From: a phage
Direction: 5' to 3' (one strand)
Length of the DNA stretch: 64,000 nucleotides
Sequence record: PZ019085.1
Part shown: in pieces, positions 1-64,000 of the stretch
Position numbering within the stretch: position 1 is the first letter of the stretch
How the letters are laid out: every line of letters begins with the position of its first letter
Translations under genes and position numbers: made by a program
Notes under the pieces: model-generated
What the model was told of the DNA's origin: nothing
What the model saw: the letters and a program-made list of their open reading frames with translations, nothing else
Databases searched by the model: none

Positions 1-1
1 G

Positions 2-205
2 GTGAGTTCTTTCGGTTTTGTTGATATTATTGCTATCTTATTAGCATCTAGTATCATAAGTGTTGTTGGTGGCATCATTGGTGGCGGTACTGCAGCCATC
101 ATTATTAATCTTGTTAAAAGTAGTTTACAGGAACGTAAAGACAAGATAAAGGCCAAGAATAATGAAGTTGAACGTTTTATTACCGAATGCAGGAATTTGA
201 GATGA
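2..205 (+). CDS. Hypothetical small membrane protein (5' partial at window edge)
   Basis: ORF track; hydrophobic N-terminal stretch (IIAILLASSIISVVGGIIGGG); start lies outside the window. Confidence 0.35.
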   Translation: MSSFGFVDIIAILLASSIISVVGGIIGGGTAAIIINLVKSSLQERKDKIKAKNNEVERFITECRNLR

Positions 206-438
206 GTATAGCAATTTACATTAAATCAGAATCATGTGATTCTTATCTGTATTCCTATGATACCGGAACGTCAGAAGAGAAAATCAAAGAAGATTTAGAA
301 AGCGACTTGGATATGTTCCGACCTATTTCTGATTATATGGTCCAAATATCTGATAGTGAAAGTCCGTCAACAGAAACATGTGTTGAACTTATTATACAAG
401 ATATCTTTAAACAATCATGGGACCGAGATGATGAGTAA
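202..438 (+). CDS. Hypothetical acidic protein
   Basis: ORF track frame; internal ATG at 202 preceded by agga; stop overlaps the nudE start. Confidence 0.45.
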   Translation: MSIAIYIKSESCDSYLYSYDTGTSEEKIKEDLESDLDMFRPISDYMVQISDSESPSTETCVELIIQDIFKQSWDRDDE

Positions 439-886
439 GAAAAATAAAGTGAAAGAACTATCAGCCGGTATTATTTTCCTTACCGAAGATAAAGAATTAT
501 TCATGGGGCGTGTAACTGGTTCTCGTCCTAAAGGTTCTTTAGCTCATCGGTGGGATATTCCTAAAGGTCGTGTCGAGCCCGGTGAATCTCCTATCGAAGC
601 CGCTATTCGTGAATGCGAAGAAGAAACTGGGTTTACACAATATGACCCTGCCTTCCTGAAAGACCTAGGTGAACATCATTACTCAGACAATAAGAATATT
701 CATCTGTTCCTATATACCATCCCTGTAGAGCACGAGCAATTCAGAAACAGTGTTTGTAATTCCTATCATACATTCCCAGACGGACGACAGATTCCTGAAT
801 TTGATGCATTCGCTTTAATTAAACCTTCTCAATGGGAGTATGTAATGGGCAAATCATTATATAAGGTGCTCACTACCCTCCTATAA
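428..886 (+). CDS. nudE: Nudix hydrolase (NudE-like)
   Basis: Nudix box GRVEPGESPIEAAIRECEEETG; sits directly upstream of lysozyme as in T4-like phages; start at 428 or 431. Confidence 0.85.
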   Translation: MMSKKNKVKELSAGIIFLTEDKELFMGRVTGSRPKGSLAHRWDIPKGRVEPGESPIEAAIRECEEETGFTQYDPAFLKDLGEHHYSDNKNIHLFLYTIPVEHEQFRNSVCNSYHTFPDGRQIPEFDAFALIKPSQWEYVMGKSLYKVLTTLL

Positions 887-890
887 GTAA

Positions 891-920
891 TAAATACCTC
901 CTATAAACGTGGGAGGTATT
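891..920 (+). promoter_or_regulatory. Hairpin (acctcc/ggaggt) sequestering the lysozyme SD, with late-promoter-like TATAAA motifs in and before the loop
   Basis: Inverted repeat 896-901 / 912-917; right arm is the ggagg SD; aataaata and tataaacg motifs; resembles the known T4 gene e arrangement. Confidence 0.5.
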
Positions 921-1409
921 ATGAATATATTTGAAATGCTTCGTAATGACGAAGGTCTTAGACTGTCTTTATACAAAGACACTGAAGGCTTTTGGACGAT
1001 TGGCATAGGCCATTTAGTAACAAAGAACCCGTCTTTAGCCGTAGCTAAAGCTGAACTTGACAGAATGATCGGACGTAAATGCAACGGTACAATTACCCTT
1101 GATGAGGCTGAAAAGCTATTTAATGAAGACGTTGATAAAGCCGTTCGCGGAATCTTGGGTAATGCTAAACTTAAACCGGTATATGATTCTTTAGATGCGG
1201 TTCGTCGATGTGCATTGGTCAATATGGTCTTCCAAATGGGTGTAGCAGGCGTCGCTGGTTTTACTAATTCTCTTCGTATGCTTCAGCAGAAACGTTGGGA
1301 TGAAGCGGCAGTAAATCTAGCCCAATCTAAATGGTATCGTCAGACACCTAATCGCGCGAAACGCGTAATCTCAACATTTAAAACAGGAACTTGGAAAGCG
1401 TATATATGA
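921..1409 (+). CDS. e: Lysozyme (endolysin, T4 gene e type)
   Basis: Translation [32 protein letters not shown]... matches T4 lysozyme along its whole length; ATG at 921 after ggagg. Confidence 0.95.
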
Positions 1410-1687
1410 AAACATATAGTGAATTTTTATCAGAATCTATTCTTAACGAAGCTACTGACACATTTGCAACTAAGCTAGGTGCAGCTTTGGTTGAAGCTGA
1501 AAGTCTATTAGCACGTATTTCTGAACTTGCTAGTAAGATAGATACTCGCAAATTTGAACGTACCAGCGATATCGTTAAGCTTGAAGCATTGTTGCGTATG
1601 TGCGATAAACCGGAAGAAATCGCTAAGAATGGCTCGCTAATGAAACAACGTCTTGAAAAATATATTTCAGGCGCTTCAGAAAAATAG
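1406..1687 (+). CDS. Internal-protein-like with capsid-targeting leader ([10 protein letters not shown])
   Basis: N-terminus resembles the T4 internal-protein capsid-targeting sequence MKTYQEFIAE; ATGA overlap with the lysozyme stop. Confidence 0.55.
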
Positions 1688-1688
1688 T

Positions 1689-1740
1689 GTTTACTTCCTC
1701 CAAGGACTTTGATACTATACATTCATCAACTACTTGGAGG
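1689..1740 (+). promoter_or_regulatory. Early sigma70-type promoter (GTTTAC -35, TAnnnT -10) with inverted repeat cctccaag/cttggagg spanning the -10 and the denV SD
   Basis: gtttac at 1689-1694, tactat at 1713-1718; 8-bp inverted repeat 1697-1704 / 1733-1740. Confidence 0.55.
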
Positions 1741-1745
1741 AAATT

Positions 1746-2159
1746 ATGACCCGTATCAATTTAACACTTGTTTCTGAACTGACCGACCAACATCTTATGG
1801 CAGAGTATCGTGAATTACCACGCGTATTTGGTGCAGTCCGTAAACATGTTCAAAACGGTAAACGTGTAAAGGATTTTAAAATCTCTCCAACATTTATCTT
1901 AGGCACAGGTCACGTAACATTCTTTTACGACAAACTCGAATTTTTACGTTTACGTCAAATCGAGCTAATCGCTGAATGCTTGAAACGTGGTTTCAAAATC
2001 AAGGACACGACTGTCCAGGATATTTCCGACATCCCTGCCGAATTTCGTAATAATTATGTCCCGTCCGAAGCGTCCATTGCGATAAGTCAAGCTCGCTTAG
2101 ATGAAAAAATTGCTCAACGTCCTACTTGGTACAAATACTATGGTAAATCAATTTACTAA
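1746..2159 (+). CDS. denV: Endonuclease V, pyrimidine-dimer DNA glycosylase
   Basis: [34 protein letters not shown]... closely matches T4 DenV. Confidence 0.95.
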
Positions 2160-2165
2160 GGAAAA

Positions 2166-2426
2166 ATGAAAATGTATCAAGAATTTATCGCTGAAGCAGA
2201 TGACAAAGGTCCTAAATTTAAAGTTAAAGCTTTCATTGGTGATGCGGAAGACTTTGGCTCATTAAAACGTAATGGGTATTTTTTCTTAGGTGGCGATGGT
2301 AAAGAAATCAACACCTATGCAAAACGTAGTGAAATTGCTTATGTTGTAGCAAGCCCTAAAGTAGATGTTGACGATATTGGATACGATTTTAACAACTTCG
2401 GAATTATTTCTGGCGGTAAAGCTTAA
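2166..2426 (+). CDS. Internal protein (capsid-targeting leader MKMYQEFIAE)
   Basis: Leader motif; located in the ip locus next to denV. Confidence 0.7.
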   Translation: MKMYQEFIAEADDKGPKFKVKAFIGDAEDFGSLKRNGYFFLGGDGKEINTYAKRSEIAYVVASPKVDVDDIGYDFNNFGIISGGKA

Positions 2427-2489
2427 ACGGTTTACGCTTAAGTATTAATATAGTATAATTACTCTATCAAAACAAACAAGGAAACAAAA

Positions 2490-2804
2490 ATGAAAACGTA
2501 TAAAGAATTTATTGCAGAATCCGCCAACCAACGCGTTGAAGGTGGTTATATTTGGATTGAACAAGTTGAGCCGCCGAGCCGCACTTCTACAGGTAAATGG
2601 AAAATTACTGTTGATGGTCCTGGCGGTAAACGTAGGACTCTTAAAGAAATTAACGGGTACTATGAAGAAGCTCTTTCGGATGCAGGAACTTACATGATGC
2701 AAATCATGATTAAAAACCCTGAAAACCGTTTTGCAGCTAAAGTCTTCCGCCGTATTGGTAATAAACTTTATGATGCATACTCTAAAAACTTCCCTAAAGA
2801 ATAA
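2490..2804 (+). CDS. Internal protein (capsid-targeting leader MKTYKEFIAE)
   Basis: Leader motif; own upstream promoter-like element. Confidence 0.7.
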   Translation: MKTYKEFIAESANQRVEGGYIWIEQVEPPSRTSTGKWKITVDGPGGKRRTLKEINGYYEEALSDAGTYMMQIMIKNPENRFAAKVFRRIGNKLYDAYSKNFPKE

Positions 2805-2829
2805 CATAAATTAAAACAATAGGAACAAA

Positions 2830-3159
2830 ATGAAAACATATCAAGAGTTTATCACTGAAGTTACATTATCTGCGGAACAGAAAGCTGCTATCGAAGAAGG
2901 TAAAAATCCCAAAGTAACATATAAAGTAAATAGTAAAGGCGTTTTTGATGACTTGGTTCAAGACCCTGAATTGAAAAAGGCTCTTTCTAAAACTAATGCG
3001 TACTTTGCTCCTAAATTTAACACAGCCGGTGTACTTATTGGATTGGATGTATTCAACTCTAAAGGTGTTCTATCTAATGCCTTTGGTTATGCCGCTAACA
3101 AAATTACCAAAGCCGCATGGGAATCCAATACTAAACAAGCTCAAAAGCCTAGAGTATAA
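2830..3159 (+). CDS. Internal protein (capsid-targeting leader MKTYQEFITE)
   Basis: Leader motif. Confidence 0.7.
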   Translation: MKTYQEFITEVTLSAEQKAAIEEGKNPKVTYKVNSKGVFDDLVQDPELKKALSKTNAYFAPKFNTAGVLIGLDVFNSKGVLSNAFGYAANKITKAAWESNTKQAQKPRV

Positions 3160-3331
3160 TTCTTGCCTAATAAAGGGAAACGCAACCTCTCCTTATGAAC
3201 GTCGAGTCCTCTGAGTGATGTACCTTTTCCAACCTGTAATAAGGTCGAGCGCAATGCGGTAATGGGTTTACATAGCGAGTCGAAGGACATAACATGTGCC
3301 ACGGAATGGCCCAAACCTTAAGAGAAATAAT

Positions 3332-3871
3332 ATGAGAACATTTTTAACTGGTCCTTATCTATCCCTGATGAATGCTTTTACACACCATTCTGATGCTAGA
3401 GTAGAAGAAATTTGTAAGAACGGTTATGCCCCACCATTTGAAGACGTACTCAAGCAGTACTGTACACTTCGTTTAGACGGCGGCAGACAATCAGGTAAAT
3501 CGACCGCAGTAACTAATTTTGCTGTTAATTGGCTGTATGACGGTGGAACAGTTATTGTTCTTTCTAATACTTCAGCTTATTCTAAAATTTCTGCTGGCAA
3601 TATTAAAAAAGAATTTTCTCGTTATTCTAGCGATGATATTCGATTCCGTTTATTTACTGATTCTGTCCGTAGTTTTATTGGCAATGAAGCTTCTAAATTC
3701 CGTGGATTAACGCTTTCTCGTATTCTGTATATAATTGACGAGCCTATTAAAGCTCCTGATATGGATAAGATTTACAACATACATATTAAAACAGTCCAAC
3801 ACTGTTGCAAAAGCAAATATTGCATCGGCGGTATTGCTCGTCCTCAATTTTTTGTGATTGGAATGCAATGA
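3332..3871 (+). CDS. Hypothetical P-loop NTPase
   Basis: Walker A GGRQSGKST and Walker B-like ILYIIDEP; the track start at 3296 is GTG, ATG at 3332 preferred. Confidence 0.5.
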   Translation: MRTFLTGPYLSLMNAFTHHSDARVEEICKNGYAPPFEDVLKQYCTLRLDGGRQSGKSTAVTNFAVNWLYDGGTVIVLSNTSAYSKISAGNIKKEFSRYSSDDIRFRLFTDSVRSFIGNEASKFRGLTLSRILYIIDEPIKAPDMDKIYNIHIKTVQHCCKSKYCIGGIARPQFFVIGMQ

Positions 3872-4176
3872 TGACCACTATTGAAGTTTTTGAATATTGT
3901 TATAATAGCCAAGTATGCAATAAAAGGGCCCTTGTAGAAAATTACGAGATTTACCATTTTAAACCTAAACGATATCGTTTGACTAAAGGTCCGTTCGCAG
4001 GGCAGCAGGTTCTTTGTACTGCTCCTAATGCACGGTTGATGACTAGTATTCCGCATTTCAAAATGGAATTTATTGATGGACCATTTAAGGGATTAATCAC
4101 TCAAAGTTTAATGGCGTTTAATTCCGACCCATTTTTGATTAAAGAAAAAACTTGGATAAATTTATTTTCTAATTGA
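3868..4176 (+). CDS. Hypothetical protein
   Basis: ORF track; ATG at 3868 overlaps the upstream stop. Confidence 0.45.
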   Translation: MMTTIEVFEYCYNSQVCNKRALVENYEIYHFKPKRYRLTKGPFAGQQVLCTAPNARLMTSIPHFKMEFIDGPFKGLITQSLMAFNSDPFLIKEKTWINLFSN

Positions 4177-4182
4177 GGTTAT

Positions 4183-4545
4183 ATGAAAGCATATCAAATT
4201 CTTGAAGGTGCACATAAAGGCACTATTTATTTTGAAGACGGTACTCAAGCTCGGATTATCGTCTCTAAGACTTTTAAAGAAGACGCTATTGTAGACCCGG
4301 AAATTTTCTACGGTTTGAATGCCCGTGAAATTGAAATTGAACATCAACCTAAAGTTAAAATTGAAGGTGGTCAACATCTGAACGTTAACGTTCTGCGTCG
4401 CGAAACTCTGGAAGATGCAGTTAAGCATCCTGAAAAATATCCGCAGCTGACCATCCGCGTATCCGGTTATGCAGTTCGCTTTAACTCTCTGACTCCGGAA
4501 CAGCAGCGCGACGTTATCGCTCGTACCTTTACTGAGAGTCTATAA
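4183..4545 (+). CDS. Autonomous glycyl-radical cofactor (GrcA/YfiD-like)
   Basis: C-terminal ~65 aa ([59 protein letters not shown]) matches E. coli GrcA with the RVSGY glycyl-radical motif; that half has GC-rich host-like codons. Confidence 0.85.
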
Positions 4546-4769
4546 TGGCTAAATTGATTATAGAAGGGTCTGATGATGTTTTAAAATGTTTTGCCGCCTG
4601 GTTTAGTTGCTCAGGCGAGCAATCATTCGTTGAAGCATTTAGAACGGGTGATATTACTGGAAAATATCCGTCAACCGATATCACTGTACGCGGATATGGT
4701 ATTAATGAGCCTATCCAATTGGTCGAATATGACCTTGCCACCGATGAGGAAATTCCTTATGTCGATTGA
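4545..4769 (+). CDS. Hypothetical protein
   Basis: ORF track. Confidence 0.45.
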   Translation: MAKLIIEGSDDVLKCFAAWFSCSGEQSFVEAFRTGDITGKYPSTDITVRGYGINEPIQLVEYDLATDEEIPYVD

Positions 4770-5025
4770 AGACATCAAAGGCTACAAGCCGCATACCGAT
4801 GATAAAATCAGTAAAGTGAACGCTATTAAAGATGCAGAAGTCCGTCTTGGATTGATGTTTGATGCTCTGATTGAAGAAGCATATATCTTGAAAGAAAACG
4901 AAACAGAGCAACAAACCAAAGAAGATATGGATGCAGTGCAGGCTCTTAAGTATGCTAAGCAACACCTAAAAGAAGCCAGCATGTGGGCATGTCGTGCAGT
5001 ATTTCGACCTGAGGAAAAATACTAA
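4759..5025 (+). CDS. Hypothetical protein
   Basis: Internal ATG of the 4591 ORF, preceded by gaggaaa; overlaps the upstream stop. Confidence 0.4.
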   Translation: MSIEDIKGYKPHTDDKISKVNAIKDAEVRLGLMFDALIEEAYILKENETEQQTKEDMDAVQALKYAKQHLKEASMWACRAVFRPEEKY

Positions 5026-5240
5026 TGGCCTCTACTATTACCGGGTTATTGGACTTTCAAGAAAAGGTCAACAAAATTTGTAGTGAATACTTAAAGTATC
5101 TTGAAGAAGACCTTGAAGATTGTAAGGAAGAAGGCGAAGAAGACTATGCTGACCAGCGTCGTCGCCAAATCGAAGAGATGAGGCATTTCGCCAATATGGT
5201 ATCTAAAGAATCTTGGGCTTTAACTCCATTTTATCAATAA
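5025..5240 (+). CDS. Hypothetical acidic protein
   Basis: ORF track. Confidence 0.45.
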   Translation: MASTITGLLDFQEKVNKICSEYLKYLEEDLEDCKEEGEEDYADQRRRQIEEMRHFANMVSKESWALTPFYQ

Positions 5241-5244
5241 AGTA

Positions 5245-5295
5245 GTTTACTTCTCCTCTAGATGTGTTACTATAGACCTGTCAACTAGAGGAGAA
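5245..5295 (+). promoter_or_regulatory. Early promoter with 11-bp inverted repeat ttctcctctag/ctagaggagaa bracketing the -10 and forming the SD
   Basis: gtttac at 5245-5250; perfect inverted repeat 5251-5261 / 5285-5295; ATG at 5302. Confidence 0.55.
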
Positions 5296-5301
5296 ATCAA
5301 A

Positions 5302-5760
5302 ATGACTATCAATTCAGACGTTTTTATCCGCCGTAATAAACTCCGTCGAATCTTTGAAACGGAGTTCCGCAAAATAAATGCCGGTATAAAAGATGCTGCA
5401 AAGTCTCTTGGACTACCAGGCTTTCATATCAAGTATTCTCAACATCTCTTAGATCGTGCCATCCAGAGAGAAATAGATGAGAACTACGTTTTTGAATTAT
5501 TTCGTAAAGTAAAAAATCATGTTAAAGAAGTTGCAGAATTTTTATCAATGCCGGCACGTCCAGATGTTGATGAAGATTTTGTCGAAGGCGTCGAATATCG
5601 CCCAGGCCGTTTAGAAATAACTGATGGAAATCTTTGGTTAGGACTTACAGTCTGTCGCGAAAATCCAGCATTCAAAATGAAGACTCTTCAATGCAGAATG
5701 GCTATTATTAACAGTAAACGACTACCAGGAAAAGCTTCTAAAGCAGTGATTAAAATCTAG
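5302..5760 (+). CDS. Hypothetical protein
   Basis: ORF track; strong SD. Confidence 0.55.
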   Translation: MTINSDVFIRRNKLRRIFETEFRKINAGIKDAAKSLGLPGFHIKYSQHLLDRAIQREIDENYVFELFRKVKNHVKEVAEFLSMPARPDVDEDFVEGVEYRPGRLEITDGNLWLGLTVCRENPAFKMKTLQCRMAIINSKRLPGKASKAVIKI

Positions 5761-5768
5761 AGGTAAAC

Positions 5769-6311
5769 ATGAGAAAAGCACTACTCGCTGGTCTATTTGC
5801 TCTTTCGTTATCAGCACATAGCTCCGAGCATACTTTTAGTAATGTCCAACTCGATAACTTGAATTATGCTTATCAGTTTGGGGAACAGTTTTCTAAGGAT
5901 GGAAAATTTAAAACGCATGAAAATATGCATAAGAAAGGACTTGGATACATAATGGCCGCAATACTATGGCAGGAATCATCTGCCGGTATTAATCTTAAAG
6001 ATAAGAAAGGTCACCATGCGTATGGAATGTTCCAAAATTATCTACCAACAATGAGGGCAAGAATTAACCAGCTTGGTTATAATATGACTGACGCCCAAAT
6101 TAAGAAAATGCTATCTAAGCGGTCTAATTCAGCCAGATGGGCTTATATCGAATTTTCTTATTGGTTAAATATACATAATGGGGATATAAGAAAAGCTATA
6201 TCCTCATATAACGCGGGATGGAAGACAAGTGCTGGAAGTAAATATGCTTCTGAAGTCCTAGAAAAGGCCAATTACCTTAAATCAAATAAACTACTGGAAA
6301 TAAAAGAATGA
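5769..6311 (+). CDS. Secreted protein, lytic-transglycosylase-like (SLT-like)
   Basis: Signal peptide MRKALLAGLFALSLSAHSS; SLT-like motifs QESSAG ... AYGMFQ. Confidence 0.5.
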   Translation: MRKALLAGLFALSLSAHSSEHTFSNVQLDNLNYAYQFGEQFSKDGKFKTHENMHKKGLGYIMAAILWQESSAGINLKDKKGHHAYGMFQNYLPTMRARINQLGYNMTDAQIKKMLSKRSNSARWAYIEFSYWLNIHNGDIRKAISSYNAGWKTSAGSKYASEVLEKANYLKSNKLLEIKE

Positions 6312-6655
6312 CCAAAATGTTGGCTTTAATAGTTGGCTTGGTTTCATTTAACGCTCTTGCTAATACTACATATACTGATATAACGGAGTATACAAACAGA
6401 ACGGCGTCTGATTATTGTGGTCAAAGTCAAGAGTGTAAAGTAGATTTTTCACAAAAATTGTTATATGCGTATAAAGACGGAGAAAAAGATGGGGCGTCTA
6501 GTAGGTTCAAGGCGTCTACCTTAATTAAAAGATACTATAAAAAATGGCAAATATTAGAATGCTCGGTGGCGGAACCTAAAGATAAGGCAGCATGCAATTC
6601 TATGGTAGACCGTCTAGTTGACTCTTATAATAGAGGACTTGCAGCAAGTGATTAA
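6308..6655 (+). CDS. Secreted Cys-containing hypothetical protein
   Basis: Signal peptide MTKMLALIVGLVSFNALA. Confidence 0.5.
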   Translation: MTKMLALIVGLVSFNALANTTYTDITEYTNRTASDYCGQSQECKVDFSQKLLYAYKDGEKDGASSRFKASTLIKRYYKKWQILECSVAEPKDKAACNSMVDRLVDSYNRGLAASD

Positions 6656-7115
6656 AAACTATATCAAGGGCGATATTGTCGCCCTGTTTTCTAAAGGTAA
6701 TAATATCGCTCATGGGTGTAATTGTTTTCATACAATGGGCGCCGGTGTGGCAGGACAATTAGCAAAGGCTTATCCAAAAATTCTGGAAGCTGATAAACTT
6801 CAAACCGAATTCGGAGACGAGTCTAAACTCGGGACTTATTCGGTTTATGAAAAATATTTTAAGACACATAAAGCTTATTGCTTTAATCTTTATACACAGT
6901 TTGAGCCGGGACCTAATTTTGAGTACTATGCTTTAATGAATTGTATAATAGAATTAAATGAATTCGGAAAAAATAAGATAACAAAGCCTGTAATTTATAT
7001 GCCAAGAATTGGTGCGGGTATTGGTGGCGGAAACTGGGATGTCATCGAAGAGATTTTAGATACGTATTCCACTAAACTAGAAATTGTGATTGTTGATTGG
7101 GAACCATTATTATGA
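6648..7115 (+). CDS. Macro-domain protein (putative ADP-ribose binding/hydrolase)
   Basis: Macro-like motifs GDIVALFSKGNNIAHGCNCFHTMGAGVAGQL and IYMPRIGAGIGGGNW; the track ORF starts at TTG 6618, GTG at 6648 after gagga preferred. Confidence 0.6.
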   Translation: MIKNYIKGDIVALFSKGNNIAHGCNCFHTMGAGVAGQLAKAYPKILEADKLQTEFGDESKLGTYSVYEKYFKTHKAYCFNLYTQFEPGPNFEYYALMNCIIELNEFGKNKITKPVIYMPRIGAGIGGGNWDVIEEILDTYSTKLEIVIVDWEPLL

Positions 7116-7324
7116 ATATACATTATCCACATCCATATGACCCAAAGAATAAGGCAGTAATTATTCGTCAATGGGAACGCATTTGTCGTACCAAATGTCC
7201 AATTAATAGTCCACATGATGTAGATAAAGACTACATCGGAACATTCGTTGAATATACCTTTATTGATAAGAAAGGCCATAAACAACATGTAGAAGAATAT
7301 TGCTTAAAGGTGACATGGCTATGA
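7112..7324 (+). CDS. Hypothetical protein
   Basis: ATG at 7112 overlapping the upstream stop. Confidence 0.45.
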   Translation: MNIHYPHPYDPKNKAVIIRQWERICRTKCPINSPHDVDKDYIGTFVEYTFIDKKGHKQHVEEYCLKVTWL

Positions 7325-7527
7325 GTCAAACAAAAATTCTTACAGGTGCTAAATGCGAAAAATGCGAATGGCCTGTAGTTTTTGCTTTATGCAATGACGA
7401 AATGGCTTGTGATTTTGATTATTGGTGTTACTGTTCGAACAAAGGTTGTAGCAATCATAAAGGTGAAGGGTTTTACTCAGGATTTTACCCTTACCCAGAT
7501 TTCGTTAAAGAAGGTGAACCTAAATGA
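7315..7527 (+). CDS. Cys-rich small protein (possible zinc binding)
   Basis: CEKCEW ... CNDEMAC ... CYCSNKGC cysteine pattern. Confidence 0.45.
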   Translation: MAMSQTKILTGAKCEKCEWPVVFALCNDEMACDFDYWCYCSNKGCSNHKGEGFYSGFYPYPDFVKEGEPK

Positions 7528-7706
7528 AATTAACTAAAGAAGAGAAAGCTAAACTGTTTGAACTTATTCATGACCTATTGGATGAGCAAGCAGCCACCAA
7601 TGCGTACGATGAATATGCTCCTTTAACAGATGAAGAATATCAAGCATTGATGGAATCATTTGACAGGAAAGAACAAGAACTCATTGACTACGTGAATTCA
7701 CTATAA
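7524..7706 (+). CDS. Hypothetical acidic protein
   Basis: ORF track. Confidence 0.45.
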   Translation: MKLTKEEKAKLFELIHDLLDEQAATNAYDEYAPLTDEEYQALMESFDRKEQELIDYVNSL

Positions 7707-7715
7707 GGGACTCTT

Positions 7716-8297
7716 ATGGCTAGTTTAATTTTTACATATGCCGCTATGAACGCTGGTAAGTCTGCTTCATTACTTACTGCCGCACATAACTATAAAGAAC
7801 GTGGCATGGGTGTATTAGTTCTTAAACCGGCTATTGATACTCGCGATTCAAAAGGTGAAATAGTCTCTCGTATTGGTATTCGTCAGGACGCCAATATAAT
7901 TACAAAAGACATGGATATCTTTGAATTCTATAAATGGGCTGCGGCACAAAAGGATATTCATTGTGTATTTGTTGACGAAGCTCAGTTCTTAACTACTGAA
8001 AAGGTGTATCAACTTAGTCGTATTGTTGACGTATACAATGTGCCAGTAATGGCATATGGACTACGAACAGATTTTAAAGGTAATCTATTTGAAGGTTCTC
8101 AAGCATTAATGGCTATTGCCGATAAGCTTGTTGAACTTAAAGGTGTCTGTCATTGTGGTAAAAAGGCCACAATGGTAGCTAGAGTCACGGAAGACGGACT
8201 TCCAATTACGGATGGCAGTCAAATTGAAATTGGTGATACCGATAGATATGTGTCATTATGCCGGAAGCATTGGAATGATTTGACAGGGTTGTTATAA
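7716..8297 (+). CDS. tk: Thymidine kinase
   Basis: P-loop NAGKSASLL, FVDEAQF, C-terminal CHCGKKA zinc ribbon; matches T4 Tk. Confidence 0.95.
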   Translation: MASLIFTYAAMNAGKSASLLTAAHNYKERGMGVLVLKPAIDTRDSKGEIVSRIGIRQDANIITKDMDIFEFYKWAAAQKDIHCVFVDEAQFLTTEKVYQLSRIVDVYNVPVMAYGLRTDFKGNLFEGSQALMAIADKLVELKGVCHCGKKATMVARVTEDGLPITDGSQIEIGDTDRYVSLCRKHWNDLTGLL

Positions 8298-8324
8298 ATA
8301 CTAATATCTAACCAAGAGGTATAT

Positions 8325-8537
8325 ATGCAGCAATTAAACGAAAGACAACTTCGTAATCTTACTGTAACCCAATTGGATGAAATCCGAAGAGAATTAGGAC
8401 ATTCTATTTCTCATTTAAACGAGGATATCCGTCAAACTGGTTCTAAAGCTGATTATACACGCAAGCGCAAGCTGGAAAAATACCTCACAGATGTTAAGGC
8501 CGTCCAAAGGCGAAAAATAAATACTGGCCAAAATTAA
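8325..8537 (+). CDS. Hypothetical protein
   Basis: ORF track. Confidence 0.45.
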
Positions 8538-8549
8538 CAGGAGGCCTAT

Positions 8550-8852
8550 ATGGCCTTAAGAGCGATAGCTGTCATGGCGATGCTGGGGTTTTTTGCAGCA
8601 ACAACTCCTAACGTTGGTACTGCGTACACCGACCCATATTTTGATAACTTTATGGAATCAGGGATTAAAAACGTATATACTTTGTTTGAAATTCAAAATG
8701 TCGAGAATTCTGAAAAATTCTATAAGTATATGGCAAAGCATTACAAAAATAGCCCCTGTGACGATGCATTTGAATGTCATGAACAAGGCATAAAAACTGC
8801 CAGACAATTTGCCGAGTTCATGAAAATAAAATTAGAGCCTACATCTATCTAA
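8550..8852 (+). CDS. Secreted or membrane hypothetical protein
   Basis: N-terminal hydrophobic signal (AIAVMAMLGFFAATTP). Confidence 0.5.
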   Translation: MALRAIAVMAMLGFFAATTPNVGTAYTDPYFDNFMESGIKNVYTLFEIQNVENSEKFYKYMAKHYKNSPCDDAFECHEQGIKTARQFAEFMKIKLEPTSI

Positions 8853-8858
8853 TTTACT

Positions 8859-8887
8859 AGCCCCTTCCTTACGGTTGGGGCTTTTTT
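8859..8887 (+). terminator. Rho-independent terminator
   Basis: Stem agcccc/ggggct with a following T-run. Confidence 0.6.
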
Positions 8888-8897
8888 GCATTTAGCA

Positions 8898-8950
8898 GTT
8901 TACTTCTCCTCAGGTTGTGTTATAGTAGACCTTACTTACTAGAGGAGAAC
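8898..8950 (+). promoter_or_regulatory. Early promoter with inverted repeat (ttctcctc / gaggagaa) overlapping the SD
   Basis: gtttac at 8898-8903; tatagt -10; right repeat arm forms the SD before ATG 8954. Confidence 0.5.
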
Positions 8951-8953
8951 GTT

Positions 8954-9133
8954 ATGACACGTAAAGAAAAGATTTCTAAGTTGATGTTTTTGATTGAAGA
9001 GTACGCTAATGCGGTATCTGATTGGGAAAATGCTCATGGTTGCGAAGATGGAGACATCGACATTAACAGAGCTATGAAAAAGATGGCCGATGCCCACACC
9101 GAATTGCAAATGTATGTTAACGAGATTATGTGA
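8954..9133 (+). CDS. Hypothetical protein
   Basis: ATG at 8954 after gaggag. Confidence 0.45.
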   Translation: MTRKEKISKLMFLIEEYANAVSDWENAHGCEDGDIDINRAMKKMADAHTELQMYVNEIM

Positions 9134-9140
9134 GGATATT

Positions 9141-9305
9141 ATGCTTTACGATTATACTGGAAAATCTGAAGACGGTGTACTTGAACTTTTACCTGAAAGC
9201 GCTGAAGATGATATGGTAGTGATGTTTTGTGTCGGTTGTCAATCAATGCGTGATGAAATTTTTAAACGTGAACCAAGAAACTGTTGGCACAGGAGCATGA
9301 GATGA
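9141..9305 (+). CDS. Hypothetical small protein (paralog of 9397..9612)
   Basis: MLYDYTGKSEDGVLELLPE resembles MLYDPSGNFENGVIVLEPE downstream. Confidence 0.4.
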   Translation: MLYDYTGKSEDGVLELLPESAEDDMVVMFCVGCQSMRDEIFKREPRNCWHRSMR

Positions 9306-9397
9306 TTTACTATCTTGAACCTTGGGCTTGGTTAACAATGGCTATAGGGCCTGTTTTAATTGGTTTATTCTTTTCATGGTTAGCGAGGAAACTGTAA
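9302..9397 (+). CDS. Possible 31-aa transmembrane peptide
   Basis: MIYYLEPWAWLTMAIGPVLIGLFFSWLARKL; below the ORF-track size cutoff; fills the gap between the two paralogs. Confidence 0.25.
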   Translation: MIYYLEPWAWLTMAIGPVLIGLFFSWLARKL

Positions 9398-9612
9398 TGT
9401 TGTATGACCCAAGTGGTAATTTTGAAAATGGTGTGATTGTTCTGGAACCTGAGCATCCAGTTGGTGACGTATACCGCCCAGTTGAAGTATGCGAATGTAA
9501 TTTTGTTGCAGGTAATACTGGTGGGATTTCCATTGAGCAAGATGATGATGTTATTTACCTGGATGCAAGCCAAGTAGAAGCGCTTTATAGTATTTTAAAA
9601 CACAATCGGTAG
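9397..9612 (+). CDS. Hypothetical small protein (paralog of 9141..9305)
   Basis: ATG at 9397 after gaggaa. Confidence 0.4.
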   Translation: MLYDPSGNFENGVIVLEPEHPVGDVYRPVEVCECNFVAGNTGGISIEQDDDVIYLDASQVEALYSILKHNR

Positions 9613-9776
9613 TTTACGTCTTGGTAGGACTATGATATAGTAATCCTACCAAAACAAATGGAGAACAAAATGAAACTTTTGCTTATCGCTTATGTTGTAG
9701 TACAATACAATTATCCGATGTTTACTTATAACATGGTAAACGGCATAGTGAATCTTATTGAAACGAGTATGGTAAA

Positions 9777-9956
9777 ATGACCCGTGAACAAGCTAATAAA
9801 TTGATGGACCTTATCCATGACTTACGTGAAGCCGATTCAGATTTGAATGATGTAGCTTATCATGCGGTAAATGATAACGTAGACTTTTATGAAAATCAGG
9901 TTGATGCTTGCCAGGATGCTTTGGTGAATTTTGTTGAAACTTTAATTGGTGAATAA
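9777..9956 (+). CDS. Possible 59-aa acidic protein
   Basis: MTREQANKLMDLIHDLREADSDLNDV...; below the track cutoff; ATGA overlap with an upstream 36-aa ORF (9670..9780). Confidence 0.3.
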   Translation: MTREQANKLMDLIHDLREADSDLNDVAYHAVNDNVDFYENQVDACQDALVNFVETLIGE

Positions 9957-9957
9957 T

Positions 9958-10488
9958 ATGAAAACTGTAATTGAAACAACCGAGTTGTTTGGTGATTTAT
10001 GTATCGAAAAACGTGGTCATGTGTATGTTCTGACACAAGAAGATGATGCGGTCACTATTCTTCCTATGGAACTGGACAAGATTTTGAAACTCAATCCACC
10101 AGGCCATGCATCTGTAATTAACATTGACGAAGACCTTCAAGTTCGTTTTTATCATGGACTTTATAGTGGGGTTAATATCGAAACTGAAGACGAATGTTTT
10201 TCTATTAATAATTGGAAAACATTCGTCACTAAGGTGAAAGAATTCATGGAATCTGAAACAGCCAAAAAGGCCAAACTTCAATGGGCTAAATGCCGTAATG
10301 CTTTTATTACAAATCAGGACCGCCCTGACTATACAACAGTCCTAGGCGTTAATCCTTCGTATGAAGATGGTGACGTCGTAGTTATTCGCCAAATTGACGA
10401 CCTTCGTCAACATATCATTACATTAGACAAAGATGAAGCAGTTGCTCTTAAAGCTTATCTTGATTCTATTATCCCGACTTTGAAATAA
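9958..10488 (+). CDS. Hypothetical protein
   Basis: ORF track; ATG at 9958. Confidence 0.5.
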   Translation: MKTVIETTELFGDLCIEKRGHVYVLTQEDDAVTILPMELDKILKLNPPGHASVINIDEDLQVRFYHGLYSGVNIETEDECFSINNWKTFVTKVKEFMESETAKKAKLQWAKCRNAFITNQDRPDYTTVLGVNPSYEDGDVVVIRQIDDLRQHIITLDKDEAVALKAYLDSIIPTLK

Positions 10489-10497
10489 GGAATTATT

Positions 10498-10971
10498 ATG
10501 ATTATCAATGAAAACTCTTGGCACTTTAAAATTTATGCCATGTTCAATAGTACATGGCATCGTCCGAAAACGTTGTGTGCTTATTTTTGGAAAACGTTAA
10601 TCCCAGTATTGGCTGTTTCAATTATTGGATTTGCTATTTTAGCAGCAGTCGTAATCATTGGCCAGGAATTTTTAACTAGATTCTTTGTTTTTAGCAGTCT
10701 ATGGACATTAGTTCCGGCCTCAATTGGCGTAGGCATTTTAATGGTAGCAGTCATGGCTTTTATTGCTACCGGGTTGGTAATTGGCCCGTCTTGGTTGTTA
10801 GACAAATATAACGACAGAAAATATTATAAAGAAATTGAGCTCATTGCACAAAACCAAGAACGAATTAAAAATGGACTTGAGCCTATTGAACGTAAGAAAT
10901 CATTAATAGGTGAATACCTTAAAGCTCGTAAAGAAAAAATCTGTCCTACTCTTGAATATAAGGCTAAATGA
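10498..10971 (+). CDS. Hypothetical membrane protein
   Basis: Several hydrophobic segments. Confidence 0.5.
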   Translation: MIINENSWHFKIYAMFNSTWHRPKTLCAYFWKTLIPVLAVSIIGFAILAAVVIIGQEFLTRFFVFSSLWTLVPASIGVGILMVAVMAFIATGLVIGPSWLLDKYNDRKYYKEIELIAQNQERIKNGLEPIERKKSLIGEYLKARKEKICPTLEYKAK

Positions 10972-11957
10972 TGAAAACAATTATGAAAGGCTACTTTGGT
11001 AGTCACCTTTATGGAATGTCTACTCCTGAATCCGACGTCGATTTTAAAGAAATTTATGTCCCTCATGCTCGTGATATTTTGACCGGTAACGTTAAAGAAC
11101 ATATGAGCAAGAACACGAATAACACATCTTCTAAGAACACAAAAGACGACGTGGACCACGAGTTGTATAGTCTCAAATATTTCTTTAAACTAGCTGCAGA
11201 TGGTGAAACCGTCGCATTAGATATGCTTCACACTCCACCAGGTTTAGTAGTTAAATCTGATTTGCCTGACGTGTGGAAGTATATTCAAGATAACAGGTCT
11301 CGTTTCTATACCACTAACATGAAATCTTATTTAGGGTATGTCCGTAAGCAAGCTTCTAAATATGGTGTCAAGGGTTCTCGACTGGCTGTTCTTCGTCAAG
11401 CCCTTAAACGTTCTAATGAATGGGGACAATACTTTGATAATGGTGCAGTAATTCGTTTATCACATATGAAGAATGTTCTGCCTGTAGGTGAATTTGCTTC
11501 ATGGGTTGAAACCGAAAACGAGAAAACAGGTAAGCAAACATTCTATAATCTGTTAGACCGTAAATTCCAAGACACATTAACCAATAAAGAGTTCAATGCC
11601 ATCCTTGTTAAACTAGAAGAGAACTATGGCGAACGTGCTCGTAAGGCAGAAGCTAACGAAGGTATTGACTGGAAAGCATTGAGTCATGCATGTCGTGGTG
11701 GACTTCAATTATTGGAAATTTACAAAACAGGCGACCTGGTTTACCCACTTCAGGATGCTCCGTTTATTCTCGATGTTAAGCTTGGTAAACATACGTTTAA
11801 AACTGTACAAGAATTCCTAGAAGATATCGTTGACCAAGTTGAACATGCGTCAGAACAAGCTGCCAAGAACGGTATGCAACAAAAAGTAGATATGAGTTTC
11901 TGGGATGACTTCCTTGAACAAGTCTATCTCGAAAATCATAATTCTTACTATAAATAA
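10968..11957 (+). CDS. Predicted nucleotidyltransferase (Pol-beta-like fold)
   Basis: N-terminal motif GYFGSHLYGMSTPESDVDF resembles the NTase GS...DxD signature. Confidence 0.45.
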   Translation: MMKTIMKGYFGSHLYGMSTPESDVDFKEIYVPHARDILTGNVKEHMSKNTNNTSSKNTKDDVDHELYSLKYFFKLAADGETVALDMLHTPPGLVVKSDLPDVWKYIQDNRSRFYTTNMKSYLGYVRKQASKYGVKGSRLAVLRQALKRSNEWGQYFDNGAVIRLSHMKNVLPVGEFASWVETENEKTGKQTFYNLLDRKFQDTLTNKEFNAILVKLEENYGERARKAEANEGIDWKALSHACRGGLQLLEIYKTGDLVYPLQDAPFILDVKLGKHTFKTVQEFLEDIVDQVEHASEQAAKNGMQQKVDMSFWDDFLEQVYLENHNSYYK

Positions 11958-11988
11958 GTAGATAAATAACCCTTAACTTGAGGTAAAT

Positions 11989-12255
11989 ATGAAAAAACTA
12001 GTAATTGGTTTATTCGCAGTAATGATGGCGTTCTCTGTTGGTGCTACCATGGGTGCAGGAGCTGGTGGTAACCAGTCTTCTGGGCCTTCTAATGGTTCTG
12101 TAAATGCATCACATTCTCAGGGTATTGAGAACATTAAATCAAGCTATATTAATAGCACGGCTGGACAAGCAACTGAAGCATGGTCAAAGGGCCGAGTAGT
12201 TACTCACTCCGTATTCTGTGATATGCCTAATTATGTTGCTAAGTGCGATAAGTAA
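11989..12255 (+). CDS. Secreted Gly/Ser-rich hypothetical protein
   Basis: Signal peptide MKKLVIGLFAVMMAFSVGA. Confidence 0.5.
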   Translation: MKKLVIGLFAVMMAFSVGATMGAGAGGNQSSGPSNGSVNASHSQGIENIKSSYINSTAGQATEAWSKGRVVTHSVFCDMPNYVAKCDK

Positions 12256-12374
12256 ATGTGGGGACCTTCGGGTCCCTTTAGGGGGTTAAAATATTTTTAA
12301 AAAAGTAGTGTACATGCTTTTAGGATATGTTATTATAGACCTATCGAAACGAAATGAGTAAATTGGAGAATAAA

Positions 12375-13355
12375 ATGTTCAACGTTCAAATCAAAAAAGG
12401 TATCTATCGTAATAACGAAATCTCTGGTTCTTATGTTGCCACAAAGACATGGTTCCCGGCAAAGCTTAATCCTGAATGTTCCCACTTAGGTGATGGTAAA
12501 ATTTTCGTTATGATTGATGGTTCTGAACGTGGAGTATGGGTCTTCAAATCAGACATCGTAATGGAAGGAGTTGAGACATCACCAGTTGCAGTTGTTGAAA
12601 GCACTGAAGATATGAAAACTCGTATCAACAAACGCTTTAAAGTAATGAACATGATGACGAATGGCATTATCGATGGCAAAATTCGTTCACTCATTATTTC
12701 AGGTGCAGCTGGTATTGGTAAGACGTATTCTCTGGATAAAGCACTTAATAATGCTAATGATAATGGTTTCATCAAATACAAAAGCATTAATGGTAAAATC
12801 TCCGGTATTGGCCTTTACGAACAGCTTTGGCTCAACCGTGATGCAGACAGCGTTCTCTTAATCGACGACGTTGACGTATTCTCGGATATGGACATCTTGA
12901 ACCTTCTTAAAGCAGCATTAGATACCGGAGATAAACGCAAAGTTTGTTGGAGCACTGCGTCATCTTATCTCGATGATAAGGGTATTGATAAAGAATTTGA
13001 GTTTGAAGGTACTATCGTTTTCATTACAAACGTTGATATCGATAAAGAGTTAGAACGCGGTTCGAAACTTGCTCCACACCTTCAAGCTTTAGTATCTCGT
13101 TCAGTGTATCTCGACCTTGGAGTACACTCTAATGAAGAGATTATGGTTCGAGTTGAAGATGTAATATTATCTACTGACATGATGCAGAAACGTGGCTTGA
13201 CTGATGCTGAAACGTACAAAGCATTGTCCTGGATGAAGGCTAATGTATCTCGTCTTCGCAATGTATCATTACGTACCGCTCTTTATGTAGCAGATTTTAT
13301 TTCAACTGATAAAGATGGTTGGGAGGAAATCTCTGAAGTTACTTTACTGAAATAA
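12375..13355 (+). CDS. AAA-type P-loop ATPase
   Basis: Walker A GAAGIGKT, Walker B LLIDDVD; ATG at 12375 after ggag. Confidence 0.6.
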   Translation: MFNVQIKKGIYRNNEISGSYVATKTWFPAKLNPECSHLGDGKIFVMIDGSERGVWVFKSDIVMEGVETSPVAVVESTEDMKTRINKRFKVMNMMTNGIIDGKIRSLIISGAAGIGKTYSLDKALNNANDNGFIKYKSINGKISGIGLYEQLWLNRDADSVLLIDDVDVFSDMDILNLLKAALDTGDKRKVCWSTASSYLDDKGIDKEFEFEGTIVFITNVDIDKELERGSKLAPHLQALVSRSVYLDLGVHSNEEIMVRVEDVILSTDMMQKRGLTDAETYKALSWMKANVSRLRNVSLRTALYVADFISTDKDGWEEISEVTLLK

Positions 13356-13493
13356 GCTTATAGGAAGTTCTGAGGTAACAAAAGCCATAAAGATGAATAA
13401 TCATATGGCTTACCTCAAAGAAGGACACCAGGAACCTACTGAGGGCATAGAAATATTTAAAAATAATGTTGTACAAATCAAAGAGGATATGAT

Positions 13494-13781
13494 ATGGATT
13501 TTATGCAAAAAATTAAAGCCGCAGTCGAACTGTATGCTCATCGTATGGTTAGTTCTACGATGCAATATAGCGAGGAGGTTCGCCAGGACTCTTCCTTGAA
13601 AGGAAAAACTAAAGCCTTAATTACCTTAGATCGTCTACAAAAGAATGCCCTAGAGTTGTTCCAGTACGACAAGGATGCATATAAGAAAGAACAGGAAGAG
13701 AAACTTAAATCCGAAAAATTACAGAAAATTCCGAAGTCGGTTTGGTTCAGTGGAAAAAATACCGAAAAAAGTTTCTTTTAG
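13494..13781 (+). CDS. Hypothetical protein
   Basis: ORF track; SD gagga. Confidence 0.45.
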   Translation: MDFMQKIKAAVELYAHRMVSSTMQYSEEVRQDSSLKGKTKALITLDRLQKNALELFQYDKDAYKKEQEEKLKSEKLQKIPKSVWFSGKNTEKSFF

Positions 13782-13839
13782 TTGTTTACAAGGTCTATGG
13801 TTATGTTATTATAGACCTATCAACTACTGGAGGTAAAAC

Positions 13840-14367
13840 ATGAACGCTAAAGATATTTTCAACCTGGTAAATTATAACGACGGTAAATTTAAATCTGAAG
13901 CACAAAGCAAGTTCTTTAATGACGTTGCTTATGGTAATCTCATTACCGTGGATGGAGGTCAGATTTTCAAATCTCGCTGGAATTGGATTGCTATCATCGA
14001 TTCAGTTGGAATTGTGGAAGTCTACAAAAACACTAACAAAAAACGTACATTATTCTGGTCTCGTGAAACTAACGAGCAGTACAAAAAGGATAAAGCATCT
14101 CGTTTATCCAAAGTAACCCAGGAAGATATCGAGTTTATCAAGAAAGATATCGAGATGTACGAAAATTTAATCGCTGAAGACCAGGCAGTACTCGATAAGT
14201 TTGATGAAATTAAAGCTTCTCGTGAAATCCCTGACTTCATGAAAGAATCAGTAAACGAACGATACGCTCTCACTTCAGAACGTATTGCAAACTATACAAA
14301 ACAGAAAGCAGAACGCATTAGTACTCTTCGGAAATTTGAAGAACGTTTAAAGACGGTTCACGCATAA
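13840..14367 (+). CDS. Hypothetical protein
   Basis: ORF track; early promoter upstream. Confidence 0.5.
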   Translation: MNAKDIFNLVNYNDGKFKSEAQSKFFNDVAYGNLITVDGGQIFKSRWNWIAIIDSVGIVEVYKNTNKKRTLFWSRETNEQYKKDKASRLSKVTQEDIEFIKKDIEMYENLIAEDQAVLDKFDEIKASREIPDFMKESVNERYALTSERIANYTKQKAERISTLRKFEERLKTVHA

Positions 14368-14429
14368 ACGCTTTACCCAAGGACGGGTTATAATGGTTTT
14401 GAGTTCCAATTCAATATGAGGAAATAGTT

Positions 14430-15425
14430 ATGAGCATTACATCTGATGCGGTAAAACATGAAATTAACGGTTTATGTGCTTCACAGATTAAAGTGTGGTT
14501 TAAAGACCATAATGATCGCAGAGCACTTAATTATGAGCAAATTGCTATCCAAGTTCATCAATTACTGACTAGTAAATTTGATTTTCATATGCCATCTGAA
14601 ATCTATACTAATCTGCCGCGAGCACTTATTAAAGCGTGTAAAGGTTATGGAAAATCAATGGCCGATGGAATCTTCAGCGCGCTGAATAAACTTAACGTTC
14701 TGTCGATGATTAACTCTAACAATATCCTGCGTAATCTAGGACGTACTGATTTGTTCGGTCGTGAACAGTGTAAAATGCCTTTGAAATGGATTGTTGCTCA
14801 TCTTAACGAGAACCAAACACGTTTTCTGGCCGTATCAGCACGCTTACAAATGGGCCTAGATCGTCAGATGAACTTTAAAACTCATCCACGTTATTCAGGT
14901 TCAACAGACTTTTATAAATGTGAGCTTCAAAAGGTTGCAGGTAAAACTGTCTTGGTAGTTCGTGTAACGTTTGAAGGACGACGTCAAGGATATTTTGACC
15001 TAATCGGCTCTGGTCTCAAACATTGTGGATTTATCGACGAAGTTGATATCAAGCGAGACGGCACTGGATACCGTATTGGATATGTTTGCACTCTTAAAGA
15101 AGAGATTTCGGGACCAGCACCAGGACTAAAAGATGTTAGATATAAAGACGAGCTCGTTGAAGAAATAAAAGAAGTTGAATATGATATCAACCAAGAAGAT
15201 GCTCTTAAAGACCTTATTGACGAACTAAACCAAGACGTTATTCCGGTTCAGAAATTTGAATCAAAACATGCTGAGCAAATCAAATACTTTGAAGCTTTGA
15301 TTAACGAACTTAATGTAACTATTCAACAGACTGATGATGAAATCTCACGATTAGCAGGCTTAAATGGTAAAAATAAAACGGAACGAGCTAATCTTATTCA
15401 AGTAGTAAAACTTCTTAAGGAATGA
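14430..15425 (+). CDS. Hypothetical protein with C-terminal coiled coil
   Basis: ORF track; heptad-like C-terminus. Confidence 0.55.
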   Translation: MSITSDAVKHEINGLCASQIKVWFKDHNDRRALNYEQIAIQVHQLLTSKFDFHMPSEIYTNLPRALIKACKGYGKSMADGIFSALNKLNVLSMINSNNILRNLGRTDLFGREQCKMPLKWIVAHLNENQTRFLAVSARLQMGLDRQMNFKTHPRYSGSTDFYKCELQKVAGKTVLVVRVTFEGRRQGYFDLIGSGLKHCGFIDEVDIKRDGTGYRIGYVCTLKEEISGPAPGLKDVRYKDELVEEIKEVEYDINQEDALKDLIDELNQDVIPVQKFESKHAEQIKYFEALINELNVTIQQTDDEISRLAGLNGKNKTERANLIQVVKLLKE

Positions 15426-15480
15426 TGTACAACCAGGGATGGTTGGAGTATAATAAATTTTTCAACATGAGGAATATAAA

Positions 15481-16455
15481 ATGGCTTTTATTACACGTAG
15501 AGAACTTATCAAAGAATTTACCTCGAACGCATATACCCCAGGACCTAATCCTATCCGTATGCCTGTAAAGACTCCTGAAGAGATTGAGGAAATCTGTTCA
15601 TATTATGGGATTAATTCTCGTATGTTTACTCAATTTGAATGCATTACTAACACACCCGTTAAAGAGTTCATTAAAAATGGTGAGTTCAGCCGTTTATTAG
15701 CCAAACAGAAACTTCGTAATTTTTGTATCGGCGGTGAAGGACAATATTTCGCTAAACAGTTCCGAAATAACCTTAACAATCTGATGGCCATTGCTTCTCG
15801 TATTCGTCCTCAAGCAATTAACATGAAACATTTGAAATATACTTACGATAAGTTAGAAATCATGGTTATCAGTGAGAACGAGTTCACTCTTACATATAAT
15901 CCTAAGAATGATAACGTTGCTCGTGTATTCCACCAAGCACTAGAAGTTTTAGGCGATAATATCCACCAGATTAAAGCGATTTATTCTCGTGAGCTTAATA
16001 TTATTGACCCTATCAAGAATAAGGGCAATATCGCTATCCAGGCTCGTGTATCTATTGGTAAAAAGGTTCCTGCGCCATGGTGGCACAAAGACTCTGAATA
16101 CTATCAAAATCTTAAAAAGGAAAATGCATTGTTTGAAGCATCGCTTACTGGGACCCCAATTGAACAGGCCGAAGTCCTAAGTGCTTATTCTACTTCGGGT
16201 AAATCAATGTTTAAAGGTTTGCCAAATGTGTGCAAACTGTCTGCAGTAAAACTAAATGTTTCTAATGACCTTCTTCCGGCCGAAGATTACCATTACAATC
16301 AAATCAAGGCCACTATGGACCAACTGTCTGTTGAACTTGACAAAGCACAAGCTAAGCTTCGTGATGCTCAAAGTGTTGTAACGAATCTCCAGTTGCAGTA
16401 TTCTAAACTTTTTAACGCAATGAATGCATTAAAATCATGGATGGTTGGAGTATAA
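15481..16455 (+). CDS. Hypothetical protein with C-terminal coiled coil
   Basis: ORF track. Confidence 0.55.
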   Translation: MAFITRRELIKEFTSNAYTPGPNPIRMPVKTPEEIEEICSYYGINSRMFTQFECITNTPVKEFIKNGEFSRLLAKQKLRNFCIGGEGQYFAKQFRNNLNNLMAIASRIRPQAINMKHLKYTYDKLEIMVISENEFTLTYNPKNDNVARVFHQALEVLGDNIHQIKAIYSRELNIIDPIKNKGNIAIQARVSIGKKVPAPWWHKDSEYYQNLKKENALFEASLTGTPIEQAEVLSAYSTSGKSMFKGLPNVCKLSAVKLNVSNDLLPAEDYHYNQIKATMDQLSVELDKAQAKLRDAQSVVTNLQLQYSKLFNAMNALKSWMVGV

Positions 16456-16484
16456 TGAATCTATCTTAACGAGAGGAAAATATT

Positions 16485-17435
16485 ATGACACGTTCACATT
16501 ACATTGAATACTTTGCCGGTCTTATCGCTAACGTTCATGCCCAACGTGCTTCTGGTTCATTAGGATTTGATGTTCCACATCGAGTTGTAGTAAGTGGTAT
16601 TCTTCGAGATTTTGGTACATACACAGGCCAAGAAAATCATATCTGTAAAGATACTCAAAATGCGTATTCTCATTCATTAGGGACACTGCTTCAATGGTTC
16701 AAACGTTCTCGTTTATTATCTTCTACTGTGGCTCGTGATAACATTAAAAACTTTATGAAGCCCAGCTTTATTAAATCTGTGACATCTAAAACCGATTTAG
16801 TTGAATTTACTATTATTAACGATGTTAAAAAGACTCATTTGGCCGATTGGTTATCTACCATTCCTGAAACTAAATTTGCTGATAAATTTGCTTGTGAATT
16901 CAATAACCAAGTGAATATGCTTTTTAAACATTCTCGTAAATTATTCACAGGCGGCGATGATCGTACAAATAAAGTTCATGTTAAAGATTGGGTTACTGCA
17001 GTATTCAAACCAACCGGTAATGGTAACGCATCATTGTCAATTGATATCCAGGTTCCTTATTACTACTCACGTAATCTCGGCACCATGAAAGCTGAAGAAA
17101 TTAAGAAGCACAATAAAACCATTCGTTCGCTGTCTTATAAACTTCGCATGATGTTACAGACTATGGATGTTGTTGAAATGTTCGACGAAACCGAAGATAA
17201 TGGTTCAATGTTATTCAGTTCTCGAATTAAAATTAAACTGAAGAACCCTAACGAGTATAAGCCTAAGCCTATTAAAGAGCCTAAAGCAGAAAAAGTTGAT
17301 AACTTAAGAGAAGAACGCGAATATCTCAAATCCCGTCTGAAAGAAGTCGAAGCCCAGATTGCAGAACAAACTAAATCGTTAAAAGCTCTGAATGCGAAAG
17401 CGGACGGTTTAAGAAATGCCATTGAGGTTTTATAA
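16485..17435 (+). CDS. Hypothetical protein with C-terminal coiled coil
   Basis: ORF track. Confidence 0.55.
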   Translation: MTRSHYIEYFAGLIANVHAQRASGSLGFDVPHRVVVSGILRDFGTYTGQENHICKDTQNAYSHSLGTLLQWFKRSRLLSSTVARDNIKNFMKPSFIKSVTSKTDLVEFTIINDVKKTHLADWLSTIPETKFADKFACEFNNQVNMLFKHSRKLFTGGDDRTNKVHVKDWVTAVFKPTGNGNASLSIDIQVPYYYSRNLGTMKAEEIKKHNKTIRSLSYKLRMMLQTMDVVEMFDETEDNGSMLFSSRIKIKLKNPNEYKPKPIKEPKAEKVDNLREEREYLKSRLKEVEAQIAEQTKSLKALNAKADGLRNAIEVL

Positions 17436-17740
17436 TGAAACTACGTCTTTTAGAGGATATTGATATGAGCACTAATCACAGCTTGGTTAAGTTTATTGAC
17501 GATAGTTCAAAGATTGAATTTGTTCAGCGAGATAAAATCCACAGTGAAGAAGAGTTCGTTCCTCCGGCATGGAACGAAATAATGAAAATGGTTGAACGAC
17601 GTGAAAATGCTGCCAAATCGGCAGCAAAACATCCATGCCCGGAATGTGGAACTATCCAAGTCCAACTGGTTAACTGGACCACTGATAACTTGAAATTGAA
17701 ATGCCGTAAATGCTTCCACAAATTTGAGAGAACATTATAA
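17435..17740 (+). CDS. Zinc-ribbon hypothetical protein
   Basis: CPECG ... CRKC. Confidence 0.5.
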   Translation: MKLRLLEDIDMSTNHSLVKFIDDSSKIEFVQRDKIHSEEEFVPPAWNEIMKMVERRENAAKSAAKHPCPECGTIQVQLVNWTTDNLKLKCRKCFHKFERTL

Positions 17741-18153
17741 TGAGATATAGCCTTCGTTGTTTTATTGCAGCTTTAGTTTTTGCCATCATTCCATTCATTT
17801 GGAACAGCCAGAATACTTACATGGAAACTAAAGTAATTCCTGTGGAGGTAGTGGAATTAATCTCAGGCCAATCTACAGGAAAATATTCTAAATTAGAATT
17901 TATTGCCGTCTATAAAGATGAGCAAGGACGAGTTTTTGACAGGCATGTATCACCGTCGTTTTATACGCTTCTGAATAAAGGTGATACGATAGCTATAGAA
18001 ATTCGTGAGATGGATATCAAACAAACTACTAAAGATAACTTGATTTGGTTCTTTGGTACAGTGTTGTTGGTTTCTATCTGTATCACAGGTTTTATTACAT
18101 GTATTGTATTTGGCATTGCATATTTAATTGATGAAAGGAAAAATAATGTTTAA
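17740..18153 (+). CDS. Membrane protein (N- and C-terminal TM segments)
   Basis: Hydrophobic termini. Confidence 0.5.
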   Translation: MRYSLRCFIAALVFAIIPFIWNSQNTYMETKVIPVEVVELISGQSTGKYSKLEFIAVYKDEQGRVFDRHVSPSFYTLLNKGDTIAIEIREMDIKQTTKDNLIWFFGTVLLVSICITGFITCIVFGIAYLIDERKNNV

Positions 18154-18409
18154 AGTGTACGGGTATGACTCTACTATTCATAAATGCATTTATTGTGATA
18201 ATGCGAAACGATTGCTGACTGTTAAGAAACAGCCATTCGAATTCATTAATGTTATGCCAGAAAAAGGTGTGTTCGATGATGAGAAAATTGCTGAGCTTCT
18301 GGTTAAGCTTGGACGTGAATCACAAGTCGGATTGACTATGCCTCAAGTGTTTGCTCCTGATGGAAGTCACATTGGTGGATTTGACCAACTACGAGAATAT
18401 TTTAAATGA
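18149..18409 (+). CDS. nrdC: Glutaredoxin/thioredoxin NrdC
   Basis: MFKVYGYDSTIHKCIYCDNAKRLL... matches T4 NrdC; CIYC active site. Confidence 0.9.
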   Translation, partial: FKVYGYDSTIHKCIYCDNAKRLLTVKKQPFEFINVMPEKGVFDDEKIAELLVKLGRESQVGLTMPQVFAPDGSHIGGFDQLREYFK

Positions 18410-18762
18410 CATATTCATTAAATCTTAAAGATTTCCAAGATGTATACGAAGTTTGTGCCAATGAACTTGGTCCTGATGCTCCAACTATTATTGAAGTTTT
18501 AAATGTGCTCCCTTCATCATTAGCTTACGAAGCCAAATCATGGGGTTGGAACGACACTGTCGTTCGTGATGACCTTTACGTCCTGATGAACGATATGATG
18601 GTTAAAAAGTCAGAACCGGTTGCACCAATGGTTACCATTACCGTTGAAGAATATAATCGCCTGCAAGCCATTGAAGAGCTTCTGTGGAACATTGAATGTG
18701 ACCTGCCGTCAGGGCTAGAATCCTGGATTGATTATGAAGAGCTCAATAAACTCCGGGGTTAA
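18406..18762 (+). CDS. Hypothetical acidic protein
   Basis: ORF track. Confidence 0.5.
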   Translation: MTYSLNLKDFQDVYEVCANELGPDAPTIIEVLNVLPSSLAYEAKSWGWNDTVVRDDLYVLMNDMMVKKSEPVAPMVTITVEEYNRLQAIEELLWNIECDLPSGLESWIDYEELNKLRG

Positions 18763-18901
18763 ACCGTGGTATTCTGCTCGATGGGAGACTGTCGAGCCAG
18801 ACGTCGAAACAGTTTACAACGACGAAGAAACGTGTTATGATGAACCTACAGTAAACGATATGATTGATTTAGAAATGGGAAGAGATTATTATGCAAGTTA
18901 A
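18734..18901 (+). CDS. Possible 55-aa acidic protein
   Basis: MKSSINSGVKPWYSARWETVEPDVETVYNDEETCYDEP...; below the track cutoff. Confidence 0.3.
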   Translation: MKSSINSGVKPWYSARWETVEPDVETVYNDEETCYDEPTVNDMIDLEMGRDYYAS

Positions 18902-19058
18902 ATTGTTATACCGTTTATTAAAAAGTGGCGAACATGATTGGTATGTGTTGATTAAAACTGAACCAAATTTTTTCTCCGGACAACCATTTACGGTTCGTCC
19001 TACTAAACGTCAGCTTCGCAAAGCTAAACGTTCTCATCGTAACTTTTATAGAGAATAA
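18891..19058 (+). CDS. Possible 55-aa basic protein
   Basis: MQVKLLYRLLKSGEHDWYVLIKTEPNFFSGQPFTVRPTKRQLRKAKR...; below the track cutoff. Confidence 0.3.
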   Translation: MQVKLLYRLLKSGEHDWYVLIKTEPNFFSGQPFTVRPTKRQLRKAKRSHRNFYRE

Positions 19059-19063
19059 TTGAT

Positions 19064-19489
19064 ATGAATATTTCTGAAACTCGCGGTAAATGGTTCAAGA
19101 TTGTTAAAGAAGATGAAGAACTACAAGACAAGTTTCCTGAATTAAAGAAAGATACGATCATCAAGGTAATTGGTACTACTACCGAAGATGGTTATGGCGA
19201 CCATGGCATTATCGAAGTGATGTTGAACACAGGTGAGAAACTTTGCATCTATGACCGTGATACTTCTCTTTGGTGCTTCTGGGAATCCCATTCAATAGAT
19301 GAACTCGAAGAAATTGATTCGGCTGATATTGCAGATGTGCTAGGTAGTAAACTTGGTGAATTCGAAGGTGAACGAATTTCTTATGCATTAGCTAAATTAG
19401 CCGGACAAGAAAATAACGACGGCTATGAAGGTAACCTGATGCAAGCAGCCGCAGAATACATTGAATATTTAGAAAGACGTTTAAGTTAA
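19064..19489 (+). CDS. Hypothetical acidic protein
   Basis: ORF track. Confidence 0.5.
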   Translation: MNISETRGKWFKIVKEDEELQDKFPELKKDTIIKVIGTTTEDGYGDHGIIEVMLNTGEKLCIYDRDTSLWCFWESHSIDELEEIDSADIADVLGSKLGEFEGERISYALAKLAGQENNDGYEGNLMQAAAEYIEYLERRLS

Positions 19490-19524
19490 TAAATACCCTT
19501 ATCTATTTAAGGTAAGGGTTTATC

Positions 19525-19998
19525 ATGTTATTATCAGGCGCAAAATATAAAGAAGAAAAACAAAAATTTTATGACGCACAGAACGGTAAGTGTCCTATTT
19601 GCCACCGCGAATTAGACCCTGATGTTCAAGGTAACCATCTTGACCACGACCATGAATTAAACGGGCCAAAAGCCGGTAGAGTTCGTGGATTACTCTGTAA
19701 TCTGTGCAACGCAGCAGAAGGTCAAATGAAGCATAAGTTCAACCGTTCTGGTCTTAAAGGCCGTGATGTCAACTACCTAGAATGGCTTGAATCTCTTCTT
19801 GATTATTTGAAACAAGATTATTCTGATAATAATATCCATCCTAATTTTGTTCCAGACAAAACTAAAGAGTTCTCAAGACTAGGTAAAGATGAAATGATGG
19901 CTGAGATGCTTCAAAGAGGATTTGAATATAATGAATCTGACACTAAAACACAGTTAATAGCTTCATTCAAAAAGCAGCTTAGAAAGAGTTTAAAATGA
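19525..19998 (+). CDS. 49: Endonuclease VII (Holliday-junction resolvase)
   Basis: MLLSGAKYKEEKQKFYDAQNGKCPICHRELDPDVQGNHLDHDHELNGPKAG... matches T4 gp49. Confidence 0.95.
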   Translation: MLLSGAKYKEEKQKFYDAQNGKCPICHRELDPDVQGNHLDHDHELNGPKAGRVRGLLCNLCNAAEGQMKHKFNRSGLKGRDVNYLEWLESLLDYLKQDYSDNNIHPNFVPDKTKEFSRLGKDEMMAEMLQRGFEYNESDTKTQLIASFKKQLRKSLK

Positions 19999-21812
19999 AA
20001 ATTGAAAAAGAAATTGAAGGATTAATTCATAAAACTAATAAAGATCTTTTGAACGAGAATGCTAATAAAGATTCTCGTGTTTTTCCAACTCAACGGGACC
20101 TTATGGCTGGTATTGTGTCTAAACACATTGCCAAAAATATGGTCCCGTCTTTTATTATGAAAGCGCATGAAAGCGGAATTATCCATTTCCACGATATTGA
20201 TTATTCCCCTGCTCTTCCATTTACTAATTGCTGTTTAGTAGATTTAAAAGGGATGCTTGAGAATGGATTTAAGCTTGGTAATGCGCAGATTGAAACTCCT
20301 AAATCAATCGGTGTTGCTACTGCAATTATGGCACAAATTACTGCACAGGTTGCTTCTCATCAATATGGTGGAACGACTTTTGCGAATGTAGATAAAGTAC
20401 TTTCTCCTTATGTTAAACGCACCTATGCAAAACATATCGAGGATGCAGAAAAATGGCAAATCGCCGATGCACCGAATTATGCTCAATCTAAAACAGAAAA
20501 AGACGTATACGATGCATTCCAAGCTTATGAATATGAAGTAAATACTCTCTTTAGTTCAAACGGGCAAACGCCTTTTGTAACAATTACATTTGGCACGGGA
20601 ACTGACTGGACTGAACGAATGATTCAGAAAGCAATTCTGAAAAATCGTATTAAAGGTCTTGGTCGTGATGGAATAACTCCTATTTTCCCTAAGCTTGTTA
20701 TGTTCGTCGAAGAAGGTGTTAATCTTTACAAAGACGATCCGAACTATGATATTAAGCAGCTTGCTCTAGAGTGCGCAAGCAAAAGGATGTATCCTGACAT
20801 TATTTCGGTTAAGAATAATAAAGCTATTACTGGTTCTTCAATTCCAGTTTCTCCAATGGGTTGCCGTAGTTTCTTGGGCGTATGGAAAGATTCGACTGGT
20901 AATGAAATTCTTGATGGACGTAATAATCTTGGTGTTGTAACGCTGAATCTTCCTCGAATTGCGTTAGATTCTTATATTGGAACACAATTTAACGAACAGA
21001 AATTTATTGAATTATTCAATGAACGTATGGATTTGTGTTTTGAAGCTTTGATGTGTAGAATTAGTTCTTTAAAAGGAGTTAAAGCAACTGTTGCTCCTAT
21101 TCTTTACCAAGAAGGTGCATTCGGGGTTCGTCTTAAACCGGATGATGATATAATTGAGTTATTTAAAAACGGTAGAAGTTCAGTGTCTTTGGGATACATT
21201 GGTATTCACGAATTGAATATTCTTGTCGGTCGTGATATTGGACAAGAAATTTTAACTAAAATGAATGCTCGTCTTAAGCAGTGGACCGAAAGAACCGGTT
21301 TTGCTTTTAGCTTGTATTCTACTCCTGCTGAAAACCTTTGCTATCGCTTCTGTAAACTTGATACTGAAAAATATGGAAGTGTAAAAGATGTTACTGATAA
21401 AGGATGGTACACTAATAGTTTCCATGTTTCAGTAGAAGAAAATATTACTCCGTTTGAAAAGATTTCTCGCGAAGCGCCATATCATTTCATTGCGACAGGC
21501 GGTCACATTTCTTATGTTGAACTTCCTGATATGAAAAATAACCTAAAAGGTCTTGAGGCTGTCTGGGATTATGCTGCACAACATTTAGATTATTTTGGTG
21601 TTAATATGCCAGTAGATAAATGTTTTACGTGTGGAAGTACCCATGAAATGACTCCGACTGAAAACGGATTTGTTTGTTCAGTTTGTGGAGAAACTGATCC
21701 TAAAAAGATGAACACAATAAGAAGAACATGCGGCTATTTGGGAAATCCGAACGAACGCGGATTTAATCTCGGTAAAAATAAAGAAATAATGCATAGGGTT
21801 AAACACCAATGA
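19995..21812 (+). CDS. nrdD: Anaerobic ribonucleoside-triphosphate reductase
   Basis: 605 aa; C-terminal glycyl-radical motif RRTCGYLG and Cys-rich zinc site; no intron interruption. Confidence 0.95.
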   Translation: MKIEKEIEGLIHKTNKDLLNENANKDSRVFPTQRDLMAGIVSKHIAKNMVPSFIMKAHESGIIHFHDIDYSPALPFTNCCLVDLKGMLENGFKLGNAQIETPKSIGVATAIMAQITAQVASHQYGGTTFANVDKVLSPYVKRTYAKHIEDAEKWQIADAPNYAQSKTEKDVYDAFQAYEYEVNTLFSSNGQTPFVTITFGTGTDWTERMIQKAILKNRIKGLGRDGITPIFPKLVMFVEEGVNLYKDDPNYDIKQLALECASKRMYPDIISVKNNKAITGSSIPVSPMGCRSFLGVWKDSTGNEILDGRNNLGVVTLNLPRIALDSYIGTQFNEQKFIELFNERMDLCFEALMCRISSLKGVKATVAPILYQEGAFGVRLKPDDDIIELFKNGRSSVSLGYIGIHELNILVGRDIGQEILTKMNARLKQWTERTGFAFSLYSTPAENLCYRFCKLDTEKYGSVKDVTDKGWYTNSFHVSVEENITPFEKISREAPYHFIATGGHISYVELPDMKNNLKGLEAVWDYAAQHLDYFGVNMPVDKCFTCGSTHEMTPTENGFVCSVCGETDPKKMNTIRRTCGYLGNPNERGFNLGKNKEIMHRVKHQ

Positions 21813-22279
21813 ATTATGATAGATTTTATCCTTGCGATTTTGTGAATGGCCCTGGTTGCAGGGTCGTTCTTTTCGTTACAGGTTGTTTGCATAAATGCGA
21901 AGGGTGTTATAATAAATCAACATGGAATGCTAGAAATGGTATTCCATTCACTAGTGAAACACTAGAACAATTAATTGAATGTTTGAATAATGATTATATA
22001 GAAGGATTAACTATAACTGGAGGAGACCCTCTTTATCCTGATAACAGAGACGTTATTCACTCTGTGATTCAAACTATTAAAAATCTTTATCCCAATAAAA
22101 GCATTTGGTTGTGGACAGGATATAAGTTTGAAGATATTAAACAACTAGAAATGCTTAAATATGTTGATGTTATTATTGATGGTAAGTATGAGAAAAATCT
22201 TCCGACCAAAAAGTTGTGGCGAGGATCAGATAATCAGCGACTTTGGTCAAATACCGATGGGGTGTGGAAACATGATTAA
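21809..22279 (+). CDS. nrdG: Anaerobic RNR activating enzyme (radical SAM)
   Basis: CLHKCEGC radical-SAM cysteine motif; directly follows nrdD. Confidence 0.9.
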   Translation: MNYDRFYPCDFVNGPGCRVVLFVTGCLHKCEGCYNKSTWNARNGIPFTSETLEQLIECLNNDYIEGLTITGGDPLYPDNRDVIHSVIQTIKNLYPNKSIWLWTGYKFEDIKQLEMLKYVDVIIDGKYEKNLPTKKLWRGSDNQRLWSNTDGVWKHD

Positions 22280-22393
22280 ATTGAATTATATTATGGATAC
22301 TATAAATGATATGATTTTTCATTTTGGTCCAGAATTTTATTCACAGTGTAGTTTAGTGCTTATCAATGCTTGGTTAACCAATTAAGGGTAAAT

Positions 22394-22609
22394 ATGTATA
22401 AATTTCGTAAAGGTTTAGCTGATTTTCTTACAACTGTAACGTTCTTTTTGTTTATGGCAGTTGGAGCTATTTTTCTTATTCCTTTTACTGTTGTATTTTT
22501 CGTGATTAGTTTAATTTCTCCAGAAAAAGGACTATCTTCTAGCGAGTTTAATGAACGCCTGGATAAAATTACTAATAAGTTGAATGATGTTCTTGATAAA
22601 AAGGCTTAA
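22394..22609 (+). CDS. Small membrane protein
   Basis: TM segment FFLFMAVGAIFLIPFTVVFFVISLI. Confidence 0.4.
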   Translation: MYKFRKGLADFLTTVTFFLFMAVGAIFLIPFTVVFFVISLISPEKGLSSSEFNERLDKITNKLNDVLDKKA

Positions 22610-22611
22610 TT

Positions 22612-22923
22612 ATGATTAGTTTTGAGCGGTATGTGGTAGAGAGTTGGAAGGGGTTTGATATGTTCGGTAATGACTATTATTTTTACGAATGTAGTCTAAA
22701 TCCTAGTTTTTGGGCTGGACGTGAACGAGATCTCGAAGAAATTAATGCTCGTGCCGAATTGTTAGGTGAACTGCCTACGGTTTATTTTACCTTTGACGCG
22801 TCTGGATTTGTTATCCAGGTTTATTTTCCTGAAGAAAACTCTGGTGAGGATTCTGTTAATCCTCCTTATTGGGCTTATCAAGGAATTATTTCTCGTGGAA
22901 CAAAACTCGAACTTAAAGAATAA
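22612..22923 (+). CDS. Hypothetical protein
   Basis: ORF track. Confidence 0.45.
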   Translation: MISFERYVVESWKGFDMFGNDYYFYECSLNPSFWAGRERDLEEINARAELLGELPTVYFTFDASGFVIQVYFPEENSGEDSVNPPYWAYQGIISRGTKLELKE

Positions 22924-23218
22924 GATTGAAATTTATGGCATCCCTGAAGAAGTAGGACGTTGTCCAGGATGTTATACTGTTACAAAACTTTTAAAGGAAC
23001 TCAATGCTCCTTATACATTTTATAAAGTCCTCACTAATAATGGTAAGATTGAATATGACCGTCCTTTAATCGTATCTCTTGCTAAACGTGCAGGATTCAC
23101 TTCACTTAATATTCGTTATCCTGTCATATTTTTAAATGGTAAGAAACAAAAGAATATTGCAGAGTTTAAAAAGTCCTTGATTTCATTAGGATACGACTCT
23201 GATATCATAGAAGATTGA
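22895..23218 (+). CDS. Glutaredoxin-like protein (NrdH-like)
   Basis: KIEIYGIPEEVGRCPGCY CxxC motif early in the protein; start uncertain (GTG 22895 or ATT 22925). Confidence 0.45.
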   Translation: MEQNSNLKNKIEIYGIPEEVGRCPGCYTVTKLLKELNAPYTFYKVLTNNGKIEYDRPLIVSLAKRAGFTSLNIRYPVIFLNGKKQKNIAEFKKSLISLGYDSDIIED

Positions 23219-23245
23219 CCAGGTGCCGCCTGGTCTTCTTTATCT
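23217..23245 (+). terminator. Rho-independent terminator
   Basis: Stem gaccagg/cctggtc followed by a T-rich tract. Confidence 0.55.
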
Positions 23246-23383
23246 CATTTCTAATATAATCCATTGGAATCTTCACTTCACTATCTCCTTGTGCCCCTCT
23301 CAAATCAAAAATATTTTCATAAAACAGTTTACATCCTCAATAGATGTGTTAAGATTAAACCATCTACTATAGAGGAAAATAAA

Positions 23384-23566
23384 ATGACAATTGAAGATAA
23401 AGAAATTAAGGTCGACCAGTACTATTCTGTCAACGGTAATGCAGTACAGATAACCAGAGTTTCAAGCCTGGATGTTTGGTACCGTTCAATCAAATATCCA
23501 GAAATTGGTGAAATGCTTTGTGACCGTGGTATCTTCTGTTCAATTGCGAAGGAAATTAAGTCATGA
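23384..23566 (+). CDS. Hypothetical small protein
   Basis: ATG 23384 after agagg. Confidence 0.4.
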   Translation: MTIEDKEIKVDQYYSVNGNAVQITRVSSLDVWYRSIKYPEIGEMLCDRGIFCSIAKEIKS

Positions 23567-23811
23567 TTAGTTTAGATTCAAAGAAAGTTGTTCTAACCCT
23601 TAAAGTTAATGACGAGCGACTGGTATTCATTACCATTTCCGATTTACATGTTGAAATTGCTAATGGCGTCCGTACTTATCAAACGACTAAAACACAATGG
23701 GATTATATCCCGATGTTGACGTTCACTCAGCGTTTAGAATCAATCGGTCTCAAAGACCTTTCAGTAAGTGAAGTGAATTTTATCAAACGTGTCGTATCAA
23801 TCAACCTCTGA
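23563..23811 (+). CDS. Hypothetical protein
   Basis: ORF track. Confidence 0.45.
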   Translation: MISLDSKKVVLTLKVNDERLVFITISDLHVEIANGVRTYQTTKTQWDYIPMLTFTQRLESIGLKDLSVSEVNFIKRVVSINL

Positions 23812-23818
23812 GGTACTT

Positions 23819-24112
23819 ATGGGTAAAACATATCGTCGTAAAGATTTGAAAGTTCGCGATTACGACTATTTTGGTAAGCGTAAAGCTCCTGACGGTGTTA
23901 GCCACAAAGATATGGTTGAAAACATTTTCCGCTCAGATAAATGGAAACGTATGAAAGGCGTTGATTCTGAAGTCAAGAATGAAATGAATCGACAACTCCG
24001 CAAAGAAGTTCGTAAGTTGAAAAAAGATGTTTACAGTAAAGAAGATTATGATTATAATACTTCTCATATTGAAGCCAAACGTAAAGCTAACGAATGTTAT
24101 CGTTACAGTTGA
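23819..24112 (+). CDS. Hypothetical basic protein
   Basis: Lys/Arg-rich; ATG 23819 after gaggt. Confidence 0.45.
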   Translation: MGKTYRRKDLKVRDYDYFGKRKAPDGVSHKDMVENIFRSDKWKRMKGVDSEVKNEMNRQLRKEVRKLKKDVYSKEDYDYNTSHIEAKRKANECYRYS

Positions 24113-24250
24113 GGAAATTATGAATATCAAACGAATGCTTTTTAAGCAGGGATTATATACTTTAAATGTTAATCCAAAGGGTGATACAACTAAATGGTCT
24201 GTAAATGACTGGATTAAGTTCATCGATGAAAATGGGACGTGGAACACAAA

Positions 24251-24451
24251 ATGAATCCTGAAAATATTGTGTCATGGCAACTTCGTGAAGAACGTGCCGA
24301 ATTCTTTGCCAATATGAAACTCAACGGTGTTGAGGATGAAGACTTTTTACGCTGGTTCTGGATTTACAAATACAAAGAATGCCAACATGCTGTGCTATTG
24401 ACTTGCGCAATTATGTACGAAGGCTGGAAAGGCGCTAAAAAGTTCGGTTAA
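24251..24451 (+). CDS. Hypothetical protein
   Basis: ORF track. Confidence 0.4.
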   Translation: MNPENIVSWQLREERAEFFANMKLNGVEDEDFLRWFWIYKYKECQHAVLLTCAIMYEGWKGAKKFG

Positions 24452-24506
24452 TAGTTTATGATGGTAGGAAGATAACACTTCTTCCTACCAATTTGAGGAG
24501 AATACC

Positions 24507-24746
24507 ATGGAACAAGAATTAGACATTATTACATCGAAAAAACGTCTTGAAGTCGTAGTGAATGGCTCAACTATTAAGTTTGTATATGACACTTTAACTG
24601 ATGCTATTACTGTTAGTTGCGGTGGAAAGGCTTTTAGTCTAGATTCTACTGAAAACAAATACCCGTTCTATAAAGGTATCTTTGATATGGGTGTTGATAT
24701 CAGTGTTCGCCAAGCAAACTATTTACATTATCTTATCACGAAATAA
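24507..24746 (+). CDS. Hypothetical protein
   Basis: ORF track; SD gaggag. Confidence 0.45.
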   Translation: MEQELDIITSKKRLEVVVNGSTIKFVYDTLTDAITVSCGGKAFSLDSTENKYPFYKGIFDMGVDISVRQANYLHYLITK

Positions 24747-24812
24747 CGCACAAACTCTTGAGAGCAGAGTATAATGCTCTCATTGGATAATAAAATAACC
24801 GAGGAAAATAAT

Positions 24813-25145
24813 ATGTCTACTAAAATAAAAAACGTAGTTAATTCTTTCGCTTTCGATAAAGTTGTTGCTCTTCTAGAAAAAGGCGGTATTGTTACTCCTC
24901 AAGTTCTTGACGCATGGGAATTCCGTCTTTATGAAATCATGCAAAAACACGACCAGAAAATTGGACGTAATTCTATTCGTGAAATTCTAGTACAATATAT
25001 TCTTTCCGAATTTGACGTTGCTGCATTTGGTGTTGAATCTAAAGCTTATCAGAAACATGAAATCTCTGAAAAAACTATCCGTCGTATGAAAAATCAACGT
25101 AAGAAAAAATTCGTTGACCTAAAAATTGTTAAGGCGGTAAAATGA
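24813..25145 (+). CDS. Hypothetical protein
   Basis: ATG 24813 after gaggaaa. Confidence 0.45.
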   Translation: MSTKIKNVVNSFAFDKVVALLEKGGIVTPQVLDAWEFRLYEIMQKHDQKIGRNSIREILVQYILSEFDVAAFGVESKAYQKHEISEKTIRRMKNQRKKKFVDLKIVKAVK

Positions 25146-25369
25146 GCGTATTAACAGAAACTTTGATTAATGATCTGCGTCTAGCTGGTTACGAAGTTGG
25201 TACAAATAGTCTAGGTCTTCCTCAGATTGAAGGTCCTGGATTTATTCTAGAATATGAATTTAAACAATGGTGGCTATATGCTACGGTTGACGATGCGTTG
25301 AATATTGATTTCGTTGACCAATTTGATTCGCTGGATGCTGCTCTTGAAGCAGCAAAGGAACTAGAATGA
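25142..25369 (+). CDS. Hypothetical acidic protein
   Basis: ORF track. Confidence 0.45.
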   Translation: MSVLTETLINDLRLAGYEVGTNSLGLPQIEGPGFILEYEFKQWWLYATVDDALNIDFVDQFDSLDAALEAAKELE

Positions 25370-25635
25370 AACTATCTCGAATCGCTATAACTGAAGAAAA
25401 GCTGGGCGAATTTTACGTCGACAACTTTATGAAAGTCACGTATTTTCCATTCGTTAAAGGTGTTGGTTTTTGGGAAACTCATGTATCTCAATTAAACGAA
25501 GGCGACTATAACGAAACACATGAGAACTTTTTAGATTTTCTTTATAATGCCGGTCTTACTGAGCTTTATATCGATATCCATGAGTTCAAACGTTTAATGG
25601 AAAAAGTGTTTCAGGCTTATTGTTTGCTCCGATAG
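25366..25635 (+). CDS. Hypothetical protein
   Basis: ORF track. Confidence 0.45.
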   Translation: MKLSRIAITEEKLGEFYVDNFMKVTYFPFVKGVGFWETHVSQLNEGDYNETHENFLDFLYNAGLTELYIDIHEFKRLMEKVFQAYCLLR

Positions 25636-25707
25636 TATCTCGTGCTTTAAGATAGGTCTCTAAATATTATGATATAATAGACCTATGAATTGAGCCAAGA
25701 GGTACTT

Positions 25708-26265
25708 ATGACTGAACAAAAACCTAAAAATAACTATGTGAATAATAAAGAGCTTCTCGCCGCTATAATCGAGTGGAAAAAGGAGCTCTTAAATAATAAA
25801 GACCCAAACAAAATTATTCGTCAGAATGATACCATCGGTTTAGCAATTATGCTTATTGCCGAAGGCCTGTCTAAACGTTTCAACTTTTCAGGATATACCC
25901 AGTCTTGGAAGCAGGAGATGATTGCAGATGGGATTGAAGCCTCTATTAAGGGACTTCATAATTTCGACGAAACTAAGTACAATAACCCACATGCATACAT
26001 AACTCGAGCTTGTTTTAATGCTTTTGTCCAACGTATCAAAAAAGAACGTAAGGAAGTTGCAAAGAAATATAGTTACTTCGTTCATAATGTCTACGACAGT
26101 CATGACGATGATATGGTAGCGTTAGTAGATGAAACGTTTATTCAAGACATCTACGATAAAATGACGCATTATGAAGAATCCGCTTATAAAGCTCCTGGGG
26201 CTGAAAAGAAGGAAGTTGTTAGCGATTCGCCTAGTTTGGATTTTTTATATGAGGATGACAATTGA
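25708..26265 (+). CDS. 55: Late-transcription sigma factor gp55
   Basis: [35 protein letters not shown]... matches T4 gp55. Confidence 0.95.
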
Positions 26266-26465
26266 CATCTCTAACTACTTAGAAGAACCTTTTGACGAAG
26301 CAATCCCTTATTTGGTAAAACTGTTGGGTCGTGAATTTAAAATTAATTTTGACATCGACCCTTTGAACCCACATGACGTGTCATTTTCAATAAATGGGAC
26401 TCCAGTTGAGTACGAGTTCTGTATTGAAGAGGATGGACGTTTTTATTTTAATTTAATGAGATAAT

Positions 26466-26789
26466 ATGACTACCGAGATTATTGAAAATAAAGAAGCAGA
26501 AGATGCAGTAGCTAAAATGCTACAAGAAATCCAAAAGAAAAATGAAGCTGAAGCACGTAAAAAATCCGAAAAGATTCTTAAAAAGAATCGTTTTGAACTA
26601 AACCGTCTTTATGCCCACGCTCAAGAAGCAGCAATTCAAAACAACTTCGAAGCTTACGAATATGCTATTAAGAAATCTCGGGATATTCTACGACAACCAT
26701 ATAATGACAAGTTAATTAAAATCCAGTGGGTTACTACTCGTCAGGCTATTGAGGACATTATTAATGGCACTAGTTCAAACAAAGTTTAA
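26466..26789 (+). CDS. Hypothetical protein
   Basis: ORF track. Confidence 0.45.
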   Translation: MTTEIIENKEAEDAVAKMLQEIQKKNEAEARKKSEKILKKNRFELNRLYAHAQEAAIQNNFEAYEYAIKKSRDILRQPYNDKLIKIQWVTTRQAIEDIINGTSSNKV

Positions 26790-27009
26790 ACGTCTGAAGC
26801 TGAACGCGGGGTTCACCATTAAATTGGGAGGTCCTCTTTGTGTTAAAATTTCTGAAAAGGAATATCACGACGGTTCTATTACAGAAATTTGTCCGCCTAT
26901 TGTAAAGGCAGACCCAAAACAACTCGTGTGGGTCGATTCATTTCAAGTTAAGAAATGGTGGAAACGATGAGAGAAATTGATTTAGGCATTTTCTGAGAGG
27001 TGCTTATGC

Positions 27010-27183
27010 ATGACGAACATCCCGATTTCTGAAAATTTCGATAAAATCCGTAAAGGCAAAGCAGAAAGAATGAGACGTTTTAAAGAGTCTTATGATAAAG
27101 CTAAAGCCGAAGGAACTATTACATACAAGCCCATTCGATTTAAAAGTTCAAATGAGCCTCTGTACGGTGTACTATGTGGATAG
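27010..27183 (+). CDS. Possible 57-aa basic protein
   Basis: MTNIPISENFDKIRKGKAERMRRFKESYDKAKAEG...; below the track cutoff; followed by a terminator. Confidence 0.3.
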   Translation: MTNIPISENFDKIRKGKAERMRRFKESYDKAKAEGTITYKPIRFKSSNEPLYGVLCG

Positions 27184-27207
27184 GAACTCTTCGGAGTTCC
27201 TTTTTTT
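27183..27207 (+). terminator. Rho-independent terminator
   Basis: ggaactc-ttcg-gagttcc stem-loop followed by seven T. Confidence 0.7.
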
Positions 27208-27230
27208 GCTTTATAAACGGATGATAGAAT
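27207..27230 (+). promoter_or_regulatory. MotA-dependent middle promoter (MotA box TGCTTTA, -10 tagaat)
   Basis: TGCTTTA at 27207-27213, 11-nt spacer, tagaat at 27225-27230; upstream of gene 47. Confidence 0.55.
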
Positions 27231-27253
27231 GAATTAACTAATGAGGAAATAAT

Positions 27254-28273
27254 ATGAAAATTTTAAATTTAGGTGATTGGCATTTAGGTGTTAAAGCCGA
27301 TGATGAGTGGGTTCAATCCATTCAGTTGGATGGAATTAAGCAGGCGATAGAATATTCTAAGAAAAATGGAATTACTACATGGATTCAATACGGCGATATT
27401 TTTGATGTGCGAAAAGCAATCACGCATAAAACTATGGAGTTCGCACGTGAAATAGTTCAAATGCTTGATGATGCTGGTATTACCCTACATACTGTTGTAG
27501 GAAACCATGATATGCACTTTAAAAATACTTTAACTCCAAACGCTTCTACTGAGCTTTTAGCTAAATATCCTAATGTTAAAGTATATGATAAGCCTACTAC
27601 AGTAGATTTTGACGGATGTTTGATTGATTTAATTCCTTGGATGTGCGAAGAAAATACTGGTGAAATCTTAGAGCACATCAAGACTTCTTCTGCTGCGTAT
27701 TGTGTTGGGCACTGGGAACTGAATGGCTTTTATTTCTATAAAGGAATGAAGTCTCATGGGCTTGAACCTGATTTCTTAAAGACCTATAAACAAGTCTGGT
27801 CTGGCCACTTCCACACAATCTCTGAAGCTGCTAACGTCAAATATATTGGGACACCATGGACCCTTACTGCAGGCGATGAGAACGACCCACGCGGATTCTG
27901 GGTATTTGACACTGATGTTGAACGTATGGAATTTATTCCTAATGAAACAACATGGCATCGACGAATCACTTATCCGTTTAAAGGCAAAATCAATTATTCT
28001 GATTATACTAATCTAGCCGTACGTGTTATAGTATCAGAAATTGATTCAGAGTTGACTAAGTTTGAATCTGAACTTGAAAAAGTAGTTCACTCTCTTCGTA
28101 TGGTTTCTAAAGTTGATAACAGTGTTGAATCTGATGACGACCAGGAAATCGAGATTAAATCACTTCAAGATATCATTAAAGAATATATTGACGCGATTCC
28201 AGATATCTCAGACGAAGACAGAGAAGCGCTGGTCAAATATTCCAACGAACTTTATATTGAGGCAACACAATGA
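27254..28273 (+). CDS. 47: Recombination nuclease subunit gp47 (Mre11/SbcD-like)
   Basis: Phosphoesterase motifs GDWHLG, GDIFD, GNHD. Confidence 0.9.
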   Translation: MKILNLGDWHLGVKADDEWVQSIQLDGIKQAIEYSKKNGITTWIQYGDIFDVRKAITHKTMEFAREIVQMLDDAGITLHTVVGNHDMHFKNTLTPNASTELLAKYPNVKVYDKPTTVDFDGCLIDLIPWMCEENTGEILEHIKTSSAAYCVGHWELNGFYFYKGMKSHGLEPDFLKTYKQVWSGHFHTISEAANVKYIGTPWTLTAGDENDPRGFWVFDTDVERMEFIPNETTWHRRITYPFKGKINYSDYTNLAVRVIVSEIDSELTKFESELEKVVHSLRMVSKVDNSVESDDDQEIEIKSLQDIIKEYIDAIPDISDEDREALVKYSNELYIEATQ

Positions 28274-28527
28274 CTTTAGATGAATTTAACAATGCTGGAC
28301 TCAGGCTTGAAGTTGAAATGGACGTTAAAGATGATGATGGATTCGAGAACACTATCAAGTATTGGATTGAGCCATTACGCGTTGAAGGCAATGAAGTTAA
28401 AGCAGTTCATGTCTGCACCGACTGGGCCATTGAATTTAGCTTTAATATAATGGACAACGATACTCCTGGCTCTATTCTTAAAATGGCCGAAGCGTGTATT
28501 GAGGATGCGTATAATGACGAAGACTGA
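28270..28527 (+). CDS. Hypothetical acidic protein
   Basis: ORF track. Confidence 0.45.
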   Translation: MTLDEFNNAGLRLEVEMDVKDDDGFENTIKYWIEPLRVEGNEVKAVHVCTDWAIEFSFNIMDNDTPGSILKMAEACIEDAYNDED

Positions 28528-28753
28528 CTATGAAATCCATCGTCATGAATTTAGTATTGGTGACGGTTATATTGGTATCGTTGAATGGACCGAGAATTAC
28601 GAGGAATCAACTCCTCGTTTCTTTGGAACAATGTATGTTACCTGTGAGTACGCACCAGGTGTTGTTATGTATGCAGAACTAGATGAATATTTTGCTGATA
28701 GAGATGACATGTTAAAATATGTAGAGGACTTCATTCGAAGAGAATACATATGA
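28499..28753 (+). CDS. Hypothetical protein
   Basis: ORF track. Confidence 0.45.
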   Translation: MRMRIMTKTDYEIHRHEFSIGDGYIGIVEWTENYEESTPRFFGTMYVTCEYAPGVVMYAELDEYFADRDDMLKYVEDFIRREYI

Positions 28754-30438
28754 AATCATTTAAATTAAATCGTGTTCGTTATCAAAATATCATGTCGGTA
28801 GGCGGGAATCCTATTGATATCCAATTAGATAAAGTCCAAAAGACATTAATCACTGGTAAAAATGGTGGTGGTAAATCTACGATGTTAGAAGCCATTACTT
28901 TCGGACTTTTCGGTAAACCATTTCGTGATGTTAAGAAAGGGCAAATCATTAATAGCACGAACAAGAAAGAGCTCTTAGTTGAGCTTTGGATGGAATTCGA
29001 TGGTAAAAAATACTTCATTAAACGCGGCCAAAAACCCAATATTTTCGAAATCTCCGTTGACGGTGTTCGTCTTGATGAATCTGCCAGCAGTCGTGACTTC
29101 CAAGAAGAATTTGAACGTAGCATCGGAATGTCATACGCGTCTTTTAAACAAATCGTTGTGCTTGGGACGGCAGGGTATACCCCTTTCATGGCTCTTAGCA
29201 CCCCTGCTCGTAGAAAACTTGTCGAAGACCTTTTAGAAGTCGGCACACTCGCTGAAATGGATAAAATCAATAAGTCTCAAGTTCGAGAACTTAATTCCCA
29301 GGGACAAGTTCTCGATGCCAAGAAAGACGGTGTTATCCAACAAATTAAGATTTATAACGAGAATATCGAACGTCAAAAGAAATTATCAGGTGATAATGTA
29401 GCGCGTCTACAGAATATGTATGACGACCTAGCCAAAGAAGCTCGTTCATTAAAAGCAGAAATTGAAGAAGCTAACGAGCGACTACTTAATATAGTTCTTG
29501 ACGAAGACCCTACTGAGGCGTTCAACAAGATCGGACAAGAAGCATTCTTGATTAAATCTAAAATCGACTCATATAACAAAGTTATTAAGATGTATCATGA
29601 TGGTGGTACATGTCCTACTTGTGCATCACAGTTGCACCAGGGTGATCCTATTGTCTCTAAGATTACCGATAAGCTTCATGAATGTAATCACTCATTCGAG
29701 CAACTTACATGTCACAGAGATAATCTGAGTGTCCTAGTGGACGAATATAGAGCTAATGTTAAGACTAAACAGGACCTTGCATCTGATATTCGTACCAAGA
29801 AACAAGCATTGATTGCCACTATTGATAAAGCTAAGAAAGTTAAAGCTGCAATAGAACAAGCCTCGGCGGAATTTATCGACCATGCCGATGAGATAGCTTT
29901 GCTTCAAAAAGAACTTGATAAAATCATTAAAACAAAATCGGATATCGTTCTTGAAAAATACCATCGTGGTATTATCACAGATATGCTAAAAGATTCTGGT
30001 ATTAAAGGTGCTATCATTAAAAAATATGTGCCTCTGTTCAACAAGCAGATTAACCATTATCTTAAAATCATGGAAGCTGATTACGTGTTTTCTATTGATG
30101 AAGAATTCAATGAATCTATAAAATCACGTGGTCGTGAAGATTTTAGTTATGCTTCATTTAGTCAAGGTGAAAAGGCACGTATCGATATCGCATTGTTGTT
30201 TACATGGCGAGATATTGCAGAAAAGGTCTCTGGTGTTAAAATCAATACATTAATTATGGACGAAGTCATGGATTCCGCGACTGATTCTGAAGGTATTAAA
30301 GCTATTTCAACAATTCTTAACTCTCTAACCGATGCAAACGTGTTTATAATTAGTCACAGAGACCATGACCCACAAGCTTATGGACAACATCTTCAAATGA
30401 GCAAAGTTGGACGATTTACGGTAATGACTGTTTCATAA
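28750..30438 (+). CDS. 46: Recombination ATPase gp46 (Rad50/SbcC-like)
   Basis: Walker A GKNGGGKST, coiled-coil middle, C-terminal ABC signature region. Confidence 0.9.
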   Translation: MKSFKLNRVRYQNIMSVGGNPIDIQLDKVQKTLITGKNGGGKSTMLEAITFGLFGKPFRDVKKGQIINSTNKKELLVELWMEFDGKKYFIKRGQKPNIFEISVDGVRLDESASSRDFQEEFERSIGMSYASFKQIVVLGTAGYTPFMALSTPARRKLVEDLLEVGTLAEMDKINKSQVRELNSQGQVLDAKKDGVIQQIKIYNENIERQKKLSGDNVARLQNMYDDLAKEARSLKAEIEEANERLLNIVLDEDPTEAFNKIGQEAFLIKSKIDSYNKVIKMYHDGGTCPTCASQLHQGDPIVSKITDKLHECNHSFEQLTCHRDNLSVLVDEYRANVKTKQDLASDIRTKKQALIATIDKAKKVKAAIEQASAEFIDHADEIALLQKELDKIIKTKSDIVLEKYHRGIITDMLKDSGIKGAIIKKYVPLFNKQINHYLKIMEADYVFSIDEEFNESIKSRGREDFSYASFSQGEKARIDIALLFTWRDIAEKVSGVKINTLIMDEVMDSATDSEGIKAISTILNSLTDANVFIISHRDHDPQAYGQHLQMSKVGRFTVMTVS

Positions 30439-30492
30439 ACGCTTTAACACGATGTGGTTATAATGACCACATCAAATTAAATGGAGAACAAC

Positions 30493-30681
30493 ATGGAGTA
30501 TTCAACTGGTCAACATCTTCTCGTTGTCCCTGAAATTAAAAAATATGTTTTGACCAATACGTTTTCAGGTGAAGAACATATTGTTACTGAACAAATGCTC
30601 AAATCTGCTTTTAAAGATGAGTATAATAAAATAATGTCTAATCGCAATTCCGCATGGACAGTTACCGACTTCTACGAATAA
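30493..30681 (+). CDS. Hypothetical small protein
   Basis: ATG 30493 after ggaga. Confidence 0.4.
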   Translation: MEYSTGQHLLVVPEIKKYVLTNTFSGEEHIVTEQMLKSAFKDEYNKIMSNRNSAWTVTDFYE

Positions 30682-30693
30682 GAGAGAAATAAT

Positions 30694-31110
30694 ATGTTTA
30701 CTACTGCTAAAGGTTTCACTGCTGCTGATCTGAAAGTTACTTCTATCCGTACTGACGCTAACCCACATAACCATAATCGTGTTCGTAAAGCATGGGTCCT
30801 GCATTGTGATGACGCAAGTGCTAAAAAACTCCAATCTTTGCCACAAGAAACTCGTTTTATGATTTATGGTTTTATTGATAATGATGTATCTGATATGTGG
30901 ATTCATCTGATGCGTAAGCACTATAAAGATTCTATTGAAGCCGGCGGAAAAATCGTTCTTGATAAAGATGGTTCTGAGCGTCTGGAAGATCTCTACTGTG
31001 TCGATGCCGACGAACAACTAATTGCAGCTGGCGAAATTGTTGCTTCTAAAATTCCAGAATATATTGAATCACTGCCTGAAGCTATTAAAAAGCAGATGGT
31101 TGCTGCATAA
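30694..31110 (+). CDS. Hypothetical protein (position of T4 rpbA, RNA-polymerase-binding protein)
   Basis: Position just upstream of gene 45; codon usage typical of a well-expressed gene; identity not verified. Confidence 0.4.
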   Translation: MFTTAKGFTAADLKVTSIRTDANPHNHNRVRKAWVLHCDDASAKKLQSLPQETRFMIYGFIDNDVSDMWIHLMRKHYKDSIEAGGKIVLDKDGSERLEDLYCVDADEQLIAAGEIVASKIPEYIESLPEAIKKQMVAA

Positions 31111-31152
31111 TAAATTTGTTATAAACTTTGAATTGTCTTGAAAGGAAATAAA

Positions 31153-31839
31153 ATGAAACTGTCTAAAGATACTATCGCTATTCTGAAAAACTTTGCCTCT
31201 ATTAACTCCGGCATTCTGCTGAGTCAAGGTAAATTTATTATGACTCGTGCTGTTAATGGCACCACTTATGCGGAAGCAAATATCTCTGATGAAATTGATT
31301 TTGACGTAGCACTTTATGATTTGAATAGCTTCTTAAGCATTTTGAGTCTAGTGTCTGATGATGCTGAAATTTCAATGCACACTGATGGCAATATTAAAAT
31401 TGCAGATACACGTTCCACAGTTTATTGGCCTGCCGCTGACAAGAGCACCATTGTTTTTCCTAATAAACCAATTCAATTCCCAGTGGCTTCTGTGATTACT
31501 GAAATTAAAGCTGAAGACCTTCAACAATTGCTTCGAGTTTCACGTGGTCTTCAGATTGATACAATTGCTATTACAAATAAAGATGGTAAAATTGTTATCA
31601 ATGGCTATAATAAAGTTGAAGATTCTGGACTAACTCGTCCTAAGTATTCTTTGACTCTTACCGATTATGATGGTTCTAACAACTTTAACTTCGTAATCAA
31701 TATGGCTAATATGAAAATCCAGCCAGGTAACTATAAAGTAATGTTGTGGGGAGCTGGTGATAAAGTTGCAGCCAAGTTTGAAAGCTCTCAAGTAAGTTAT
31801 GTTATTGCGATGGAAGCCGATTCTACTCACGACTTCTAA
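31153..31839 (+). CDS. 45: Sliding clamp gp45
   Basis: MKLSKDTIAILKNFASINSGILL... matches T4 gp45. Confidence 0.9.
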   Translation: MKLSKDTIAILKNFASINSGILLSQGKFIMTRAVNGTTYAEANISDEIDFDVALYDLNSFLSILSLVSDDAEISMHTDGNIKIADTRSTVYWPAADKSTIVFPNKPIQFPVASVITEIKAEDLQQLLRVSRGLQIDTIAITNKDGKIVINGYNKVEDSGLTRPKYSLTLTDYDGSNNFNFVINMANMKIQPGNYKVMLWGAGDKVAAKFESSQVSYVIAMEADSTHDF

Positions 31840-31914
31840 GTCAAAGCTTTACGTTTATTGTGATACGATTATGGAGGAGAAATCCTCCAGTTTAATGATA
31901 ATGAGGAAAATTAC

Positions 31915-32877
31915 ATGATTACTATCAATTCCAAAGAACACATTCTAGAACAGAAATATCGTCCTTCTTCCATTGACGAATGTATTCTGCCTGCGTATGA
32001 CCATGAAACATTCAAGTCTTTAGTATCTAAAGGAAAACTTCCTCATATTATTTTGCACTCTCCTTCTCCTGGTACAGGTAAAACAACCGTAGCAAAAGCA
32101 TTATGTAATGATATCAATGCCGAAATGATGTTCGTCAACGGTTCTGATTGTAAGATTGATTTTGTGCGTGGTCCGTTAACTGCATTCGCTCGTTCGGTCT
32201 CAATGGAAGGCAAGCCTAAAGTTATTGTTATTGATGAATTCGACCGTAGTGGCCTCGCCGAATCACAACGCCATCTTCGTACGTTTATGGAAGAATTCTC
32301 TAGTAACTGCTCTATTGTTATTACTGCTAACAACATCGATGGAATTATTGAACCATTACGTAGTCGTTGTCGAGTTATCGAATTCGGACGTCCAACCGAA
32401 GAAGATAAAATCTCGATGATGAAGAAAATGATTCATCGTATGGTTGAAATCTGTAAGAACGAAAATATCGAAATCGCTGATATGAAAGTTGTTGCAGCTC
32501 TGGTTAAAAAGAACTTCCCGGACTTTCGTCGTACAATTGGCCAATTAGATCAGTACTCGTCTAAAGGTGTTCTTGATGCGGGTATTTTGTCTATCGTAAC
32601 TAATGACCGTGGCACAGTCTCTGATGTTATCGAAGCAATGAAGAACAAAGATATTAAACAGCTTCGTGCATTAGCTCCAAAATATGCCGCAGATTATTCA
32701 TGGTTCATCGATAAATTAGTTTCAGAATGTTATGACCAAGTTGCACCTGGTAAAAGTATTATTTCGCTTTATGAAATTGCAGGCGAAAATAATAAGTTTC
32801 ATGGATTAGCAAGTAATATTGAATTACATGTTATGTATATGCTTCTTCAACTGACCTGCGAACTGACTTGGAAATAA
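31915..32877 (+). CDS. 44: Clamp loader large subunit gp44
   Basis: AAA+ Walker [10 protein letters not shown], Walker B VIVIDEFD. Confidence 0.9.
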
Positions 32878-32878
32878 T

Positions 32879-33442
32879 ATGAACTTATTTGATGATGACG
32901 TCCAGCTTAACGAGCACCAAATTGCATGGAAGTCTAATGACGCTGATGCGATTCAAAAATGTGCTGATATGTTTAAAGAAAAACCTGAGAATGAATTCTT
33001 TAAAATCATTAATGCTATTAATGAAAAGAAATCTATGTCAATTGCTCAGGTCGACTACTCAAAATTTATGGTTGAGAACTCATTATCCCAGTTCCCAGAA
33101 TGTATGCCAGCTGTTTACATGATGAACTTAGTCGGTTCTGAATTAAGCGATGAAGCGCACTTCAACTATATGATGGCGGCAATTCCGCGTGGTCGTCGAT
33201 TCTCTAAATGGGCTAAACTAGTCGAAGACACTTCAGAGTTACTAGTTATCAAACTGTTGATGAAACGTTACACAATCAACATGAATGATGCTACTGAGTA
33301 TAAGCGGCTCCTTGAAAAAAATAACAAGTTGCCAATAGTCCTTAAAGAACTGAAGGCCATGGTCACTGATGAATTTCTCAAAGAAGTTACCAAAAACGTG
33401 AAAGAACAAAAACAATTTAAAAAATTAGCATTGGAATGGTAA
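32879..33442 (+). CDS. 62: Clamp loader small subunit gp62
   Basis: Position between 44 and regA; size. Confidence 0.8.
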
Positions 33443-33444
33443 AA

Positions 33445-33813
33445 ATGATTGAAATTAAATTGAAGAACCCTGAAGATTTTCTGAAAGTCAAAGAGACTTT
33501 GACCCGTATGGGCATCGCTAACAACAAGGATAAAGTCCTTTACCAGTCTTGTCATATCCTCCAAAAGCAAGGTAAGTACTATATCGTCCACTTTAAAGAA
33601 ATGCTGCGTATGGACGGACGTCAGGTTGATATTGATGGTGAAGACTATCAGCGACGTGATTCGATTGCTCAGTTGCTTGAAGACTGGGGCTTGATTGTTA
33701 TTGAAGACTCTGCTCGTGAAGATCTATTTAGCCTGACTAATAACTTCCGAGTTATCTCTTTTAAACAGAAAGATGACTGGACTTTGAAAGCAAAATATAC
33801 AATTGGTAATTAA
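33445..33813 (+). CDS. regA: Translational repressor RegA
   Basis: MIEIKLKNPEDFLKVKETLTRMGIANNKDKVLYQSCHILQKQG... matches T4 RegA. Confidence 0.9.
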   Translation: MIEIKLKNPEDFLKVKETLTRMGIANNKDKVLYQSCHILQKQGKYYIVHFKEMLRMDGRQVDIDGEDYQRRDSIAQLLEDWGLIVIEDSAREDLFSLTNNFRVISFKQKDDWTLKAKYTIGN

Positions 33814-33816
33814 AGC

Positions 33817-33836
33817 AATGGGACTTCGGTCCCATT
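33817..33836 (+). promoter_or_regulatory. Stable UUCG-loop hairpin between regA and gene 43
   Basis: aatgggac-ttcg-gtcccatt; no strong U-tract; could be an attenuator, processing site or part of the gp43 operator. Confidence 0.35.
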
Positions 33837-33894
33837 TGGAGTATAATAAGTTCATCAACAAACAAAAGACAATAACTCGTCTAAAGGAAATTAA

Positions 33895-36606
33895 ATGAAA
33901 GAATTTTACTTAACGGTTGAACAGATTGGTGATTCAATTTTTGAACGTTACATCGATTCTAACGGCCGTGAACGTACTCGTGAAGTAGAATATAAACCAT
34001 CACTGTTTGCTCATTGTCCAGAAAGTCAGGCTACGAAATATTTCGATATCTACGGTAAGCCGTGTACTCGTAAGTTGTTCGCTAATATGCGTGATGCCTC
34101 CCAATGGATTAAACGCATGGAAGATATCGGACTTGAAGCACTTGGCATGGACGATTTCAAATTGGCGTATTTGTCTGACACTTATAACTATGAAATCAAA
34201 TACGACCATACAAAAATTCGTGTGGCCAACTTCGACATCGAAGTAACATCTCCTGACGGGTTCCCTGAGCCGTCACAAGCAAAACATCCGATTGATGCTA
34301 TCACCCATTATGACTCAATTGACGACAGGTTCTACGTATTTGATCTATTGAATTCTCCATATGGTAATGTGGAAGAATGGTCTATTGAAATCGCTGCTAA
34401 GCTTCAAGAACAAGGTGGTGATGAAGTTCCATCTGAAATTATCGATAAAATCATTTATATGCCATTCGATAATGAAAAAGAATTGTTGATGGAATATCTC
34501 AACTTCTGGCAACAGAAAACTCCTGTCATTTTGACTGGATGGAACGTTGAGTCATTTGATATTCCATATGTGTATAACCGAATCAAGAATATTTTTGGCG
34601 AATCTACTGCGAAACGTTTATCACCACATCGTAAAACTCGTGTTAAAGTTATCGAAAACATGTATGGTTCTCGTGAAATCATCACATTGTTTGGTATCTC
34701 TGTTCTTGATTATATTGACCTTTACAAAAAATTCTCTTTCACGAACCAACCGTCATATTCTCTGGATTACATTTCAGAATTTGAATTGAACGTTGGTAAA
34801 CTGAAATATGACGGCCCTATTTCTAAGCTTCGTGAAAGCAATCACCAACGATATATTTCTTATAACATCATCGACGTATATCGTGTATTGCAAATTGACG
34901 CTAAACGCCAGTTCATTAACTTGAGTTTGGACATGGGTTATTATGCTAAAATTCAGATTCAATCTGTGTTCAGTCCAATTAAAACTTGGGATGCTATTAT
35001 TTTTAATAGCCTTAAAGAACAAAACAAGGTGATTCCACAAGGTCGTTCTCACCCGGTTCAACCTTATCCTGGCGCTTTTGTTAAGGAACCTATTCCAAAT
35101 CGATACAAATATGTGATGAGCTTCGACCTCACATCTCTGTATCCAAGTATTATTCGCCAAGTGAATATTAGCCCAGAAACAATAGCAGGAACGTTTAAAG
35201 TAGCTCCATTGCATGATTATATTAACGCTGTTGCTGAACGTCCTTCTGATGTGTACAGTTGCTCTCCTAACGGCATGATGTATTATAAAGACCGTGATGG
35301 TGTAGTTCCAACTGAAATCACTAAAGTCTTTAATCAACGTAAAGAACATAAAGGTTATATGCTTGCAGCTCAACGTAATGGTGAAATAATTAAAGAGGCG
35401 TTGCATAATCCTAATCTTTCTGTTGATGAACCATTAGACGTTGATTATCGTTTTGACTTCACTGACGAGATTAAAGAAAAGATTAAAAAGTTGTCTGCTA
35501 AATCTCTTAATGAAATGTTGTTTAGAGCTCAACGTACTGAAGTTGCAGGTATGACTGCACAAATTAACCGTAAATTGCTTATCAACTCACTTTATGGTGC
35601 ACTTGGCAACGTTTGGTTCCGTTATTATGATTTACGTAATGCTACTGCAATCACAACATTCGGGCAAATGGCTTTACAGTGGATTGAACGTAAAGTTAAT
35701 GAATATCTGAATGAAGTTTGTGGTACAGAAGGCGAAGCTTTCGTTCTATATGGTGATACAGACTCCATTTACGTATCTGCTGATAAAATTATTGATAAGG
35801 TTGGTGAATCTAAATTCCGTGATACCAACCATTGGGTAGACTTCTTAGATAAGTTTGCACGTGAACGTATGGAACCAGCTATTGATAGAGGTTTCCGTGA
35901 AATGTGTGAATACATGAACAATAAACAACACTTAATGTTCATGGACCGAGAAGCTATCGCTGGACCTCCGCTTGGTTCTAAAGGTATTGGCGGATTTTGG
36001 ACAGGTAAGAAACGTTATGCATTAAACGTGTGGGATATGGAAGGAACCAGATACGCTGAACCTAAGCTTAAAATCATGGGTCTCGAAACACAGAAATCTT
36101 CGACCCCTAAAGCAGTACAGAAAGCTCTTAAAGAATGTATTCGTCGTATGCTTCAAGAAGGTGAAGAATCGTTACAAGAATATTTTAAAGAGTTTGAAAA
36201 AGAATTCCGTCAATTGAATTATATTAGCATCGCGTCGGTATCTTCTGCTAATAACATCGCTAAATATGATGTTGGTGGATTCCCTGGTCCTAAATGCCCG
36301 TTCCATATTCGTGGAATTCTAACGTATAACCGGGCTATCAAAGGTAATATCGATGCACCACAAGTTGTAGAAGGTGAAAAAGTATATGTTCTGCCTTTAC
36401 GTGAAGGAAACCCATTCGGTGATAAATGTATCGCATGGCCTTCTGGCACTGAAATCACAGATTTAATTAAAGACGACGTACTTCATTGGATGGACTACAC
36501 TGTTCTCCTTGAGAAGACATTTATTAAACCACTTGAAGGATTCACATCAGCAGCGAAACTCGATTACGAGAAGAAAGCATCTCTGTTCGATATGTTCGAT
36601 TTTTGA
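33895..36606 (+). CDS. 43: DNA polymerase gp43 (family B)
   Basis: 903 aa; exonuclease motifs FDIE and YNIIDV, polymerase motifs DLTSLYPSI and YGDTDS; N-terminus MKEFYLTVEQIGDSIFERYIDSNGRERTREV recalled as RB69-type gp43. Confidence 0.97.
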   Translation: MKEFYLTVEQIGDSIFERYIDSNGRERTREVEYKPSLFAHCPESQATKYFDIYGKPCTRKLFANMRDASQWIKRMEDIGLEALGMDDFKLAYLSDTYNYEIKYDHTKIRVANFDIEVTSPDGFPEPSQAKHPIDAITHYDSIDDRFYVFDLLNSPYGNVEEWSIEIAAKLQEQGGDEVPSEIIDKIIYMPFDNEKELLMEYLNFWQQKTPVILTGWNVESFDIPYVYNRIKNIFGESTAKRLSPHRKTRVKVIENMYGSREIITLFGISVLDYIDLYKKFSFTNQPSYSLDYISEFELNVGKLKYDGPISKLRESNHQRYISYNIIDVYRVLQIDAKRQFINLSLDMGYYAKIQIQSVFSPIKTWDAIIFNSLKEQNKVIPQGRSHPVQPYPGAFVKEPIPNRYKYVMSFDLTSLYPSIIRQVNISPETIAGTFKVAPLHDYINAVAERPSDVYSCSPNGMMYYKDRDGVVPTEITKVFNQRKEHKGYMLAAQRNGEIIKEALHNPNLSVDEPLDVDYRFDFTDEIKEKIKKLSAKSLNEMLFRAQRTEVAGMTAQINRKLLINSLYGALGNVWFRYYDLRNATAITTFGQMALQWIERKVNEYLNEVCGTEGEAFVLYGDTDSIYVSADKIIDKVGESKFRDTNHWVDFLDKFARERMEPAIDRGFREMCEYMNNKQHLMFMDREAIAGPPLGSKGIGGFWTGKKRYALNVWDMEGTRYAEPKLKIMGLETQKSSTPKAVQKALKECIRRMLQEGEESLQEYFKEFEKEFRQLNYISIASVSSANNIAKYDVGGFPGPKCPFHIRGILTYNRAIKGNIDAPQVVEGEKVYVLPLREGNPFGDKCIAWPSGTEITDLIKDDVLHWMDYTVLLEKTFIKPLEGFTSAAKLDYEKKASLFDMFDF

Positions 36607-36646
36607 TATAATGCCAAGGACGGCCAACTAATTAAATGAGAGAAAT

Positions 36647-37282
36647 ATGAAAACTACACCAATCACTATCGCTATTGACGCAATCGTAAAACAAGCTTCA
36701 TCTCTTGCCACTATGGCTAAAGTAATTAGTCAAAACCCTGCCCGATATAATGCTATTCTTGAAACTCTTCGTCGCCCTGGACTGAGTAATTATGAAAGCC
36801 GAGTAATTATTACAGGTGTTGGTAAGAATGCTAATATTGCAACTAAAGCTTCTGAGACATTTGCTTCATTAGGTATTCCTAGCATGTATTTGAACACTGG
36901 GCATTATTCTCATGGTGACGCAGGATTTATTGCACCTAATGATGTATTAGTTCACATCAGTCGTTCTGGTAAGACTGAAGAAATGATAGGTGTTGCTAAA
37001 CATCTTCGTATGATTCGTCCTCAGGTTAAACAGATTCTGTTACATTGTAACCCTGACATTCCACAAGAATACGAAGCTCTTTTTGATTATACGTTCTGTA
37101 CCGGTATCGCGGTAGAAGTTGACGAGAACTCTTTAGCTCCGACGATGTCTACTACATTGTTGTTAGCGCTTATCGATACGTTCGCTATCAACCTTTCATC
37201 TGAACGTGGATTTACCTCTAATGATTTCCTTAAGTTCCATCCAGGCGGTGCACTAGGTGCCATGTTACGAGGCGAGCAATGA
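36647..37282 (+). CDS. SIS-domain sugar-phosphate isomerase (KdsD/GutQ/GmhA-like)
   Basis: ITGVGKNANIATKASETFASLGIPSMYLNTG...HGD...VLVHISRSGKTEEM matches the SIS-domain pattern of arabinose-5-phosphate or phosphoheptose isomerases; no CBS domain. Confidence 0.8.
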   Translation: MKTTPITIAIDAIVKQASSLATMAKVISQNPARYNAILETLRRPGLSNYESRVIITGVGKNANIATKASETFASLGIPSMYLNTGHYSHGDAGFIAPNDVLVHISRSGKTEEMIGVAKHLRMIRPQVKQILLHCNPDIPQEYEALFDYTFCTGIAVEVDENSLAPTMSTTLLLALIDTFAINLSSERGFTSNDFLKFHPGGALGAMLRGEQ

Positions 37283-37422
37283 AAGCAATAACAATAGGAC
37301 TTTTACTATTGATGCTTGTCATGACTATCTATTGGAGCTTAACGGCTCCAGTAATGATTCCAACACTTGTAATTGGATGGATTATGATTGGACTACAAGC
37401 AAAGTATGAATGCTTTAACTAG
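37279..37422 (+). CDS. Possible 47-aa two-TM membrane peptide
   Basis: MKAITIGLLLLMLVMTIYWSLTAPVMIPTLVIGWIMIGLQAKYECFN; ATGA-type overlap with the SIS gene stop. Confidence 0.3.
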   Translation: MKAITIGLLLLMLVMTIYWSLTAPVMIPTLVIGWIMIGLQAKYECFN

Positions 37423-37463
37423 AATAGTGTACAATACTCCTACTTACCAATGAGGACCACAAC

Positions 37464-39149
37464 ATGAAAAAAGCTGTTATTCTTGGTGCTGGACTGGCAA
37501 CTCGTTTGTATCCAATAACGCATCATATTCCTAAGGTGCTTGTTAACTATAAACAAGACACTATTCTGAGCAATTTGTATACAATTTATTCTGACCTTGG
37601 CGCAGATGAAATTATTGTAGTAGTTCATTCAAAATTTGCTGAAACTGTTCGAGCTTATTGTGAGCAAGAAGGGTTCAATGTGACTATTCGTACAGTTGAT
37701 GAAGCATACGGATCTGCTTATGCTCTTGCTAAATTACACAAAGATTTAGACGGCCATAATGTAATTGTTAACTGGTGCGATATTATTCCTGATTTTGGTT
37801 CATGGTCTTGGAATGTTAACGCAATCTATGTTAAGGGTGACGAATGTCGGTATAATTTCGACGGTGAAAATATCACTAACGTAGGTTCAACAGGTGGTAA
37901 TGTTGTAGGAATTTATCAGTTCAAAGACTGGGAATTCTATATGGGTTCTACCGATGAGGAAATTCATGAATACTGCAAAGGACGTGATTTCGTAGAATTC
38001 CTTTACAGCGGCGCATTCAATAAATCAGAGCTTATGAATATAATTGATTTAGGTGATATGCCTAAACTTGAAAAAGCTCATGAAGTTCGTGAACTTAATC
38101 GTAGTTTTAATGCAGTTGAAATTGGTGAAGAAACTGTAACTAAATTCGCATTAACCGAACAGGGCCGAGCTCTTCAGAAAGATGAGATTTCATGGTATCT
38201 TAAAGTGAAATCAGATTCAGTTCCTCAGTTAGTTTCTGTTAATGAAAATAACTTTGAAATGGAACGCATTAAAGGTAAGCCGGCATTTGAATATATTAAA
38301 TCCAAATCAAGTCTTGCTCGTCCACAAATTGTTGATGCAATTTTAGATGCACTGAAATTCAGCACAGACACTTATTTTGTAAGTCCTGAAACTGTTCGTC
38401 GTGATTTCACTAAAGAATTCTATACGAAAGTTATTGATCGTTGTGAAAGTATTCAACCATTGATTGATTCATTTGGTAAAATCACACATGTGAACTACAC
38501 TAAGATTGGACGTCTGAAGCCAATGCTGAAACAAGCTTTAGAACACCTTATTCGTTATCATAACCGTTCTCAGGGACAGTACTCTGTTATTCATGGTGAC
38601 CCTAACTTCAGTAATACTATGATTACTGATAACGGCGAAGTCAAGTTTATCGACCCTCGTGGATATTTTGGTGAAACCAAGATTTACGGGCCAAAATTGT
38701 ATGACGAAGCTAAAGTGCTTTATGCTGTTTCAGGTTATGATGAATTCAATGCTAATCCGACCTGGGGACAGTTTACTATTGATGAAACAACTTGTAATGT
38801 GACTATTAACATCAATCCATTAATTTACAAATATGGAAAGATGAGTTCGTTTAACGAGTATCATCATTTGGCGGTGGCAATTATCTGGATTGCATTGGGT
38901 GGTTATTTCAAGAATAATCCACTTAAAGCGGTAGCCGCATATTATAAAGGTATGGAACTTCTGACTAAGCAATTACGTAACATGGGCCGTGTACTTCAGG
39001 ACGGCTCTATTAGTTATGACGTAGCAGAACCTGTAACGGCTACTCTGATTACAAAAAATCCTGGTAAATGGGTACTAACTGATAAAGAAACTGGTGTTTC
39101 TTATCGTCCAATCGGTGGCGATATCACTCATCAATGGGAACGAATCTAA
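37464..39149 (+). CDS. Bifunctional sugar-1-phosphate nucleotidylyltransferase / APH-like sugar kinase
   Basis: N-terminal ILGAGLATRL (RmlA/GlmU-type NTP-transferase G-x-G-T-R motif); C-terminal HGDPNFSNTMI ... FIDPRG (phosphotransferase/choline-kinase-like catalytic loop). Confidence 0.75.
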   Translation: MKKAVILGAGLATRLYPITHHIPKVLVNYKQDTILSNLYTIYSDLGADEIIVVVHSKFAETVRAYCEQEGFNVTIRTVDEAYGSAYALAKLHKDLDGHNVIVNWCDIIPDFGSWSWNVNAIYVKGDECRYNFDGENITNVGSTGGNVVGIYQFKDWEFYMGSTDEEIHEYCKGRDFVEFLYSGAFNKSELMNIIDLGDMPKLEKAHEVRELNRSFNAVEIGEETVTKFALTEQGRALQKDEISWYLKVKSDSVPQLVSVNENNFEMERIKGKPAFEYIKSKSSLARPQIVDAILDALKFSTDTYFVSPETVRRDFTKEFYTKVIDRCESIQPLIDSFGKITHVNYTKIGRLKPMLKQALEHLIRYHNRSQGQYSVIHGDPNFSNTMITDNGEVKFIDPRGYFGETKIYGPKLYDEAKVLYAVSGYDEFNANPTWGQFTIDETTCNVTININPLIYKYGKMSSFNEYHHLAVAIIWIALGGYFKNNPLKAVAAYYKGMELLTKQLRNMGRVLQDGSISYDVAEPVTATLITKNPGKWVLTDKETGVSYRPIGGDITHQWERI

Positions 39150-39535
39150 TGCATCGTGTAGAAAACATGCTTAATCTTTGTTTTGATGTCGACGATTGTA
39201 TAACAGAGTGGAATAACAATCGTGATTACGTGAACTTCAAGCCAGACGTCGAAATGGTGTCTGCCATTAATGCCCTGTATGATGCAGGGCATACCATAAC
39301 GCTTTACACTGCTCGTGGTATGAAGTCAGTAGGTCCTGGTCGTATAGCAATTGACATTCTCCCAAGTCTGATTCAGAACTTGGCAAACATTGGCTTGAAG
39401 TACCATAATTTGCTAACACATAAACCAGTATATGATTGGATTATCGACGACAAAGCTATGCGTCCCGACGAATTCAAAGCTCTTATGAATAAAGGCGAAT
39501 TCGAAACATTTAAATCATATAAACCGAATCTATAA
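39149..39535 (+). CDS. HAD-superfamily phosphatase-like protein
   Basis: FDVDDCIT near the N-terminus, TARG, WIIDDKA; size typical of KdsC/GmhB-type small HAD phosphatases. Confidence 0.55.
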   Translation: MHRVENMLNLCFDVDDCITEWNNNRDYVNFKPDVEMVSAINALYDAGHTITLYTARGMKSVGPGRIAIDILPSLIQNLANIGLKYHNLLTHKPVYDWIIDDKAMRPDEFKALMNKGEFETFKSYKPNL

Positions 39536-39589
39536 TAATTTAAGTAAGACCTGCAAAAACCATCGCATAAATTAACGCGAGATGCAAAA

Positions 39590-40750
39590 ATGAATACTTT
39601 TAAAATCGGAACGAATTTTGATTTAGCTCTTCTTGATAAAATCGTAGAGCTCAATAAAACTTATCCTAATAGCTTGATAAACGAAGTATACGGCTCTACA
39701 AGAGAAATGGCTTTTGTAGCAGCCAGACCTGATTTTAGGCTTCCTGACGTTGACAAAAAGATGTTAGAAGATTACGTTAAACGTTGTAATGAATTAGGTA
39801 TTTGCTTTAACTATACACTCAACACGATAAATCCCGGTTCAAAAAGAGAACTAGTTGAGTGGAAGAAGAAAGCTATTCAGGATTATGTTCAGTATCTTTG
39901 GTCAATAGGCGTATGGCGTATTACTATCGCTAACCCTGTTGTTATGGAAATTGTTCGTGAAGTCAATAAAGACATTGAGATTGAAGTTTCAACAATTCTA
40001 CATGTCGATGCTGTAACTCAAATCAAATACTTACATGACCAATACAATATCAAAAAGGTCTGCTGTGGAATTCATAAGAACCGTTCAGTTTCTTTCCTGA
40101 AGCGTGCAGCAGAGTTTTGCAATAAGAACAATATAATATTTGAAGTTCTTGTAAATGAGTTCTGTTCTAATGCTGGTAAAGGGTATACAACACATTGTAG
40201 CTATCGTGACTCTTGCTATATTTTCCATAGTACTGATGTTACAGCTGATGATGCTAAATCCTTAAACGGGTATCCAATGCAACACTGCATTAAAGCTCGT
40301 GATACAGACCCATTTAACTGGTTGAGAACTCGTTTTGTTCGTCCTCAAGATTTGAAACTTTATAATGATATTGGTATCACTCAATTCAAAGTTTCAGGAC
40401 GTACAGGTAGCACAGACTACATTTTGAAAGTTCTTGAAGCATACGCTTCTGAAAAGTTTGAAGGTAATTTGTTAGAACTGTGGAAGCCTTTAGAGACTAT
40501 TTTCACTCTTGAAAACGAAACTGAGTTTTCACATACAGTAAATATTGAAACCTCTTTGTTAGATGGCTTTTTAGAAAAAAGGTGGTTCAGGCATCCAGAT
40601 TTCGATTGTGCTAATGAAATCTGTGGGACGACGTGTACATATTGTGAAAGATATTATAAACGTCAGTTATCTAAAAACGGGTTAGCAGAAAACTCTATAT
40701 CTATTATTGATATAACTAACTCTGATGACGCTTTGAGGTACCCAGAATGA
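39590..40750 (+). CDS. Cys-rich hypothetical enzyme in the sugar island
   Basis: 386 aa with multiple conserved-looking Cys clusters (CANEICGTTCTYC, EFCSNAGKGYTTHCSY); fold not assignable by eye. Confidence 0.55.
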   Translation: MNTFKIGTNFDLALLDKIVELNKTYPNSLINEVYGSTREMAFVAARPDFRLPDVDKKMLEDYVKRCNELGICFNYTLNTINPGSKRELVEWKKKAIQDYVQYLWSIGVWRITIANPVVMEIVREVNKDIEIEVSTILHVDAVTQIKYLHDQYNIKKVCCGIHKNRSVSFLKRAAEFCNKNNIIFEVLVNEFCSNAGKGYTTHCSYRDSCYIFHSTDVTADDAKSLNGYPMQHCIKARDTDPFNWLRTRFVRPQDLKLYNDIGITQFKVSGRTGSTDYILKVLEAYASEKFEGNLLELWKPLETIFTLENETEFSHTVNIETSLLDGFLEKRWFRHPDFDCANEICGTTCTYCERYYKRQLSKNGLAENSISIIDITNSDDALRYPE

Positions 40751-41030
40751 TTTCTAGAAAAACTTTTAACCACCAACTTAATGAAGAGATTTTGACTATG
40801 AAACTGAACACTAACGAACAAATTCTTAAAAAGGCCCTTATGGGGGCCTGTTTGAAACCAAAGCGGCTAAAGTGATTAAAGAACCTGTTCAATTGGAATA
40901 CTACGCTGATGCATTTCTTCATAGTGTTCTTGGAAGTATCGATGCTGAAGCTTTACGGTATATCAACACTGCCAAGAAATTCAAATAAGCTTTACGAATC
41001 GAGTATATAATAAATTGTATTGAGGTAAAC

Positions 41031-41747
41031 ATGGGAAAACATAACACAATGAAATATATCAAAGCCGCAGATTTTCAAACCGCATTTAAAGCAGTCAATC
41101 GTGAAATTTTAGAAAACCCGGAATTCGTAACTGATTCTCGTATTGGACGTTGTAATGAAATTGGGTCTATGACAGTAGTTGTTGACACTCCATCGTCATT
41201 CAAAATGACCGACCCACGTATTAACCGCATCTCTTATGAATATGCCGAAGACTTCTGGAAGTTTATGATTTCTGGTGGTACTGATGCAGAAGAAGCGTTT
41301 AAGGCATATCCTAATGTCGCTAAATTTATTTCTAAACCAAAATCGGATGCTTTGCCTGCAAACTTCAACACTTTCTATGGTCCTCGCATTGCGGCCCAAT
41401 TACCAACTCTTCTAAAAGAACTTAAAGAGAAACCTAACTCTCGAAGAGTTGTGTTCCAAATTCTAGAAAGTTCAGATCAGGCTTTGCTTGATTCGGACGA
41501 AACACTTGAATATCCATGTACTGACTCAGTGACTTATTATATTCGTGATGGTAAGCTTTATACCCACTGTCATATGCGTTCTCAGAACTGTGCTGTTGTT
41601 ATGCAGTTGGATTTTTATCTCCAAGGAAAATTACTTCATTATATCGCTAACGAATGCGGTGTAGAAGTAGGTGATTATACTCATACCATGGTAAGTGCCC
41701 ATGTGTTTGAACGTGATTTTGATTATGTTAAAGGATTCCTTGACTAA
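41031..41747 (+). CDS. 42: dCMP hydroxymethylase (thymidylate-synthase superfamily)
   Basis: PCTDSVTYYIRDGK ... MRSQNCAV resembles the catalytic Cys region of T4 gp42; syntenic position. Confidence 0.75.
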   Translation: MGKHNTMKYIKAADFQTAFKAVNREILENPEFVTDSRIGRCNEIGSMTVVVDTPSSFKMTDPRINRISYEYAEDFWKFMISGGTDAEEAFKAYPNVAKFISKPKSDALPANFNTFYGPRIAAQLPTLLKELKEKPNSRRVVFQILESSDQALLDSDETLEYPCTDSVTYYIRDGKLYTHCHMRSQNCAVVMQLDFYLQGKLLHYIANECGVEVGDYTHTMVSAHVFERDFDYVKGFLD

Positions 41748-42646
41748 TGGCTATTTTCCGCGTACCTATCTTGAGTATGCGGTCTTATGAAACTGGTCAG
41801 TATGCTATCCTTAAGGATGGCAACTTCCAACTTCATTTGCACCGTGCTAATCCAGGCGATGTGATTACATATCCACGTAATGCATCTGATATTAAAGAAT
41901 GTGAACGTCTTTTCCCGGAATTTAAGTTTGTTCCATTATGGTATAAAGATAACGCGTATAACACTCGTAAATATTTCTGGTCTGAAAATGAATTTGTGGT
42001 TGATTCATTAATTGCTTATTATGATTGTGATTTTCTAATCACAGATATCACTGGATATGATGGCGCTTTTGACGTAGAATTCAATTTCAATATCACTGCA
42101 GACCCTAATAAACCACGTTTTTATATTGATGAATTCTTAAAAACCGACATGTTGTCTGTTAATCGTTCACTTCAAACTACTGTGTTGAATGAACGTCAAA
42201 AAGAAGTGCTGGTTAACGCAGGTGCAGATGGTAATAAGATTATCGTAACGCAGAAAGTTATACGTCCTTCCGTCATGCAGCGTCTTGTAGGTGATTTGGC
42301 TCCTATTCATCTAGATGGTATTTTTCATCCATTTCGAATTAGTGACCCATGCTATCGTTTTGAACAAGTTGTTGAATGCGCAATTCAATTAGGTCAACCG
42401 CTTTATATAACTGATCCAAATAATAGTTTCGACAGAAATAAGTATCCTGAAGAAGCGCTGATTCGAATTTTTAATCCAACTAAAACTGAGTACTATCAAA
42501 TTCTTAAAGGACGTCCGAAGATTCAATATTTCGAAAATCCTGAAGAAGTATTCCATCCAGGTCTTGGTGAGTTCATCTACTTTAATGCTTTAATTTCTTC
42601 ACCGTATAATATACCTAAATACGAAGATGTCGTAATCGAGGAATAA
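41747..42646 (+). CDS. Hypothetical protein at the position of T4 beta-glucosyltransferase
   Basis: 299 aa; no match to T4 beta-gt noticed. Confidence 0.55.
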   Translation: MAIFRVPILSMRSYETGQYAILKDGNFQLHLHRANPGDVITYPRNASDIKECERLFPEFKFVPLWYKDNAYNTRKYFWSENEFVVDSLIAYYDCDFLITDITGYDGAFDVEFNFNITADPNKPRFYIDEFLKTDMLSVNRSLQTTVLNERQKEVLVNAGADGNKIIVTQKVIRPSVMQRLVGDLAPIHLDGIFHPFRISDPCYRFEQVVECAIQLGQPLYITDPNNSFDRNKYPEEALIRIFNPTKTEYYQILKGRPKIQYFENPEEVFHPGLGEFIYFNALISSPYNIPKYEDVVIEE

Positions 42647-42647
42647 A

Positions 42648-43196
42648 ATGGCTAAAATTATTTTAGTAGACGGCCCGGATAATGCTGGTAAAACAACTTT
42701 CATTAATGACATAATGGAAATTAGTGAAAGATATGTAAAGATTGATTTCCCTAAACGAACAGTTGATGGACGTTTCGATGTTAAGTCTCGAAATGAAGTT
42801 GGCTGTTTCGAAACGATGTTGAATTATTTAGACCCTACTAAGATTTATCTGTTAGACCGTGGATATATTAGTAACTGGGTTTATGGACGTATTCGACAAG
42901 ATGTGGACTCGGTTCTTGACGTTTATGAACAGGATTATGTTCGTCTTTGCCAAAACCATGATGTGTTCACAATTATTTTAACACGTAACGAAATGACTGA
43001 AAGTTTTGAAGACGACCTTATTACTTTGTCTTCATTCGGTTTTAATACAGTCATTTCATATTTTGAAGAGTTTGCAATTCATAACAAAATCCAAACGTAT
43101 CAATTACTTAATCATGATGGTGCTAACAAAGTTATAGGATTTAATGCAAGCGAACGTAATTATTTGATTACAGAAATCATTAAATGGGCTCGTTAA
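42648..43196 (+). CDS. P-loop nucleotide kinase (thymidylate/dNMP kinase-like)
   Basis: Walker A DGPDNAGKTT and LLDRGYIS (DRY-like motif of the TMPK fold). Confidence 0.55.
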   Translation: MAKIILVDGPDNAGKTTFINDIMEISERYVKIDFPKRTVDGRFDVKSRNEVGCFETMLNYLDPTKIYLLDRGYISNWVYGRIRQDVDSVLDVYEQDYVRLCQNHDVFTIILTRNEMTESFEDDLITLSSFGFNTVISYFEEFAIHNKIQTYQLLNHDGANKVIGFNASERNYLITEIIKWAR

Positions 43197-43294
43197 GAGC
43201 CATTTAAAGTTTTAAATGCTGTATAACCCTTAGTATATAATCATCTTATCCTTTAAACATGAGTAAAATATAATGATGCCTATGGAAAAATACA

Positions 43295-44467
43295 ATGTCT
43301 GATTTAAAATCTCGTCTGATTAAAGCTTCTACTTCTAAAATGACTGCAGACTTGACTAAGTCTAAGCTGTTTAATAATCGTGATGAAGTCCCTACTCGTA
43401 TTCCGATGTTGAATATTGCATTAGGTGGTGCACTGAATGCAGGGTTGCAATCAGGCTTAACTATTTTTGCTGCTCCTTCTAAACACTTTAAAACGTTGTT
43501 TGGACTAACTATGGTTGCAGCATATATGAAGAAATATAAAGATGCAATTTGTTTGTTCTATGATTCAGAATTTGGTGCTTCAGAATCTTATTTTCGTTCA
43601 ATGGGTGTTGATTTAGACCGTGTAGTTCATACTCCGATTCAATCTGTCGAACAACTTAAAGTTGATATGACTAATCAGCTTGACGCGATTGAACGCGGTG
43701 ATAAAGTTATTATCTTTATCGATTCAATCGGTAATACTGCATCTAAGAAAGAAACCGAAGATGCGTTGAACGAGAAAGTTGTAGGTGATATGTCTCGTGC
43801 TAAGGCACTTAAATCTCTTTTCCGTATTGTGACCCCGTATCTGACTATTAAAGATATCCCGTGTGTTGCAATCAACCATACAGCAATGGAAATCGGCGGA
43901 CTATATCCTAAAGAGATTATGGGTGGTGGTACAGGTATTCTTTACTCTGCTAACACCGTATTCTTTATCTCTAAACGTCAGGTTAAAGAAGGTACAGAAT
44001 TAACCGGTTATGACTTCACGTTGAAAGCAGAAAAATCTCGTACAGTTAAAGAGAAATCTACTTTCCCGATCACGGTTAATTTTGATGGCGGTATTGACCC
44101 ATTCAGTGGCTTGTTAGAAATGGCAACTGAAATCGGTTTTGTGGTTAAGCCTAAAGCTGGTTGGTATGCTCGTGAATTCCTTGACGAAGAAACAGGTGAA
44201 ATGATTCGTGAAGAAAAATCATGGCGTGCTAAAGCTACTGATTGTGTAGAATTCTGGGGACCATTGTTTAAACACAAACCTTTCCGAGATGCAATTGAAA
44301 CTAAATATAAACTAGGTGCTATCTCTTCTATTAAAGAAGTTGATGACGCTGTTAATGACCTTATTAATTGCAAAGCAACAACTAAAGTTCCGGTTAAAAC
44401 TTCTGATGCTCCATCCGCAGCAGATATAGAAAACGACCTTGACGAAATGGAAGATTTCGATGAATAA
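43295..44467 (+). CDS. uvsX: RecA-like recombinase UvsX
   Basis: Matches T4 UvsX; Walker A-like APSKHFKT; acidic C-terminal tail. Confidence 0.95.
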   Translation: MSDLKSRLIKASTSKMTADLTKSKLFNNRDEVPTRIPMLNIALGGALNAGLQSGLTIFAAPSKHFKTLFGLTMVAAYMKKYKDAICLFYDSEFGASESYFRSMGVDLDRVVHTPIQSVEQLKVDMTNQLDAIERGDKVIIFIDSIGNTASKKETEDALNEKVVGDMSRAKALKSLFRIVTPYLTIKDIPCVAINHTAMEIGGLYPKEIMGGGTGILYSANTVFFISKRQVKEGTELTGYDFTLKAEKSRTVKEKSTFPITVNFDGGIDPFSGLLEMATEIGFVVKPKAGWYAREFLDEETGEMIREEKSWRAKATDCVEFWGPLFKHKPFRDAIETKYKLGAISSIKEVDDAVNDLINCKATTKVPVKTSDAPSAADIENDLDEMEDFDE

Positions 44468-44801
44468 TCTCGATGATTTAAATCTAGAAATCGTTGATGA
44501 ATCCCCTTCTTCGGAAGGGGAAGACATTCGCAAAGAACGAGTGTTTAATGAATCTCTTAAAATTATCCGTTCAGCAATGGAAAATGTCATTCAAGAGATT
44601 CTGATTACGCTTGAAGATGGTTCTCATCATATAGTCTATATTACAAAACTAGACTGGGTTGATGGTAAAATCGTAATGGACTTTGCAGTTCTTGACCAGG
44701 ACAGAAAAGCAGAACTTGCACCACATGTTGAAAAATGTGTTACAATGCAAGTACAACAAGCTTTTAATGAACGGACCAAGAAAAAATTTAAATTCTTTTA
44801 A
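44460..44801 (+). CDS. Hypothetical protein at the position of T4 gp40
   Basis: Position between uvsX and 41; ATGA-type overlap with the uvsX stop. Confidence 0.4.
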   Translation: MNNLDDLNLEIVDESPSSEGEDIRKERVFNESLKIIRSAMENVIQEILITLEDGSHHIVYITKLDWVDGKIVMDFAVLDQDRKAELAPHVEKCVTMQVQQAFNERTKKKFKFF

Positions 44802-44810
44802 GGAGTTATC

Positions 44811-46253
44811 GTGGTAGAAATTATTTTGTCTCATCTCGTATATGACCAGGCTTATTTTTCTAAGGTCTGGCCTTATATGGATTCTGAGTATTTTGAGCGT
44901 GGACCGGCAAAAAATGTCTTTAAAATTATAAAGAGCCACGTTAACGAATATAATGCAATGCCATCTATCAATGCGTTAAAGGTGGCTTTAGATAACAGTT
45001 CTTTAACTGAAGCCGAATATAAAGGAACTTCAGACCTAATTGAAAAATTGGCTGATACTCCTGAAGACCACGAATGGTTGGTTAAAGAAACTGAGAAATA
45101 TGTCCAGCAAAAAGCGATGTATAATGCTACATCCAAAATCATTGAGATTCAGTCTAATGCTGAACTACCTCCAGAACAACGTAACAAGAAAATGCCTGAC
45201 GTAGGAGCTATTCCTGATATTATGCGTCAAGCACTTTCAATTTCGTTTGATAGTTATGTCGGACATGACTGGATGGAAGACTACGAAGCACGCTGGCTTT
45301 CTTATCTGAACAAAGCACGTAAGGTCCCGTTCAAATTAAACATTCTGAATAAAATCACTAAAGGTGGCGCTGAAACCGGTACACTGAATGTTTTAATGGC
45401 CGGTGTTAACGTTGGTAAATCTTTAGGCCTTTGTTCACTTGCTGCAGATTATCTTCAAACAGGTCATAATGTTCTTTATATTTCCATGGAAATGGCTGAA
45501 GAAGTTTGTGCTAAGCGTATAGATGCAAACATGCTCGACGTATCACTCGATGATATCGATGATGGTAACGTATCTTATGCTGAATATAAAGCCAAGATGG
45601 AAAAATGGCGTTCAAAAACAACATTAGGACGTTTAGTAGTTAAACAGTATCCTACTGGTGGAGCTAATGCTAATACATTCCGTGCATTGCTTAATGAATT
45701 GAAACTCAAGAAGAACTTTGTGCCATCTGTAATCATGGTTGATTACTTAGGTATTTGTGGGTCTTGTCGTATCAGAGTTTACACTGAAAATAGTTACACA
45801 TTAGTTAAAGCTATCGCAGAAGAACTTCGTGCATTAGCAGTAGAATCTGAAACAGTTCTATGGACTGCAGCTCAAGTAGGACGTGCAGCATGGGATGCTT
45901 CGGATATGAACATGAGCGATATTGCAGAATCAGCAGGTTTACCAGCAACGGCAGATTTCATGTTGGCCGTAATTGAAACCGAAGAACTTGCACAAGCTGA
46001 ACAACAACTTATCAAACAAATAAAATCACGATACGGTGATAAGAATAAGTGGAATAAATTCCTGATGGGTGTACGCAAAGGCAACCAGAAATGGATTGAG
46101 ATTGAGCAAGAAGGCATGAACACATCTAACACAGTAAATGAAAATGCAGGTGCTCAGATGCGTCAGGCAGAGGTGAATCGTACGGAACGCGTAGGTAAAG
46201 CCAAAACAACACGTGCTGACCTAGATAGCTTAGCCAATGAGTTAAAATTTTAA
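44811..46253 (+). CDS. 41: Replicative helicase gp41 (DnaB-like)
   Basis: MVEIILSHLVYDQAYFSKVWPYMDSEYFE... matches T4 gp41; Walker A GVNVGKSLG; GTG start. Confidence 0.95.
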   Translation: MVEIILSHLVYDQAYFSKVWPYMDSEYFERGPAKNVFKIIKSHVNEYNAMPSINALKVALDNSSLTEAEYKGTSDLIEKLADTPEDHEWLVKETEKYVQQKAMYNATSKIIEIQSNAELPPEQRNKKMPDVGAIPDIMRQALSISFDSYVGHDWMEDYEARWLSYLNKARKVPFKLNILNKITKGGAETGTLNVLMAGVNVGKSLGLCSLAADYLQTGHNVLYISMEMAEEVCAKRIDANMLDVSLDDIDDGNVSYAEYKAKMEKWRSKTTLGRLVVKQYPTGGANANTFRALLNELKLKKNFVPSVIMVDYLGICGSCRIRVYTENSYTLVKAIAEELRALAVESETVLWTAAQVGRAAWDASDMNMSDIAESAGLPATADFMLAVIETEELAQAEQQLIKQIKSRYGDKNKWNKFLMGVRKGNQKWIEIEQEGMNTSNTVNENAGAQMRQAEVNRTERVGKAKTTRADLDSLANELKF

Positions 46254-46254
46254 T

Positions 46255-46280
46255 AAAAAAGGAGCCTTCGGGCTCCTTTC
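46255..46280 (+). terminator. Terminator-like UUCG hairpin
   Basis: aaaggagcc-ttcg-ggctccttt. Confidence 0.5.
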
Positions 46281-46342
46281 GGGGTTTACATCTTCCTCTA
46301 GGCATGATATGATGTACTTACACCAACCAAGAGGAAAACACT

Positions 46343-46717
46343 ATGAATATGTCTCAAGCAATTTTTACTGCAATCACCGAAAACACAACTGTTGAAGTAG
46401 TTTCTCCGCTGGCAACCTACGTTATTCTTGCTCCTAAAACTATTGTATCTCGTATGGAAAACACGGGCAAACGTATTGTACAAATTGTTGGAGCTGGAAA
46501 TCAAAAACTTGATTATCTGCGAACTATCAAAGCTTACGAACATTTCCAAATCGAAAAAGGTTCTCCTATCCAGGTAGAACTCGTAAATGGTGATATCGTT
46601 CGAGCAATGTTCCATCATTTCTATGCATTGAATGACCAATCTAAAGCGGTTCGTTTAATTGCATACGACGCAAACCAAAACGAAATCAACGCAGACGTAT
46701 CTAAATTACGTTTTTAA
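46343..46717 (+). CDS. Hypothetical protein
   Basis: ORF track; early promoter upstream. Confidence 0.5.
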   Translation: MNMSQAIFTAITENTTVEVVSPLATYVILAPKTIVSRMENTGKRIVQIVGAGNQKLDYLRTIKAYEHFQIEKGSPIQVELVNGDIVRAMFHHFYALNDQSKAVRLIAYDANQNEINADVSKLRF

Positions 46718-46768
46718 GTTTACTTCTCCAGTAGTTGTGTTATTATAGACCTATCAACTACTGGAGAA
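46718..46768 (+). promoter_or_regulatory. Early promoter with 14-bp inverted repeat ttctccagtagttg/caactactggagaa bracketing the -10 and forming the SD
   Basis: gtttac at 46718-46723, tattat at 46741-46746; repeat arms 46724-46737 and 46755-46768. Confidence 0.55.
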
Positions 46769-46772
46769 CAAA

Positions 46773-47090
46773 ATGAAAACCATCGATTGTAAAGCAGAAT
46801 TTAAGATTTTTTATCACGGTTCAAGTAGTTCAGCTAACATCGAAAACATGCTTTGTCCTCCTGAAGAAACAGGAGTTCTGTCTGAAACAGGACGTAAGAA
46901 AAACTTGGATCGTGTATTCTTTACTGAAGATATCGGTTTAGCAAAGATTTATGCAGGACGAGCAGCACGCTCTTATGGAGGTGAACCACGTCTCTATCGA
47001 GTAATTTCTCCGGTAGATGTAGTTCAAATGAATGATACTAAAGGCGCTACAGTTTATCACGCTGAATGGGCATTTTGCGAGGAAATATGA
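46773..47090 (+). CDS. Hypothetical protein
   Basis: ORF track. Confidence 0.45.
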   Translation: MKTIDCKAEFKIFYHGSSSSANIENMLCPPEETGVLSETGRKKNLDRVFFTEDIGLAKIYAGRAARSYGGEPRLYRVISPVDVVQMNDTKGATVYHAEWAFCEEI

Positions 47091-47275
47091 GCAAATTAAC
47101 TAAAGTTACTTTTATCGGTTGGTTTAAAAGTGGTGAGATGTTCACTAAAGATATCATGTTATCAGGTGATCGCGAAGAAATCGAGTGGGTTGCGGTACAA
47201 CTTGCTGAAGTGAACAACGCATTAGTTAAAGCATTTGTTAATGACGAGAAAGTTTTCGAAGCAGATTTTCGATAA
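47087..47275 (+). CDS. Small protein, possibly Dmd-like antitoxin
   Basis: 62 aa; position near gene 41 where T4 dmd lies; similarity to Dmd is from uncertain recall. Confidence 0.3.
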   Translation: MSKLTKVTFIGWFKSGEMFTKDIMLSGDREEIEWVAVQLAEVNNALVKAFVNDEKVFEADFR

Positions 47276-47344
47276 TTTTAAAAACTGTTTACAAGCACTA
47301 CATACTGTGTTACTATCTTTCTATCAACTATAGAGGAAATTGAA

Positions 47345-47713
47345 ATGAAAAAATTAATCGCTTTAGCAATGGTATTTGGATTAACCGGATGTGGTGCCCA
47401 TGGCTTTATTCCTAATAATGTTGGCCAACTGATTTACAATCCGAATGTTAAACAATATGAACAACCTAAAGTTGAAGTGGAAGACCCGGTTACTGTAGGT
47501 AATCGAATGATTCAAGCTGATGCTCATGCTCAACGTTATCGTGATTCCGATACTGTAGCTATGTCAAAAGAACAGCGCGTTAAAGAACATTGCTTACAGG
47601 CTACTGAAATCGCATTCATTCGCTATGTTGAAACAACTGGTAAAGAGCCTACCCAGAAACAAATCGCGAATAACTACGTCCAGTGTATTGAACGTTTAAA
47701 CAAATTTAATTAA
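47345..47713 (+). CDS. Lipoprotein
   Basis: Signal peptide with lipobox LTGC. Confidence 0.55.
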   Translation: MKKLIALAMVFGLTGCGAHGFIPNNVGQLIYNPNVKQYEQPKVEVEDPVTVGNRMIQADAHAQRYRDSDTVAMSKEQRVKEHCLQATEIAFIRYVETTGKEPTQKQIANNYVQCIERLNKFN

Positions 47714-47774
47714 TTGGTTTACACTAAAGTTAAAATAAGATACTATAAGCATAACAAATCAAGAGGAAATTAAC

Positions 47775-48023
47775 ATGGAATTATTCGTAGCTAGTTCAGT
47801 AGCAGTTTTAATCGCAGGTATTGGTTCAATCATCATTTACATGTTGCCTTGGGTAATCGCACTTATTCGTGGCACAAAAAGCACAACAGCAATCTTCTTT
47901 GTATCTTTACTCTTTAACTGGACGATGGTTGGTTGGATTGGAACTTTAATTTGGTCCATCGTTGCCGAAAAGAAATCGGCTCAGCAGCCTCAACAAGTAA
48001 TTATTATTCGCGAAAAAGAATAA
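47775..48023 (+). CDS. Small two-TM membrane protein
   Basis: Hydrophobic segments VAVLIAGIGSIIIY and IFFVSLLFNWTMVGWIGTLIWSIV. Confidence 0.5.
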   Translation: MELFVASSVAVLIAGIGSIIIYMLPWVIALIRGTKSTTAIFFVSLLFNWTMVGWIGTLIWSIVAEKKSAQQPQQVIIIREKE

Positions 48024-48086
48024 ACTTGTTTACATTATAGATGGACTATAGTATAGTAGTCCTATCAAATCAACTAAGGAGTTAAA

Positions 48087-48380
48087 ATGAAAAAGTTATC
48101 ATTGGCAGCAATCTTACTTGCAGTATCATGTGCACCGGCTCCAGTTACAGCAGGTTATGATAAAGACCTCTGTGAGTGGTCAATGACTGCAAATCAAGAA
48201 GATGTTGAACAACAAATCTTCTCTGATATCATGAACATCACTAAACGAGACCGTCCTAATATGGTTAATAAAGTTGTTGAACAACTTAAGTCTGGCGGTA
48301 TCATGCAGTACAACTATGTTTTGTATTGTGACCCTAATTTCGATAACAAAGATATCGTAACCGAAATCACAGGTGAATAA
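48087..48380 (+). CDS. sp: Spackle-like periplasmic protein
   Basis: 97 aa with signal peptide; GYDKDLCEWSM ... YVLYCD resembles T4 Sp as recalled; position in the 41-61 interval. Confidence 0.65.
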   Translation: MKKLSLAAILLAVSCAPAPVTAGYDKDLCEWSMTANQEDVEQQIFSDIMNITKRDRPNMVNKVVEQLKSGGIMQYNYVLYCDPNFDNKDIVTEITGE

Positions 48381-48381
48381 T

Positions 48382-49032
48382 ATGATTTATTATATGCACA
48401 AAAATGCGCCGTTTAAATATGGTAAATTTCCTAATGCACAATGTTATAATATAACGCCGAATGAAAATAATAATGGATACCATATTGGTGTAATTTTTGT
48501 AATTGTTAAAGATAATGAAATCGTTGCCTGGGCAGATTTTAAAGGTACAACGTATGATGTTAATCCTGTGCCTTTCACGTATTACAATATAATGGATTTG
48601 GCATATGATTATAATTGGTTTACTCATGACACGTTGGCTCATATTGAAGGTGTAGGATTTGACATCTCTTATTCTAGTTATTCACTATGTCCTATGAGCC
48701 GAGCTCACGGTAAAGATGTATCATATCTTTCAATTCGGAAACGTGTAAACTTCAAACGTAGCACAGAGTATGTTGGTGGACTCTTTGTTAAAGATAATAA
48801 AATAACCCGTATTAGTTATCCTTTAAGTGTAGGTCAAAAAGATGTTGATGTTGATTTAGACTTAACTGAAAGTAACATTAATCGTATTGCTTCTGTATAT
48901 TTTGATATCGATGAAAAAATTGTAGTGTGTGGATACGAATTACCACCTGAAGAAAAGGCTGAAGCAATTGAAGTCGAATTAGAAATTTCTGTCGATGACC
49001 AAATATTTAATGCATTTATGAATCGAGGTTAA
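48382..49032 (+). CDS. Hypothetical protein
   Basis: ORF track; very AT-rich codons. Confidence 0.5.
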   Translation: MIYYMHKNAPFKYGKFPNAQCYNITPNENNNGYHIGVIFVIVKDNEIVAWADFKGTTYDVNPVPFTYYNIMDLAYDYNWFTHDTLAHIEGVGFDISYSSYSLCPMSRAHGKDVSYLSIRKRVNFKRSTEYVGGLFVKDNKITRISYPLSVGQKDVDVDLDLTESNINRIASVYFDIDEKIVVCGYELPPEEKAEAIEVELEISVDDQIFNAFMNRG

Positions 49033-49033
49033 A

Positions 49034-49231
49034 ATGACTACTGCAATTTGCACTGGTTCTAAAATTAGTGTTTTTACAAGTTTTGAAGATTACGAAGTTG
49101 TTTCAAAACACCAATGCCATATTAGCGTAAAAGCTAATGATGGTGTAATTTGGAATATTCCACAGTATGAAGGCACTACATATGAAGTCACGGATATAAA
49201 TGGTGACAAAGCAATCTTTGTAATTGATTAA
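49034..49231 (+). CDS. Hypothetical small protein
   Basis: ORF track. Confidence 0.4.
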   Translation: MTTAICTGSKISVFTSFEDYEVVSKHQCHISVKANDGVIWNIPQYEGTTYEVTDINGDKAIFVID

Positions 49232-49250
49232 ATATACTCAGGAGGTACCT

Positions 49251-49718
49251 ATGGGTATTATTAACACTGCAATAGATTCTGTTTATGCATATAAGTTTAT
49301 TCGACTAATGCAAAAACCTTTTACCGAATGGAAAGCGTATGAAGCCAAAATCATCGATGAACGTGGAAGTGTTCTTAAACGTCCTTCTACTCCTGAAGAG
49401 AAAGCGGCTTATACACCTTTTCATGCTTCAGTTCGTTCAATGAAGCGAATGATGAGCACTGTTCCAGGTCTTAATGGAATGGCCTCAATGATGTCTGCCT
49501 GGAGTGCTGTAGCTTCACGCTATAACATTACGGAAGAACAACAGAAAGAAATATTTAAAGAACTCCCTTTATTTGAGGATATGGTTGCCGGCGATTCAGG
49601 CGGTAGTCCTCAAGCTATTGCATCAGGAACAACTACAGGTGCAGTAGTAAATAAAGGTCCAGAACAAATTCCTTCCAAGAAAAGAAAGCGAATTAAAGTA
49701 AATATTAATAAGTTGTGA
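49251..49718 (+). CDS. Hypothetical protein
   Basis: ATG 49251 after aggagg. Confidence 0.45.
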   Translation: MGIINTAIDSVYAYKFIRLMQKPFTEWKAYEAKIIDERGSVLKRPSTPEEKAAYTPFHASVRSMKRMMSTVPGLNGMASMMSAWSAVASRYNITEEQQKEIFKELPLFEDMVAGDSGGSPQAIASGTTTGAVVNKGPEQIPSKKRKRIKVNINKL

Positions 49719-49757
49719 TATGATGGCCTTATTAATTTAAGGCCTCTGGAGAATACT

Positions 49758-50780
49758 ATGGCTGAATGGATAGATAATGAATTTGCTTATCGTGCGTTTT
49801 CTCACCTACCTCGTTTTAGACAAATCAATAATTCAAGCACATTTAAATTAACATTTCGATGTCCAGTTTGTGGCGACTCCCAGACAGATGCAATGAAAGC
49901 TCGCGGATGGTATTATGGCGGTACTCCAGGTAATGTGCATTGCTATAACTGTCAATATCATAATACAATTTCCGGATACTTAAAAGAGTATGATGAAGAG
50001 CTTTATCGCGAATATCTAATGGAAGTTCGTAAAGAAAAAGCTAGAATGGAACCAAAGATTGAAAAGGTTCCTGAAGCTAAGCCGGAGCCAGAGAAAAAGA
50101 CTATAAATTCTTTGCCGTCTTGTTCTCGTCTGGACAAGCTGCCTGAAGAGCATCCTATTGTGAAATATGTTAAGTCTCGGTGTATTCCTAAAGAATCATG
50201 GAACAGATTATGGTTCACATTAGAATGGCCCAAATTGGTCAACAAGATTCAACCTGGTACGTATAAGAAAGAGATTCCCGAACCACGTTTAGTGATTCCT
50301 ATTTTTAATAAAGATGGTAAGGCCGAGTCATTCCAAGGACGTGCACTTCGTAAAGATGCTCCTCAGAAATATATCACTATTAAAGCGTTTGAGTCTGCAA
50401 CAAAAATTTATGGTGTTGAACGTGTTAAGGAAGGGGACGTCTGGGTAATGGAAGGTCCTATTGATAGTTTATTCATACCAAATGCAATCGCTATTACAGG
50501 CGGCTCAATAGATTTAGATGTGGTACCATTTAAAGAACGTCGGGTATGGGTAATGGATAATGAACCTAGGCATCCGGATACTATAGCTCGCATGAAGCGA
50601 TTAGTTGATGCAGGCGAACGTGTCATGTTCTGGGACCGAGCTCCATGGAGATCAAAGGATGTGAATGATATGGTAATGAAAGAAAATGCAACACCACAAG
50701 AAATTTTAGAATACATGAAACAGAATATTTCAAGTGGGTTGCATGCTAAAATGAGATTATCTCGTTATTCGAAGATTTAA
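49758..50780 (+). CDS. 61: DNA primase gp61
   Basis: N-terminal zinc ribbon CPVCGDS ... CYNC; TOPRIM-like region. Confidence 0.9.
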   Translation: MAEWIDNEFAYRAFSHLPRFRQINNSSTFKLTFRCPVCGDSQTDAMKARGWYYGGTPGNVHCYNCQYHNTISGYLKEYDEELYREYLMEVRKEKARMEPKIEKVPEAKPEPEKKTINSLPSCSRLDKLPEEHPIVKYVKSRCIPKESWNRLWFTLEWPKLVNKIQPGTYKKEIPEPRLVIPIFNKDGKAESFQGRALRKDAPQKYITIKAFESATKIYGVERVKEGDVWVMEGPIDSLFIPNAIAITGGSIDLDVVPFKERRVWVMDNEPRHPDTIARMKRLVDAGERVMFWDRAPWRSKDVNDMVMKENATPQEILEYMKQNISSGLHAKMRLSRYSKI

Positions 50781-50974
50781 ACAAGCCCTATAATAGCAAA
50801 AGCTAGGTCAACTACAGTATCCAATGGAACAGAAGGAACCATAACACCATGGGCAACTAACAATGGTGCAATCCCGAAGTTCCATGAAATAATGCCACCT
50901 ACAACTATTGCGGCGATAGCAGTTTTCTTTTTATTGCCTTTAATAGCGTTTATTAACGATGGAAGTTTAAACAT
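50777..50974 (-). CDS. Small membrane protein on the opposite strand
   Basis: Only convincing minus-strand ORF in the window; strong SD (aggag) before its ATG; hydrophobic (AIAAIVVGGIISWNFGIAPLLVAHGV). Confidence 0.45.
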   Translation of the reverse strand: MFKLPSLINAIKGNKKKTAIAAIVVGGIISWNFGIAPLLVAHGVMVPSVPLDTVVDLAFAIIGLV

Positions 50975-51005
50975 AATATCTCCTTAGTTACCTTATTATT
51001 TATTA

Positions 51006-51030
51006 CGCTTTATAAAATTAATGTTAGAAT
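51006..51030 (+). promoter_or_regulatory. Middle-promoter-like element (cGCTTTA box, -10 tagaat) upstream of gene 56
   Basis: MotA-box variant with 12-nt spacing to tagaat. Confidence 0.4.
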
Positions 51031-51064
51031 TATCTCTCTTACTACTGAATTGAAAGGAAAAATT

Positions 51065-51586
51065 ATGGCGCACTTTAACGAATGTTCACAACTTATTTCT
51101 GGTGTTGATAAAGCAGAAGAAGCTTATTTTAATGCTCTGATTCATGAAGATAAAGACCCACTGCAGGTAATGCTTGATATGCAGAAATCTTTACAGGTTC
51201 GTCTGGCAAATGACAAGCCTGAATATAACAAACATCCTGATGAATTGGCTACCGCCGGTGATGTTGTTGATTGGCTGCGTAATCAGAAAGATTATATTGA
51301 TGATGAATTCCGTGAACTGCTGACTTCACTTGGCGGTATGAGCAATGGTGAAAAAGCCGCTAGCTCTGTATGGAAGCCGTGGAAAGCACAACATGCTGAA
51401 TATCGTAATCGTCGTATCGATGAACTGTCTCCTGAAGACCAGCTTGAAATTAAATTCGAGATGATTGATATCCTCCACTTTGTTCTGAATATGTTCCAAG
51501 GCCTTGGACTTACTGCTGAAGAAATCTTTAAACTGTATTACCTGAAAAATGCTGAAAACTTCGCACGTCAAGACCGAGGTTACTAA
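51065..51586 (+). CDS. 56: dCTPase/dUTPase gp56 (MazG-like)
   Basis: MAHFNECSQLISGVDKAEEAYF... matches T4 gp56. Confidence 0.85.
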   Translation: MAHFNECSQLISGVDKAEEAYFNALIHEDKDPLQVMLDMQKSLQVRLANDKPEYNKHPDELATAGDVVDWLRNQKDYIDDEFRELLTSLGGMSNGEKAASSVWKPWKAQHAEYRNRRIDELSPEDQLEIKFEMIDILHFVLNMFQGLGLTAEEIFKLYYLKNAENFARQDRGY

Positions 51587-51748
51587 TGGCTCGTTTAAAT
51601 AAACGACAGCTTAAGAAAGCCCACAAGAAACGTATTGACCGGCTATTTAAAAATTATGACAAGAAGCTCGTATGTGAGCTCTTATCTAATCAGCTTCAGC
51701 ATGTTAGTCAATTATCAGACCATCTACATATGGTTGATTGGGTTGCAA

Positions 51749-51973
51749 ATGAAACTTGATTTTTATGCATGGCAAAAAGCCGGGAGACCGGCTAATAAAG
51801 CATTCGGCTCTGATGGATATAATACTAGACTCCACTGGAAATTTAATACTCAAGATGATTATTCTCCGGTAATCATTAATGGTGATGTTGTTATATTAGC
51901 TAAATTCGGATATTTTATTGTCCCGAAGAAATTCATTATAAATACACCTGTAATTAAACAACAAAGGAGTTAA
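51749..51973 (+). CDS. Hypothetical small protein
   Basis: Internal ATG of the 51635 ORF; contains the soc late promoter near its 3' end. Confidence 0.35.
   Translation: MKLDFYAWQKAGRPANKAFGSDGYNTRLHWKFNTQDDYSPVIINGDVVILAKFGYFIVPKKFIINTPVIKQQRS
51937..51944 (+). promoter_or_regulatory. Late promoter TATAAATA upstream of soc
   Basis: Exact TATAAATA about 30 nt upstream of the soc ATG. Confidence 0.55.
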
Positions 51974-51975
51974 TT

Positions 51976-52212
51976 ATGGGTGGTTATGTAAACATCAAAA
52001 CCTTTACGCATCCTGCTGGTGAAGGTAAAGAAGTTAAAGGTATGGAAGTTTCTGTACCGTTTGAGATTTATTCAAACGAACATCGGATTGCAGATTCTCA
52101 TTACCAAATCTTTCCATCAGAAAAGGCAGCTTATTCTGATGTCGTTTCTGATGCAGCAACTTGGAAAACTAAGAACGCAGCAATGTTTACCCCTACACCA
52201 GTAAGTGGTTAA
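51976..52212 (+). CDS. soc: Small outer capsid protein Soc
   Basis: MGGYVNIKTF ... HYQIFPSEKAAYS matches T4 Soc. Confidence 0.85.
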   Translation: MGGYVNIKTFTHPAGEGKEVKGMEVSVPFEIYSNEHRIADSHYQIFPSEKAAYSDVVSDAATWKTKNAAMFTPTPVSG

Positions 52213-52220
52213 ATAATTTA

Positions 52221-52246
52221 AGGAATCCTTCGGGATTCCTTTTTTT
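52221..52246 (+). terminator. Rho-independent terminator
   Basis: aggaatcc-ttcg-ggattcct followed by six T. Confidence 0.75.
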
Positions 52247-52313
52247 GTTTCTACAGTTTACAACCACTAAAAACTGTGTTAAGATATTCTTACTTACTCA
52301 AGAGGAGAACAAT

Positions 52314-52541
52314 ATGTTAAATCGTTGGATTAAACCTAATAACACATTAGGTGCTTTGATTGCTCAAGAAGTTTCATTAAAGTACGGTCTTGGATATTAC
52401 GATGATGTAGTCGTACACTCATTCATGATGGATGGTGAAGACGTCAAATTTAATGCTGAAATCCGTTGGGATGATGGTGGTGTTCGTTTTGTTCGAGGAA
52501 CAATTAATGCTTACGATACTGAAGAAGTTGTTTTCTGTTAA
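52314..52541 (+). CDS. Hypothetical protein
   Basis: ATG 52314 after agaggag. Confidence 0.45.
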   Translation: MLNRWIKPNNTLGALIAQEVSLKYGLGYYDDVVVHSFMMDGEDVKFNAEIRWDDGGVRFVRGTINAYDTEEVVFC

Positions 52542-52930
52542 ACCAGGCGAAGGTATGATGCCTATTCCTGATACACATGAAAAAGGTTGGGAATATATCG
52601 GTGACGGCATGATGGAAGAAGTTGTTCGTCCAAAAACAAAACATGTTAATGCTTCAAGCTCTTCAAGTTATAATCATTCATACGTATCGTCTTGGTCTGG
52701 TGATTCCGGGTCAAGTTATTCTGATTGTGGTTCAAGCTCAGGGAGCTGCGAATGAACAAGATAGTTAAATGGTTTAAAAGCTGGGACGATGGTGTCGGTC
52801 CAGAAGATTGGCTGGATGTTCTTGAAGAGAATATGGCTAAAGAATTCCAGAAACATGAAGAAAAGCTCGTCGAAGATGAAGGCGAACGTATTGTAAAACT
52901 TTATATGGGTGAACCATCGAGGAAATTATA

Positions 52931-53395
52931 ATGGATGCTATGCTATTTAAAATGTATTTGCTTGAAGCCAAGTCATTTAAACATATACCAGTGGAAGATA
53001 AGACTCCACTAGAAATAGCTATTCTCATTAATAAAAGTCTAAATAATCCGCAATATATTGTAGAAGAATTCTGTAAATTGCAGATTCCTAAAGGTTACAA
53101 AATTCGTGTAGAGCGAGTTGGAGCTATTACTCGTTCTAAAAATTCTCCGTTTAGTCTTGAAGAAGGCATAAAGGACTTAGGTTATGAATCTACGGAAAAT
53201 GCAGTTTATGTGAATCCTGAAAAGCGTTTAGACTTGTTTGAAAAGCGAGACCATAAGTATTTTGCCAAAAAATACTTTATTACATCATTAGCAGATTTAG
53301 TCCATTTGCAACGTGCTATTTGGAAATTTTTTAAGACAAAAGGTGTAGCACTAGAAACATTCTCTGAACCAGCTAGTTTTTATCTAGGTGAATAA
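52931..53395 (+). CDS. Hypothetical protein
   Basis: ORF track. Confidence 0.45.
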   Translation: MDAMLFKMYLLEAKSFKHIPVEDKTPLEIAILINKSLNNPQYIVEEFCKLQIPKGYKIRVERVGAITRSKNSPFSLEEGIKDLGYESTENAVYVNPEKRLDLFEKRDHKYFAKKYFITSLADLVHLQRAIWKFFKTKGVALETFSEPASFYLGE

Positions 53396-53792
53396 TATGG
53401 ACCTTATGAGTATGTTTGACGAGCCTGAAGTTGAGGCTCCTAAAGTGCATCGTAGTGAACTTATTGATGAACTAGATAGTATTATACAACGACACGGCTT
53501 TAGTTTACCTGTTGAAGCCCTGAAAGACCTTGCCTCTTATTATGACGACCCGCCACCATGGAGTCCTTGGAAATGAAAGAAAAATTTAAAGAGAAATTCT
53601 TACTAGAAATCAAGGAAAAAGACTTTGAGACATGGTACCGAATGGTGAAAGGGTTGACATTGCTTTTTAAAGCGTCCTTATTCATGTTAGAACAACCTGG
53701 TCCTGATGGACCTTTAGTAGGAAAGCTTAAAAAGTAGTTTACATTCCCTCCTCTCGTGTTATGATAGACTTATCTTTAAATGGAGGTCTATC

Positions 53793-54374
53793 ATGACATG
53801 TCAATCTGAACTTCAAGAACGCGAATACCTAACAAATCTGATTGATAGCAAATTCACCCGCCAAGAACAAAACATTCTCTGGGCTTGCACTGATTCTAAG
53901 GAAGACCCGGATTTCCACTATGAATTAGACCATCTTGTTCGTAAGCATATGACTTCTACAGTACCAGTAGAACTCTACCGTGGTGTAACTCCAGAAGAAA
54001 TAGAACGTCTTTCACTTCTTTCTGTTGGATGCCATTGGTCTCCTGGACGAGTAACATCGTTCACAACTGATTTCAACACAGCTCGTCAATTCTCTGGGAG
54101 TTGGGAATATCAGACGTACACTATTCTTAGTCTCAGGAATGCTCCATTCATTTTTGATTACTACCAAAACATGGTTAACATTGTACTCGCCGGAAAGAAC
54201 CCTAAGCATGTTATGGAAGAAACGCGTGTTGACGTCCTAGATATGATTGAATCTGAACAAGAGTACATGGTCTCAGGTATCTCTAGATTTGAGATTGTGG
54301 AAATTGAAGAGTTAGAGTATGACCCTTTGTCTCGAGTATACAAAATCATTCACTTAAAGATGTTGAATTTTTAG
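53793..54374 (+). CDS. ADP-ribosyltransferase-like protein (ModB-like)
   Basis: R-S-E triad candidates (LYRG, SFTTD, EQEYMVS); position between soc and dda as for T4 modA/modB. Confidence 0.55.
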   Translation: MTCQSELQEREYLTNLIDSKFTRQEQNILWACTDSKEDPDFHYELDHLVRKHMTSTVPVELYRGVTPEEIERLSLLSVGCHWSPGRVTSFTTDFNTARQFSGSWEYQTYTILSLRNAPFIFDYYQNMVNIVLAGKNPKHVMEETRVDVLDMIESEQEYMVSGISRFEIVEIEELEYDPLSRVYKIIHLKMLNF

Positions 54375-54431
54375 TGTACAAACTCTACCTACGATGATAC
54401 TATACTTTTATCAACCACAGGAGAAACCTAA

Positions 54432-55040
54432 ATGTTTATGCCGTATAACGAGTGTGAAATTGAAGAAATGGTTCGTCGTGCTCAAAACCCCGAATATCAA
54501 GATGTATTGCAGTACGAAATTGATAGTCAATTCAGCGACATTGAACAAAGTGTACTATGGCAGTGTATGGAAAACAAGCCAGACTGTATTCAACAGGAGT
54601 TAAGTTCAATCGTTCGTAGAAATTGGACGTCTTCTGTTCCTGAGACAATGTATCGCGGAATCTCTAAGAAAACTATGGCCACACTCGATGATAAAGGCGT
54701 TGGTAGTATTATTAAATTTGACAGAGTAATGAGCTTTAGTCCGGTGTTTGGTGTAGCACGTAACTTCGCTTCATATAATTTTTATGGAACATTTAATATG
54801 TTCTGCATCAAAGATGCACCATTTGCTTTCAACTTCCGTGAACATATGCTTAATATGATTCTGGCTGCACCATCTTGTGAGTTCAATGGAGCTTTCCCTG
54901 AAGCGACAAGACGGTCTAATGCTAGACTTATATCTGACGAATGTGAATTTATGCTCCCTATAGGGACTACACTGCGTGTAGATTCTATTATTCAAGATGG
55001 ACGTTATACAATCTGGAATCTGTCTATTGTCAGTTACTGA
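54432..55040 (+). CDS. ADP-ribosyltransferase-like protein (ModA-like)
   Basis: MYRG, SFSPVF, ECEFML motif arrangement; paralogous to the preceding gene. Confidence 0.55.
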   Translation: MFMPYNECEIEEMVRRAQNPEYQDVLQYEIDSQFSDIEQSVLWQCMENKPDCIQQELSSIVRRNWTSSVPETMYRGISKKTMATLDDKGVGSIIKFDRVMSFSPVFGVARNFASYNFYGTFNMFCIKDAPFAFNFREHMLNMILAAPSCEFNGAFPEATRRSNARLISDECEFMLPIGTTLRVDSIIQDGRYTIWNLSIVSY

Positions 55041-55193
55041 CTGGATTGGAATAACCGGATGGAACTCAGAACCATTATAACACATAAAAAATTAAAGCAT
55101 TTTACGAAAAAAGAGTGTACACTACCTGAGGGCATGATATTATAAGACCTATCAGCTAAATGATCTAACGTCCGTAAGACAGAGGAAAATATT

Positions 55194-55940
55194 ATGTTAT
55201 CAAATAATAAAATTAACAAAATCAATCGTCGTCTTGACCATACCAGAGCTTCTGCGAAGAGACGCTCTAAGGATTTTAACTTAGATTTTAATTACCTTAA
55301 AAACATTCTTGATCAAAAGGTCTGCGCTTACTCAGGTGAATCTTTCAATAACTCTGTTGAAGGTGAGAAATTATCCTTAGAACGTTTTAATAATGATATC
55401 GGCTACATTAAAGGTAATGTTATCCCAGTTAAGAAAAAATATAACACGGCTCGTTCTGATTTAACATTAGAAGAACTTATTGAGAAACGTGATGCCATTG
55501 CAAGACGTATCGCTAATCCTTCTGCCCGTAAAGTAGAGAAACTTAATCTCGACGAGAAGAAATGGACCCAAATTAAAAAGGTTTATGGTACTATTTTAAA
55601 AATACGAGCAAAACGTGAAAATCGTGTTAAGCATATGGCGAACATGATGAAAAATCAACCTTTATCTAACGAATCTAAACTTAGAATTGTTGCTTTGAAA
55701 GCACGCATTAATGGCTCACATCAGGCAGAAGGCCATGAACTTACTAAACTCAACGTTCTTCTTAAAGGCTCTGACTGGAAAACTAAAACTAAATTAACTG
55801 ACGCTGAATCGCTTTTCGATACATATGATAAAGTTATCCAAGGTCTGCAACGTTTTGAAAAGATTGGTTTCATTGGTAAATTAAAATTGAAACGTGGCTT
55901 ACCACTTAGCGCATCATTATTCCAACTGATTAAAGGTTAA
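55194..55940 (+). CDS. Hypothetical basic protein at the position of T4 srd
   Basis: Position and size only. Confidence 0.4.
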   Translation: MLSNNKINKINRRLDHTRASAKRRSKDFNLDFNYLKNILDQKVCAYSGESFNNSVEGEKLSLERFNNDIGYIKGNVIPVKKKYNTARSDLTLEELIEKRDAIARRIANPSARKVEKLNLDEKKWTQIKKVYGTILKIRAKRENRVKHMANMMKNQPLSNESKLRIVALKARINGSHQAEGHELTKLNVLLKGSDWKTKTKLTDAESLFDTYDKVIQGLQRFEKIGFIGKLKLKRGLPLSASLFQLIKG

Positions 55941-55942
55941 TT

Positions 55943-56254
55943 ATGGTTTATGTATATGCAATAGTTTATCGAGATATGGAAGGATTTACTATCCCGGTTC
56001 CACTTGATGAGCATCGTCCTGCAGTATTTTTTAGAAAGGATATTGCAGATAAAGTTTTCGATACTTTGAAAACACAGTATAAAACAGATTTAAAATTGGG
56101 AGCTCTAAGAATGGTCGAAACTCCGCGTAAGTTCTGGTTTAATAAGCTTGAAATGAAACACGTTAAACTAGATGCGGAGACGCAAAGATTGTATCAACGA
56201 ATCCTGGACACAGGCCGTATTGTTAGTATTCCAATTGCAGGGACTTTACGATGA
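55943..56254 (+). CDS. Hypothetical protein
   Basis: ORF track. Confidence 0.45.
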   Translation: MVYVYAIVYRDMEGFTIPVPLDEHRPAVFFRKDIADKVFDTLKTQYKTDLKLGALRMVETPRKFWFNKLEMKHVKLDAETQRLYQRILDTGRIVSIPIAGTLR

Positions 56255-57564
56255 CATTTGATGATTTGACTGAAGGCCAGAAAAATGCCTTCAACGTTGT
56301 TATGGAAGCTATTAAAGAAAAGAAACATCATGTAACTATTAATGGACCTGCTGGTACAGGTAAAACAACCCTTACTAGATTCATCGTTGAAGCCCTTATT
56401 TCTTCTGGAGAATCAGGTATTATTTTAGCAGCCCCTACACATGCTGCTAAAAAGGTTCTAAGCAAACTTGCAGGTCAAGAAGCATCGACTATTCATAGCA
56501 TTCTTAAAATCAACCCAACCACATACGAAGAAAACGTATTATTTGAACAGAAAAAGGTTCCCGACTTAGCCTTGTGTCGTGTACTGTTATTTGATGAAGC
56601 GTCAATGTGCGACCGTTCTCTGTTTAAAATAATGTTAGCTAGTATCCCTAAATGGTGTACAGTAATTGGAATCGGCGACCGATGCCAGATTCGTCCGGTA
56701 GACCCAGGCGAATCAACTGCGTATCTAAGTCCTTTCTTCACTCACAAAGACTTCGTGCAATGCAACCTTACAGAAGTTAAACGTAGCAATGCACCAATTA
56801 TTGATGTTGCGACTGATATTCGTAACGGCAAATGGATTTACGATAAAGTAGTTGATGGGCACGGTGTTCATGGATATACAGACCTTAAATCGTATATGAT
56901 GAACTATTTTAACGTCGTTAAAACTCCTGAAGACCTTTTCGAAAATCGAATGATGGCATTCACAAATAAGTCGGTGGACAAGTTAAATTCAATTATTCGC
57001 CGAAAACTTCTTGAAACAGAAAAACCATTTATTAAAGACGAAGTCATTGTTCTACAAGAGCCATTTACTAAGACATATAAGCTAGACGGTAAAAATATGA
57101 CCGAAATGCTTTTCAATAATGGGCAATTCGTTCGTATTCGAGACGCCGTAGAAACGTCTACATTCGTTAAAGCACGTGGTGTTTCAGGCGAATATATGAT
57201 ACGATACTGGAATCTTACAGTAGAAACATATGGTGATGATGAAGAATATATCCGCGAAGATATAAAGGTTATTTCTTCTGAAGAAGAGCTTTATAAATTC
57301 AATTTGTTTTTGGCTAAGACCGCAGAAACATACAAATTCTGGAATAAAGGTGGTAAAGCTCCATGGAGCGAATTCTGGGATGCTAAACGTATGTTCACTA
57401 AGGTGAAGGCACTACCGGTATCAACCTTCCATAAGGCCCAGGGTATGTCTGTTGACACGGCCTTTGTTTATACACCGTGTATCCATTATGCCGATTCAGA
57501 ATTAGCTAAACAGTTATTGTATGTCGGCACAACTCGTGGTCGGTTTGACGTCCATTTTATTTGA
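56251..57564 (+). CDS. dda: SF1B DNA helicase Dda
   Basis: MTFDDLTEGQKNAFNVVMEAIKEKKHHVTINGPAGTGKTT... matches T4 Dda. Confidence 0.95.
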   Translation: MTFDDLTEGQKNAFNVVMEAIKEKKHHVTINGPAGTGKTTLTRFIVEALISSGESGIILAAPTHAAKKVLSKLAGQEASTIHSILKINPTTYEENVLFEQKKVPDLALCRVLLFDEASMCDRSLFKIMLASIPKWCTVIGIGDRCQIRPVDPGESTAYLSPFFTHKDFVQCNLTEVKRSNAPIIDVATDIRNGKWIYDKVVDGHGVHGYTDLKSYMMNYFNVVKTPEDLFENRMMAFTNKSVDKLNSIIRRKLLETEKPFIKDEVIVLQEPFTKTYKLDGKNMTEMLFNNGQFVRIRDAVETSTFVKARGVSGEYMIRYWNLTVETYGDDEEYIREDIKVISSEEELYKFNLFLAKTAETYKFWNKGGKAPWSEFWDAKRMFTKVKALPVSTFHKAQGMSVDTAFVYTPCIHYADSELAKQLLYVGTTRGRFDVHFI

Positions 57565-57573
57565 GAGAAAATT

Positions 57574-58251
57574 ATGAGCACTGATGTTATTATAGATTTT
57601 GAAACATTCGGCAATACATCAAAAGCGGCTGTTATTGACCTTGCGGTTATTGCATATAATTCCGACCCTGAAGTTGTTGAATCATTTGAAGAACTTGTTC
57701 AACGTGGTAAGCGAATTAAATTTAATTTAGCTTCTCAAAAAGGGAAGCGAGTTTTCGCTAAATCCACTATGAAATGGTGGAAAGAACAATCAGCAGAAGC
57801 ACGTAAAAACTTGGCTCCGTCTGAAGACGATGTCACTACGCTTGAAGGCATAAAAATCTTTTTAGATTATTGCCGAGCTAATAAAGTTGACCAATGGAAA
57901 TCACAGATGTGGTGCCGTGGTATGAGCTTTGACTTCCCGATCTTGGTCGATTTGATTCGTGACCTCTATCGTGATGAAGGTGTTCTTGAACCAGATATTG
58001 ATACTGATAAATTAGAACCGGTTAAATTCTGGGCTCAACGCGATATTCGTACGGCAATCGAAGCTTACTCGTTGACACGAGGATTAAGTATGTGTCCATT
58101 ACCAATGGGTACACTAAAAGGATTCGTTGCCCATGATAGTATTCATGATTGTGCTAAAGATATTTTGATGTTAAAATATGCTCAGCGTTATGCGCTTGGT
58201 CTTGAAGATGTCCCTGAGAATCCTGACCCGTTAAGTGTAAAACAGCGATAA
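57574..58251 (+). CDS. dexA: Exonuclease A (DnaQ-like 3'-5' exonuclease)
   Basis: IIDFETFG Exo I motif; position next to dda. Confidence 0.85.
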   Translation: MSTDVIIDFETFGNTSKAAVIDLAVIAYNSDPEVVESFEELVQRGKRIKFNLASQKGKRVFAKSTMKWWKEQSAEARKNLAPSEDDVTTLEGIKIFLDYCRANKVDQWKSQMWCRGMSFDFPILVDLIRDLYRDEGVLEPDIDTDKLEPVKFWAQRDIRTAIEAYSLTRGLSMCPLPMGTLKGFVAHDSIHDCAKDILMLKYAQRYALGLEDVPENPDPLSVKQR

Positions 58252-58317
58252 AATCAGTTTACAACCAAGGATGGTTGTGGTATAATCTTTCTATCTTAAC
58301 TAAACAGGAAAAACATT

Positions 58318-58812
58318 ATGAATATCAATACTACGGCTACTTACATCCTGAAAGACGAAAAACAAATCAACTGGTACGGTGCTTCAGTGCGAGCTTATGA
58401 AAAGTTTTGTGAAATTTTAGGTGCCACTCAAGGTAATAGTTTCACTATTGTTAACTTCATCAAACAAGCTGAAGGTCCTTGGTTATTCTTAGAAATTAAA
58501 AATTCATACGGTACAATTTCTACTACCGCCCTTCCAAGCACCGACTTTGAACTGTTGATTGAAGAAGCACCTGTTAAAGATGGTCTCCACTTTGATATGG
58601 ACATCGCTTGTATGTACGGTACTCTGATTAAGCCTATTGAGCCTACTGATTTGTTGTGTAAAGCCGTTTCAATTCGACGTCCGTTCGCAGGTCCAGTGAG
58701 TGGATGGGTAACTGACCAGTGGATTGAAGATGGTGTTGAACTTCTGAACGTAGTTCATGCAGGTGATTTTAGTGTAGTTCCTCGTAGTGCTGTGGTTAAT
58801 ATTCTTAATTAA
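58318..58812 (+). CDS. Hypothetical protein, member of a tandem paralog triplet
   Basis: C-terminal motif GWVTDQWIEDGVELLNVVHAGDFSVV shared with the next two genes. Confidence 0.55.
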   Translation: MNINTTATYILKDEKQINWYGASVRAYEKFCEILGATQGNSFTIVNFIKQAEGPWLFLEIKNSYGTISTTALPSTDFELLIEEAPVKDGLHFDMDIACMYGTLIKPIEPTDLLCKAVSIRRPFAGPVSGWVTDQWIEDGVELLNVVHAGDFSVVPRSAVVNILN

Positions 58813-58874
58813 TGTTTTACATCCAAGGATGGATGGAGTATAATGAATTCAACTTAAACAAAGAGAGAAAAAAT

Positions 58875-59330
58875 ATGATTAATATTGGTGAAATTAAACG
58901 TGTATCAACAGTGTCTCGTTCTAAAGCTGCAGGAAAGCTGGTTGAAGTAGTAGGACTTCGTACTAATGGCATGGGTCGTATTAAAGAAGTTAAAGTTCGA
59001 ATCATCCCCAGTTTTGGCGGACAAGATGCCCAGTATGCTTACGTAAGTCCTAAATTCCTGGAAACTCATGTGAGTGCTCATTTTGCTTCTACTGAACCTA
59101 ATGTACAGTTCAAATGGACCTTGTGTAAAGGTGTTGAATTCCAGACTGATAAAGAATTTGACTTCATCGATGAATACGGTTATCCAAGCAAAACTGATAT
59201 TATGTGTGGCTTCATTAGTGACCAATGGGTTGAAGATGGTGAAAAGTTATACAATATCGTATTCTTAGGTGACTTCCGAGTTGTTAAAGAATCTGAAATC
59301 ACTCGCTATGTGTCTCCTCGTAAAGCTTAA
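58875..59330 (+). CDS. Hypothetical protein, member of a tandem paralog triplet
   Basis: SRSKAAGKLVEV ... GFISDQWVEDGEKLYNIVFLGDFRVV. Confidence 0.55.
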   Translation: MINIGEIKRVSTVSRSKAAGKLVEVVGLRTNGMGRIKEVKVRIIPSFGGQDAQYAYVSPKFLETHVSAHFASTEPNVQFKWTLCKGVEFQTDKEFDFIDEYGYPSKTDIMCGFISDQWVEDGEKLYNIVFLGDFRVVKESEITRYVSPRKA

Positions 59331-59339
59331 GGAATTATT

Positions 59340-59759
59340 ATGAATATTGCAAATCTCTCTATTGGTGATTATGTACACGTATCAGATGCTTCTCGCTCTA
59401 AAGTTGCTGGTAAGTTGGTCGAAGTTCTTTCTGTGAGTGATCCGGTTTTTGGACGTAACGAAGTTAAAGTTCGTGACGCTGATGGTAACATTGGTTACGT
59501 TAAAAGCCAATTCATCGAGCCAGAAGAACGCGCGTTCAAATGGAAACTGTGCAGATCGGTTTTAGTTGTAAAAGACCACGAGTTCACCATTGCTGCGGCA
59601 ACAGATGGAACACCGTGGACAACGAATCAAGTTGCTGGTTTTATTTCGGACCAATGGGTAGAAGATGGTGTTAAGCTTTATAACATCGTTTTCGCTGGAC
59701 AGTTCATAGTAGTTCCTGAGTTCCAAATCAAAAAATATTGTCCAGCATCTTTTGCATAA
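59340..59759 (+). CDS. Hypothetical protein, member of a tandem paralog triplet
   Basis: SRSKVAGKLVEV ... GFISDQWVEDGVKLYNIVFAGQFIVV. Confidence 0.55.
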   Translation: MNIANLSIGDYVHVSDASRSKVAGKLVEVLSVSDPVFGRNEVKVRDADGNIGYVKSQFIEPEERAFKWKLCRSVLVVKDHEFTIAAATDGTPWTTNQVAGFISDQWVEDGVKLYNIVFAGQFIVVPEFQIKKYCPASFA

Positions 59760-59763
59760 AGTT

Positions 59764-59814
59764 GTTTACTTCTCCTCTGGTTTTGATATTATACCCATAT
59801 CAACCAGAGGAGAA
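59764..59814 (+). promoter_or_regulatory. Early promoter with 13-bp inverted repeat ttctcctctggtt/aaccagaggagaa bracketing the -10 and forming the SD
   Basis: gtttac at 59764-59769, tattat at 59787-59792; repeat arms 59770-59782 and 59802-59814. Confidence 0.55.
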
Positions 59815-59818
59815 TAAT

Positions 59819-60343
59819 ATGTTAGTTTACCGCGTAGAACGTAGTTTTTGTACTCAACGTGAATCATTACCAGGAATTGCTATTGAAGACGGTAAAGCCG
59901 TCAGAATTTGGGAAACCTCTTGGAATAAAGAACCTCGCTCGCCGTACGGTTGGTCGGGCACCGACAACTCTGAAGAAACATGGGAGTTCCTTGATAAGCA
60001 TGGAATACTCTCAGGTAACTTCTACCATCATGGCGACAACTATAATGTCCCTAATCGTCCTACAGTAAATGAAGACAAACTCCTTGAACAAAATATCTTA
60101 AGATACTATAGAATTGAGCACACATTTGAATTGAGTGAAGATTGGGCTCAATGGTTCTATTTTGGATTTGAAAGTGTTGACGCGGTTTATGCATGGTTTG
60201 ATGACCAGGTGGATGTTGAACTCTTGAAAGCTAAAGGATACTACATCGCTGTCTATGAAGCACCTGATTTCATCCTCGGAAGTTGTCAATTAATGTTTAG
60301 ACGTTCATTGGCAGAACAAGTTGATTTTATTTTGCTAAAATGA
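59819..60343 (+). CDS. Hypothetical protein
   Basis: ATG 59819 after agaggag. Confidence 0.5.
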   Translation: MLVYRVERSFCTQRESLPGIAIEDGKAVRIWETSWNKEPRSPYGWSGTDNSEETWEFLDKHGILSGNFYHHGDNYNVPNRPTVNEDKLLEQNILRYYRIEHTFELSEDWAQWFYFGFESVDAVYAWFDDQVDVELLKAKGYYIAVYEAPDFILGSCQLMFRRSLAEQVDFILLK

Positions 60344-60400
60344 TGTACAACAACTATGGTCTATGATACTATAGACCTATCAAAACAAGAGGAGAATATT

Positions 60401-60628
60401 ATGAAACGTCAAATCATTAAAAACGTAACTACTGATTCAAACATCGATGAGTTTGAAGATGTTCTGTTTAATCCTGATTTAGTTGTTGTACAGAAAAACT
60501 GGACTGAATTTTTATGCTACACTGAAGTGGTTTACGTTTACGAAAAACTCGGCGATGAAATGCCTATCTATGGTATCTTCCGTGAAATCACTGAAAACGG
60601 TACAACTTATTGGAAGGAAACTTACTAA
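60401..60628 (+). CDS. Hypothetical small protein
   Basis: ATG 60401 after gaggag. Confidence 0.4.
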
Positions 60629-61041
60629 TGGCTAATAAATTTGAAGTTAATAAATGGTATCAGTTCATAGATAAACGTGCCCAAGAAGAGTTTATTAAAG
60701 ACCACACTGATAATGGGATTTATGCACGCCGTCTTGGCATGGAGCCATTTAAAATATTAGATGTTGACCATCTTGGACGTCCTACTAAACTTGTGACATC
60801 TACTGGCACGGTTGGGTACGCAACAGGCGGTGATATTCTTGATGAAAACTTTATCTGGCTCTCCACGAATGAAGCAGAGTTCTTTGACGAAGTTGGAAAT
60901 CCATATCAAGATTCTGAAGAGCAAGATTCTGATGAACTTGGCGAATTGTCTGAATTTCCTGCGATGACGATTACTATCGAAAATAACGACCAGGCATGGT
61001 CTTTGTATCAAATGTTGAAAGCACATTTTAAGGAACAATAA
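60628..61041 (+). CDS. Hypothetical acidic protein
   Basis: ORF track. Confidence 0.45.
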
Positions 61042-61220
61042 TGCCTTTATACGACTATAAATGTCAATCTGAAGATTGTGGTCATGAATATGAAAAAATT
61101 AAAAGGATTTCTGAACGAGAAAACGATGTTTGCCCTGAATGTCATCGTCTGTCTACTCGTCGGGTTTCTGCTCCTAAACATGTGAACGGTGGTTTTTACG
61201 ACTTACTTAAGAAGGGTTAA
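61041..61220 (+). CDS. FmdB-type zinc-ribbon small protein
   Basis: [18 protein letters not shown] ... CPEC, classic FmdB zinc-ribbon pattern; 59 aa, below the track cutoff. Confidence 0.45.
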   Translation: MPLYDYKCQSEDCGHEYEKIKRISERENDVCPECHRLSTRRVSAPKHVNGGFYDLLKKG

Positions 61221-61222
61221 TT

Positions 61223-61669
61223 ATGGCTTTTAATACGTCTTTTAAAGGTTTTAAAGGTTTTGAAGTTGGTAAGAAATATCGTATTATCAAAGGACAGGAA
61301 GATAATTTCTTGAGAATTCTTAATACGACCGGTAAACGTCTTAATACTAATCTGCATACTACTTTATTGTCTAAAGATTTTATTGTGGAAGAGATGATTG
61401 GTTATGGTGTTTCAGTGATTGCCGTAGAAGCCGTAGGTGATTATGGCCGAACTATTCATAGTATGCAAGGTGATATTCTGATTTATGGTGCAGAATTTAA
61501 ATTCTTTGAAGAAGTTCCGGAACCAGATACAGCTGTCGATTTCAAAAAAGGCTCTATAGAATTTGTTGATGGTTCGGTGATCGTATCAGGCGATGTGGTC
61601 ATTACAGTTAAAAGTGAACAAGGGCGTTTAGCTGCAATTGATACACTTCAGAAAATTAAATTTAAATAA
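61223..61669 (+). CDS. Hypothetical protein
   Basis: ORF track. Confidence 0.45.
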   Translation: MAFNTSFKGFKGFEVGKKYRIIKGQEDNFLRILNTTGKRLNTNLHTTLLSKDFIVEEMIGYGVSVIAVEAVGDYGRTIHSMQGDILIYGAEFKFFEEVPEPDTAVDFKKGSIEFVDGSVIVSGDVVITVKSEQGRLAAIDTLQKIKFK

Positions 61670-61710
61670 GGGCTTAGGCCCTTTTTGCTTTAGATTTCGG
61701 ATGATAGAAT
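61668..61710 (+). promoter_or_regulatory. Terminator hairpin followed by a MotA-type middle promoter (TGCTTTA, -10 tagaat) for gene 39
   Basis: aagggc-ttag-gccctt plus T-run; TGCTTTA at 61686-61692, tagaat at 61705-61710; shares a cggatgatagaat core with the gene 47 promoter. Confidence 0.5.
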
Positions 61711-61732
61711 ACCTTCATAACGAGGAGACAAC

Positions 61733-63550
61733 ATGATTAAAAATGAAATTAAGGTATTGTCAGATGTAGAACATATTAAGAAACGTAGTGGTATGTATAT
61801 TGGTTCTTCGGCCAAAGAAGCACATGAGCGTTTTTTGTTCGGTAAATATCAACAAGTTGAATATGTTCCTGGTCTGGTTAAATTAATCGATGAGATTATT
61901 GACAACTCGGTTGATGAAGCTATTCGTACATCATTTAAGTTTGCAAATAAAATTGATGTGCAAATTAAAAATAATCAAGTTTCGGTGGAAGATAACGGAC
62001 GTGGTATTCCTCAAGGTTTAGTTACCGACCAAACAGGTGAACAAATTCCTGGGCCTGTAGCAGCCTGGACTATTCCAAAGGCCGGTGGTAACTTTGGTGA
62101 TGACTCTGAACGCAAGACCGGTGGTATGAACGGCGTCGGGAGTAGTTTAACCAATATCTTCTCTACGTTGTTTACAGGCATTACGTCAGATGGCGAAAAT
62201 GAAATCACTGTTAACTGTTCAAATGGAATGGAAAACAAATCATGGTCTTCTAAGAAATCTAAAGGTAAAGGCACTAAAGTAATCTTCACTCCTGATTTCA
62301 CTTCATTTGAAGAGCATAATTTATCTCAAATTTATTTAGATATTACTTTAGACCGACTTCAAACATTGGCAGTCGTTTATCCTGATATCAAGTTCACATT
62401 TAATGGTAAAAAGGTTGATGGTAATTTTAAACGATTTGCTAAACAATTTGGTGAAGATAACATCATTCAAGAAAATGATAAAGTCTCTATAGCATTCACA
62501 ACATCACCAGATGGCTTCCGTCATTTAACTTATGTGAATAACATCCATACTAAAAACGGCGGTCATCATGTTGAATGTGTAATGGATGATATCTGCGAAC
62601 ATCTTTTGCCTGGTATCAAAAAGAAATATAAGGGTATTGAAGTCACTAAAGCTCGTGTTAAAGAATGCCTCACAATGTTGATGTTTATTAGAGACATGAG
62701 CAACATGCGTTTTGATTCTCAGACTAAAGAACGTTTAACGTCAACGTACGGTGATATTCGTAATCATATCCAATTAGATGCTAAGAAAATTGCTCAGGCA
62801 CTTCTTAAAAACGAAGCCTTGATTATGCCTATTGTTGAAGCAGCATTAGCTCGTAAATTGGCGGCAGAAAAGGCTGCAGAAACTAAAGCGGCTAAAAAGG
62901 CAACTAAAGCTAAGGTTCATAAGCATATTAAAGCTAACCAATGTGGTAAAGATGCAGATACGACATTGTTCTTAACAGAAGGTGATTCGGCAATTGGTTA
63001 TCTCATTGATGTTCGTGACCGTGAACTACATGGTGGATTCCCATTACGTGGTAAGGTGATGAATAGCTGGGGTATGTCATATGCTGATATGATGAAGAAC
63101 AAAGAGCTCTTTGATATCTGTGCTATCACAGGTCTTATTCTTGGTGAAAAGGCAGAGAATACGAACTATCGTAATATTGCAATTATGACCGATGCCGATC
63201 ATGACGGTCTTGGAAGTATCTATCCGGCTTTGCTTGCTTTCTTTAGTAATTGGCCTGAATTGTTTGAACAAGGACGTATTCGCTTTGTTAAAACGCCTGT
63301 AATTATTGCACAAATTGGCAAAACTCAAAAATGGTTTTATACTGTAGCTGAGTATGAAGAAGTTAAAGATACACTGCCTAAGCATAGTATTCGATACATC
63401 AAGGGATTAGGCTCCCTTGAAAAGTCAGAATATCGTGAAATGATTCAGAACCCTGTGTACGACGTAGTTAAACTTCCTGAAAATTGGAAAGAACTCTTTG
63501 AAATGTTGATGGGTGACGATTCAGAACTTCGTAAAGAATGGATGTCCTAA
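61733..63550 (+). CDS. 39: Type II DNA topoisomerase ATPase/Toprim subunit (gp39, uninterrupted)
   Basis: GHKL ATPase motifs (IDNSVDEA, GRGIP, GGMNGVG) and Toprim (LTEGDSA); single 605-aa ORF. Confidence 0.9.
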   Translation: MIKNEIKVLSDVEHIKKRSGMYIGSSAKEAHERFLFGKYQQVEYVPGLVKLIDEIIDNSVDEAIRTSFKFANKIDVQIKNNQVSVEDNGRGIPQGLVTDQTGEQIPGPVAAWTIPKAGGNFGDDSERKTGGMNGVGSSLTNIFSTLFTGITSDGENEITVNCSNGMENKSWSSKKSKGKGTKVIFTPDFTSFEEHNLSQIYLDITLDRLQTLAVVYPDIKFTFNGKKVDGNFKRFAKQFGEDNIIQENDKVSIAFTTSPDGFRHLTYVNNIHTKNGGHHVECVMDDICEHLLPGIKKKYKGIEVTKARVKECLTMLMFIRDMSNMRFDSQTKERLTSTYGDIRNHIQLDAKKIAQALLKNEALIMPIVEAALARKLAAEKAAETKAAKKATKAKVHKHIKANQCGKDADTTLFLTEGDSAIGYLIDVRDRELHGGFPLRGKVMNSWGMSYADMMKNKELFDICAITGLILGEKAENTNYRNIAIMTDADHDGLGSIYPALLAFFSNWPELFEQGRIRFVKTPVIIAQIGKTQKWFYTVAEYEEVKDTLPKHSIRYIKGLGSLEKSEYREMIQNPVYDVVKLPENWKELFEMLMGDDSELRKEWMS

Positions 63551-63575
63551 GCTCCTTCGGGAGCTTCATTTTAAT
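63550..63575 (+). terminator. Terminator-like UUCG hairpin after gene 39
   Basis: agctcc-ttcg-ggagct followed by a U-rich tract. Confidence 0.5.
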
Positions 63576-63592
63576 TTTAATAAGGCTTAATT

Positions 63593-64000
63593 ATGAAAGT
63601 TATGTTTATCCCATCTCGTGCAGTCCCATTTAATCCTGACCGTGTACAAGGTGGTCTTGAGGCAGTACATTTAAATGTGTTGAAATATCTTGTGTCCATC
63701 GGTGCTGATATTGATTATATCGGCTTTGATAATGACACGTTTGGTGACTGGAAAGTTACACACCATCCTGTTGGTCATCTGACTAAATTCAGTCTAGGTA
63801 TGAGTTATACTATGGCCCGTAAGATTGTTGAACTAGCCGGCATCCATGAATACGATTTTGTTGTTACTATGGAACCGACTAAACTAACCGTTCAGGCAAT
63901 TAAAGACGCAGGTCTCTCTAAAGTTCATAAGAATTTTATGGCTACGCCGTTTGAACCGGTGTCTCGTGGTATTGTTCAAATTTGGGATCAGACTATCCAG
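63593..64000 (+). CDS. Glycosyltransferase, GT-B/GT4-like (3' partial, runs off the window)
   Basis: MKVMFIPSRAVPFNPDRVQGGLEAVHLNVLKYLVSIGADIDYIGF resembles the GT4 N-terminal domain; ATG 63593 after aagg; no stop within the window. Confidence 0.55.
   Translation, partial: MKVMFIPSRAVPFNPDRVQGGLEAVHLNVLKYLVSIGADIDYIGFDNDTFGDWKVTHHPVGHLTKFSLGMSYTMARKIVELAGIHEYDFVVTMEPTKLTVQAIKDAGLSKVHKNFMATPFEPVSRGIVQIWDQTIQ

Follow-up and report, generated by a model that had tools for sequence, protein, structure and literature searches.

The closest described counterpart of the locus studied here is the gp45-gp55 cluster of phage RB69, which corresponds to the Afh cluster of phage HY126 (Thomas 2018, Mahler 2025, He 2026, Lee 2026). 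The modified base of RB69 is 5-O-arabinosyl-5-hydroxycytosine, with an ether link established by NMR and MS (PMC13326640), and a second Mosigvirus, phage NP, has the same bases, the assignment as hydroxymethylcytosine (hmC) being termed erroneous (PMC13390438). The activity of the ThyA homolog RB69 gp48 was demonstrated with 18O2 labelling; it requires reduced FMN and is active in E. coli without the U32 protein (PMC13326640). For the sugar, He et al., as cited in PMC13326640, give for the HY126 homologs the order arabinose-5-phosphate (Ara5P), kinase, arabinose-1,5-bisphosphate (Ara-1,5-P2), phosphatase, Ara1P and UDP-arabinofuranose (UDP-Araf), and AfhE and AfhF alone are cited there as sufficient for making UDP-arabinose from Ara5P.

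The T4 system of hmC glucosylation (gp42, gp56, gp1, α- and β-glucosyltransferases) is similar in strategy and genome position. Both systems rely on a ThyA-fold enzyme for modifying dCMP, on a dCTPase for keeping out dCTP and on addition of the sugar after replication, but T4 installs a hydroxymethyl group with methylene-tetrahydrofolate and uses host UDP-glucose, whereas the present system installs a hydroxyl group with flavin and O2, uses phage-made UDP-arabinose and has unrelated glycosyltransferases. The logic of sugar activation is that of the ADP-L-glycero-β-D-manno-heptose pathway, which comprises the isomerase GmhA, the bifunctional kinase/adenylyltransferase HldE and the HAD phosphatase GmhB. 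Both pathways proceed from a SIS isomerase over an anomeric kinase that forms a bisphosphate and a HAD phosphatase that removes the distal phosphate to a nucleotidyltransferase, with kinase and transferase fused; here the sugar is a pentose instead of a heptose, the carrier UDP instead of ADP, and the product is transferred to DNA and not to LPS. Because the phage kinase domain is APH/choline-kinase-like and that of HldE ribokinase-like, the phage fusion is analogous, not orthologous, to HldE.

Organization of the island

The window, a stretch of 64,000 nucleotides from phage record PZ019085.1, is 96.9% identical to RB69 at the nucleotide level and comes from a Mosigvirus; the first-pass annotation had considered an RB69-like phage, and this is confirmed. 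Individual proteins are 97-100% identical to their RB69 counterparts and the gene order is the same; compared to the RB69/HY126 cluster, the sugar genes show essentially no difference, two window proteins match solved structures (9iqw and 9iqc), and ORF049 carries a 2-bp frameshift. Four adjacent ORFs had been proposed between the DNA polymerase and dCMP hydroxymethylase genes, and these are indeed found at the exact coordinates, on the + strand, between gp43 (33895-36606) and a thymidylate-synthase homolog (41031-41747, +): a SIS ORF of 211 aa (36647-37282), a nucleotidyltransferase/kinase fusion of 561 aa (37464-39149), a HAD-type phosphatase of 133 aa (39134-39535) and a Cys-rich U32 ORF of 386 aa (39590-40750). 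A T4 imm homolog is located elsewhere in the window, at 47775-48020. Conservation of the block extends to 280 phage records, 152 of which cover 80% or more of it; it is therefore no chance pattern. It is the published, already known RB69-like cluster for UDP-arabinose synthesis and DNA arabinosylation, and we consider it, with a probability of about 0.85, to be the half of the Mosigvirus pathway in which the sugar is activated, the whole pathway converting every virion cytosine to mono- or di-arabinosylated 5-hydroxycytosine.

Two small ORFs were absent from the first-pass annotation. One encodes a hydrophobic, membrane-like polypeptide of 47 aa (37279-37422, +; RB69 ORF054c; PHROG 3610, unknown function) with identities of 100% to RB69, 64% to phage Entb_45 and 58% to phage VR5; the VR5 counterpart comes after imm. 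This ORF is conserved and probably outside the arabinose pathway. The other is a frameshifted ORF of 79 aa (40747-40988, +; RB69 ORF049c), split into ORFs of 42 and 38 aa by a 2-bp insertion in a G-run as compared to phage Bas46; truncated variants are common among other assemblies.

Sugar-activation enzymes

The domains proposed for the four proteins were upheld by Pfam, NCBIfam and PDB matches and by sequence motifs. The SIS protein (36647-37282), a homolog of RB69 gp55 (96.7% identity), matches Pfam SIS (E=8e-10), NCBIfam KpsF/GutQ (9e-32) and KdsD (4e-30), PHROG 'arabinose 5-phosphate isomerase' (2e-116) and, in the PDB, the arabinose-5-phosphate isomerases 3etn (1e-24), 5uqi and 2xhz. As a D-arabinose-5-phosphate isomerase, it would convert host ribulose-5-phosphate to Ara5P, the sugar branch having been shown in close homologs. 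The fusion protein (37464-39149; RB69 ORF53_52c, 98-99% identity; AfhE-like) carries an N-terminal NTP_transferase domain at residues 3-109 (Pfam match on 3-99), with PDB nucleotidyltransferase matches (1jyk and others), and a C-terminal APH/choline-kinase-like region with weak Pfam kinase-family matches at residues 308-409; its motifs are GAGLATR at position 8, HGDPNFSN at 377 and DPRG at 397. Its activities are assigned after He et al., as cited in PMC13326640: the C-terminal kinase would phosphorylate C1 of the sugar to give Ara-1,5-P2, and the N-terminal nucleotidyltransferase would form UDP-arabinofuranose in the last step. In between, the 5-phosphate of Ara-1,5-P2 would be taken off by the HAD phosphatase (39134-39535; RB69 gp51; AfhF-like), which is 100% identical to PDB 9iqw over residues 5-133 and matches 1xpj (5e-10) and NCBIfam 'capsule biosynthesis phosphatase' (4e-13); the Pfam search gave no match. 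Translation may actually begin at the second ATG (39149); the RB69 annotation places the start at the MHRV methionine. Of the four genes proposed to make an activated sugar, three would thus provide an activated pentose, arabinose, for the cytosines of the DNA, and the Cys-rich gene is not needed.

Base hydroxylation and arabinosyl transfer

The base branch would start from dCMP, supplied by a gp56 dCTPase homolog (51065-51583, +; 99.4% identical to RB69 gp56) that also removes dCTP. The gene at 41031-41747 had been read as a 'gp42' hydroxymethylase, but it encodes a 5-hydroxy-dCMP synthase of thymidylate-synthase fold, dependent on flavin and O2: the protein is 99.6% identical to RB69 gp48 and 98% to PDB 9iqc/9ir2/9iqu, and the signature residues L143E, D169N and N177D are present. 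It would hydroxylate C5 of dCMP, and kinases would then convert the modified dCMP to the triphosphate for incorporation by the polymerase. A thymidylate-kinase-like P-loop kinase (42648-43196, +; RB69 gp45, 97.8% identity; PHROG 'thymidylate kinase' 8e-45; weak NCBIfam dTMP kinase match) probably phosphorylates the modified dNMP.

Arabinose would be attached after incorporation. The α- and β-glucosyltransferases of T4 are absent, as had been noted; a dedicated glycosyltransferase is nevertheless encoded just downstream, at 41747-42646, and a second one from 63593. The former, the putative first DNA arabinosyltransferase (+; 98-99% identical to RB69 gp46:47), gave no match in Pfam and PDB sequence searches; its RB69 counterpart has been modelled as a GT-B fold (PMC13326640). 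The latter (63593-64000, +) runs off the end of the window, and its N-terminal 136 aa are 99.3% identical to residues 1-136 of RB69 ORF003c, to which the role of second arabinosyltransferase has been ascribed (PMC6024577, PMC13326640).

An alternative is that the four genes make an NDP-pentose for hmC produced by gp42, with isomerase, phosphatase, anomeric kinase and nucleotidyltransferase acting in this order. This agrees with the 2018 interpretation of RB69 (PMC6024577), with the function labels in Table 1 of PMC13326640 as to the order of steps, and with the Pfam family of the neighbouring gene (Thymidylat_synt) and its label in many GenBank records (dCMP hydroxymethylase). For RB69 it is refuted by the NMR/MS and 18O2 results, which show an ether link to 5-hydroxycytosine formed by the ThyA homolog (PMC13326640), and the window enzyme is nearly identical to the gp48 tested there and carries D169N. 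Furthermore, PMC13326640 in its text follows He et al. in placing the HY126 kinase before the phosphatase, opposite to the order in the first-pass annotation, and functional clusters exist without the U32 gene. We regard this alternative as extremely improbable; of the proposed glycosylation of hmC with a sugar other than glucose, the sugar holds, being arabinose, and the base is replaced by 5-hydroxycytosine (PMC13326640, PMC13390438). That the island acts on the host surface (LPS, Kdo, capsule) instead of phage DNA is hardly tenable, even though the isomerase is of the KdsD/KpsF type, known from the synthesis of Kdo and capsule, and the phosphatase matches a capsule biosynthesis family: published chemistry places arabinose in the virion DNA of RB69 and NP, purified homologous glycosyltransferases lengthen arabinose chains on RB69 DNA with UDP-Araf in vitro, and the genes are embedded amid those for replication and nucleotide metabolism.

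The U32 protein

The fourth protein (39590-40750, +; RB69 gp50) is a U32-family Fe-S protein (Pfam Peptidase_U32, 42 bits vs a cutoff of 22). U32 proteins with an assigned role are all linked to O2-independent hydroxylation requiring prephenate, in two cases at C5 of a pyrimidine (PMC5727448, PMC6599085, PMC10990095); hydroxylation in vitro has not yet been shown for any U32 protein (PMC10990095). In the cluster literature covered, no established role of the gene was found, He et al. 2026 and Mahler et al. 2025 being outside this scope and possibly assigning it otherwise; PMC13326640 labels the RB69 protein 'sugar or heterocycle reductase'. Ten of its 13 cysteines are invariant within the family, and C192, C209 and C233 align with C169, C176 and C193 of UbiU and C169, C176 and C192 of RlhA. 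C192 and C233 are retained in 128 of 129 distant full-length members, and the KxxGR signature is conserved. The relation to RlhA, TrhP and UbiU is distant (hhalign probabilities of 81% and 9.9%; E=9e-4 against NCBIfam UbiU), and the phage protein belongs to a subfamily of its own (460 representatives at E<=1e-30).

Like TrhO/TrhP (ho5U34), UbiI-H-F/UbiU-V (ubiquinone) and RlhA (ho5C2501) of E. coli, the system includes a U32 domain with conserved Fe-S cysteines; the chemistry needed here is pyrimidine C5 hydroxylation, as with RlhA and TrhP, and a flavin/O2 enzyme accompanies the U32 protein, as in ubiquinone synthesis. The phage subfamily differs in an extra C-terminal CX4CX3CX2C motif, the lack of the DUF3656 domain of RlhA, and its putative substrate, which would be a deoxynucleotide or DNA instead of RNA or a quinone.

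Related phages, though not the window, carry a dedicated prephenate-forming enzyme next door. In Entb_45 an AroQ chorismate mutase (Pfam CM_2, 40.9 bits vs a cutoff of 27) is encoded between U32 and the ThyA-like hydroxylase, with translational coupling. Chorismate mutase is the enzyme that synthesizes prephenate. By tblastn the same gene occurs in 51 related phage records, with the ThyA-like gene beside it in most rows and a U32/peptidase gene adjoining where that annotation overlaps the match; in the loci that were read, it is placed between the ThyA-like gene and U32. The window slot holds ORF049c, which has no Pfam match and was rejected as a chorismate mutase (BLASTP E=6.9; hhalign probability 0.09% vs the phage family). 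A DAHP synthase (E=3e-70) follows U32 in one unrelated low-GC uncultured-phage contig. In six metagenomic uncultured-phage loci the immediate neighbour of U32 is a homolog of the first glycosyltransferase; five of the loci also have a TMK-like kinase, and no ThyA-like gene lies within the fetched flanks of 7-10 kb or up to the nearer contig end. Most metagenomic U32 neighbours belong to nucleotide metabolism (dCMP deaminase, dUTPase/DCD, TMK, NT5C, dNK); in locus L009 the gene lies amid sugar genes (SIS, AfhE-like, RmlD-like reductase).

U32 occurs in 222 phage records, and the host groups listed for them include no case assignable to Acinetobacter; 57 phages of this genus have the other pathway genes. 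Acinetobacter is a strict aerobe. The clusters of Dhakavirus VR5 and Acinetobacter phage DLP1 also lack U32, and as the E. coli Dhakaviruses manage without it, the gene is at most conditionally useful.

Possible role of the U32 protein

Because the VR5 and DLP1 clusters lack U32, and AfhE and AfhF suffice according to the work cited in PMC13326640, the gene is dispensable for the sugar nucleotide, and the comparisons above point to base hydroxylation. We infer that the protein may be an anaerobic backup cytosine hydroxylase, a proposal with about an even chance of being correct: it would act in the base branch and not the sugar branch, carrying out an O2-independent hydroxylation of a cytosine nucleotide at C5 with prephenate as the source of oxygen. 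E. coli offers a precedent in the paired O2-dependent and U32 routes TrhO/TrhP and UbiIHF/UbiUV.

The gene lies directly behind the phosphatase gene, is annotated in Bas46 as a UDP-arabinose biosynthesis enzyme and, as in L009, can occur among sugar genes; TIM barrels often bind sugar phosphates, and the label in PMC13326640 would also fit a reductase or epimerase-like enzyme that tailors the sugar or nucleotide-sugar. Such a role in the sugar branch is unlikely, as the same plain arabinose is reported with U32 (RB69) and without it (DLP3), U32 is unmentioned in what PMC13326640 cites on UDP-arabinose synthesis by AfhE and AfhF, nucleotide-metabolism neighbours predominate in metagenomes, and the neighbouring genes for chorismate mutase and DAHP synthase are left unexplained. 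The prephenate link is equally unaccounted for if U32 were a redox helper providing reduced flavin or electrons to the ThyA-like hydroxylase, which needs reduced FMN. Up to two Cys clusters would suit electron transfer, and the U32 and ThyA-like genes lie side by side or are coupled in translation, yet gp48 works in E. coli without U32, and the six metagenomic loci pair U32 with the glycosyltransferase in flanks devoid of a ThyA-like gene; we therefore consider a helper function very doubtful.

Anaerobic hydroxylation by the U32 protein is the residual interest of an otherwise known island and worth following up. If true, it would allow the phage to make modified DNA even in hosts deprived of oxygen, in which the O2-dependent enzyme is of no use.

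Organization of the arabinosylation island

Four adjacent open reading frames on the plus strand occupy 36647-40750, exactly where the first-pass annotation had placed them, and are bounded by the DNA polymerase gene upstream (33895-36606) and a thymidylate synthase homolog, the ThyA-like hydroxylase, downstream (41031-41747). They encode a SIS-domain arabinose-5-phosphate isomerase (36647-37282), a bifunctional protein of the AfhE type (37464-39149), a HAD phosphatase of the AfhF type (39134-39535) and a Cys-rich protein of the Peptidase_U32 family (39590-40750), here called U32. Further downstream lie the genes for the first glycosyltransferase (41747-42646, homologous to RB69 gp46:47) and, by comparison with RB69, a TMK-like kinase (42648-43196) and the gp56 dCTPase (51065-51583). 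A second arabinosyltransferase gene, homologous to RB69 ORF003c, starts at 63593 and runs past the end of the window at 64000, so that 136 of its 366 codons are included. The phage is an RB69 relative, a possibility that the first-pass annotation had raised: over 7.3 kb the region shares 96.9% identity with RB69, it shares 98% with Mosigviruses such as Shigella phage Shf125875, and the encoded proteins are 97-100% identical to their RB69 counterparts. The base composition of the four-gene block is unremarkable. Its position is that of T4 imm, as had been noted; the imm homolog is found at 47775-48020, about 11 kb downstream of the T4 position, and the old imm slot holds the arabinosylation module. 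A conserved hydrophobic ORF of 47 amino acids (37279-37422, RB69 ORF054c) separates the isomerase and fusion-enzyme genes; the homologous ORF of Dhakavirus VR5 lies immediately after imm.

The domain calls made earlier for the first three proteins were all borne out. The isomerase has the expected domain matches and is 96.7% identical to gp55 of the RB69 gp45-55/Afh cluster. The fusion protein consists of a nucleotidyltransferase and an APH-like kinase domain with the motifs GAGLATR, HGDPNFSN and DPRG, and is 98-99% identical to RB69 ORF53_52c, which predicts the activity of an AfhE-type sugar kinase/UDP-sugar pyrophosphorylase. The phosphatase matches PDB entry 9iqw with 100% identity, and its motif I aspartates align with those of 1xpj. 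If translation of the phosphatase ORF starts at its first ATG, it shares the last 16 nt of the gene for the fusion enzyme (39134-39149); the second Met (MHRVENM) is the start in the RB69 annotation and in the crystallised construct 9iqw.

As relayed in the text of PMC13326640, He et al. 2026 describe a route in which Ara5P is converted to Ara-1,5-P2 by the AfhE kinase, to Ara1P by the AfhF phosphatase and to UDP-Araf by the AfhE transferase. The kinase thus acts first, which reverses the order of steps assumed in the first-pass annotation. The latter order is that of Table 1 of PMC13326640, whose labels keep the older scheme (phosphatase to free arabinose, then kinase), while the text takes the bisphosphate route. 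The PDB entries 9iqw, 9iqc, 9ir2 and 9iqu give molecule names only, so we infer that they belong to He et al. 2026.

The modified base and its glycosylation

Arabinose was found in RB69 DNA by Thomas et al. 2018, who proposed ORF055c and ORF53_52c of the same module as UDP-arabinose genes (PMC6024577). According to Lee et al. 2026, an ether bond joins the arabinose of RB69 DNA to 5-hydroxycytosine and not to hydroxymethylcytosine (hmC); the ThyA homolog gp48, which binds flavin, makes 5-hydroxy-dCMP with oxygen originating from 18O2, and homologous glycosyltransferases use UDP-Araf to lengthen arabinose chains on DNA (PMC13326640). Mosigvirus NP contains the same bases as RB69, and the hmC assignment was called erroneous (PMC13390438); arabosylated 5-hydroxycytosine is thereby documented in the virion DNA of both RB69 (PMC13326640) and NP (PMC13390438).

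The ThyA homolog of the window carries the 5-hydroxy-dCMP synthase signature L143E, D169N and N177D (E. coli numbering), read in a gapless register over RSQNCAVVMQLD, where MAFFT placed a two-residue gap. It is 99.6% identical to RB69 gp48 and 98% identical to PDB 9iqc/9ir2/9iqu. The earlier reading of this gene as gp42, with hmC as the base, is therefore replaced by 5-hydroxycytosine (PMC13326640), and the arabinosyl-hmC that it mentioned for the RB69 group is the assignment since corrected (PMC13390438, PMC13326640). The system thus differs from T4-type hmC glucosylation by gp42 and alpha/beta-glucosyltransferases. Among the eight ORFs between polymerase and uvsX there was no match to T4-type glucosyltransferase families, in agreement with the first pass, which had overlooked the phage's own putative glycosyltransferases at 41747-42646 and from 63593 onward. 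These are near-identical to RB69 gp46:47 and ORF003c, respectively. The first one gave no Pfam, NCBIfam or PDB sequence match, also when alignments of 7 or 10 members served as the query, and its single-sequence AF2 model (pLDDT 36.8) was uninformative on the fold; since sequence and model searches did not confirm a glycosyltransferase fold, the GT-B call rests on Table 1 of PMC13326640.

Given the published chemistry of RB69 and NP and the 97-100% protein identities, the island is real and already explained: it is another Mosigvirus copy of a system established between 2018 and 2026, which had been correctly located and read in a superseded chemical frame.

The U32 protein represents a remote subfamily

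U32 (39590-40750) has a Peptidase_U32 domain with the U32 TIM-barrel fold. It had been described as a Cys-rich enzyme of sugar-nucleotide synthesis; the cysteines are there, and the sugar-nucleotide role is unlikely. In Dhakavirus VR5 and Acinetobacter phage DLP1, the phosphatase gene is followed directly by the kinase or ThyA genes, with no U32 gene in between, so U32 is dispensable for making the sugar nucleotide. E. coli Dhakaviruses also lack it.

Ten cysteines are invariant among 120 homologs. When U32 is aligned with 149 remoter representatives and the four U32 proteins of E. coli, its residues C192, C209 and C233 match UbiU C169/C176/C193 and RlhA C169/C176/C192, the Fe-S cysteine pattern CX6CX15-16C...C, and are predicted to be 4Fe-4S ligands. 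In UbiU and RlhA, experiments identified the corresponding cysteines as Fe-S ligands or as essential (10.1101/587956; PMC5727448). C192 and C233 are kept in 128 of 129 full-length members, and a C-terminal CX4CX3CX2C motif in 118; similarly, RlhA possesses an essential C-terminal Cys group (PMC5727448). The fourth ligand position is unaligned, and the invariant C203 is a candidate for it; an alternative hhalign register places C203 and C209 on RlhA C169 and C176.

U32 is not an ortholog of the characterised RlhA, TrhP or UbiU/UbiV, and its similarity to the E. coli proteins is weak (hhalign probability 9.9% with TrhP). It belongs to a separate, remote subfamily, which at E<=1e-30 comprises 460 representatives. 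Searches of PDB sequences gave no match for the single sequence and only a spurious BIM1 match for the family profile. The RB69 homolog gp50 has been labelled 'peptidase', 'homologs among peptidases' and 'sugar or heterocycle reductase', the last in PMC13326640. In that paper, Lee et al. discuss pyrimidine hydroxylation by RlhA and TrhP without linking gp50 to the same protein family. A literature search combining U32, prephenate or chorismate mutase with phage or hydroxycytosine returned nothing relevant and left the role of gp50 unassigned; He et al. 2026 and Mahler et al. 2025 may assign one.

Association with chorismate mutase and DAHP synthase genes

Enterobacter phage Entb_45 encodes a 79-residue AroQ chorismate mutase between U32 and the ThyA-like hydroxylase (6158-6397 of its locus), with ATGA overlaps that indicate translational coupling. 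Chorismate mutase forms prephenate. The protein scores 40.9 bits against Pfam CM_2 (cutoff 27) and matches many NCBIfam chorismate mutase models; judged by EcCM, the phage family keeps most catalytic residues. With tblastn, mutases of 79-81 amino acids were found in 51 phage records including Entb_45, many of them non-Mosigvirus T4-like phages. Among the matches listed, a ThyA-like gene lies under or beside most, and a U32/peptidase gene where an annotation overlaps the match. The mutase gene itself is annotated as hypothetical in most of these records. [quoted passage not shown]

In locus L009, an uncultured low-GC phage contig, a DAHP synthase gene (8145-8891) directly follows U32. [quoted passage not shown] A reading of the L009 DAHP_synth_1 gene as KdsA, which would use the isomerase product, was rejected: the gene matches DAHP synthase at 3e-70 versus 3e-17 for KDO8P synthase. 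[quoted passage not shown]

The window has no chorismate mutase gene, so prephenate would have to be supplied by host PheA/TyrA. The corresponding slot holds an ORF at 40747-40988 (RB69 ORF049c) that is unrelated to chorismate mutase: examined as a degenerate AroQ protein, it had no Pfam match, a BLASTP E-value of 6.9 and an hhalign probability of 0.09%. This ORF has 79 codons in RB69 and Bas46 and is split into ORFs of 42 and 38 amino acids in the window by a 2-bp G-run expansion (ATGGGGGCC versus ATGGGCC in Bas46). Shortened versions of 47-58 amino acids are common in other assemblies; the split may reflect genuine decay, a variable homopolymer tract or a sequencing error.

U32 loci of uncultured phages and host distribution

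The U32 homologs from metagenomes share 50-56% identity with the window's protein, and neighbouring genes are homologous to other genes of the window at only 24-30% identity. In L009, the order is a homolog of the first glycosyltransferase (GT299-like), SIS isomerase, AfhE-like protein and U32, with an RmlD-like reductase also in the cluster; in the metagenomic loci L011, L012, L016, L017 and L018, U32 is preceded by genes for a TMK-like kinase and a GT299-like protein. No ThyA-like gene was detected by tblastn in these six loci within flanks of up to 7-10 kb on each side or to the contig end. A gene of about 250 codons after U32 in L003 and L010, considered as a hidden ThyA homolog, showed no similarity. 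Other neighbours of metagenomic U32 genes include dCMP deaminase, dUTPase/DCD, NT5C, dNK, UDG-like and DNA polymerase III alpha genes.

In L011 (5495-12076), U32 is flanked by genes for the TMK-like kinase, the GT299-like protein, a weak TAGT-family glycosyltransferase, dUTPase/DCD and UDP-galactopyranose mutase. Such a gene set suggests another kind of glycosyl-hydroxypyrimidine pathway; the flanks covered contain no ThyA homolog. Several metagenomic U32 genes also have a gene for a radical SAM/SPASM protein in their vicinity (L012 4980-6011, L017 7972-9000, L004 12160-13185 and L003 1-249), and L004 encodes, besides U32, a divergent paralog of it (22% identity).

A total of 222 phage records contain U32, and their named host groups are all Enterobacterales or Shewanella. 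AfhE-type genes occur in 374 records, 57 of them from Acinetobacter, a strict aerobe that is absent from the U32 host groups listed.

A proposed oxygen-independent hydroxylation

The pathway requires one pyrimidine C5 hydroxylation, for which the known enzyme is O2-dependent. E. coli pairs O2-dependent and U32-type routes (TrhO/TrhP, UbiIHF/UbiUV). Because U32 travels with prephenate-supplying genes and with the genes of the glycosyltransferase and kinase that act on the hydroxylated base, and because of this pairing, we propose that gp50-type proteins may be anaerobic hydroxylases of 5-hydroxy-dCMP synthesis, or of DNA cytosine, with prephenate as the oxygen donor. Judging from sequence and gene neighbourhood, we give a probability of about one half to the window's U32 being the founder of a phage subfamily of such O2-independent, prephenate-dependent enzymes. 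In enterobacterial phages, U32 would serve as a backup to the ThyA-like hydroxylase, and its position next to glycosyltransferase and kinase genes in uncultured low-GC phages suggests that it would take over from that enzyme there. Phage-borne chorismate mutase or DAHP synthase would supply the oxygen donor in some phages.

In vitro reconstitution has yet to be achieved for any U32 hydroxylase (PMC10990095). Compared with enzymes whose substrates are ribosome precursors, tRNA or polyprenyl quinones, a family member with a soluble nucleotide as substrate would be a much easier model. The association of U32 with chorismate mutase provides a concrete lead that is cheap to test. If the proposal is correct, it would explain how gut phages maintain anti-restriction DNA modification where the known hydroxylase is without O2, and would allow 5-hydroxypyrimidine-based DNA modification to be predicted for uncultured phages in which the ThyA-type marker is missing. 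Prephenate-dependent hydroxylation would then extend beyond RNA and quinones to DNA precursors, with gp50-type proteins as the first such U32 enzymes.

Follow-up and report, generated by a model that had tools for sequence, protein, structure and literature searches.

We identified the 561-aa protein encoded at positions 37464-39149 (+) of the window, the whole 64,000-nt stretch of DNA that was analysed, as a probable two-function enzyme in a UDP-D-arabinofuranose pathway that the phage itself encodes, i.e. the ortholog of RB69 gp52:53 and the counterpart of AfhE of phage HY126 (probability about 85%). The protein is a single ORF running from ATG to TAA at exactly these coordinates, with the ribosome-binding site GAGGA upstream. 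The evidence from our own analysis consists of the folds of the two halves, the conservation of their active sites, the 98.9% identity with the RB69 protein, the conserved cassette, and four-domain Rosetta-stone fusions. For the two activities, for the bisphosphate intermediate and for UDP as carrier we rely on the literature, namely on He et al. (Nat Chem Biol 2026) as relayed by Lee et al. (PMC13326640). A preliminary description had proposed that an RmlA-type nucleotidyltransferase and a kinase of the APH/choline-kinase fold are joined in one chain, and both folds together with the conserved active sites bear this out.

Overall, the window matched the closest Mosigvirus genomes with 97.7-98.2% identity across the cluster; judged by sequence, it is a Mosigvirus, an RB69-like T-even phage. 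The RB69 protein is known as ORF53_52c (gp52:53), and a frameshift in its GenBank record has been documented (PMC6024577). We therefore took out the extra C of NC_004928 before alignment. With this frameshift-corrected sequence, 555 of the 561 residues were identical (98.9%), leaving six substitutions, and the two genes share a common genomic position. By these sequence criteria the protein is the Mosigvirus ortholog of the published RB69 protein, which was proposed in 2018 as a candidate for UDP-arabinose synthesis (PMC6024577). In the collection that we searched, 374 phage records belong to the family. The fusion had been called unusual, and in the sense of undescribed this does not hold, since it is RB69 gp52:53, discussed since 2018, and belongs to a family of that size. 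The identity was 57% to the DLP3 homolog (gp82) and 54% to the Thanatos homolog TH1_060; the group formed by these proteins and RB69 gp52:53 shares the two-domain architecture, the cassette, and a length of approximately 545-573 aa. Among the matches listed, E. coli phage homologs were either at least 95% or about 43% identical to our protein. Lee et al. (NAR 2026) equated RB69 gp52:53 with AfhE of HY126 (PMC13326640), and our naming of AfhE as the counterpart rests on this statement; an HY126 homolog was absent among 100 sampled matches. The enzyme is thus already known: it has been in print since 2018, and its counterpart has reportedly been characterised biochemically.

The N-terminal half was recognisable at several levels. 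For residues 3-99, Pfam NTP_transferase gave a score of 39.1 bits (cutoff 21.2; E 8.4e-10). When the single sequence was compared with the PDB, the top match was LicC (1jyk, E 2e-5), while the family profile ranked HddC (6jq8/5xhw, E 2e-13) ahead of LicC (7e-12). The AF2 model of the full-length protein had a pLDDT of 93.9 and a pTM of 0.91, and all of the top 50 Foldseek matches to it were sugar-1-phosphate nucleotidyltransferases (RmlA, HddC, MurU, LicC, and GMPPB), aligned over about 240 columns. The expected G-x-G-T-R-L signature is present at the N-terminus as a close variant, G8-A-G-L-A-T-R-L15 (AGLATRLYPIT), and a strict match is missing. For conservation, we used 51 homologs with identities down to 29%. 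G10, R14, and K24 were invariant in all 51, as was D106. Together, these results confirmed the N-terminal half as a sugar-1-phosphate nucleotidyltransferase of the RmlA/HddC/MurU type.

The C-terminal half needed structure comparison, because sequence-only searches of the PDB failed to reveal its fold: a search with the single full-length sequence found no kinase, and the best kinase match of the family profile was only RIO2, at E 0.06. On the Pfam level, all matches of this half stayed below their cutoffs (Fructosamin_kin 17.1 bits vs 22.4; EcKL 16.2; RIO1 16.1), and PF01636 (APH) gave no match in the protein, its gathering threshold not being reached. The Pfam APH cutoff of 23.2 was exceeded by two homologs, with 28.6 bits for P0082 and 25.6 bits for P0056. 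As the transferase half had filled the full-length Foldseek top 50, residues 206-561 were modelled separately. The resulting model (pLDDT 94.0) matched APH(2'')-IIa (3ham) with E 3.5e-7, and all of its top 50 matches were APH, choline kinase, or macrolide kinase. A C-terminal region without a kinase fold had been named as the result that would speak against the fusion; the structure prediction returned a kinase fold. The HGD...N loop and the downstream IDP motif, both described earlier, were located as HGDPNFSN at residues 377-384 and IDP at residues 396-398. K227, E241, G378, D379, N384, and D397 were present in 51 of 51 homologs and H377 in 50 of 51. The motif H-x-D-x4-N alone is insufficient, because a second copy at residues 92-99, inside the transferase half, is an unconserved chance occurrence; HGDPNFSN is significant because it is conserved and lies in a kinase fold. 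A beta-rich tail of about 50 aa follows the kinase core. We consider the APH/choline-kinase fold of this half confirmed at the level of the structural model, which places it in the APH superfamily by fold, not in the Pfam family by score.

The gene lies in a cassette whose members are listed in the following table.

Features of the arabinosylation cassette and the domains of the fusion protein (positions in the window)
Feature	Position	Strand	Basis
SIS-domain arabinose-5-phosphate isomerase, KdsD/GutQ-like, RB69 gp55 equivalent	36647..37282	+	Pfam, NCBIfam, PHROG
47-aa hydrophobic ORF between isomerase and fusion gene	37279..37422	+	translation MKAITIGLLLLMLVMTIYWSLTAPVMIPTLVIGWIMIGLQAKYECFN
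Sugar-1-phosphate nucleotidyltransferase domain, aa 1-205	37464..38078	+	Pfam, Foldseek, family profile, invariant residues
APH/choline-kinase-fold kinase domain, aa 206-561	38079..39149	+	predicted fold, conserved catalytic residues
HAD-superfamily phosphatase, RB69 gp51 equivalent, HY126 AfhF analogue	39134..39535	+	NCBIfam, motif I
Peptidase-U32-family protein, RB69 gp50 equivalent	39590..40750	+	Pfam Peptidase_U32 E 7e-11
RB69 gp49 / Bas46_0143 equivalent (79-aa ORF there), frameshifted here	40747..40988	+	DNA alignment
Thymidylate-synthase homolog, RB69 gp48 equivalent	41031..41747	+	Pfam Thymidylat_synt E 2e-15
Putative first DNA arabinosyltransferase, 299 aa, RB69 gp46:47 equivalent	41747..42646	+	PHROG 3891
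Thymidylate-kinase-like nucleotide kinase, RB69 gp45 equivalent	42648..43196	+	PHROG 761 E 8e-45; PMC13326640 Table 1

Upstream, the isomerase matched Pfam SIS (E 8e-10) and PHROG 5670 'arabinose 5-phosphate isomerase' (E 2e-116). It lacks the CBS domains, and for this reason its NCBIfam matches to KpsF/GutQ (E 9e-32) and to KdsD (E 4e-30) fell short of the cutoffs for full-length members. For RB69 gp55, the conversion of ribulose-5-P to D-arabinose-5-P has been proposed (PMC13326640). The small hydrophobic ORF that follows has annotated counterparts in the corresponding place of Bas46 (bas46_0147) and of Klebsiella phage KLB31, the latter with the annotation 'contains transmembrane domain'. 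Downstream, the start of the phosphatase gene overlaps the stop of the fusion gene by 16 nt. The phosphatase matched NCBIfam TIGR01689 (capsule biosynthesis phosphatase, E 4e-13), with a weak HAD-IIIA match, and carries motif I as D18-x-D20. The gp49 equivalent is broken into a first ORF at 40747-40875 and a second one, in another frame, at 40872-40988, by a +2 change in a G-run (GGGGG at 40842-40846 vs GGG in RB69 and Bas46) within ATGGGGGCCTG, which starts at 40840. From its position in the RB69 cluster, the thymidylate-synthase homolog corresponds to gp48, the 5-hydroxy-dCMP synthase that was shown experimentally to make the acceptor base (PMC13326640). The putative arabinosyltransferase, which would consume the UDP-Araf, is encoded by one ORF here and is split in the RB69 record; RB69 gp46:47 is GT-B-like by structure (PMC13326640 Table 1). 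In every case a SIS isomerase was tied to modules of this type, and in most cases so was a HAD phosphatase or, in its place, a small ORF. The gene order recurs in an uncultured T4-like phage with a homolog just 36% identical to our protein. Scanning the cluster for promoters and terminators gave counts at or below the shuffled expectation.

The gene for the Peptidase-U32-family protein was found to be very highly conserved, with 222 phage records that are all at least 80% identical. It is dispensable for arabinosylation in phages that lack it. The protein showed a weak match to UbiU, and its similarity to UbiU/UbiV is too weak for a reliable alignment of the Fe-S cysteines. RB69 gp50 is labelled only as 'Sugar or heterocycle reductase' (PMC13326640 Table 1). 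In one related phage genus, for which a single record was examined, the U32 gene adjoins a chorismate mutase gene. The Mosigvirus 79-aa ORF was considered as a diverged chorismate mutase and rejected, with no Pfam match and no BLASTP similarity to the genuine KLB31 enzyme. The observation on the U32 gene looks more novel than the fusion enzyme, and it may be new.

With these components, the pathway that we propose would proceed in five steps. The phage SIS isomerase would turn host ribulose-5-P into D-arabinose-5-P. With ATP, the C-terminal kinase domain would then add a phosphate to the anomeric C1-OH of Araf-5-P, yielding Araf-1,5-bisphosphate, and the separate HAD phosphatase would strip the 5-phosphate to leave Araf-1-P. 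The N-terminal RmlA/HddC/MurU-like domain would combine Araf-1-P with UTP to form UDP-Araf, which phage GT-B transferases would use as donor to arabinosylate 5-hydroxycytosine in the phage DNA, a shield against host nucleases. In Lee et al., which cites He et al., HY126 AfhE is described as an Ara-5-P kinase and UDP-D-Ara pyrophosphorylase: it converts Ara-5-P to Ara-1,5-bisphosphate, the phosphatase AfhF yields Ara-1-P, and uridylylation comes after (PMC13326640). The same text assigns the conversion of Araf-1,5-P2 to Araf-1-P to the HAD phosphatase, so that in the route as reported there a third enzyme acts between the two reactions of the fusion protein. This agrees with the earlier suggestions that the fusion makes an NDP-sugar in a phage and that arabinose is among the candidate sugars, the former matching the pyrophosphorylase activity and the latter the substrate reported for AfhE. 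As to the product, DNA of RB69 and Mosigvirus contains mono- and di-arabinosyl-5-hydroxycytosine (PMC13326640; PMC13390438). The working donor of the DLP3 transferases in vitro was UDP-Araf, and single DLP3 enzymes gave no product from UDP-Arap and none from UDP-Araf. Purified Thanatos TH1_060 formed no NDP-sugar from xylose-1-P and any NTP, a substrate that has the wrong sugar and ring form (PMC12838424).

The pathway offers a reason why two non-consecutive activities are paired. We infer that the 5-phosphate is kept until C1 is phosphorylated and that this prevents closure of the pyranose ring; the route would therefore deliver a furanosyl nucleotide without a mutase. Such furanosyl delivery via the retained 5-phosphate would explain the pairing of kinase and transferase.

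A different order of reactions deserves consideration, in which free D-arabinose, made from Ara-5-P by the HAD enzyme or scavenged as a pentose, is phosphorylated at C1 and passed on to the transferase in consecutive steps. Consecutive steps are the commoner reason for a fusion, and the anomeric salvage routes of the AmgK/MurU and NahK type use the same two folds; MurU (4y7u) and NahK (4ocj) are indeed among the structural neighbours of our protein. Table 1 of Lee et al. also fits this order, contradicting the paper's own text: gp51 'dephosphorylates Araf5p to Ara', and the entry for the C-terminal domain is 'Phosphorylates Ara to Araf1p' (PMC13326640). By contrast, the text describes the in-vitro reactions of HY126 AfhE and AfhF as Ara-5-P to Ara-1,5-P2 to Ara-1-P. 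The working donor is UDP-Araf, yet free D-arabinose is mainly pyranose. In every case the module comes with a linked, dedicated Ara-5-P isomerase, which may even be fused to it, and therefore the input of the module should be the 5-phosphate and no scavenged sugar. The order of kinase, phosphatase, and transferase also has a precedent in the heptose pathway. We thus regard consecutive salvage as unlikely. The suggestion of a salvage-type route starting from a free sugar gives way to synthesis de novo from ribulose-5-P, to which the isomerase and phosphatase neighbours, the four-domain fusions, and the AfhE/AfhF literature all point.

Two further readings of the protein were weighed. The top single-sequence PDB match, LicC, is a CTP:phosphocholine cytidylyltransferase, some database homologs bear the automatic name 'choline kinase', and bacterial fusions of the LicCA type exist. 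This could indicate a choline or ethanolamine kinase joined to a phospho-alcohol cytidylyltransferase, whose CDP-alcohol product would have nothing to do with the sugar on the DNA. Nevertheless, the family profile favours HddC, a sugar-1-P guanylyltransferase, over LicC, the module is obligatorily linked and even fused to an arabinose-5-P isomerase, and the phage DNA carries arabinose, not phosphocholine, which makes this reading highly improbable. Similarly, the RB69 paper of 2018 (PMC6024577) and the Thanatos paper (PMC12838424) considered a GT-A-type glycosyltransferase that moves a sugar to DNA or a nucleotide, both groups being drawn by the CDD annotation 'glycosyltransferase family A superfamily'. 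The Thanatos protein, our 54% identical homolog, is essential for phage propagation, as this idea would allow (PMC12838424). On the other hand, all 50 top structural matches were nucleotidyltransferases, and the G-x-G-x-x-T-R-L/K signature is conserved. Scores against phage glycosyltransferase HMMs were poor (PMC6024577), TH1_060 transferred no xylose to DNA, dCMP, or dCTP (PMC12838424), and separate GT-B transferases have been identified, among them DLP3 gp76 and gp77, for which joint action was shown. We give a glycosyltransferase hardly any weight, and retain the bifunctional enzyme of UDP-D-arabinofuranose synthesis.

Beside the two-domain proteins, we found relatives of approximately 890-955 aa with 30-35% identity to our protein, in which HAD, SIS, nucleotidyltransferase, and kinase domains follow one another in one chain. 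At least one of them is encoded on a contig of 103 kb, where RNA polymerase Rpb2 and Rpb10 and a MutS-HNH gene are its neighbours, and this contig resembles giant-virus DNA (Nucleocytoviricota). A slime-mould transcriptome contains a further one, and yet another is found beside a carbohydrate sulfotransferase gene. Possibly, although we would bet against it, the module reaches beyond phage DNA modification and these chains form a complete route from ribulose-5-P to NDP-arabinofuranose. If they make NDP-D-Araf, they would mark an unrecognised pathway to D-arabinofuranose glycans in giant viruses or their eukaryotic hosts, and they would be the cleanest sign that the kinase, the phosphatase, and the transferase work together as a unit. 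The occurrence of four-domain fusions in apparent giant-virus sequence may be new.

The enzyme would give T-even-like phages a sugar nucleotide that is not among the products of E. coli. Arabinose on every phage cytosine blocks restriction enzymes and CRISPR nucleases and alters which defence systems see the phage. Its finding in this Mosigvirus genome is a confirmation and no discovery, the biology of the enzyme being in the literature (2018, 2025, 2026).

The known systems resemble the phage enzyme in different respects. AmgK/MurU and the NahK-type enzymes share its pair of folds, an APH-like anomeric kinase and an RmlA-like uridylyltransferase. They perform true salvage on free sugars, as separate proteins and without isomerase or phosphatase, whereas the phage module is linked to a SIS isomerase. 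Unlike AmgK/MurU, the phage protein acts on a sugar 5-phosphate, with a phosphatase between its two steps, according to Lee et al. (PMC13326640). 5-Methylthioribose kinase (MtnK) is a stand-alone enzyme of methionine salvage without a transferase partner, and in structure it is not specifically closer to our kinase domain than choline kinases are. Fkp/FKGP (L-fucokinase/GDP-fucose pyrophosphorylase) and LicCA combine a pyrophosphorylase and a kinase in a single chain and yield an activated, nucleotide-linked product. Neither needs an intervening phosphatase; Fkp, unlike the phage protein, salvages a free sugar with a GHMP-fold kinase, and LicCA acts on choline, whereas our protein is found in the context of an arabinose-5-P isomerase and DNA-modification genes.

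A parallel in pathway logic is provided by the heptose pathways, GmhA/HldE/GmhB of E. coli, leading to ADP-heptose, and HddA/GmhB/HddC, leading to GDP-heptose. Their logic is identical to that of the phage route: a SIS isomerase, an anomeric kinase on a terminally phosphorylated sugar, a HAD phosphatase, and a nucleotidyltransferase. HldE, too, unites the kinase and the transferase (steps 2 and 4) in one protein, with the phosphatase separate. The phage protein thus functions like HldE without being a member of its family. HldE joins a PfkB/ribokinase-fold kinase and a cytidylyltransferase-like transferase in reversed domain order, while the phage protein joins an APH/choline-kinase-fold kinase and an RmlA-like transferase. 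Among solved proteins, HddC is nearest in sequence to its N-terminal domain (E 2e-13), but HddA is a GHMP kinase. The phage route further differs in using a pentofuranose and a UDP carrier where both of these pathways use heptose. It represents a convergent pathway design, in which the kinase, phosphatase, and transferase logic of heptose activation is carried out with unrelated folds.

The gene under study is ORF53_52c of phage RB69, and the bifunctional fusion is already known. Thomas et al. 2018 (PMC6024577) recognized that a sequencing error of one base divides a single protein of 561 residues into ORFs 053c and 052c of the RB69 GenBank record, and proposed that this protein synthesizes UDP-arabinose together with the upstream SIS protein. 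When RB69 28094-29780 was aligned to the target gene, one extra C was found in RB69, without which 555 of the 561 residues were identical. In the window, one ORF of 299 aa encodes the putative first arabinosyltransferase, which appears as ORF046c and ORF047c in the RB69 GenBank record; that it is unsplit here agrees with Lee et al. (PMC13326640), who attributed the RB69 split to a sequencing error.

Lee et al. (NAR 2026; PMC13326640) reported mono- and poly-arabinosylated 5-hydroxycytosine in the DNA of RB69 and of Acinetobacter phage DLP3, and showed that 5-hydroxy-dCMP is made by the thymidylate-synthase homolog whose equivalent here is the ThyA-like gene. The protein, their gp52:53, was modelled as a nucleotidyltransferase plus kinase, and the DLP3 transferases accepted UDP-arabinofuranose (UDP-Araf) as their donor in vitro. 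Independently, 5-ara-dC and 5-ara-ara-dC were shown in a Mosigvirus of the Durham collection (PMC13390438). The Thanatos homolog TH1_060, 54% identical to the target protein, is essential to phage propagation; it was inactive on xylose-1-P, a substrate uninformative for Araf-1-P (PMC12838424).

According to the ORF map, the target gene lies within a T4-like replication module (gp46-like, gp45 clamp, clamp loader, RegA and DNA polymerase, then UvsX and gp41). Every ORF of at least 250 aa in window 1-64000 is on the + strand, and an ARAGORN scan of the same range for tRNA and tmRNA genes gave none. A megablast search with window 36600-43200 returned 152 phage records with at least 80% coverage; the best matches (97.7-98.2% identity) were all Mosigvirus (RB69-like), for example Shf125875, Bas46 and Bas47. 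In the BASEL annotation of Bas46, the target gene is a "putative enzyme involved in UDP-arabinose biosynthesis". The cassette consists of genes for an SIS isomerase, the NT-kinase (the target protein), an HAD phosphatase, a ThyA-like protein, a glycosyltransferase and a nucleotide kinase.

Features of the arabinosylation cassette (window coordinates)
Feature	Coordinates	Strand	Remark
SIS isomerase	36647-37282		
47-aa very hydrophobic ORF, between isomerase and NT-kinase	37279-37422	+	same position annotated in Bas46 and KLB31 (Kanagawavirus)
NT-kinase (target)	37464-39149	+	exact ORF limits, 561 codons plus stop; GAGGA 5' of it
Second H-x-D-x4-N match (HKDLDGHN)	37737-37760		aa 92-99, transferase half
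HAD phosphatase	39134-39535		overlaps NT-kinase gene by 16 nt; D18-x-D20 motif
U32-family gene	39590-40750	+	
Broken 79-codon ORF, between U32 and ThyA-like genes	40747-40988	+	+2 insertion in G-run 40842-40846
ThyA-like gene	41031-41747		
Putative first arabinosyltransferase	41747-42646	+	

For the N-terminal half, Pfam NTP_transferase scored 39.1 bits (cutoff 21.2), and NCBIfam gave partial matches to many sugar-1-phosphate nucleotidyltransferases, MurU and HddC among them. Among PDB sequences, phmmer matched LicC (E 2e-5), and a profile of the 51-sequence family matched HddC (E 2e-13). The G-x-G-T-R-L signature that had been described for this half is present as a close variant, the literal residues being G8-A-G-L-A-T-R-L15. 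Across the alignment of 51 homologs, with identity down to 29%, G10, R14, K24 and D106 are invariant.

The C-terminal half gave only below-threshold matches to kinase families with sequence profiles; its predicted HGD...N loop and downstream IDP were found exactly, as HGDPNFSN at aa 377-384 and IDP at aa 396-398. An H-x-D-x4-N pattern alone is weak kinase evidence, since the copy at aa 92-99 is unconserved in the 51 homologs and begins with Y at residue 92 in RB69; judged from the alignment, that copy is a chance match. The motif at aa 377-384 is significant because it is conserved across the homologs: all 51 have K227, E241, G378, D379, N384 and D397, and 50 have H377.

The full-length AlphaFold2 model, built on the 51-homolog alignment, reached a pLDDT of 93.9 and a pTM of 0.91. 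Its best 50 Foldseek matches in the PDB were all nucleotidyltransferases (RmlA, HddC, MurU, LicC, GMPPB, IPCT), which masked the kinase half; therefore, aa 206-561 were modelled separately (pLDDT 94.0). The best 50 matches of this model were all aminoglycoside, macrolide, choline or ethanolamine kinases, including 3ham, APH(2'')-IIa, at E 3.5e-7, so that the kinase fold claimed in the preliminary description stands. The 3ham match was also given for the RB69 protein by Lee et al. (PMC13326640) and is reproduced here. In the AlphaFold2 model, beta strand 224-229 carries the invariant Lys and the next helix (232-247) the Glu, while HGD...N follows strand 373-375 and IDP follows strand 393-395; as modelled, this is the canonical protein-kinase-like arrangement.

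The U32-family gene, considered together with L006 4483-5894, is the most interesting loose end of the cluster. It occurred in 222 phage records, all with at least 80% identity. In Thanatos, U32 is 82% identical (Thanatos-2 record) versus 54% for the NT-kinase (Thanatos-1 record), and in Klebsiella phages the values are 86% versus 43.5%; by these identities, the U32 gene has diverged far less than the genes around it. Acinetobacter phages are absent from the ten host genera listed for U32, although the NT-kinase is present in 57 Acinetobacter phages and the ThyA-like gene in 57. Among Escherichia phage records, 177 matched the NT-kinase versus 137 for U32; about 40 are without a U32 match, and the distribution therefore does not divide cleanly into aerobes and anaerobes. 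Between its U32 and ThyA-like genes, Klebsiella phage KLB31 has a 79-aa ORF that encodes a genuine chorismate mutase (Pfam CM_2, 38.5 bits, cutoff 27). Prephenate, which chorismate mutase produces, is needed for the reactions of the U32 proteins RlhA and TrhP. According to PMC5727448 and PMC6599085, these two proteins are required for the formation of ho5C and ho5U, pyrimidines hydroxylated at C5, in RNA. All this is only suggestive of a prephenate-dependent, O2-independent route to 5-hydroxycytosine. The similarity of phage U32 to UbiU/UbiV is very weak, and the protein lacks the canonical U32 segment that contains Cys; there is instead a C-terminal C340-x4-C-x3-C-x-Y-C352 cluster. In Lee et al. 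(PMC13326640), the protein appears only as a table entry, "Sugar or heterocycle reductase", and is not discussed.

In the window, the 79-codon Mosigvirus ORF at the corresponding position is broken into two short ORFs in different frames, with GGGGG here versus GGG in RB69 (gp49) and Bas46; the cause is an error of sequencing or assembly, or else the ORF is a real pseudogene. In its intact form, the Mosigvirus 79-aa protein had no Pfam match and no similarity to the KLB31 enzyme, and we rejected it as a chorismate mutase. The 47-aa ORF probably encodes a single-pass membrane peptide.

The fusion had been called unusual but is not rare: tblastn found it in 374 phage records, with hosts including Escherichia, Acinetobacter, Klebsiella, Vibrio, Shigella, Serratia, Shewanella, Tenacibaculum and Synechococcus, and it forms its own family, PHROG 4098. 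Among the matches listed, the identity of E. coli phage homologs to the target was 95% or more in some and about 43% in the others. An uncultured T4-like phage (L009 6391-11073) carries, between DNA polymerase and UvsX, SIS, an NT-kinase only 36% identical to the target, a small ORF, a ThyA-like gene, an about 296-aa protein and a dNMP-kinase-like gene; the U32 gene is absent from this locus. In Tenacibaculum phage PTm5 (AP019525 121024-123959), less than 1 kb separates the NT-kinase (27% identity) from a ThyA-like gene.

More distant relatives (P0084, P0088, P0089, P0091 and P0092; 30-35% identity) are single chains of about 890-955 aa with the order HAD-SIS-nucleotidyltransferase-kinase, which, from their domain content, would take ribulose-5-P all the way to NDP-arabinose within a single polypeptide. 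P0084 (L002 8001-10781) is on a giant-virus-like 103-kb contig, next to genes for RNA polymerase Rpb2 and Rpb10 and for MutS-HNH; P0091 stems, in several isoforms, from the transcriptome of the slime mould Ceratiomyxa fruticulosa; and P0092 adjoins a Sulfotransfer_2 gene. There are also shorter versions of about 786-790 aa, two of which JGI names 'mannose-6-phosphate isomerase-like protein'; one of two scanned had a sub-threshold mannose-6-P-isomerase (cupin) match near its C-terminus.

These fused chains imply that the three neighbouring phage genes form one pathway whose input sugar is a 5-phosphate. Lee et al. equate gp52:53 with AfhE of phage HY126, to which they ascribe, after He et al., Ara-5-P kinase and UDP-D-Ara pyrophosphorylase activities. 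The route reported in the text of PMC13326640, citing He et al., runs from ribulose-5-P through Araf-5-P, Araf-1,5-P2 and Araf-1-P to UDP-Araf, and AfhF, the HAD protein, is described there, after He et al., as a Mg2+-dependent phosphatase acting on Araf-1,5-P2. The preliminary description was correct in its observation of the fusion, but its salvage-type route, which implies that the sugar is free and the two steps consecutive, is not supported: conservation of the isomerase and phosphatase, the four-domain chains and the bisphosphate intermediate reported in that text all point the other way. A salvage order, in which the phosphatase makes Ara and the kinase makes Ara-1-P, does appear in Table 1 of Lee et al. 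(PMC13326640), whose entries read 'dephosphorylates Araf5p to Ara' for the phosphatase and 'Phosphorylates Ara to Araf1p' for the kinase domain. However, in their text the same authors go from Ara-5-P to Ara-1,5-P2 and on to Ara-1-P, and the table, which conflicts with this, seems to be left over from an earlier model. Because of this conflict, we retain the salvage order as a minor rival, although the neighbouring isomerase and phosphatase and the four-domain chains make it very improbable.

For the bisphosphate route, we infer that the 5-phosphate would block pyranose ring closure, and that phosphorylation of C1 before removal of the 5-phosphate would lock the sugar as a furanose with no mutase needed. 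Such locking would explain why a kinase and a transferase that are not consecutive are fused, with the phosphatase acting between them. The nucleotide carrier and the kinase substrate of the target protein are predicted assignments, going beyond sequence or fold rank.

The same arrangement is found in the E. coli heptose enzyme HldE with GmhA and GmhB, where a kinase and a transferase are also fused; however, the kinase and transferase folds of HldE and the target protein are unrelated. Among proteins of solved structure, HddC, from the GDP-heptose route, is nearest in sequence to the N-terminal domain.

Follow-up and report, generated by a model that had tools for sequence, protein, structure and literature searches.

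A U32-family protein encoded in the arabinosyl-5-hydroxycytosine cluster of a Mosigvirus and its possible role in oxygen-independent cytosine hydroxylation

The window analyzed was a stretch of 64,000 nucleotides of phage DNA (PZ019085.1). Bas46 'ChristianSchoenbein' and other Mosigvirus phages were 98% identical over the region studied. The cysteine-rich ORF at 39590-40750 described in the initial annotation is real and encodes a protein of 386 amino acids with 13 cysteines. It is the ortholog of RB69 gp50 and was 99.5-99.7% identical to RB69 gp50 and Bas46 bas46_0144. Its reported co-location and co-orientation with the pathway genes also held, as the gp50 ortholog sits among them and all are encoded on the plus strand (Table 1). 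The ThyA-like protein of the window was 99.6% identical to RB69 ORF048c (gp48). RB69-type DNA contains mono- and di-arabinosylated 5-hydroxycytosine (5hoC) and not hydroxymethylcytosine; gp48 carries out 5-hydroxy-dCMP synthesis with bound flavin (FMN) and oxygen taken from 18O2, and AfhE and AfhF were reported to be sufficient to complete UDP-arabinofuranose formation (PMC13326640). The promoter listed just 5' of the gp50 ortholog is a consensus match only, and such matches in the region were not above shuffled expectation.

Table 1. Features of the gp50 locus, with positions in the 64,000 nucleotide window.
Feature	Position	Strand	Basis or remark
DNA polymerase	33895-36606	+	
SIS-domain arabinose-5-phosphate isomerase-like	36647..37282	+	PMC13326640 Table 1
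AfhE-like bifunctional sugar kinase / nucleotidyltransferase	37464..39149	+	PMC13326640
AfhF-like phosphatase	39134..39535	+	PMC13326640; no Pfam match here
Sigma-70-like promoter match TTTAAA-16-TATAAT	39509..39536	+	just 5' of gp50 ortholog
U32-family gene, RB69 gp50 ortholog	39590..40750	+	single ATG ORF, 386 aa
Predicted U32 TIM-barrel core, residues 53-287	39746..40450	+	hhalign to E. coli RlhA/TrhP/UbiU/UbiV
Central invariant Cys set C192-x10-C203-x5-C209-x23-C233, putative [4Fe-4S] site	40163..40288	+	121 homologues
C-terminal C340-x4-C345-x3-C349-x2-C352 with Y351, putative second metal/Fe-S site	40607..40645	+	invariant Cys
Small ORF, slot of chorismate mutase in related phages	40747..40988	+	frameshifted by +GG
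ThyA-like 5-hydroxy-dCMP synthase, RB69 gp48 ortholog	41031..41747	+	Pfam Thymidylat_synt
Putative DNA arabinosyltransferase 1, glycosyltransferase	41747..42646	+	synteny with RB69 gp46:47
Thymidylate-kinase-like nucleotide kinase	42648..43196	+	PMC13326640 Table 1

Cysteine makes up 3.4% of the gp50 ortholog compared to a mean of 1.3%, ranking it second among the 47 window ORFs of at least 150 amino acids. The C-x4-C-x3-C-x2-C motif previously noted near the C-terminus matched exactly, at C340, C345, C349 and C352. By our own arithmetic (0.0134^4 per position) the random chance of such a motif is ~1e-5 per protein. An alignment was made of the window protein and 120 database homologues with a lowest identity of 48%. 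C158, C192, C203, C209, C233, C340, C345, C349 and C352 were invariant in all 121 sequences and C177 was nearly so. This conservation is more telling than the chance figure, and the cysteine observation is far beyond chance. Across T4-like genera the U32 protein was 83-89% identical to the window copy, compared to 65-79% for the DNA polymerase, 74-82% for the ThyA-like protein and 53-72% for the glycosyltransferase. The U32 protein is the best conserved of the cluster.

The initial annotation had given the fold as unknown, the sole wrong part of its description, and both Pfam and hhalign placed the protein in the U32 family. Its interpretation of the protein is supported in part. The match to PF01136 (Peptidase_U32, IPR001539) covered residues 94-286 and scored 42.2 bits (gathering score 22.4). 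When the phage family profile was compared with E. coli RlhA, TrhP, UbiU and UbiV, hhalign aligned residues 53-287 with a probability of 97% (E 8.8e-11). The motifs TLNT and S-T-x-x-H and residue E185 are common to the phage protein and U32, and K-[IV]-[ST]-G-R replaces KIEGR. An AlphaFold2 model of the gp50 ortholog built on 66 sequences was confident (pLDDT 92.9, pTM 0.91). Neither the single protein nor the family profile gave a meaningful match in sequence searches against the PDB, and 5D88 was recovered by fold comparison only. The best NCBIfam match was UbiU at 18.5 bits against an equivalog cut-off of 440, and homologue P0038 scored 11.8 bits with the TrhP model, for which the cut-off is 534. 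As these cut-offs were missed, the gp50 family appears to be a separate U32 subfamily and the ortholog of no characterized protein. Judged by sequence comparison, the gp50 ortholog is a member of the U32 'oxidase' family and represents a distinct phage-borne subfamily.

The cysteines were mapped onto the E. coli U32 proteins by hhalign, a global MAFFT alignment being too poor. C203 and C209 fell on essential cysteines of TrhP (C170, C177) and RlhA (C169, C176) (PMC6599085), and E185 fell on TrhP E162 and RlhA E161. The U32 family motif consists of four cysteines, CX6CX15CX3C, preceded by a conserved glutamate (PMC11574389). The central spacing in the phage protein is CX10CX5CX23C and not the canonical one, with the four invariant cysteines following the equivalent beta-strand. 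RlhA, TrhP, UbiU and UbiV all lack an equivalent of residues 288-386, the C-terminal domain that contains the Cys4 motif, and the Cys4 region was modeled at a pLDDT of ~92-96. A radical SAM site was considered for this region, which contains a CX3CXYC string (C345, C349, Y351, C352), and was rejected; the string is C-terminal and not behind beta-1, is accompanied by a fourth invariant cysteine (C340) and gave no PF04055 match.

Prephenate is made by chorismate mutase, in a pathway whose first step is that of DAHP synthase. We know of no prephenate user among the other families encoded in the U32 clusters. In Kanagawavirus Entb_45 a 79-aa AroQ chorismate mutase is encoded between the U32 and ThyA-like genes (Pfam CM_2, E 2e-10). 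The T4-like chorismate mutase had tblastn matches in 56 of 50,697 phage records, 55 of them T4-like phages of Enterobacterales or Shewanella from genera with the U32 gene. The sole match labeled as a non-T4-like phage, MT836175, was discarded as a bacterial pheA-type contig. In IMG/VR the chorismate mutase gene adjoins the U32 gene in 13 of 15 T4-like loci. Two further arrangements were found in unrelated low-GC phage contigs of 130-290 kb, whose U32 proteins are 46-50% identical. A stand-alone chorismate mutase lies directly 3' of U32 in L042, L045, L047, L048, L052 and L053 (Pfam E 1e-14 for L042 and L045), and a DAHP-synthase/chorismate-mutase fusion is adjacent to U32 or one gene away in L036, L038, L039, L040 and L050. 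L025 encodes a DAHP synthase near U32 and no chorismate mutase. KDO8P synthase, which uses arabinose-5-phosphate, was rejected as the identity of the DAHP_synth_1 domain of the fusion, as DAHP-synthase models matched far better (E 1e-36 to 1e-65 compared to 1e-7 to 1e-18 for KDO8PS). The chorismate mutase active-site residues R11, R28, K39 and S84 were invariant and Q88 nearly so. Chorismate mutase is thus found beside this U32 gene in three unrelated architectures.

The window phage has no chorismate mutase gene of its own. The small Mosigvirus ORF in the corresponding position (79 aa in Bas46) was considered as a degenerate chorismate mutase and rejected, as it gave no CM_2 match and a real chorismate mutase is encoded alongside it in L018, L021 and L026. 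It belongs to a family distinct from chorismate mutase. The +GG frameshift in the window copy was unique among 154 Mosigvirus records.

Of the 374 phage records with the ThyA-like synthase, 57 were Acinetobacter and 20 were Rhizobium phages. The U32 gene was found in 222 phage records, all at an identity of at least 80%; among those listed, only Enterobacterales and Shewanella phages were present, and at most two of the 222 could be Acinetobacter or Rhizobium records. Among 185,579 species genomes there were 13 U32 loci, most of them in MAGs and one in an isolate, from gut-type anaerobes. The anaerobe loci belonged to Erysipelotrichales, Oscillospiraceae, Romboutsia, Gastranaerophilaceae, Tannerella, Phocaeicola faecalis, Clostridia and Angelakisella, and a few of the 13 belonged to other lineages. 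Among the records listed, the U32 gene appears confined to phages of facultative or strict anaerobes, a host pattern drawn from few independent lineages. It is not universal where arabinosyl-5hoC is made. The cluster of Acinetobacter phage Maestro encodes neither U32 nor chorismate mutase and has isomerase, AfhE-like, phosphatase, ThyA-like and glycosyltransferase genes in the same order. The gene was also absent from the published gene list of DLP3, for which tri-arabinosyl-5hoC was found by experiment (PMC13326640). The cluster of the E. coli Dhakavirus WG01 likewise encodes neither U32 nor chorismate mutase, and its AfhE-like, phosphatase, ThyA-like and glycosyltransferase genes are in the same order with no isomerase. 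As Dhakaviruses infect E. coli without the U32 gene, phages of facultative anaerobes do not strictly require it.

Outside the T4-like phages no 5hodCMP-synthase-like gene was found within 8 kb on either side of U32. Within this distance canonical ThyA was encoded in one locus and ThyX in two, and about 35 U32 loci had no ThyA-like gene nearby. The distant U32 genes were found in four settings. They occurred with glycosyltransferase, isomerase, AfhE-like and HAD genes; between a TMPK-like kinase with a glycosyltransferase and Pol III alpha; with a dCMP deaminase gene directly upstream (L006-L008); and in a four-gene cassette of GP88, a guanylate-kinase/SAM-methyltransferase fusion, an uncharacterized gene and U32. 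The steadiest companion of the U32 gene was an NMP-kinase-type gene. In B. subtilis yrrMNO, U32 proteins are paired with an O-methyltransferase for mo5U, which resembles the phage cassette with methyltransferase and U32.

The gut hosts of RB69-like phages live largely without oxygen. The exchange of 5-hydroxymethylcytosine for 5-hydroxycytosine made these phages dependent on O2, because the oxygen added by the ThyA-like enzyme comes from O2 (PMC13326640). Family membership, cysteine conservation and the gene-neighborhood and host patterns were established here. We propose, with about an even chance of being right, that the gp50 ortholog is an O2-independent, prephenate-dependent C5 hydroxylase of a cytosine deoxynucleotide, most likely dCMP, which backs up the ThyA-like enzyme. 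Fe-S binding, the use of prephenate, the substrate and the anaerobic back-up role are predicted, with the hydroxylation steps modeled on the mechanism proposed for UbiU/UbiV (PMC10990095). The mononucleotide substrate is an extrapolation, as RlhA and TrhP act on RNA polymers. The U32 route would convert dCMP to 5-hydroxy-dCMP without O2, parallel to the FMN/O2-dependent ThyA-like synthase, and the product would then be phosphorylated, polymerized and arabinosylated as usual. C192, C203, C209 and C233 would hold the [4Fe-4S] cluster of the catalytic domain. The ring of the substrate would lose two electrons, and prephenate, on decarboxylation to phenylpyruvate and CO2, would provide the hydroxide. 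The Fe-S cluster or clusters would carry the electrons away, with the C-terminal Cys4 site (a second cluster or metal) as a built-in relay, so that a single chain could do the job of the UbiU-UbiV pair or of an external ferredoxin.

In most related phages prephenate would be supplied by the phage's own chorismate mutase or DAHP-synthase/chorismate-mutase fusion. The Mosigvirus of the window, having lost chorismate mutase, would depend on host PheA/TyrA, like RlhA, TrhP and UbiU/V. In RB69-like phages the U32 protein would cover for the O2/FMN enzyme during oxygen-free growth of the host, and where the host is a strict anaerobe the phage may have no other hydroxylase. The altered cysteine spacing and KIEGR motif, the lack of chorismate mutase in the window phage, the Dhakavirus exception and the small number of independent lineages behind the host pattern count against this proposal.

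A prephenate-dependent U32 enzyme for nucleotide or DNA modification could also have another substrate or reaction, such as dUMP, dCTP, cytosine in DNA or the further oxidation of 5hoC. This is unlikely, though likelier than the other alternatives. It would draw on the same family and chorismate mutase evidence as dCMP hydroxylation, and the position of the dCMP deaminase gene directly 5' of U32 in three loci, the polymeric substrates of RlhA and TrhP and the different end products suggested by the guanylate-kinase/methyltransferase cassettes all fit. However, the T4-like U32 gene adjoins a dCMP-specific synthase and a TMPK-like kinase, and no modified base other than (arabinosyl)-5hoC has been reported from RB69-type DNA. 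There is little chance that the protein is a phage RNA hydroxylase of the RlhA/TrhP type that adjusts translation in infection through modification of tRNA or rRNA, whether of the host or of the phage. The characterized pyrimidine-C5 U32 enzymes do act on RNA, and T4-like phages carry tRNAs. Against this, scores of ~18 bits were obtained where the UbiU and TrhP equivalog cut-offs are 440-534, the RNA-binding C-terminal extensions of RlhA and TrhP are absent, and the neighbors in unrelated phages were consistently genes for DNA precursors, DNA modification and replication. A collagenase-like peptidase, as the database name would have it, is given next to no weight. What favors it is the names in Pfam, PHROG and GenBank; a proteolytic context is absent, the invariant cysteine sets, like the gene context, suggest redox chemistry, the catalytic residues of U32 'peptidases' are undefined in PMC11574389, and reviews treat the family mainly as Fe-S 'U32 oxidases' with 'putative' peptidase members (PMC10990095, PMC11574389).

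The two candidate Fe-S sites and the neighboring flavoenzyme, which needs reduced flavin, would also suit an Fe-S redox partner or reductase that is itself no hydroxylase and reduces, for example, the FMN of the ThyA-like enzyme. The label 'sugar or heterocycle reductase' in PMC13326640 Table 1 is in keeping with this. Such a role is unlikely, as the ThyA-like enzyme was active in E. coli without gp50 (PMC13326640), Acinetobacter and Dhakavirus phages manage without the U32 gene, ~35 U32 loci have no ThyA-like gene nearby, and the recurrent association with DAHP synthase and chorismate mutase genes would be left unexplained. A role in UDP-arabinose supply as an epimerase, mutase or reductase recalls the BASEL annotation and the 'epimerase' of the Durham paper, and a missing step (mutase or epimerase) was also suggested in the initial annotation. 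The gene is embedded among the sugar genes of the window, and isomerase, AfhE-like, HAD and glycosyltransferase genes co-occur with U32 in ~20 distant loci, as a sugar role predicts. It is nevertheless quite unlikely because the same cluster exists without U32 in Acinetobacter phages and Dhakavirus. Phages reported to have mono- to tri-arabinosyl-5hoC lack the gene, AfhE and AfhF were reported as the complete UDP-Araf synthesis (PMC13326640), U32 genes are also found in loci without sugar genes, and none of the known U32 proteins acts on sugars (PMC11574389).

The hydroxylase reading can be extended to a self-sufficient phage module, which we put forward tentatively and consider less probable than not. 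In it a DAHPS/chorismate-mutase fusion or a chorismate mutase would serve a two-cluster, single-chain U32 enzyme that hydroxylates deoxynucleotide pyrimidines and is the sole source of the hydroxyl in phages of strict gut anaerobes. The hydroxyl 'handle' would then be arabinosylated, or otherwise glycosylated or methylated. If the module exists, a U32 enzyme whose substrate is small and soluble would become available for the first time for reconstituting oxygen transfer from prephenate, and the module would point to a widespread unseen class of DNA hypermodifications based on 5-hydroxypyrimidines.

In the publications examined gp50 has been labeled 'peptidase', 'putative enzyme involved in UDP-arabinose biosynthesis', one of the 'sugar-modifying genes' and 'sugar or heterocycle reductase' (PMC13326640 for the last), and none of them reports an experiment on it or connects it with prephenate or U32 hydroxylases. 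A full-text literature search found no paper that connects 5hoC with a U32 protein or a chorismate mutase of phages, and an earlier assignment is possible. The novelty would lie in the substrate class and the domain make-up of a U32 hydroxylase-type enzyme, and in its dedicated prephenate supply. If dCMP hydroxylation by the gp50 ortholog is correct, it would explain how these phages fully replace cytosine in oxygen-poor gut hosts, add DNA building blocks to the RNA and quinone targets of the U32 'oxidases', and give a reason for shikimate-pathway genes in phages. DNA modification, and hence sensitivity to restriction and type IV systems, would depend on oxygen and on host aromatic metabolism, which would also be relevant to phage therapy and the study of defense systems. 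The biggest gain would be practical, as an enzyme acting on dCMP would make in vitro catalysis by a U32 protein directly testable.

Direct in vitro catalysis has never been demonstrated for any U32 protein (PMC10990095, PMC11574389). Formation of ho5C in rRNA requires RlhA and that of ho5U in tRNA requires TrhP, and both proteins are Fe-S and prephenate dependent and O2-independent (PMC5727448, PMC6599085). RlhA (YdcP), the E. coli 23S rRNA 5-hydroxycytidine-2501 synthase, has the fold and core motifs in common with the phage protein, and the chemistry proposed here is the same, at cytosine C5. RlhA has 653 amino acids, a long C-terminal RNA-related extension and an rRNA substrate, whereas the phage protein has 386 amino acids and is encoded in a DNA-precursor cluster. 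The cysteine spacing also differs and the phage protein has the extra C-terminal Cys4 motif.

In ubiquinone synthesis three hydroxylations of the ring, all O2-independent, require UbiU/UbiV, and the source of the oxygen was demonstrated to be prephenate (PMC10990095). These U32 Fe-S proteins employ two [4Fe-4S] clusters (PMC10990095), similar to the two putative sites of the phage protein. UbiU-UbiV is a heterodimer with one cluster per subunit and a lipid substrate, while the phage protein has its two invariant Cys4 sets in one chain. For both ho5U and ubiquinone an unrelated O2-dependent enzyme also makes the same product (PMC6599085, PMC10990095). TrhP/TrhO follow the logic proposed for the phage, with unrelated O2 and prephenate enzymes for one 5-hydroxypyrimidine, which suits oxic and anoxic life. 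There the O2 partner is a rhodanese and the target is tRNA; in the phage the partner is a flavin-using thymidylate-synthase homologue and the target would be a DNA building block. In many phages, in contrast to TrhP/TrhO, both genes and chorismate mutase are contiguous.

The only solved U32 domain, MK0906 (PDB 5D88), was 11-14% identical in sequence, has 247 residues, has no characterized function and has no equivalent of the phage domain of residues 288-386 with the Cys4 motif. The phage CmoA/CmoX carboxymethylcytosine pathway is a precedent for the recruitment of prephenate-consuming tRNA-modification enzymes to C5 of DNA cytosine (PMC12783734). That system uses a SAM carboxylase and a methyltransferase homologue, belongs to another family with another product, and was reported with neither a U32 protein nor a phage chorismate mutase (PMC12783734). 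RB69 gp50 and Bas46 bas46_0144 are the same gene as that of the window, in the same position of the arabinosyl-5hoC cluster.

In most T4-like genera that have the arabinosyl-5-hydroxycytosine cluster, an AroQ chorismate mutase of 79-130 aa was encoded between the ThyA-like gene and the U32 gene, which encodes the proposed prephenate-dependent hydroxylase. The corresponding slot in the window is 40750-41030. The chorismate mutase, which makes prephenate, is lost from Mosigvirus, to which the window belongs, and from the Marfavirus-like locus L012. In large uncultivated phages a Bacillus-type DAHP synthase with a chorismate mutase fused to its C-terminus adjoined the U32 gene, and in one locus DAHP synthase stood alone. 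Fused or alone, DAHP synthase beside U32 is the entry step of the shikimate pathway carried by a phage.

The small ORF following the U32 gene in the window was broken by a 2-nt GG insertion within a G run near 40842. The insertion was found in none of 154 Mosigvirus records (best match 97.2%), and the split therefore reflects an error in sequencing or a pseudogene private to this phage. No Pfam match was obtained for the family of this ORF.

The AfhE-like and phosphatase genes of the window overlap by 16 nt (39134-39149) and the ThyA-like and glycosyltransferase genes meet at 41747, which indicates tight translational coupling within the cluster. In contrast to these pairs, the U32 gene follows a 54-nt spacer, and a match to a sigma-70-like promoter consensus lies just upstream (39509-39536). 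In several T4-like phages a NUMOD3 homing-endonuclease-like gene was inserted upstream of U32.

Features at the U32 gene of the window and at other loci with U32 homologues (L numbers)
Feature	Locus	Position (nt)	Strand	Details
AroQ chorismate mutase	L002	7158-7397		
AroQ chorismate mutase	L014-L026	about 9130-9900		
DAHP synthase-chorismate mutase fusion	L040	6332-7384		
DAHP synthase-chorismate mutase fusion	L050	9079-10194		
DAHP synthase-chorismate mutase fusion	L036, L038, L039			
DAHP synthase alone	L025	9080-9823		beside U32 gene
Small ORF after U32 gene	window	40747-40988	+	42 + 38 aa; intact 79 aa in Bas46
NUMOD3 homing-endonuclease-like gene	L014, L019, L021, L022	about 7352-7987		212 aa; between phosphatase and U32 genes
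Four-gene GP88-U32 cassette	L076	3044-7134		Phocaeicola faecalis
Four-gene GP88-U32 cassette	L067, L073-L078, L009/L010, L051			
Two paralogous U32 genes	L009/L010	8001-15428 (L009)		one metagenomic locus
CX3CX(Tyr)C string, radical-SAM-like	window	40622-40645		residues 345-352; Y351 nearly invariant

A UDP-galactopyranose mutase (GLF, E 7e-78) was located within 8 kb of the U32 gene in one of 11 distant loci, which suggests that some U32-bearing phages attach sugars other than arabinose. Near U32, ThyX was present in two loci and canonical ThyA in L027.

A conserved cassette, carried by genomes and MAGs mostly of anaerobes, comprised GP88 (PF17338), a guanylate-kinase/SAM-methyltransferase fusion, a 265-aa protein of unknown function with a faint hint of AGOG glycosylase, and U32. 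Together these genes may produce a pyrimidine nucleotide that is methoxylated or O-alkylated in some other way. The locus with paired U32 genes also encoded NT5C, a deoxynucleoside kinase, an NMN-transporter-like protein, a radical SAM/SPASM protein and a nucleoside 2-deoxyribosyltransferase-like protein, and is a dense nucleotide-modification island.

The cysteine string of the U32 protein sits at the C-terminus of the TIM barrel, together with a fourth invariant cysteine, C340. This motif is probably an ordinary four-Cys site; the string nevertheless merits attention in view of ThiC-type enzymes, which are non-canonical radical SAM enzymes.
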